This document shows positions 1-20,000 of a stretch of DNA of 20,000 nt, in pieces (position 1 is the first letter of the stretch; every line of letters begins with the position of its first letter). This stretch comes from an uncultured virus (IMG/VR IMGVR_UViG_3300021960_000064) (lineage: Duplodnaviria; Heunggongvirae; Uroviricota; Caudoviricetes). The translations under genes were made by a program, and so were the position numbers. The stretch lies in the IMG/VR virus record IMGVR_UViG_3300021960_000064; one strand, 5' to 3'. The notes under the pieces are model-generated. The model saw only the letters and a list, made by a program, of their open reading frames with translations. It searched no databases and was not told the origin of the DNA.

Positions 1-2311
1 TATTAAGTATTTCTCTAAAAGTGCCTTCTAGTTCAGTGTTCGTTTGTAAATCATAGTCTTTAGTAAATCCAAACTGTTGTCCTGTTTGACTGTCCATGGT
101 AATTCTAGGATTGTAAGCTATGACATTATCATTGTCTTCGTCTACACTTTTGTCAACTACAAAAGTATTAGGTGTAATTAATTCACCAGGATTACCCAAA
201 CCATATGTGTAAGAAGTTTGATATTTTGTTTCATACTCATCAAGTTCTGATAATGTTTTAGCTACATTACCTTTAAGAGCTTCTATTCTAGTTTCATCAG
301 GTTGATCATTTTCGTCAGTGATTCTGATTAAGTTAGTTGGTTTTATTAATTGCTTTAAGGCGTTTCTGTTTCTATTAATTAAGTTACGTCTGAATCTATT
401 TGAAATATCAATAAAAGCGTTAAGTGATCTAGCTTGACCACCTTGTAGTTTGATAAACGATATCATATCTCTATCAGAAATAGCTCTTAAATCTAAACCA
501 CCTTTGTTAGGAGAATAAGTTGATGCTCCTACTAAAGCTAAATCAAATAAAGCTGCATCTAATGCATCTCCTACTACACCATTGTCTTCAAAAAACTTAG
601 CTAAAGGACTTTCTCTAAATTCTGCATAACCTTCTGAGTTAGTAAAATTAGTAAACAAAGCATCTTTAGTTACTTTTTCGTCTCCAATATAAAAAGTAGC
701 ACCACCGTTTTTAGCGTCACCACCTAACACATTACTAAAAGCCTCAAAATTAATTCTTAGAGAATCTACAAATCTAGTTGCAGTACCTGCAAGATTATTG
801 AAAGGTAAATCTTTTGCACCAGGATTAGCTTCTAAAAACTCTTTTAATATTCTATCTTGCTCTCCTGCTGAGCTAAAATAATTGAATACTGCTTGTTGAG
901 TAGCGTCTGCTACACCTACTAACTCGTCATAGGCTTTTATGCCTTTGCCTTTTAATAAACGTTGCATGCCAGCTGAACCACTAGTAAAAGCAACTTCACC
1001 GTCTGCTCCCATAACGAAATTAAAACCACCGTCGTCTCTATATGCGTCAGGGTTAGCTATAAGTTGTTCCATGGTTACTAATTCTTGCTCGCCTGTAGAT
1101 TTGTTTATAACAAATTTAGGTGCACCTCCAGGAATTCTTGTAAGGTCAAAACCTAATTCTTGTTGTGCTGTGTATTGATCAGGTGTTAACCATTTATTAT
1201 CTTGTTGAACACCATCTTTATTTTTTATGCTGTATAATGTTAAATTTGTTGGGTCTTTGTGCCCTTCTCTCAATGTCGCTCCACCTTGTCTAGCAGGATC
1301 CCAAGCGTTGATTGCATCTTGATCCATCATTGTATGTAAAATGCCACCATCTTGAGTGTACACACTCATAGCTTGAACATCTGCATTTTTAGCAGGTCTT
1401 ATATTTTCTGGGAAGTTTTTAGCGTACAGACTAAAAGCTGAATCAGATAAGGGTATAGTTAATTTATCTGTAAATTCACTATTATTACTTACGTCGTACA
1501 TTTTAGGAGCTTTTAAACTTTGATCTCTTAACGCTTTATTAAGTGCTGCTTTATTTTTAAAGTCTAACATACCAAACTGCATTACTAAGTTATTGTAATC
1601 ACTATACTTTTGTCTGTCTTCTGCTCGTAATTCTTTTTTGTAATTTAACTCACCTGATTTTTTAGCTGTAAAATAAGCTAAAGCACTTTCACTTAAAGCT
1701 GTGCTCCAATCATCTCCTTCAGCACCAGATTTAATTAGCTTAGAAGCTAACATTAACCACGGCAGACCTTCACTTGGTTTTGGTATATCCTCATTGTATT
1801 TTAATTTACCTTGTAATAATTCTGCTGCTGCGTAAATTTGATCCATATCAAAGTCTGTAGGATCTGACGCCAGTATTTCGCCTTTGGTTTTTATAATGTT
1901 TTTTACATCTTTTTCATTACCAGAAGCTAACATTTGAATAGAATCAATTTGACCTGTCTCTTGTCTTTTATCTAATACAGGTAATACTTCACCTGGGTTA
2001 GCTGGATCTGCACCTATATCTTCAACTAGATAGTCGGCTACATCTTGACCTACTAACGCCCCCATCTCTTCATTCATAGGGACACTCGGTATACCACTGG
2101 GCATCGTTTGAGACAGTTGTCTTCCTGCATTTATAGTAGCAGGCACATTACTTTGTTGAAAACTTGAATCTAGACCTTGGCTTTGTAACATAGCAGTAAC
2201 ACGCTCTCTAGGTATGCCAGTCTCTTTTATAATAGTTTCCATAGGAATATTACGATCGAGCATGTCCGATGCTTTTTGTTCGTTTAGAAATCTTAACGGA
2301 TCAATTGCCAT
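1..2311 (-). CDS. Large internal virion / DNA ejection protein, 3' end truncated by the window (at least 770 aa, MAIDPLRFLNEQKASDML...)
   Basis: Not in the ORF track because it has no stop in the window. ATG at 2309-2311 with AGGA RBS (TAGGATAAAACATG) right after the upstream stop; frame open in the stretches translated, including the window edge. Follows two Gly/Gln-rich ejection-type genes, as in podovirus core-protein order. Confidence 0.7.
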   Translation of the reverse strand, partial: MAIDPLRFLNEQKASDMLDRNIPMETIIKETGIPRERVTAMLQSQGLDSSFQQSNVPATINAGRQLSQTMPSGIPSVPMNEEMGALVGQDVADYLVEDIGADPANPGEVLPVLDKRQETGQIDSIQMLASGNEKDVKNIIKTKGEILASDPTDFDMDQIYAAAELLQGKLKYNEDIPKPSEGLPWLMLASKLIKSGAEGDDWSTALSESALAYFTAKKSGELNYKKELRAEDRQKYSDYNNLVMQFGMLDFKNKAALNKALRDQSLKAPKMYDVSNNSEFTDKLTIPLSDSAFSLYAKNFPENIRPAKNADVQAMSVYTQDGGILHTMMDQDAINAWDPARQGGATLREGHKDPTNLTLYSIKNKDGVQQDNKWLTPDQYTAQQELGFDLTRIPGGAPKFVINKSTGEQELVTMEQLIANPDAYRDDGGFNFVMGADGEVAFTSGSAGMQRLLKGKGIKAYDELVGVADATQQAVFNYFSSAGEQDRILKEFLEANPGAKDLPFNNLAGTATRFVDSLRINFEAFSNVLGGDAKNGGATFYIGDEKVTKDALFTNFTNSEGYAEFRESPLAKFFEDNGVVGDALDAALFDLALVGASTYSPNKGGLDLRAISDRDMISFIKLQGGQARSLNAFIDISNRFRRNLINRNRNALKQLIKPTNLIRITDENDQPDETRIEALKGNVAKTLSELDEYETKYQTSYTYGLGNPGELITPNTFVVDKSVDEDNDNVIAYNPRITMDSQTGQQFGFTKDYDLQTNTELEGTFREILN

Positions 2312-2319
2312 GTTTTATC

Positions 2320-3531
2320 CTATGTTGGTCTAGTAGCACCGTAAATTGCTGCTGCTGTACCTATGCCTTGCATTAATGAATTACTAGGGCTACTAGTACT
2401 AGATTGAGTTAAGTTAGTTCCGCCTAACGCTGGGGCGAACCCTGCAGCAGTTTGACCAAATTGACTAAAGAGCTGAGTAGGTAAGTTATATTGACCTACA
2501 AAGTTTTGATAGTTCATATCTAAGTTAGCTTGATCTAATCCACGTTGCATTCCGCCTATGCCTAATAAAGTTTGAGTATCTTGGTTTTGTAACCCAGCTA
2601 AACCTTGACCGAAACCAGCTAACTGACCGCCTACGTTAGAGCCAAACTGACCTAACCCTAGCCCTGTGGTAGCTATATCTCGCCCTACTCCACCATATAT
2701 ATTACTTAACCCTGTTCCTAACGCTCCAAGTCCTCCAGCGACGTTACCTTGTTGACCAGCAAAATTACCGTATAACTGTGCATTTTGAAGCTGTCTACGT
2801 TGTTGCTGTTCGAATGCTTGTTGTGCTTGATTTTGAGCTTGACTAAATCCACCAGCACGTATTCCGCCAACTGCTTCTGTTGCACCACGACCAAACTGTC
2901 GTGCTATCTCTTCTTGATTTAATCTACCTCTACTCCCACCAAACGCACCACTAGCCACTTGATTTGCTCTATCTTGTACAGAAGCTATACCAAACTGCCT
3001 ATCTATATCTTGTAGAGTTTGATCTACTACTTGGTCTTCAAAAGGATTAAAATACCCTTGAGCCATTCCTGGATTAAAAGTGTTTGTACCTTGTGAACCT
3101 AAATTTTGAGCTGTTCTAAATTGTCCAGGTAACCCCCTTAACATTCCTGCTGCTTCTCTTACCGCACCTGCCCCTTCCTGACCAGCTTGTTGCATGTATT
3201 GAGTACCTATGTCACTGGCTCTTCTTACGTCTGACACACCTTGCTCGGCTAGTTGTTCACCTCTTCTAAAAAACGGTTGATAACTACCTATGCCTTCTGC
3301 TGCATTTTGAAACCCTTGTCGTTCTGCCCCGCTAAACCCAGCTATACGTGGGTCTGTGTAATTAAACGGAGAACCTCCCTCTTGACCCATGCTCTGTAAT
3401 TTATTAACAAGGTCTTGATTCATCAACGGCATTATTCCAGGGACATTGGCTCCTGGCACACCAGCAAAAAACTGTTGTAAATATGCTGGTGGTAAACTTT
3501 CCTGTCTTGTGTAAGCTGTCTCTGTAGCCAT
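2320..3531 (-). CDS. DNA transfer / ejection protein (P22 gp20-like role), 403 aa
   Basis: Gln/Gly/Ala-rich helical protein with YFNPFEDQVV and GAFGGSR motifs and a C-terminal GIGTAAAIYG glycine zipper, typical of podovirus ejection proteins; TAATG coupling to the upstream gene. Confidence 0.7.
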   Translation of the reverse strand: MATETAYTRQESLPPAYLQQFFAGVPGANVPGIMPLMNQDLVNKLQSMGQEGGSPFNYTDPRIAGFSGAERQGFQNAAEGIGSYQPFFRRGEQLAEQGVSDVRRASDIGTQYMQQAGQEGAGAVREAAGMLRGLPGQFRTAQNLGSQGTNTFNPGMAQGYFNPFEDQVVDQTLQDIDRQFGIASVQDRANQVASGAFGGSRGRLNQEEIARQFGRGATEAVGGIRAGGFSQAQNQAQQAFEQQQRRQLQNAQLYGNFAGQQGNVAGGLGALGTGLSNIYGGVGRDIATTGLGLGQFGSNVGGQLAGFGQGLAGLQNQDTQTLLGIGGMQRGLDQANLDMNYQNFVGQYNLPTQLFSQFGQTAAGFAPALGGTNLTQSSTSSPSNSLMQGIGTAAAIYGATRPT

Positions 3532-4484
3532 TATGCTCTTCCTATGCCCATACTTTGAGCTTTGTTTTCATTTCTATCCATCATAGCGTATAGATTAGCT
3601 ATGCCTGTGTCGTGGTTTCCGTTACCTATACCTGTTACTGCTTGTTTAGTCATCACGAACTCACCGTCCGCTAGTAGTGCAGGTACAGTATCTTCATCAC
3701 CAGAACCTTCTGGGTCATTTATATCACCACCGTTTTCTCTTAAATCCATTTGAGGTATAGAACCACCGTCCATTAACTTAGCTATTCCGCCCCCAAACTT
3801 AGCTCCTATAGGCTGTTGTTGAAACTCAGGAAAAGCAATATCACCGTAACCTTGATCTAATAAACCAGCGTAGGTTTGGTTAATAGGGTCATACCCAGCA
3901 AAGCTAGAAGCTAATGCATTACCACCTCCAGGTAGTCCTACAGGTATGCCTGCTGTACTATATGCGTTACTTAATGTAGCTGGTGTTAAACCTCTGGTAA
4001 GATAAGGATTTGTTGCTGCTGGCATTTGTGCGTTACCTTCTTCTGCCCCTAACCCACTTAACATTGATCCTCCAACAGCTGTAACTCCTGCTTTTTGTAA
4101 AGGAGTTAAAGAACTAAAACTTAACCCTAAAGGTGTTGTACCATAAGATGTTCCAGTAGCTAAATTTGAGCCTAAAGAACCTAAATTTTGAAAAAATCCG
4201 CCTATACCTTGTTTAGTAGCTGTTGGTGCAGTTCTAGATAAAAAACTTCCACTGCCAGGAGTTATGGTGTCTGGTGTAATACCAGCCCCTACTGCCATAT
4301 GAGCACCACCGTAAACTTTAGCTGCACTCGTTAATGAATCTTTAAAACTTCTGCCTTCTGCTGTTGAACCTATACCTTGTCCTATAGCAGCACCTGCTGG
4401 TCCACCGACTACAAACCCTACAACCGTGGCGATATCTCGTAAGTTTTTCTTAAAGAACTTTCCTACTTTTTTTAATCCACCCAT
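3531..4484 (-). CDS. Internal virion / ejection (pilot) protein, 317 aa
   Basis: Basic amphipathic N-terminus then glycine zipper (VVGFVVGGPAGAAIGQGIG); C-terminal DTVPALLADGEFVMTKQAV motif that I recognise from marine podovirus virion proteins. Confidence 0.65.
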   Translation of the reverse strand: MGGLKKVGKFFKKNLRDIATVVGFVVGGPAGAAIGQGIGSTAEGRSFKDSLTSAAKVYGGAHMAVGAGITPDTITPGSGSFLSRTAPTATKQGIGGFFQNLGSLGSNLATGTSYGTTPLGLSFSSLTPLQKAGVTAVGGSMLSGLGAEEGNAQMPAATNPYLTRGLTPATLSNAYSTAGIPVGLPGGGNALASSFAGYDPINQTYAGLLDQGYGDIAFPEFQQQPIGAKFGGGIAKLMDGGSIPQMDLRENGGDINDPEGSGDEDTVPALLADGEFVMTKQAVTGIGNGNHDTGIANLYAMMDRNENKAQSMGIGRA

Positions 4485-4622
4485 TTACTTTTCCCTGGCT
4501 TTCTTTTTAATTTCACGTTCGTTCATCAAAAGTCTGAGGTCATGCCACCTGTAAAACTGTTTATTAACATCATCCCAAAACCATCCTTTAAAATCTTGTT
4601 GTTTTGTCATTGGATCAGTCAT
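4485..4622 (-). CDS. Small hypothetical protein, 45 aa (MTDPMTKQQDFKGWFWDDVNKQFYRWHDLRLLMNEREIKKKAREK); alternative start at 4610
   Basis: Translated by hand; below the ORF-track cutoff. It fills the gap exactly: ATG overlaps the upstream gene end, and TAA (4485-4487) abuts the next ATG (4482-4484). Confidence 0.65.
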   Translation of the reverse strand: MTDPMTKQQDFKGWFWDDVNKQFYRWHDLRLLMNEREIKKKAREK

Positions 4623-5091
4623 TGTTACTATTATTGTATATCAAACTTACCCAATTAAGAAAGGTTTTTTGATCTTTATTGTGTTTCATATAGTTTACCC
4701 TTTTACAAACGAGTTGTATATTGCTTATAACGTATTGACCTTCTGGGTCTATACGGTCTATTGATATGTTTGTCTCTCCTATTTCAGCGTGTGTTCTTAC
4801 ATGCGTCATTTCTACTCCTGAAAGAGCACATTTACCTTCTTGATTGAGATACAGTTGATATATTTCTTTTTTTCCTATGTCCCACTTATGTCCTTGTTTT
4901 TTACGACTGTATCGTAGTTGTACTACTAAGTTACGAATATAACTTTTAGGACTGCGATTCACTCGATGTACCGCTTGAGCTGTTTTACATTTTAAACATT
5001 GACGACGTTTGTGTTTTTGATCAAAAAATATAAAAAGTTTGACTTTTTTACAATCAACACAACGGTGATTAATTTTGTTGAGTTGTAACAC
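4615..5091 (-). CDS. HNH / endonuclease VII-like (His-Me finger) protein with N-terminal zinc ribbon, 158 aa
   Basis: CVDC...CLKC at the N-terminus; GKCALSG...SIDRIDPEGQYVISNIQLVCKRVNYMK matches the beta-beta-alpha-metal pattern; very basic. GTG start is uncertain. Confidence 0.65.
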   Translation of the reverse strand: MLQLNKINHRCVDCKKVKLFIFFDQKHKRRQCLKCKTAQAVHRVNRSPKSYIRNLVVQLRYSRKKQGHKWDIGKKEIYQLYLNQEGKCALSGVEMTHVRTHAEIGETNISIDRIDPEGQYVISNIQLVCKRVNYMKHNKDQKTFLNWVSLIYNNSNND

Positions 5092-5392
5092 TTACCGTGC
5101 CCAAACTAGCTGTAGTAGAGTAGCCAGAGTTTGTAGCGTAAAATTGAGACGTAAATAAATCTCTCCATAAAGTACCATCCCAACATTGTAATGTATTAGT
5201 ATTTGTATTAAATACTAAAGAGCCGATATTAAAGAACCCTTCATTTCTTTCTACCGTATTCATTTGACGTGTATTATCAGGGTCGAACTGCCCTAAGTTG
5301 AGTTCTAGTACACGTACTAAACGGTTATACGTATCAGATTCTACCTGAGGAGACAAACTGATGGGTAAACGTGTAGGCAGTAGTTTGCTCAT
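5069..5392 (-). CDS. Hypothetical virion protein downstream of nozzle, 107 aa
   Basis: ATGA overlap with the nozzle stop; GSLVFNTNTNTLQCWDGTLW is a tail-fibre-like motif. Confidence 0.6.
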   Translation of the reverse strand: MSKLLPTRLPISLSPQVESDTYNRLVRVLELNLGQFDPDNTRQMNTVERNEGFFNIGSLVFNTNTNTLQCWDGTLWRDLFTSQFYATNSGYSTTASLGTVSVTTQQN

Positions 5393-7260
5393 CTACGTCC
5401 ATCAGGTTGTACATTAAGTCTTGTAGCTCCTAAACGCCACCCAACATTATCATTACCAGAACTACCAGCGTCGTCATCAGATTCAAGTCTAAATGTTATT
5501 TGTCTAGCTCTAGCTCGTATATCTGCTTTTGAAGTATCTGCAGCAATTTGACTTGTACTAGCTGTAGTTAATGTATCTCCTGGATAATCTCTAGTTTTTA
5601 ATACCAGATTAACTTTACCTGAACTGCTGTTGCTCAAGAATTTAATATCTGGAATAATTCTGTTAATAAAAGCAAAATTTTCACCATCATCTATATCAAC
5701 ATCACTACTTTCTATAAACACATTTGTCATAGGACTGCCGTCATTATCATAACCAAACTCTTGTTCATACAAGTAACTACCTGTCGTAGCTCTAGGATAA
5801 TTTTCTACACCAGAATCTAACCATGCTGTTCTATTTAACTGACCTATAGTCCAGACTTTTTCTGCGTAATTGTAAATAACATAACGATCAATATCATCAG
5901 AACTAGCGGAAGGGTAAAACCAACCTACTTCATTAAATTCACTATTATTGAAAGCAAACACTTTAAAAGCCTGACCTGGATTAAAGTCATCAAATACATA
6001 ACTCAAGACACTACAAGGTATTTTTTGCACTGATCCGTTATATACATAAAAACTATCGTAACCCATCCAGTAAACTCCACTAGAACTGCTAATAGCTCCC
6101 TTAGGACTTACAAGACCACTACTGTCATTAATTAAATTTAAACCGAATGTAAACGGTGGTCCAATAAACTGCATAGAGTATAAAGCTGTATCAGTCCAGA
6201 TCAATACTTCTTGTCTAGCTTTTACACCTCCGATAATTTGACTACCTTCAGAAAGTCTTAAACTACCTGCTGTGTTTGTATTACTGGGATTAAAGTCAAG
6301 TGGATTTTCTTGATCACTAAAAGCTATGAGCATAGGATCAATAACTCCTGTTCTAGAACTACCTGATATAGCATCAGCTCCTAAAACTATAACATGTCTA
6401 TCGGTTTCGCTAACAAGAACTTGTAGCCCTAGTGTAGGAACTAAATCTGCTCCGCTTTGTGTGGCTAAGTTATAAGCTCTTGTTGTCACACCGTTAGTCG
6501 CGTCCCAATAATATACTCCTCCGCCACGTGGATTTATAAGTAAGTCCTCACCGAAATTATCGTGTGACCAAAGTCTTAACTGATTACCTAAAGTTAAAGC
6601 AGTTGTGCTGCCCCATGTACTGTCTCCCCAAAGCCCTACACCCCAACCTGTAGAAGTAACAAAAATATCTAATCCTATGGTAACTTGATAAGCCCCTACT
6701 GTAGATCCACCACCGTTTCCGCTGTCACCTGCTGCTGCTAAAACTGTAGCTCCACTTGTATCTTTAGCTTCTATCGTATAGGAGTTAGCATTTACAATCG
6801 TGGCTATTTCATATTCTTGATTTAACACAGCAGCAACAATATTTCCACCTAGACTAACTGCTCCACTATAGGTAACAAAGTCACCAACTACTGCTCCGTG
6901 TGCTGTATCACTAACTGTAATTGTAGCATCTCCGTTGCCTACTTTAGCAAAAGTAACATCCCCAGCACTAGTGGTAGATCTTAAAGGAGTTATATCGTTA
7001 AAAGTTGAACCTTCTTCTATGTAGTATTTTTTGTTTGTGCCTAACCCTAAAAGTTTTGTGCCTGCTAAAGTAAGCCAACCGTGTAAAGCTCTACATGTAC
7101 CTAAAAACGTAGTGAGGTTATCTTTACGCCAACCACCTATTTTTTGTGGTCTGCCTGCTTTGAACCTAACTAAGTTAGCATCAAACCAACCGCCCTCATT
7201 ATCGTAATCGGTACCTTCTCTAGATACTCCTGGACGAAAAACAAATTTGTTAAGTGGCAT
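5389..7260 (-). CDS. Tail nozzle / tail tubular protein B-like (P22 gp10-type beta-propeller), about 623 aa
   Basis: MPLNKFVFRPG start (ATG 7258-7260 preferred over 7272); WSHDNFGEDLL, FSDQENP, EVGWFYPS, WRLG...PDGRR motifs; size and position before the ejection genes fit a podovirus nozzle. Confidence 0.75.
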   Translation of the reverse strand: MPLNKFVFRPGVSREGTDYDNEGGWFDANLVRFKAGRPQKIGGWRKDNLTTFLGTCRALHGWLTLAGTKLLGLGTNKKYYIEEGSTFNDITPLRSTTSAGDVTFAKVGNGDATITVSDTAHGAVVGDFVTYSGAVSLGGNIVAAVLNQEYEIATIVNANSYTIEAKDTSGATVLAAAGDSGNGGGSTVGAYQVTIGLDIFVTSTGWGVGLWGDSTWGSTTALTLGNQLRLWSHDNFGEDLLINPRGGGVYYWDATNGVTTRAYNLATQSGADLVPTLGLQVLVSETDRHVIVLGADAISGSSRTGVIDPMLIAFSDQENPLDFNPSNTNTAGSLRLSEGSQIIGGVKARQEVLIWTDTALYSMQFIGPPFTFGLNLINDSSGLVSPKGAISSSSGVYWMGYDSFYVYNGSVQKIPCSVLSYVFDDFNPGQAFKVFAFNNSEFNEVGWFYPSASSDDIDRYVIYNYAEKVWTIGQLNRTAWLDSGVENYPRATTGSYLYEQEFGYDNDGSPMTNVFIESSDVDIDDGENFAFINRIIPDIKFLSNSSSGKVNLVLKTRDYPGDTLTTASTSQIAADTSKADIRARARQITFRLESDDDAGSSGNDNVGWRLGATRLNVQPDGRR

Positions 7261-7690
7261 TTTGACCCTCAAACATATCTGATTCTGCTTCTCTTCTTCT
7301 TACTAAACCTTCTAAAATTTTTCCACCTGCTTTGTTCCAACGTTTCATTTGAGCTGGAACTTCATCATATTTTCCTTCATTTAAAATTCGTAGCATACTA
7401 GATTTTTTTAAATTGTTTGGTCCTAAATTGTAAACCCAAGAAACTAAAGCATCAAATTGACATTGATTTATAGGTACAGTTACTAAAGAGTTGATATAAT
7501 GTTCGTATTCCTCTTCAAGTTCTCGCCATAACATAAATTCTGCTTTTTCTTCTGACCACTTGTCACCTTCTTGTACGTCCTTAGTATGACCATAACCTAT
7601 AGTCCATACACCTGCGGCACATTGATATGCTTCAAGTTCACAACCTTCGAAAGATTTTATGAGTTCATACCCAGCGTCTGAAATATGCAT
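7250..7690 (-). CDS. Endolysin, GH24 (T4-like) lysozyme, 146 aa
   Basis: IKSFEG-x-AYQCAAGVWTIGYGHT and FDALVSWVYNLG...GLVRRREAE motifs. True start is likely ATG 7688-7690 (TAATG overlap with upstream stop), not 7846. Confidence 0.93.
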   Translation of the reverse strand: MHISDAGYELIKSFEGCELEAYQCAAGVWTIGYGHTKDVQEGDKWSEEKAEFMLWRELEEEYEHYINSLVTVPINQCQFDALVSWVYNLGPNNLKKSSMLRILNEGKYDEVPAQMKRWNKAGGKILEGLVRRREAESDMFEGQNAT

Positions 7691-7905
7691 TAAATTGCTA
7701 CTATTCCTGTCAAAGATGCCAGCAAGAGTGTCGCCATAAAACCCAAAGTTCCAAACATTGCCATCTTTAATGTTCCGTTTAGATCGTTCATTTCTTTTTT
7801 TATATCTGCTGTTTCTGCAAAAATAGTTTTCCATCTTTCCTCGCATTTTGCTTCATGTGCTCGTAAATCTGACGCTACATCATGTGCTGTTTTTCTATTC
7901 GCCAT
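7690..7905 (-). CDS. Small coiled-coil protein with C-terminal TM helix (XhlA/holin-associated type), 71 aa
   Basis: MANRKTAHDVASDLRAHEAKCEERWKTIF, coiled coil, then a hydrophobic C-terminus; lies between the holin-like gene and the lysozyme. ATG 7903-7905 preferred over 7932. Confidence 0.6.
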   Translation of the reverse strand: MANRKTAHDVASDLRAHEAKCEERWKTIFAETADIKKEMNDLNGTLKMAMFGTLGFMATLLLASLTGIVAI

Positions 7906-8380
7906 CTTTATCAGGAGTATTAGAAGCACCAAAATAGAAAGAAATTACAGCACTTGCTAGACCTCCTAAATAACCTAGCACTAAGTTAATTAATGCTTCG
8001 CTGTTTTGCTCTGGTGGTTGTAGTGTCACTAAAAATATGTAGCCCATAAACCCACCTACAACAACTGTACCCATAATTCTAGCTGTCCAGTCTTTACTAA
8101 ACTTGCCTCTAGCGTCAGCTTTATCTTGAACTTCTAGTTTAAATACATCTACTTCTAATTCTTTCATGTGTAACTCAAAACTTTGTTCTGCTTTTTTAAG
8201 CTCAAGCATTTGTTCAGGAGTAGCTGATTGAATAGCTTTATTAATAGATTTAGGATCTGATTGACAACCTAACACACCTGCGATAACCGATGCTGCTTGA
8301 CCACCTAACGGACCACCTAAAGCTGAACCGAGTGTTGGGGCTAAAGCTCCAACCATATTTTTTATTAAATCAAACTTCAT
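7895..8380 (-). CDS. Putative holin, 161 aa
   Basis: N-terminal glycine zipper (APTLGSALGGPLGG), two C-terminal TM helices ending SFYFGAS; adjacent to the lysozyme. Confidence 0.6.
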   Translation of the reverse strand: MKFDLIKNMVGALAPTLGSALGGPLGGQAASVIAGVLGCQSDPKSINKAIQSATPEQMLELKKAEQSFELHMKELEVDVFKLEVQDKADARGKFSKDWTARIMGTVVVGGFMGYIFLVTLQPPEQNSEALINLVLGYLGGLASAVISFYFGASNTPDKDGE

Positions 8381-8381
8381 A

Positions 8382-8723
8382 TTACCCCGCTAGTGGATTA
8401 CCACTTTCTAGTTTAGATATCTCTTTATCAAGACTAATTAAATCGGCTTTAATTGTAGCGATATCTGTTTTAATTTCTGTAACATCTGGTATGTTTAAAT
8501 TGTCAATTTCTTTTTCTAAAAATTGAACAGCTGTTTCAATCTTACCAAACCTTTCTTCTATAACTTTTTGTGCTTGTTCAGTATCGCCTATACCACCAAT
8601 CTTAGCTTCAAGGTTATCTATTCTATTAACATAAGTAGCACCAGTATAGCCAAAACCAGCGAGGGTTGTTACAATACCAGCTAAAGCGATTACTTGTGTT
8701 GTTTTATTTTCAAACCAATTCAT
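8382..8723 (-). CDS. Membrane-anchored coiled-coil protein, 113 aa, ending NPLAG
   Basis: AGGAG RBS overlapping the upstream TAG; N-terminal hydrophobic segment followed by heptad repeats (IKTDIATIKADLISLDKEISKL). Confidence 0.7.
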   Translation of the reverse strand: MNWFENKTTQVIALAGIVTTLAGFGYTGATYVNRIDNLEAKIGGIGDTEQAQKVIEERFGKIETAVQFLEKEIDNLNIPDVTEIKTDIATIKADLISLDKEISKLESGNPLAG

Positions 8724-8731
8724 ACATTCTC

Positions 8732-10882
8732 CTATAAATTAGGTTGCATTTTTTTCAATTTAGATAAAGTATCTATACTTTGACTTGCTAAACCGTAGAA
8801 TGCTTGAGTATTATCATTTAATATTTTAGTATATATTACACGTTCTGAATACCATTTTTCTTGATCTGGTAGAGAAACTGTTTGGTATTGATTAAAGTCA
8901 GGAACATAGCCTATTAAAGCTATTAGTTTAGATTCATCTCCGTACTCTCCTGTATCTTGTTGTTTTTGTTCTATTTCTTCTTGCTGTGCTTCTATATTTG
9001 CAGCAATAATTTTATCTGCTATTTGATCTGCTTCCGAAGTTGTTGATACATCTGCTACAGCAGTAACGATTTCATTTTGAACATTTTGTACTTGTATATC
9101 AGCAACAAGTACTTCTGCTGTTGTTTCTACATCGGTGTCTATATTTGAAATACTTGTAGATGAGGATACTGTATCAGTTACACTCATAGTTAATGTTTGA
9201 TTTGTTTGAGCTGAGGAAGAAGCAAATTGATCTGACATACTTGGCGAACTACTCGTACTTATTCCTGTGTTAGAAGAAGAACTTACTGAGTTACCTGCAG
9301 CAACACTATTGCCTGTAGCGTGAACAGAATTACCAGAGTTAGTACCACTAACACTTTGATTTGCGGTTATTATTGTAGAAGCAACCACACGTAAAGCAGT
9401 TGCTTTACTAATAGAGCTTTCTCCTTTTATATTTTCTCTTTCAGTTATTTGAAATTCTTCTTGAAACTTTTCTTCTGTTACTTCTTCTCTTTCTATACGT
9501 TCTTCTTCTACTTCAGCCTCAGCCATGCGTTCTTCTATGGCTTCAAAGACTTCCTCAACAGCTTCCTCTTCAAATATTTCTTCTATAAACTCTTCTTCTG
9601 GATCATCAAGATCTGCAAGTTCATCTTCCATCCTTGTCTCTTCCTCAAACCATTCTTCCAGTTCTTCAATAGTTTCTAATTCTATAAACGTGTTTGGTTC
9701 TGCGTAATCTTCTACTAAAAATGTTTCTTGAAAGACAAACTCATCAATCAATAACTCTTCTATCGGCATAAAAATTTCTTCTTCATGCATAGGTAAGTCA
9801 TGCGTCGGTTCAAAAGGCTCGTAATATTCTTCTTGAGAAAATACCTGTTCAAAAATTATTTCTTCTTCAAAAATAAACTCTGGCTCTTCAAACCTTTGCT
9901 CTTCAAATTCAAATACAAATTCTTCAAACATTGGTTCTTCTTCGTACCCAAATTGTTCTTCTTCCTCGTAACCATAATCAAACTGTTCTTCTTCTTGAAA
10001 ATAACCTATATCTTGTTCTTGTCTGTACCCTTGACAAAATGGTCCGTATTGTGGATCTAAGTCACATTGTTGATCATCATATGCTTCCCAGTACAAAGGA
10101 CAGGACTCACTATAAAGAGAGCTTATATTACATTGTTGTGTTAATAAAGCACTTGAATAACCACTACAACTTGAATTATTTAAAGGGTTGCTACAGTCAA
10201 TACCATTACCGCTCCCAGTACCATACAAAGAACCACCATTTTCTAAGTTTTGATTTTTGTCAGTACTGTTCCAGTTTGTATTTACACAGCTACTAGAGTT
10301 AGTTGTGCCTGTGTTACATTCATCGTGATATAAGTATGTATAAACTTCAGAGCTATCATTACCTATTTCACCAATAAAAACATCGTGATTAATAATATTT
10401 AATGCACCGTATCTATACTCAAAGGTATCGTTAGTCCACAGTATGACTTCAAAACTATTGTCAGACGCACGATTGTATTCCCGCATATTGTACCAACCAA
10501 ACACAGTTTTGTCACTAAAACTCTTAGCTAACATACTTGAACCATTATCTCTTATAAGGTCAGTCCAAAAAGGTAGTAAGGTGTAAGTGTATTGATTAGC
10601 TAAAGGATCAGGTGTATAATCATTACAAAATGCTCCAGAAGTTTTAAAATGAAGACAACCGTTCGTGGCTATTCTGCCTTGTGTAAAAGCCTGACCATAA
10701 AAATCAAAAGTGAAACCTAAGTTAAAAGCTGCAGATACTTGATCGTCTCCTGCGTTAAGGTTAGTAGTGTTTGATTGATTAGTTAAATCTATTAAAGATT
10801 GATTACTTTCGTATATGTACTGACTAAAAACATTTACACTAAGCAAACAAGCTACTGCGTAGCATAAAATTCTTTTTTGCAT
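8732..10882 (-). CDS. Exported protein: signal peptide, NIDO (nidogen)-like domain, Cys-rich repeats, Glu-rich and Ser-rich tracts, 716 aa
   Basis: MQKRILCYAVACLLSVNVFS signal peptide; DDQVS-x-FNLGFTFDFYG-x-IATNG-x-LLPFWTDL resembles the NIDO N-terminal pattern; three C-x8/9-C-x2-Y repeats; long EEE-rich region. Confidence 0.7.
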   Translation of the reverse strand: MQKRILCYAVACLLSVNVFSQYIYESNQSLIDLTNQSNTTNLNAGDDQVSAAFNLGFTFDFYGQAFTQGRIATNGCLHFKTSGAFCNDYTPDPLANQYTYTLLPFWTDLIRDNGSSMLAKSFSDKTVFGWYNMREYNRASDNSFEVILWTNDTFEYRYGALNIINHDVFIGEIGNDSSEVYTYLYHDECNTGTTNSSSCVNTNWNSTDKNQNLENGGSLYGTGSGNGIDCSNPLNNSSCSGYSSALLTQQCNISSLYSESCPLYWEAYDDQQCDLDPQYGPFCQGYRQEQDIGYFQEEEQFDYGYEEEEQFGYEEEPMFEEFVFEFEEQRFEEPEFIFEEEIIFEQVFSQEEYYEPFEPTHDLPMHEEEIFMPIEELLIDEFVFQETFLVEDYAEPNTFIELETIEELEEWFEEETRMEDELADLDDPEEEFIEEIFEEEAVEEVFEAIEERMAEAEVEEERIEREEVTEEKFQEEFQITERENIKGESSISKATALRVVASTIITANQSVSGTNSGNSVHATGNSVAAGNSVSSSSNTGISTSSSPSMSDQFASSSAQTNQTLTMSVTDTVSSSTSISNIDTDVETTAEVLVADIQVQNVQNEIVTAVADVSTTSEADQIADKIIAANIEAQQEEIEQKQQDTGEYGDESKLIALIGYVPDFNQYQTVSLPDQEKWYSERVIYTKILNDNTQAFYGLASQSIDTLSKLKKMQPNL
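10025..10195 (-). repeat. Three tandem 21-22 aa Cys-pair repeats (protein level)
   Basis: CSNPLNNSSCSGYSSALLTQQ / CNISSLYSESCPLYWEAYDDQQ / CDLDPQYGPFCQGY. Confidence 0.75.
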
Positions 10883-11931
10883 TGTTTGTCAGTTTTAGTT
10901 TTTCTTGTGTAAGTTTTTTTAACTAATCCTACAACATCTTTATTTATTTTAGATCTATTTGGATTAGCTTCGTGTGTACATTTAGTAATGAACTCTTTTT
11001 CAGCATCTTCTACATCAGGTCTTTTAGATTGGTTTTTAGCCCACTCTGCTGAAGCTTCTTTACCTATCTTACCTTCGTATGGACAAGGTGTGCCTGCCAT
11101 TTTCATAGCTTTGAAAACTCTTTCATCCTGACATAACAAACTAACTGAGGCTACTTTCATACCCATATCATATAAATATTTAGAAAGTTTGAGCCTTTCA
11201 CAGTTTTTATCTGTTACTGTTTTACCACCAGAAAAACCAAATACTTGACCTTGAAAAGCTCCACTTACACCAGTAGTACATAAGTCTTGTGAATAACTCA
11301 TTATAGAAGGAGCAATAGCAGAGGCTGGTGGTGCCTCACTTTTTATATTTTGATTTATGGTTTGAGTAGAGTTGGACTCGTTAATGTTTCTATTAGTGTT
11401 ATTAGACTGTGTGTTGTTATTATTGGTATTAGTATTATCAGTAGTAACATTAGAATCCGAAGTAGATTGATTGACATTAGTGTTGTTGTTAGTATTTGTA
11501 TTGTTACTAGTAGAATTACTATTGTTATTAACGTTTTGATTTACCGTTGAGTTTACAGTAGAGTTTGATGTAGAGGTTGAAGTGTTATTATTGTTGTTTG
11601 TATTAACACTTACAGAATTATTAGTATTGGTATTATTACTGGTATTAACATTTGTAGAAATGTTATTATTCGTGTTCGTGTTCGTGGAGTTATTCGTATT
11701 CGTGCTATTATTTGTGTTGGTGTTTGTGTTAACATTAGTATTGCTGTTGGTGTTGTTGTTTGTGTTGTTGTTTGTGTTGGTATTTGTAGTCACCGTAGTA
11801 TTAATAGTAGTCAAACCATTGTCTTCACAATACTGAGTACCCGAAGTACAGGTGCCTGTTTGATCACTAACAGCGTGTAGCGAAAAAAATAAAGGAGCTA
11901 CTAATAAAAACTTTTTTAAATCTATATTCAC
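10852..11931 (-). CDS. Exported protein: signal peptide, Asn/Thr low-complexity tract, Cys-rich C-terminal domain, 359 aa
   Basis: GTG start; KKFLLVAPLFFSLHAVS signal peptide; about 150 aa N/T-rich tract; C-terminal PPASAIAPS..DLC..NCERLKLSK.LYDMGMKVA..CQD.RVF.AM..AGTPCP domain that I recognise as a marine-phage family of unknown function. Confidence 0.75.
   Translation of the reverse strand: MNIDLKKFLLVAPLFFSLHAVSDQTGTCTSGTQYCEDNGLTTINTTVTTNTNTNNNTNNNTNSNTNVNTNTNTNNSTNTNNSTNTNTNNNISTNVNTSNNTNTNNSVSVNTNNNNNTSTSTSNSTVNSTVNQNVNNNSNSTSNNTNTNNNTNVNQSTSDSNVTTDNTNTNNNNTQSNNTNRNINESNSTQTINQNIKSEAPPASAIAPSIMSYSQDLCTTGVSGAFQGQVFGFSGGKTVTDKNCERLKLSKYLYDMGMKVASVSLLCQDERVFKAMKMAGTPCPYEGKIGKEASAEWAKNQSKRPDVEDAEKEFITKCTHEANPNRSKINKDVVGLVKKTYTRKTKTDKQCKKEFYATQ
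11350..11815 (-). repeat. Low-complexity Asn/Thr coding repeat (AAC/AAT/ACA/ACT-rich)
   Basis: gtgttgttgtttgtgttg-type runs on the + strand; translates to TNTNTNNNTNNNTNSNTNVN... Confidence 0.85.
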
Positions 11932-11960
11932 ATATGAATTATATCATGTGAGAATATAGA
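11921..11960. repeat. Imperfect inverted repeat (9 bp + 4 bp stem, 2-nt bulge, 12-nt loop) spanning the promoter and the GTG start
   Basis: Minus strand TCTATATTC-TC-ACAT-GATATAATTCAT-ATGT-GAATATAGA. Confidence 0.75.
11938..11946 (-). promoter_or_regulatory. Extended -10 sigma70-type promoter (TGATATAAT)
   Basis: Perfect TGnTATAAT in one of the few real intergenic gaps; predicted +1 falls at about 11931, the G of the GTG start; no SD and no consensus -35. Confidence 0.6.
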
Positions 11961-11966
11961 AAGTTA

Positions 11967-12074
11967 TTATTTTTTAAATTTAGCTGTAATTTTATTCCAA
12001 AGCTCAGGTTTGAATTTTTTTACAGACCAAGCTATAATCACTACTGCTATTGCTAATGGTATTAATATATCCAT
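11967..12074 (-). CDS. Small membrane peptide, 35 aa (MDILIPLAIAVVIIAWSVKKFKPELWNKITAKFKK)
   Basis: Translated by hand; AGGAG RBS 6 nt before the ATG, double TAA TAA stop; hydrophobic N-terminal helix plus a Lys-rich tail. Confidence 0.8.
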   Translation of the reverse strand: MDILIPLAIAVVIIAWSVKKFKPELWNKITAKFKK

Positions 12075-12083
12075 ATTTTACTC

Positions 12084-12623
12084 CTATGAAGTTGGTGGGG
12101 TTGGCCACTCACCCAGAGGTCTTACTGGTGGTGTGGCATCGTTATACACATATAGTGCTGCCAAAGCATCTACATTTGCAACTGCATTAATTTTTGTTTT
12201 CATGCTTGATGCTGCTGTTCTGACTGCTACCCTGTAGTCTAGCCAATCTGAAGGTATAGCTTTAGAACTTTCTGCATTTCTAACCACCATCCAATCATTA
12301 GGTTTTAGTAAGCTATAAGCTTGATTATCTATTGTTTCACAATGACTTGTTTTTAAGGTGTCTAAATCTCTTGCTGTGGCTGTTCCATAACTTGCAGTTA
12401 CCTTATTACTAGCAAATGTAAACGATTGATTTGTGTTGTTATAATACCCCCCATTTTTAAGGTTGGTATTATCTACTACGACTTCATAAACACCTATGGC
12501 TTTGAGTTCTGCCTCTGACCAAAGGCTATGAATATTGCTAGGATATTGAATGTCTCCTATGGTTAATTGTGAAGGTTTACTATAAACCTTACTTATATTT
12601 CCTGATTCTACTAATGCCCACAT
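12084..12623 (-). CDS. Tail fibre-associated / assembly chaperone-like protein, 179 aa
   Basis: GAGGA RBS; IQYPSNI..LWSEAELKAIGVY and LLKPNDWMVVR..E...IP..W..YR.AVR motifs resembling Tfa-like proteins; follows the fibre genes. Confidence 0.6.
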   Translation of the reverse strand: MWALVESGNISKVYSKPSQLTIGDIQYPSNIHSLWSEAELKAIGVYEVVVDNTNLKNGGYYNNTNQSFTFASNKVTASYGTATARDLDTLKTSHCETIDNQAYSLLKPNDWMVVRNAESSKAIPSDWLDYRVAVRTAASSMKTKINAVANVDALAALYVYNDATPPVRPLGEWPTPPTS

Positions 12624-12644
12624 AATTTATTCCTCATTTTTTTA

Positions 12645-13751
12645 TTAACTTGCACAAGCAGGCACTCCGCCACTTGTAACCATTGGATGAATAGCTATAG
12701 CAAGATAGGCATATGTACCACCTGATGCGTTTTCAGCAGCACCACCTAAAAGAACCTTGAATCCATTGGATAACATATCTATTTCTCCATATGCTCCTGC
12801 TTGATCATTTGTGTTTGCTTTTAAAGTGCAGTCATTTAGATTAAATAAGTTGCCAATATTATTACCACTACCTGCATTGGTTCCTAATTTGTAACTATGT
12901 ATTACCCAATTATCAGTTGTATCAGTCCTTTTTATCATTACAAATGATGGGGTAAAGCCGAGATATACAAATGGACCATTATCATTAGTTCCATTACCAA
13001 CATACTTACCACTTTTAGAAAAACCCTGCACATTAGCCATCGCCCAAAAAACAAGATTACCGCTATTTTGGTTTACTTCCAAAGCATTCCCAAGTGTAAA
13101 CACACTGGTTGTTGGTTGTGAATACATAAGAGCATTTGAATTGTTAGGCACTGTATTTTCATTTAGTGTCTGCATACCGCCATTAGCAGTTTCAGCACCT
13201 TTCATATAAACTTTGCCATCTTCAGTTCTTGAAAAAGATCGTATAAATATCCAATCAGGTTTTAATCCTAATCCATGCCCAAAAGAAGTATCGGAAGTAC
13301 CATTGCCTACATAAGTTCCGCTTGAAATTTTTGCATCACTATTAATCTGTATAGATGTATTGACATCTCCATCACTGTTTGTGCTTAAAGTTCCTTCATT
13401 CATTTTGAATTGCCAGGCTATATACTTATCTCCATTAGTATTTGTTCCACTGTTTGTCCCAAGCGTGAAGCCATCTGTATCAAAACTTTTGACTGTGGTT
13501 GTATCGTAAAGTCTTGCACCATTAGCATCTGTTTCGTAATACAAAGCTGCACTTATAGCACCGCCACCTGTTCTCCATGAACTGGTTCCCCAGTAATAAC
13601 CTGCCGCAGCATCTTGTTTTTTAATCCACAAAATATCTGGCTTTAAATTATTTTCATTGCCATTAGTTAATGCTCTATCATCTGTTCCATTTCCTGTATA
13701 AGTCATTGTAGTAAAATGATCTTCAGGTCTGTCTATTGTTGTATAAGCCAT
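12645..13751 (-). CDS. Tail fibre / receptor-binding protein with YTGNG...PD.I.IK repeats, 368 aa
   Basis: Three internal repeats (YTGNG..KPDILWIK; YVGNG..KPDWIFIR; YVGNG..TPSFVMIK); GGAG RBS inside the upstream gene end. Confidence 0.7.
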   Translation of the reverse strand: MAYTTIDRPEDHFTTMTYTGNGTDDRALTNGNENNLKPDILWIKKQDAAAGYYWGTSSWRTGGGAISAALYYETDANGARLYDTTTVKSFDTDGFTLGTNSGTNTNGDKYIAWQFKMNEGTLSTNSDGDVNTSIQINSDAKISSGTYVGNGTSDTSFGHGLGLKPDWIFIRSFSRTEDGKVYMKGAETANGGMQTLNENTVPNNSNALMYSQPTTSVFTLGNALEVNQNSGNLVFWAMANVQGFSKSGKYVGNGTNDNGPFVYLGFTPSFVMIKRTDTTDNWVIHSYKLGTNAGSGNNIGNLFNLNDCTLKANTNDQAGAYGEIDMLSNGFKVLLGGAAENASGGTYAYLAIAIHPMVTSGGVPACAS

Positions 13752-15161
13752 TTATCCATGCTCCGCTAAATTTTTTGAACACAAAGCATAAAAACCAGAC
13801 GGCACAGCATATTCAAAGTTGCCATATCCGTTGGCATCGCTGTTGCCACTTGATATAGAAATTAAAGTATAACCACCAAAATTACATTTCCAAGTAATAT
13901 TACTATAGCCAGTTACACCCATTGTTATAACATCAGTCCAAGCATCGCCAAGACTAGAACTTGTGTTCCATGTAGCACCATTCGCAGGCGTGCCACTATT
14001 ATCTGATGACATCCAAGTGCCGTTTACAGAAAAATTTATTTTTCTATCGTCCATGTTCAAACCAATACCAATAATGTCATTGGCACTATATGAAGCACCC
14101 CAAAAATCACCAGTCCTATTTAGCAAAGCTCCATCTGAGCCTCTTAAACCAACTGACCTATTTTGATTACCACCTGCATAACCTAAATAATAACCAGTAT
14201 GGTTTTGCGGTATATATCCATCCTCAACATCAACTATACCAATAAAAGATGTGGTTGAATTGCAGCTGAACTCTGCATACCACTTGCCTGTTGTAACTGC
14301 TATAGATGAAACTGCTGTTTGATAATTGCTATTTATATAAAATTGTACTGCACCATTAGCTACATTTGTGCTTGCAGCTTTGGGATGTAATTGGTTAAAG
14401 GTTGCAAAGTTATTGGTTGGTGTGTCAGTCGCTTGATCTGCGGATGAGATGTTGGTTTCAGTAAAGTCTGTACCACCATTAGCATCATTACCCATGTTAG
14501 AGGAATCTTTAAAATCTAAATATGCTCCATTAGTACCAAAAGTTAAACCACTTACATCTATAGGAATCCAAATACCTGTGTCACTATCAAACTCTCCTAA
14601 GTCTGTATGTGCAGCTTTAGTGTCATCTAAATAAACAAACTCAGATAAATAACCACTCATGTCTGCATCTGCCGCAGCTCCTCCTTTACCTACATAAATA
14701 TTAGTAGTCCAATCAAATAATGAATTTTGTCCAGGCACTACAGAAACAGAAAATGATGTTTCCAAAACACCATTAACATAAATTTGTGTTCTTTCACTTG
14801 CTGTTGAAAGTCTTGTATCTACAAGAAAAGCAAAATGATACCAAGCATTCGTATCACGAAAAACTCTATTGGTTTTATAGCGCATAGCATATGCACCTTC
14901 CCATGAGTAAAACTCTAATTCATCAGAACTTGTAAATTGAATAATAACTTCGTTGTCGCCACTTGCACCTGCTCCTACAAGTCTTTGTGCACCTAAGGCT
15001 GTTCTTTTTAACCAAAAACTAATTGTAAAACAATCTCTGCTTTGACTTGATAGAGATTTATGTAAACCTTCTGAAAGACCATCTTCAAATGCACAAGAGT
15101 TATCTACATCATACCCAGTAGATACGCTACCTCGATTAGCTGTTCTCTGTAGGGTTTCCAT
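13752..15161 (-). CDS. LamG/concanavalin A-like lectin plus SPRY-like domain tail protein, 469 aa
   Basis: FTISFWLKR...FRDTNAWYH...IYVNG (LamG); GKWYAEF...DIIGIGLNMDDRKINFSVNG...NFG (SPRY); GYGNFEYAVPSGFYALCSKNL C-terminus. Confidence 0.8.
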   Translation of the reverse strand: METLQRTANRGSVSTGYDVDNSCAFEDGLSEGLHKSLSSQSRDCFTISFWLKRTALGAQRLVGAGASGDNEVIIQFTSSDELEFYSWEGAYAMRYKTNRVFRDTNAWYHFAFLVDTRLSTASERTQIYVNGVLETSFSVSVVPGQNSLFDWTTNIYVGKGGAAADADMSGYLSEFVYLDDTKAAHTDLGEFDSDTGIWIPIDVSGLTFGTNGAYLDFKDSSNMGNDANGGTDFTETNISSADQATDTPTNNFATFNQLHPKAASTNVANGAVQFYINSNYQTAVSSIAVTTGKWYAEFSCNSTTSFIGIVDVEDGYIPQNHTGYYLGYAGGNQNRSVGLRGSDGALLNRTGDFWGASYSANDIIGIGLNMDDRKINFSVNGTWMSSDNSGTPANGATWNTSSSLGDAWTDVITMGVTGYSNITWKCNFGGYTLISISSGNSDANGYGNFEYAVPSGFYALCSKNLAEHG

Positions 15162-15162
15162 G

Positions 15163-16143
15163 TTAGGTTTGAGCCATATTTTGACTTCTGCCTATTTCTT
15201 GCCATACAGAGCCATTGTATCTAAATGCAAATATATCTGTTTTAGAAGCTGTAGCAGTAACAGTAGGAGCTGTACTTGCTGCAAACTCGAATACTGTATT
15301 CCAAGCAACTGTCCTAGCTGTCCCACCTTGAGCTATCTCAATACTAATAATAGCTCCCTCTACTGCATTACTTGGTGCAGAGAATGTTGTGTTTTCAACT
15401 GTTACATAATATGCATTCGCTGCTGCTCGTGCATCCCAAGCTGTTGCATTAGAGCTTGAAGTAATAGCTACTTGGCTAATATTAGCTGAAGTAGAAGCTG
15501 TAACTTTTTTAGGCATTGTTACAAACTGATCCTCATCTACTGATATAGCTGGTGTTGTACCAACTGTTGAGCCTAGTCCTATAACTAAATCATCAGCACT
15601 ATCATCTAATCCCACATAAAAATCTTGGGCATTGCCATCAAAAACTATTTTAGTATCTTCTGCTGTAGCATCACCAATAGTTAAAGTAGTTCCGTTAATT
15701 GATAAGCTATCTGTAACTGCTAAATCAGTGAATACATCTAATACTGCTGCTCCACTTCCTGCTCCGTCTAATTGAACTACTGCTACTTTTCCAGCAGCAA
15801 TAGTCACATTGGCTCCAGAGCCTTGCGATATAATTATATTTTGCGATCCACTAGTAGCGTTTTCAATAATTTGCACACGCTTCATAGTGTTTGGACCAAT
15901 CGTAATGGTACAAGCTGAATCTAGAGTACCTGTGTATTTAAGATAAAAGGCTCTTCCTGCGTCTGCTGTTCCATCTGCTACTGTCGTAGCGTGAGTGTCT
16001 GCATTAGTGGTAATAGCTTCAGTACCTATGCCTAGAGCTTCACCAATTAATTCCAGATTAGTATTAGTAGAAGTACCCCAAGTTCCGCTTTCGTCACCTG
16101 TGCTGATTTCCTTGAGTCTTAAATTGTTAACGTAGGTTGCCAT
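15163..16143 (-). CDS. Tail fibre protein, 326 aa
   Basis: MATYVNNLRLKEISTGDESGTWG..TNTNL N-terminal attachment motif; C-terminal IAQGGTARTVAW..F.FA...P..T....DIF.F domain; AGGA RBS. Confidence 0.7.
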   Translation of the reverse strand: MATYVNNLRLKEISTGDESGTWGTSTNTNLELIGEALGIGTEAITTNADTHATTVADGTADAGRAFYLKYTGTLDSACTITIGPNTMKRVQIIENATSGSQNIIISQGSGANVTIAAGKVAVVQLDGAGSGAAVLDVFTDLAVTDSLSINGTTLTIGDATAEDTKIVFDGNAQDFYVGLDDSADDLVIGLGSTVGTTPAISVDEDQFVTMPKKVTASTSANISQVAITSSSNATAWDARAAANAYYVTVENTTFSAPSNAVEGAIISIEIAQGGTARTVAWNTVFEFAASTAPTVTATASKTDIFAFRYNGSVWQEIGRSQNMAQT

Positions 16144-16198
16144 AATTTGTTCCTATATTGTATATAATAAATCAAAAAGAGAAAAGTTTATAGTTTTA

Positions 16199-16837
16199 TT
16201 ATGCTGCAATTTCTCTCCAGTTTGCTGTTTGGTCATCCTTAACAGGCGACCAAATATTAAGTGTACTTACTACTCCTGTAGCTGATACACCTGTTAATGT
16301 AACATTAGCTGTAATAATAAAAGTTGGATCTCCAACCAATCCAACAGTATTACCAAATACATTTATCACAAATCTATTATCAGTTTGAGTAGTTGCAGTA
16401 CCTAAAGCTGATGTTCCAGCTTGTCCTGTTGGAGTTTGAATAGCTTTTCCTGTAACAGTTAAAGAACCTACTCCACCAGTAGCTCCTAAACCTGAAGGAC
16501 TTACATTGGCTTCTGCATCAGTTGTAGCTGTTCCTAAAGCAGAAGTTCCTGCTAAACCTGAAACATTTAAAGTGTTGTTTGAAACTGTGGTTGCTGTTCC
16601 TAAAGCAGAAGTTCCTGCTAAACCATTGACTCCAATTTTACCACCTGCCTCTACTGCTACGCCACCATTAGTAGCAGTTACGCTTAAACCTGTAAGAGTA
16701 ATTGTTGCTGCTGCTTTTGGTGTTACAGTTCCGAGAGCAGATATTGCTGCTGAAGGTGCAGTAAGTGTAAGTGGTATAGGTTCTCCCCATGTGAGTTGAC
16801 CCCACGTGCCTCTACCCCAACCGTTAACAATAGCCAT
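16199..16837 (-). CDS. Repetitive Gly/Thr/Ala-rich structural (fibre-like) protein, 212 aa
   Basis: N-terminal GWGRGTWGQLTWG followed by about 22-aa repeats (GLAGTSALGTATT). Confidence 0.7.
   Translation of the reverse strand: MAIVNGWGRGTWGQLTWGEPIPLTLTAPSAAISALGTVTPKAAATITLTGLSVTATNGGVAVEAGGKIGVNGLAGTSALGTATTVSNNTLNVSGLAGTSALGTATTDAEANVSPSGLGATGGVGSLTVTGKAIQTPTGQAGTSALGTATTQTDNRFVINVFGNTVGLVGDPTFIITANVTLTGVSATGVVSTLNIWSPVKDDQTANWREIAA
16527..16624. repeat. Exact 32-bp direct repeat (16527-16558, 16593-16624), period 66 nt, within coding 22-aa repeats
   Basis: gctgttcctaaagcagaagttcctgctaaacc twice; a degenerate copy starts at 16395, 132 nt before the first. Confidence 0.9.
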
Positions 16838-16843
16838 TTAAGG

Positions 16844-17272
16844 CTAGGCGATTCTTATAATCGCTGTGCTGGCTGCTGCAGCAGGAAATACAATAGTAAA
16901 GTCTCCAGCGGTAGATGTTTTATCGCCACCAAAGTCAATTGTTGCTACTGATCTATCAGCATTTGTGTCGTTATAAATTAAACAACCTCTAGCAGTAACA
17001 GTCGCTGTACCAAATGTTAAATCAGCAAAGTCAGTAAAACCTGTAGTTCCTGAACTTGTTGGATTAATATTTGTTAAAGCTGAACCACCTGCAGTATAAT
17101 TTGTCCCTGATGATTCTTGACTTGTACTGTACGCTGTAGTAGTAGCACCCATTGTTGCTGAACTAGTGTATAAAGCTAATTTAAATGAATTACCACCAGA
17201 CGCTAAAAAATTATGTTTAGCTTCTAATAGTTCTTTCTTAAAACTAGTCGTAAGTGTTGATGATATTGCCAT
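16844..17272 (-). CDS. Conserved phage structural protein, 142 aa
   Basis: TSFKKELL..HNF...FKLALYTSSA...YTAGG..L...ARGCLIYN..DFGGDKTST.G.F.I.FP motif family seen in tail regions. Confidence 0.7.
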   Translation of the reverse strand: MAISSTLTTSFKKELLEAKHNFLASGGNSFKLALYTSSATMGATTTAYSTSQESSGTNYTAGGSALTNINPTSSGTTGFTDFADLTFGTATVTARGCLIYNDTNADRSVATIDFGGDKTSTAGDFTIVFPAAAASTAIIRIA

Positions 17273-17273
17273 G

Positions 17274-17564
17274 TTAAAGTTCCTTTAATATTTTAGCTAG
17301 GTCTTCGTGACCTTGTGTGCCTAATAGGTTAGCCATTGTACATCGCTCACTGTTCATTGCACATTTAATATGATAAAGTATTGTATTGTAAATAGCTAGT
17401 CTATATTCTTCTGCTTGTTGACGAATATGATCTTGTGCATTTGCAGAAATACCACATATTCTATTCGTACATTGCTCTGCCCAAAACTCAGGGCTATGAC
17501 CTTTATTAGTTTCTGTTTTTACTGTGATTTGACCAAACCCAGAAACACCGTCTGTAGGAAACAA
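17274..17564 (-). CDS. Hypothetical protein, 96 aa
   Basis: TTG start 1 nt after the upstream stop; fills the gap exactly; NKGHSPEFWAE motif. Confidence 0.65.
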   Translation of the reverse strand: MFPTDGVSGFGQITVKTETNKGHSPEFWAEQCTNRICGISANAQDHIRQQAEEYRLAIYNTILYHIKCAMNSERCTMANLLGTQGHEDLAKILKEL

Positions 17565-17565
17565 A

Positions 17566-18306
17566 TTAATACCTTTTAGCTTCTGGTGCGTGAAGTACTG
17601 ATGGTACTTCTATTTCGCCTTGAGTTAATTTTCTTACATTTTCATCTCTGAGTTTTTTATTATATTGACTCAAAGTTGTTTGTTTAAAAGCACCATTTTC
17701 TACTGCCATTATAACAGGGTCAGGTAGTCTATGATAACCATATATTCTTTCATCTATTGGAACGTTAGTGTCTAACAAACCAGATCTTGAACCTACACCT
17801 ACAGTCATTCCTCGCTCAATACATTTAGCTAACCAAAATTCACAACATGCTTTTCCTGCTTCTGCAAAATGCAAATTACCTCTATAACTAAAATCTATTC
17901 CATAAATACTAATTGAGTCTACTTCTTGATACAGAGCAAAAGCGAAAGCAAAAGGTACTGTGTTATTTAAATAAGCACAATCTGCGTATGAAACTACTTC
18001 TTGTAAAGGAAACACTTCTGCGTTAGGTACTCTGTCATCTAGTTCACAAGTGTAGATTGGTCCTTTATAGTTTTTAAACATAGTTGCCATAATTTCAGTT
18101 TGACTACCAGCGTCATCTGTATCGAGAAAACGACTTACTGGATCCATCATAAATACTCTATCACACTTAGTTATTTCACCCATGCAGTTTATTCCCCACA
18201 CTTCATCATACTTGTTACTGTGAACACGAGATAAGTGAAAATCTATTTGACTTTCGCCCATGGCTACTATTGCTACATGTTTGCCTTTAAGTTCTGGTAT
18301 TTTCAT
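17566..18306 (-). CDS. Putative glycosyltransferase of the sialyltransferase/Maf/DUF115-like fold, 246 aa
   Basis: HVAIVAMGES...WGIN...NNTVPFAFAFALYQEVDSISIYGIDFSY parallels the two conserved motifs of GT29/GT42/Maf-type enzymes. Confidence 0.5.
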   Translation of the reverse strand: MKIPELKGKHVAIVAMGESQIDFHLSRVHSNKYDEVWGINCMGEITKCDRVFMMDPVSRFLDTDDAGSQTEIMATMFKNYKGPIYTCELDDRVPNAEVFPLQEVVSYADCAYLNNTVPFAFAFALYQEVDSISIYGIDFSYRGNLHFAEAGKACCEFWLAKCIERGMTVGVGSRSGLLDTNVPIDERIYGYHRLPDPVIMAVENGAFKQTTLSQYNKKLRDENVRKLTQGEIEVPSVLHAPEAKRY

Positions 18307-18953
18307 GCTTGTGGTTCTCTCCTTATTTCATCGTACCTGTATTGGTCTCTAGTTGATTTAGCTTCACCAAGATTTTTTAATCCTAATAAAGCCTCTTGAA
18401 ACTTAGATTCGTATGCTGGTATTGCTTCATAATTTTTGAGATACGTGCATGCTTCGACTAAACTGCCATATAAAATAGCATTAGGAGCATTTTTAGACAG
18501 CCATGTTGTTTCACTGCCTGTAGTAGTAGTGAGTGATGCTGGTCTATAGTAGTAATGCAGTTCAACCTCGTAGGTTGAATCTGGGGTAGGTGCGACTATA
18601 AAAGTATTGTCGTCAAATTCTGCGTAATATTTTGGTAGTCCTGTTGTGGATGCATTAGGAGTAAAATCCCTAATGAAAGAAACTTGTTTTAATAGTAGGT
18701 AGTTATAGTTACTGCTGCTATCTATAACAGCTAAACTAAAAGGTGCTAGGTAATCAGTAGGTGTTTCTAAATAAGTTCCTGAAGATGTAAGGTTTCCAAC
18801 TTGATTTTTTCTAAAATCATCTAACTGTACATTTTTAAATATACGTTCTTCTGCTGTTGTAATAAACGTAGGTAGGTTAGTTACAAAACTAGACTCTGAA
18901 CTTTCTAAGTAATCTTGTATAGCTGTTTTTAAAGTTGTGTATGTAAAACTCAT
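18303..18953 (-). CDS. Head-tail adaptor / tail tubular protein A-like, 216 aa
   Basis: TYTTLKTAIQDY...FITTAEERI...GLPKYYA...APTPD..Y.VELHY...LYGSLVEA adaptor-type motifs; ATGA overlaps. Confidence 0.7.
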   Translation of the reverse strand: MSFTYTTLKTAIQDYLESSESSFVTNLPTFITTAEERIFKNVQLDDFRKNQVGNLTSSGTYLETPTDYLAPFSLAVIDSSSNYNYLLLKQVSFIRDFTPNASTTGLPKYYAEFDDNTFIVAPTPDSTYEVELHYYYRPASLTTTTGSETTWLSKNAPNAILYGSLVEACTYLKNYEAIPAYESKFQEALLGLKNLGEAKSTRDQYRYDEIRREPQA

Positions 18954-19675
18954 GATGTATATATTATACCTCCCATTCCACTATGATTAGTACAATAATA
19001 GTATAGAGTTGGTGCTCCAGATGCTACTTCAATTTGTGTGTAGGCTCCTGAACTTCCTGGAGTTCCACTAGTTGTAACACCTGTTGTATATTCGGTTCCA
19101 CCCCCATGTGTACCGTTTGAAGTGGTGGAAAATCTTAAAGGATGACTACTGTTAGTACTGTCTGACTGATCAAACTTATATGTTTGACCTTCGGTTACTG
19201 TTAAAGCTGCAGCTCTAGAACCATCTATGTAAAAATAATTAGCTCCTAAATAACTAGCTACTGTTACTGTGTATGTTGTTACACTAGGGCTAGGGCTAGG
19301 ACTAGGTGTTGCTGCTACTCCTGATATAGTTACTTCTCCTACACTACCGCTTAATGCAGACATATTATACATCGAGCCTATTGTGTCACTATTTTCTGCC
19401 CACATAATAGGAGAACTTACACCCAGTGAATTTTTCGGGTTAGAAATTATAACATGACCTTGTCCTGTAGTAGGTGCTGAGATTGTAGGTCTTGGTTGAT
19501 GAAGAGACTCTGGATCAGTAACTTGATGAGATGGTTCTAACTGAGGTGATTTAGGTTCATAACATTCACTACAAACTTTAAATCCAGTCCATTCTTTTTT
19601 AAGCTCTAAATAAGCTACATCAAAACCACATCGATCACATATCGCTCGTGCGTATTTACCCTGAGCGTAAGCCAT
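18950..19675 (-). CDS. Cys4 Zn-finger virion-region protein fused via a PS linker to a cupredoxin-like domain, 241 aa
   Basis: CDRC...CSEC; TPSPSPSPS linker; HPLRF...YYCTNHSGMGG. Confidence 0.7.
   Translation of the reverse strand: MAYAQGKYARAICDRCGFDVAYLELKKEWTGFKVCSECYEPKSPQLEPSHQVTDPESLHQPRPTISAPTTGQGHVIISNPKNSLGVSSPIMWAENSDTIGSMYNMSALSGSVGEVTISGVAATPSPSPSPSVTTYTVTVASYLGANYFYIDGSRAAALTVTEGQTYKFDQSDSTNSSHPLRFSTTSNGTHGGGTEYTTGVTTSGTPGSSGAYTQIEVASGAPTLYYYCTNHSGMGGIIYTS
19283..19306. repeat. Hexamer tandem repeat (rctagg x4) encoding a Pro-Ser linker
   Basis: actagg gctagg gctagg actagg. Confidence 0.8.
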
Positions 19676-20000
19676 TAATAGAATCTCCTAGAAGGCGTCA
19701 ACATTAATGAAGCCCTATTTCTATCCTCGTCTGCTGCTAATTTAAAATCTTGTTCGTATTGTTGTTTTAATATCCCTGCTTTTTGAGGATTCTTTTTTAA
19801 TGCGATATAATAAGCCAGCCCACTTACCATACAAGGTATAAATCTTGAAGGTACTTCAGGATTTTCAGCCGACGTATTAACATCATCAATACGTTGTATT
19901 CTGTAAGAAACTAATTTGTAGTTAGAACTGTCTGGTGTTGGCCATATATTTATAACTGGTGTAATTTGTCTATCTACGAAATATTGAGTAGGTCTAGCTT
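19675..20000 (-). CDS. Head-tail adaptor-like protein, 5' part outside the window
   Basis: Hand translation ...RPTQYFVDRQITPVINIWPTPD...VPSRFIPCMVSGLAYYIA...EDRNRASLMLTPSRRFY*; TAATG overlap at 19673-19677. Confidence 0.7.
   Translation of the reverse strand, partial: ARPTQYFVDRQITPVINIWPTPDSSNYKLVSYRIQRIDDVNTSAENPEVPSRFIPCMVSGLAYYIALKKNPQKAGILKQQYEQDFKLAADEDRNRASLMLTPSRRFY

Follow-up and report, generated by a model that had tools for sequence, protein, structure and literature searches.

A candidate three-gene cell-envelope cassette beside the lysis genes of an uncultured virus, shared with many aquatic phages

Introduction

The precedent for phage-borne surface systems is the curli, or type VIII secretion, cassette of pelagiphages (CsgG, CsgF, CsgA/B and FecR), which, in the portions of PMC9599517 and PMC7029224 drawn on here, is shared between SAR11 podo- and myoviruses and has been proposed to act in aggregation or exclusion. 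The cassette described here was found in a 20,000-nt stretch of DNA from an uncultured virus (IMGVR_UViG_3300021960_000064), the whole of which is referred to as the window. It resembles the curli cassette in being a multi-gene envelope module with an exported low-complexity protein; however, no CsgG, CsgF or curlin Pfam match is present in its three proteins, A, B and C, or in 95 A homologues, and PHROG and NCBIfam give no CsgG or CsgF match for A, B or C. The Asn/Thr tract of A has no curlin match, and the structure searches run with the A core gave no match to CsgG. Curli also has neither the inner-membrane coiled-coil partner of the window cassette nor its link to lysis genes. A chaperone-usher pilus differs as well: the window cassette consists of A, B and C alone, with chaperone, subunit and usher genes absent.

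Two other described systems are relevant. Going by the sections of PMC6139136 consulted on two-component spanins such as lambda Rz/Rz1, C is similar to an i-spanin in topology and often lies in a lysis block, but the window cassette has two Sec-type exported partners and no partner with the lipobox of an o-spanin lipoprotein. The same sections treat the way in which spanin-less phages breach the outer membrane as an open question. The T4 gene e is the precedent for a start-codon hairpin switch, and the excerpts of PMC3014915 used here describe blocking hairpins for e, soc, 49 and I-TevI. As with these, the stem at the start of gene A would cover the start codon in read-through transcripts, and transcription from a promoter lying inside the 5' portion of the structure would give a stem-less RNA. 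In contrast to T4, the promoter of A is a sigma-70-type extended -10 located in the loop with a putatively leaderless RNA, the genes upstream are virion genes and not early genes, and the arrangement is confined to a small subgroup.

Organization of the cassette in the window

The three genes are linked at the sizes given in the initial annotation (Table 1), and they lie, as it had stated, between tail-fibre genes (phrog_24898 and phrog_4912) and lysis genes, the endolysin belonging to PF00959. Genes A, B, C, D161, E80 and the endolysin are contiguous or overlapping, and no minus-strand terminator-like site is listed in the window between C and the endolysin; D161 and the endolysin probably share the cassette transcript. 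D161 is outside the conserved cassette and varies among loci. Relatives of the uncalled 35-aa peptide ORF account for 36 tblastn rows at E <= 1 in 265 fetched loci, with duplicates and the window's own locus counted.

Table 1. Positions of the cassette genes, neighbouring lysis genes and upstream elements in the window.
Feature	Position	Strand	Details
Gene A	10852..11931	-	GTG start, 359 aa; phrog_20531 (unknown function)
Gene B	8732..10882	-	716 aa; 31-nt overlap with A
Gene C	8382..8723	-	113 aa, NPLAG end; 8 nt past B
D161, holin-like membrane protein (label inferred)	7895..8380	-	phrog_1544, unknown function; 1 nt past C
E80, TM/coiled-coil ORF	7690-7932		80 aa or shorter; precedes endolysin
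Endolysin (lysozyme)	7250..7690	-	PF00959, E 6e-48; ATG at 7690
Extended -10 (TGn-TATAAT)	11938..11946	-	hexamer end 6 nt ahead of gene A GTG
Hairpin over A start	11922..11959	-	loop is the -10 hexamer; 3' arm is the start codon and first A codons
Uncalled 35-aa peptide ORF	11967..12074	-	hydrophobic then basic; Shine-Dalgarno site; directly upstream of promoter

Export signals and protein architecture

The test for export was a simple three-part rule requiring a basic n-region, a hydrophobic 9-mer and a small-x-small site. It is passed by 167 of the 172 distinct homologues of A and by 135 of the 138 of B; among the other complete ORFs of at least 250 aa in the same loci, 18 of 163 pass. The rule also accepts signal anchors (C and D161) and one 317-aa window ORF. 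The leaders of A and B vary in sequence while keeping their signal-peptide character, and the mature proteins begin after small-x-small sites with no conserved +1 Cys. Each has a Sec-type signal peptide together with Cys pairs, as the initial annotation had correctly noted, and A and B should therefore mature in the periplasm. Its placement of the proteins in the envelope rather than the virion likewise appears sound, as it follows from the conserved export signals.

Protein A consists of a signal peptide (~1-22), a Cys pair, an Asn/Thr/Ser tract (41-197; 44% Asn, 27% Thr and 13% Ser), a core (~198-310) and a basic tail, its 8 Cys being arranged in pairs. Within the core, a PPxSAxAPS motif is followed by a Cys-clamped amphipathic beta-hairpin and by helices with a second Cys pair. 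The core is highly conserved and not fast-evolving, with near-invariant Cys (C41 and C67 in 95/95; C90 and C106 in 90/95). It is confidently modelled with the hairpin at 42-63, where alternating residues place small side chains on one face and a hydrophobic tip on the other; the hydrophobic face covers ~5-6 residues at the tip, and Arg/Lys occupies two base positions in some members. A hydrophobic C-terminal tail is present in 20 of 100 A representatives (at least 165 aa).

The A family comprises 1455 clusters (50% identity, E <= 0.001), with neither a Pfam family nor a solved fold: the best Z for the core among 48,161 PDB chains was 3.9, Foldseek gave no match at E <= 0.001, and the matches in BFVD are uncharacterised phage proteins only. 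Family scans of A, B, C and their homologues from bacteria and phages were uninformative (Pfam, with PHROG and NCBIfam for A, B and C). Six matches in genome_contigs are short MAG contigs and are probably binned phage DNA. The GenBank labels "OmpA family" on CRP-810 gp53 and "lysozyme" on CRP-810 gp51 and CRP-207 gp73 were dropped, the proteins being A and C homologues. Two metatranscriptome runs from a single study contain contigs identical to positions 11349-11677 of gene A, and in a second study relatives of 85-95% identity cover 28 of 30 bins, the contigs in both cases giving no strand, start or level; six RNA runs contained 5-9% of the search words.

Protein B is ordered as a signal peptide (~1-20), a NIDO-like beta head (~21-190), a Cys-rich segment (10 Cys in residues 21-290), an acidic stalk (291-490; 41% Asp+Glu), a Ser/Thr tract (43% Ser+Thr in residues 491-590) and a tail with the conserved motif Y..WY..IY..DN. 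Its description as an acidic, NIDO-like protein holds for the stalk, while the resemblance to NIDO (PF06119), a domain of extracellular proteins, is found only below the Pfam cut-off. Window B has no Pfam match at E 0.01, so it falls below the PF06119 gathering cut-off; 2 of 42 homologues match PF06119 weakly (best E 0.022), and the Atlas features of the head give a score of 0.97 against clusters in which 12-14% of the members have NIDO. The NIDO-like head is best taken as a lead and not as family membership. In the whole 697-residue model the pLDDT of the head is mostly 60-90, its fold searches being uninformative or filled by helices; full-length B fold searches found nothing, and the head has no PDB sequence match.

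There are 2346 B homologues (E <= 0.001), and the heads of 138 split into four unrelated groups of 132, 4, 1 and 1. Two B proteins of the SAR11 type match CBM_4_9 weakly (E 0.009-0.02). At the sequence level, head and stalk are exchangeable and the tail is kept. Window B and C gave no tblastn match against 50,697 phage records, and their relatives were reached only via A and local profiles. In most SAR11 phages the B tail shows no more than a weak likeness to that of the window type: in comparison with 7 sequences, E was 2e-4 to 4e-3 for 4 of 7 tails, 6e-20 for HTVC115P and weaker for two, with an hhalign probability of 35% for the HTVC023P tail; these tails are likely homologous to the window-type tail.

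Protein C has an N-terminal hydrophobic segment (~11-29), a coiled-coil-like body and an invariant N-x-L (NPL) end, with homologues in named phages. This agrees with its earlier description as a TM-anchored coiled coil ending NPLAG, and C is predicted to have an inner-membrane anchor and a periplasmic coiled coil terminating in NPL.

Distribution among phages and bacteria

The order A-B-C is kept in 55/55 and 44/44 A-found viral loci whose downstream flank is 3.3 kb or longer and in 52/52 B-found loci. As this order is fixed while the neighbouring genes change, A, B and C move as a unit, of which the A core and C are the fixed parts. Co-occurrence in order and conservation of the signal peptides, two of the points on which the initial annotation had staked its proposal, were thus both found. 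Ten of 11 named phage records contain A and C-like genes, among them Kyanoviridae and Autographiviridae members, HTVC023P, and SAR11 and Roseobacter phages, and six SAR11 phages in culture carry A. RSP15 has A alone; CRP-810 and CRP-207, both Roseobacter phages, encode an unrelated-looking secreted protein in the middle position; one locus (L238) has three extra exported genes between B and C, with no informative Pfam or NCBIfam match; and primase or terminase genes border the cassette of Mosig, HTVC202P and Baldr.

In bacteria and Agrobacterium phage JP1, A adjoins a secreted Gly/Ala/Ser-rich protein, which suggests a role for A in exporting or anchoring a secreted partner; no pore gene was recognised near A in these genomes, nor were lysis genes seen near bacterial chromosomal A homologues in the 10-kb stretches read. 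The cassette is not described, and no virion proteomics is given, in the full-text search results or the available portions of PMC11288001, PMC10504331 and bioRxiv 2019.12.14.876532; supplementary annotation tables may bear on its novelty.

Promoter and start-codon hairpin

The perfect extended -10 noted ahead of the first gene is confirmed (TGATATAAT, 11946-11938). Five copies of the motif are present on both window strands against 1.7 expected from 100 Markov simulations; by itself the motif is weak evidence, and it is its position that is informative. A -10 at the same spacing occurs in 9 of 157 distinct A upstream regions and 2 of 690 flanking-gene ATG starts, the start-codon rules of the two sets being not fully matched. 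Most relatives lack such a promoter upstream of A, and an IMG/VR-wide scan for the promoter-start motif returned only 4 loci, all already known. The hairpin is unusually stable (z = -4.0, 0/200 shuffles). In 5 related loci, which are not independent, 93.8% of cells are paired, with 3 pairs changed on both sides and G-U wobbles, so that a conserved stem over the start codon of the T4 blocking type is seen in this set.

A transcript from the extended -10 is predicted to be leaderless, and the promoter probably drives the cassette plus the lysis genes. The earlier idea that the cassette has its own promoter is therefore retained for the motif but not for a promoter serving the cassette alone, because the genes run on from A to the endolysin, with no terminator-like site listed past C, and because most relatives lack it. 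In this subgroup, read-through RNA from the virion genes would have the A start codon hidden by the hairpin, while the promoter in the loop would yield a leaderless, translatable RNA, which could uncouple the cassette from virion-gene expression.

Proposed function and alternatives

The favoured reading, held tentatively and at somewhat less than even confidence, is that the cassette is a mobile, phage-borne, late, envelope-anchored display device made with the lysis genes. C would act as an inner-membrane strut with its NPL tip docking on an A oligomer, and the disulfide-clamped hairpins of A would pack into a ring gripping or piercing the outer membrane. B would be held by its conserved tail, showing a binding head, NIDO-like in the window and carbohydrate-binding-like in SAR11 phages, at the cell surface on a long acidic tether. 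Its likely job, shortly before lysis, would be to attach the infected cell to neighbours or particles, or else to mask the cell surface. Displayed binding proteins typically swap heads while retaining the tail, and display is favoured because B shows this pattern, because the A hairpin alternates within a confidently modelled core of near-invariant Cys, and because the gene order is fixed amid changing neighbours, with A and C-like genes together in nearly all of the named phage records examined.

Several observations count against display. No outer-membrane barrel gene is present in the cassette, the hydrophobic face of A is perhaps too short to cross a bilayer, and the Cys-rich B head would need a wide pore. 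The hydrophobic C-tail of some A representatives would tie A to the inner membrane, the middle gene of CRP-810 and CRP-207 looks unrelated to B, RSP15 has A only, and a promoter of the sigma-70 type need not be a late one. Prediction of a complex of A core, B tail and C tip (partner A) scored 0.00 in two runs, which is evidence neither way. A more elaborate form of display, which is rather unlikely, has A as the pore, or else the anchor, of a hitherto undescribed system for export and display. The hairpin ring would be used by bacteria with the secreted Gly/Ala/Ser-rich, fibre-like protein; aquatic phages would have added the strut C and a swappable adhesin B on an acidic tether, so that infected SAR11 or other plankton cells are glued to new hosts just before lysis, some under the hairpin-gated leaderless promoter.

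An endolysin lies within 3-4 genes of the cassette in 52 of 91 loci, which fits a role in lysis equally well. In this alternative, possible though on balance doubtful, an A-B-C scaffold between the membranes would time or ease lysis as a periplasmic accessory, alongside spanins and not instead of them; it may hold or localise holin and endolysin action, or weaken the outer membrane via the acidic stalk and hairpin. The contiguity with a holin-like gene and endolysin in the window agrees with this, as do the control of T4 lysozyme by a start-codon-hiding hairpin and the hydrophobic C-tail, which would keep A periplasmic. However, the remaining 39 of 91 loci have no endolysin that near, the cassette can adjoin primase or terminase genes, the 10-kb stretches read around bacterial chromosomal A homologues contain no lysis genes, and lysis does not need exchangeable binding-type heads.

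Superinfection exclusion or lysis-inhibition sensing is improbable. Here the B head and polyanionic stalk would catch or detect tails, ejection proteins or DNA arriving in the periplasm, and either pass a signal on via A and C or simply block entry. The envelope location and variable B head are consistent with such a role, a host-type promoter could fire early, and the cassette is carried by competing phages of the same host. Exclusion proteins so far known, however, are mostly single small membrane proteins or lipoproteins, the A core shows conservation and not fast evolution, and the cassette is mostly inside late transcription units without a window-type promoter. It is very improbable that the proteins are stockpiled in the periplasm to act after lysis or to decorate released virions as an adhesive coat: the late-gene position adjoining tail-fibre genes, the binding-type heads and the disulfide-type Cys pairs would suit this, but C is membrane-anchored with an invariant tip and the same cassette occurs across phage families and genome sizes with differing virions.

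Rz-like and Rz1-like genes (phrog_739, 812, 1152 and 456) adjoin intact cassettes, with both in the flanks of 22/91 loci and at least one in 41 of 159 fetched cassette loci, while D161 is present in 52 loci and together with spanins in 0. The suggestion that the cassette is a non-canonical spanin replacement, with C as an i-spanin-like rod, is therefore scarcely credible despite the topology of C and the lack of a spanin in the window, G000 and the 41-kb record G001 (records 42% and 68% complete), as the cassette has no lipoprotein (no small lipoprotein ORF is listed in the G000 lipobox scan), C has no spanin PHROG match at E 0.01, and it is D161, not the cassette, that alternates with spanins.

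Implications

The strict alternation of D161 and spanins makes D161 a candidate for how spanin-less phages breach the outer membrane. As for the cassette, its three undescribed genes are common to many unrelated aquatic phages, cultured viruses of the ocean's commonest bacteria included, and are usually beside lysis genes; the presence of the large A family in cultured SAR11 phages makes it directly testable. Should the cassette act as a lysis accessory, it would be an extra component of Gram-negative lysis beyond holin, endolysin and spanin. If it displays a binding head, it would be a curli-independent way for phages of dilute seawater to get to the next host or to keep competitors out.

Genomic setting and conservation of the cassette

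The window covers the virion and lysis region of a podovirus-like uncultured phage, the tail protein of which holds 31-40% identity to its counterparts in DSL-LC04, CRP-901/902 and HTVC023P/027P. Record G000 of this phage is 24.8 kb (42% complete), and a second record of 41 kb (68% complete) is identical to it across the shared genes. The three linked genes A, B and C are present as the initial annotation set out, with A and B overlapping by 31 nt, C starting 8 nt after B, and a single nt separating C from the next gene, D161, which encodes a putative holin-like membrane protein.

Coordinates of the cassette, its surroundings and related loci
Feature	Position	Strand	Remark
Gene A	window 11931-10852	-	359 aa
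Gene B	window 10882-8732	-	716 aa
Gene C	window 8723-8382	-	113 aa
Extended -10 TGATATAAT	window 11946-11938	-	before the GTG of A
35-aa peptide ORF	window 11967-12074	-	uncalled; hydrophobic then basic, with Shine-Dalgarno site; kept at 55-77% identity in ~30 fetched loci
D161	window 7895-8380	-	phrog_1544; N-terminal Gly-rich amphipathic part, C-terminal hydrophobic segments
Endolysin	window 7250-7690	-	PF00959 lysozyme
HNH/endonuclease VII-like gene	window 4615-5091	-	within virion gene block
Gene run before DNA polymerase	L252:471-3112		record G001 of this phage; by eye, presumably a thymidylate-synthase-type DNA hypermodification set
Three additional exported genes	L238:6266-7534		lie between B and C; in the last, a coiled coil follows an outer-membrane-type beta-strand motif
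Commonest genes immediately upstream of cassette	L143:4048-4428; L031:3777-4205		
127-aa membrane protein			phrog_10198; upstream of cassette in 88 loci
Thermonuclease-like gene			PF00565; upstream of cassette in 83 loci
A/C homologues with GenBank names	L086:4776-6584; L091:1834-3873		'OmpA family protein' (CRP-810 gp53), 'lysozyme' (CRP-810 gp51, CRP-207 gp73)
A homologue + secreted Gly/Ala/Ser-rich protein operon	L261:3930-5738; L254:3965-5965; L264:4788-5902; L265:3866-4955		bacteria and phage JP1

In IMG/VR, scans with B and with A led to 262 and 395 confirmed places, and a scan with an A alignment to at least 598; since the top 80 of each were retrieved, the sets lean toward close relatives. 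Where at least 3.3 kb of sequence followed A, a B-tail match and a C ending in NPL were found together in 55/55 and 44/44 loci of the two A-found sets (21 and 28 shorter loci left out) and in 52/52 B-found loci (21 left out), bearing out the proposed co-occurrence and order. The neighbors of the cassette vary widely from locus to locus; therefore, the trio moves as a unit. In named phages, a tblastn search with the A core matched 13 records, and 10 of the 11 read carry an NPL-ending C homologue. These are six SAR11 phages, the myovirus Mosig among them, together with a uvMED autographivirus, a freshwater podovirus and two Roseobacter phages; the eleventh, RSP15, carries only A.

The middle gene differs in these phages. 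In SAR11 phages its product combines a signal peptide and an acidic stalk with a head unlike that of window B (weakly CBM_4_9-like in two phages); the tail bears a similar FY-x2-IY-x5-DN-like motif, with clear homology to the B tail in HTVC115P only. In Roseobacter phages it is another secreted protein; thus, A and C are fixed and B is exchangeable. The heads of the 138 B proteins whose tail is of the window type split into four unrelated groups. The GenBank names on the CRP-810 and CRP-207 homologues look like misannotations, and the true start of CRP-810 gp52 seems to lie ~225 nt upstream of the annotated one.

Protein features and bacterial relatives

The signal peptides reported for A and B are conserved in character, not in sequence: a simple rule, which cannot tell signal peptides from membrane anchors, passes 167/172 A and 135/138 B homologues vs 18/163 control ORFs. 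The accompanying 'NIDO-like' label for B is weakly supported. The A core is predicted to fold as a beta-hairpin followed by helices (mean pLDDT 78), and the model matched no solved structure. Two Cys flank the hairpin in 95/95 homologues, with a second pair in 90/95. One face consists of small residues alone (Gly, Ser, Ala, Thr) and the other has a hydrophobic tip and mixed base. Hairpins of this design would fit a ring that contacts or penetrates the outer membrane (OM), although the short hydrophobic span is a point against this. The Asn/Thr tract ranges from near nothing to hundreds of residues, and 20/100 representatives have a hydrophobic C-terminal tail.

Outside phages, A matched 4 of 400 sampled bacterial genomes (the centre genome aside) and, among 72,556 plasmid records, a single one, a Variovorax replicon of 2.5 Mb. 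Bacterial A adjoins a secreted Gly/Ala/Ser-rich protein, which was seen directly in 3/5 loci and deduced from the antisense frame in 2/5, and no B-tail or C match lies within 10 kb. The pair also occurs in Agrobacterium phage JP1, some loci add a small secreted protein, and the operon proteins scanned matched no Pfam or NCBIfam family; the operon may serve to export a fibre or amyloid. A low-complexity secreted partner beside A in both settings is the main hint that A exports or anchors its partner.

Promoter and start-codon hairpin

The extended -10 ends 6 nt before the GTG of A, predicting a leaderless RNA. The motif is real but not rare in the window (5 seen vs 1.7 expected), and this spacing occurs in 9/157 A upstream regions vs 2/690 flanking starts. 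The hexamer forms the loop of a 12-17-pair stem (z -3.7 to -7.0) with the start codon in its 3' arm, both in the window and at four related loci; the stem alignment is 93.8% paired, with three pairs changed on both sides and 0/500 shuffles as high on pairing. One further locus, L169, folds much like the window (z -3.3), but L175 gave no significant fold (z -0.8). The region could also be a palindrome recognized in DNA by a repressor, but G-U pairs in the stem favor RNA. The same start-codon-hiding logic governs T4 gene e (PMC3014915). As no terminator is listed between the cassette, D161 and the endolysin, this promoter probably drives all of them as one operon rather than the cassette alone. 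In most relatives the cassette simply follows an upstream gene.

Proposed function and alternatives

The cassette has export signals, a fixed order, an exchangeable head and linkage to lysis genes. On the likeliest, still tentative, reading, C would be a strut in the inner membrane, A would oligomerize into a hub at the OM, and B would be a tethered binding head displayed by infected cells at a late stage; contact among the three, surface exposure, timing and benefit are what we infer. A role as lysis accessory is somewhat less probable: an endolysin lies at most 3-4 genes away in 52 of the 91 non-identical loci whose flanks are long enough. An exclusion or sensing device is unlikely, and a post-lysis coat more so. 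Least credible is the initially suggested spanin substitute. Both spanin genes, their families confirmed, lie within 3-4 genes of the cassette in 22 of those 91 loci. Among 159 whole fetched loci (related sequences, not independent), spanins occur in 41 and D161 in 52, never together, which leaves 66 without either. As spanins coexist with the cassette in these 41, it is very probably no stand-in for them, and it encodes no lipoprotein partner of the spanin type. The window phage has D161, with no spanin in the recovered parts of its records; D161, a putative holin, may take on the OM step as well.

The closest working parallel to the proposed device is the curli cassette of pelagiphages (PMC9599517, PMC7029224), with which no component is shared. 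No description of the A-B-C cassette was found in the literature searched, a scope outside which most subscription papers and supplements fell.
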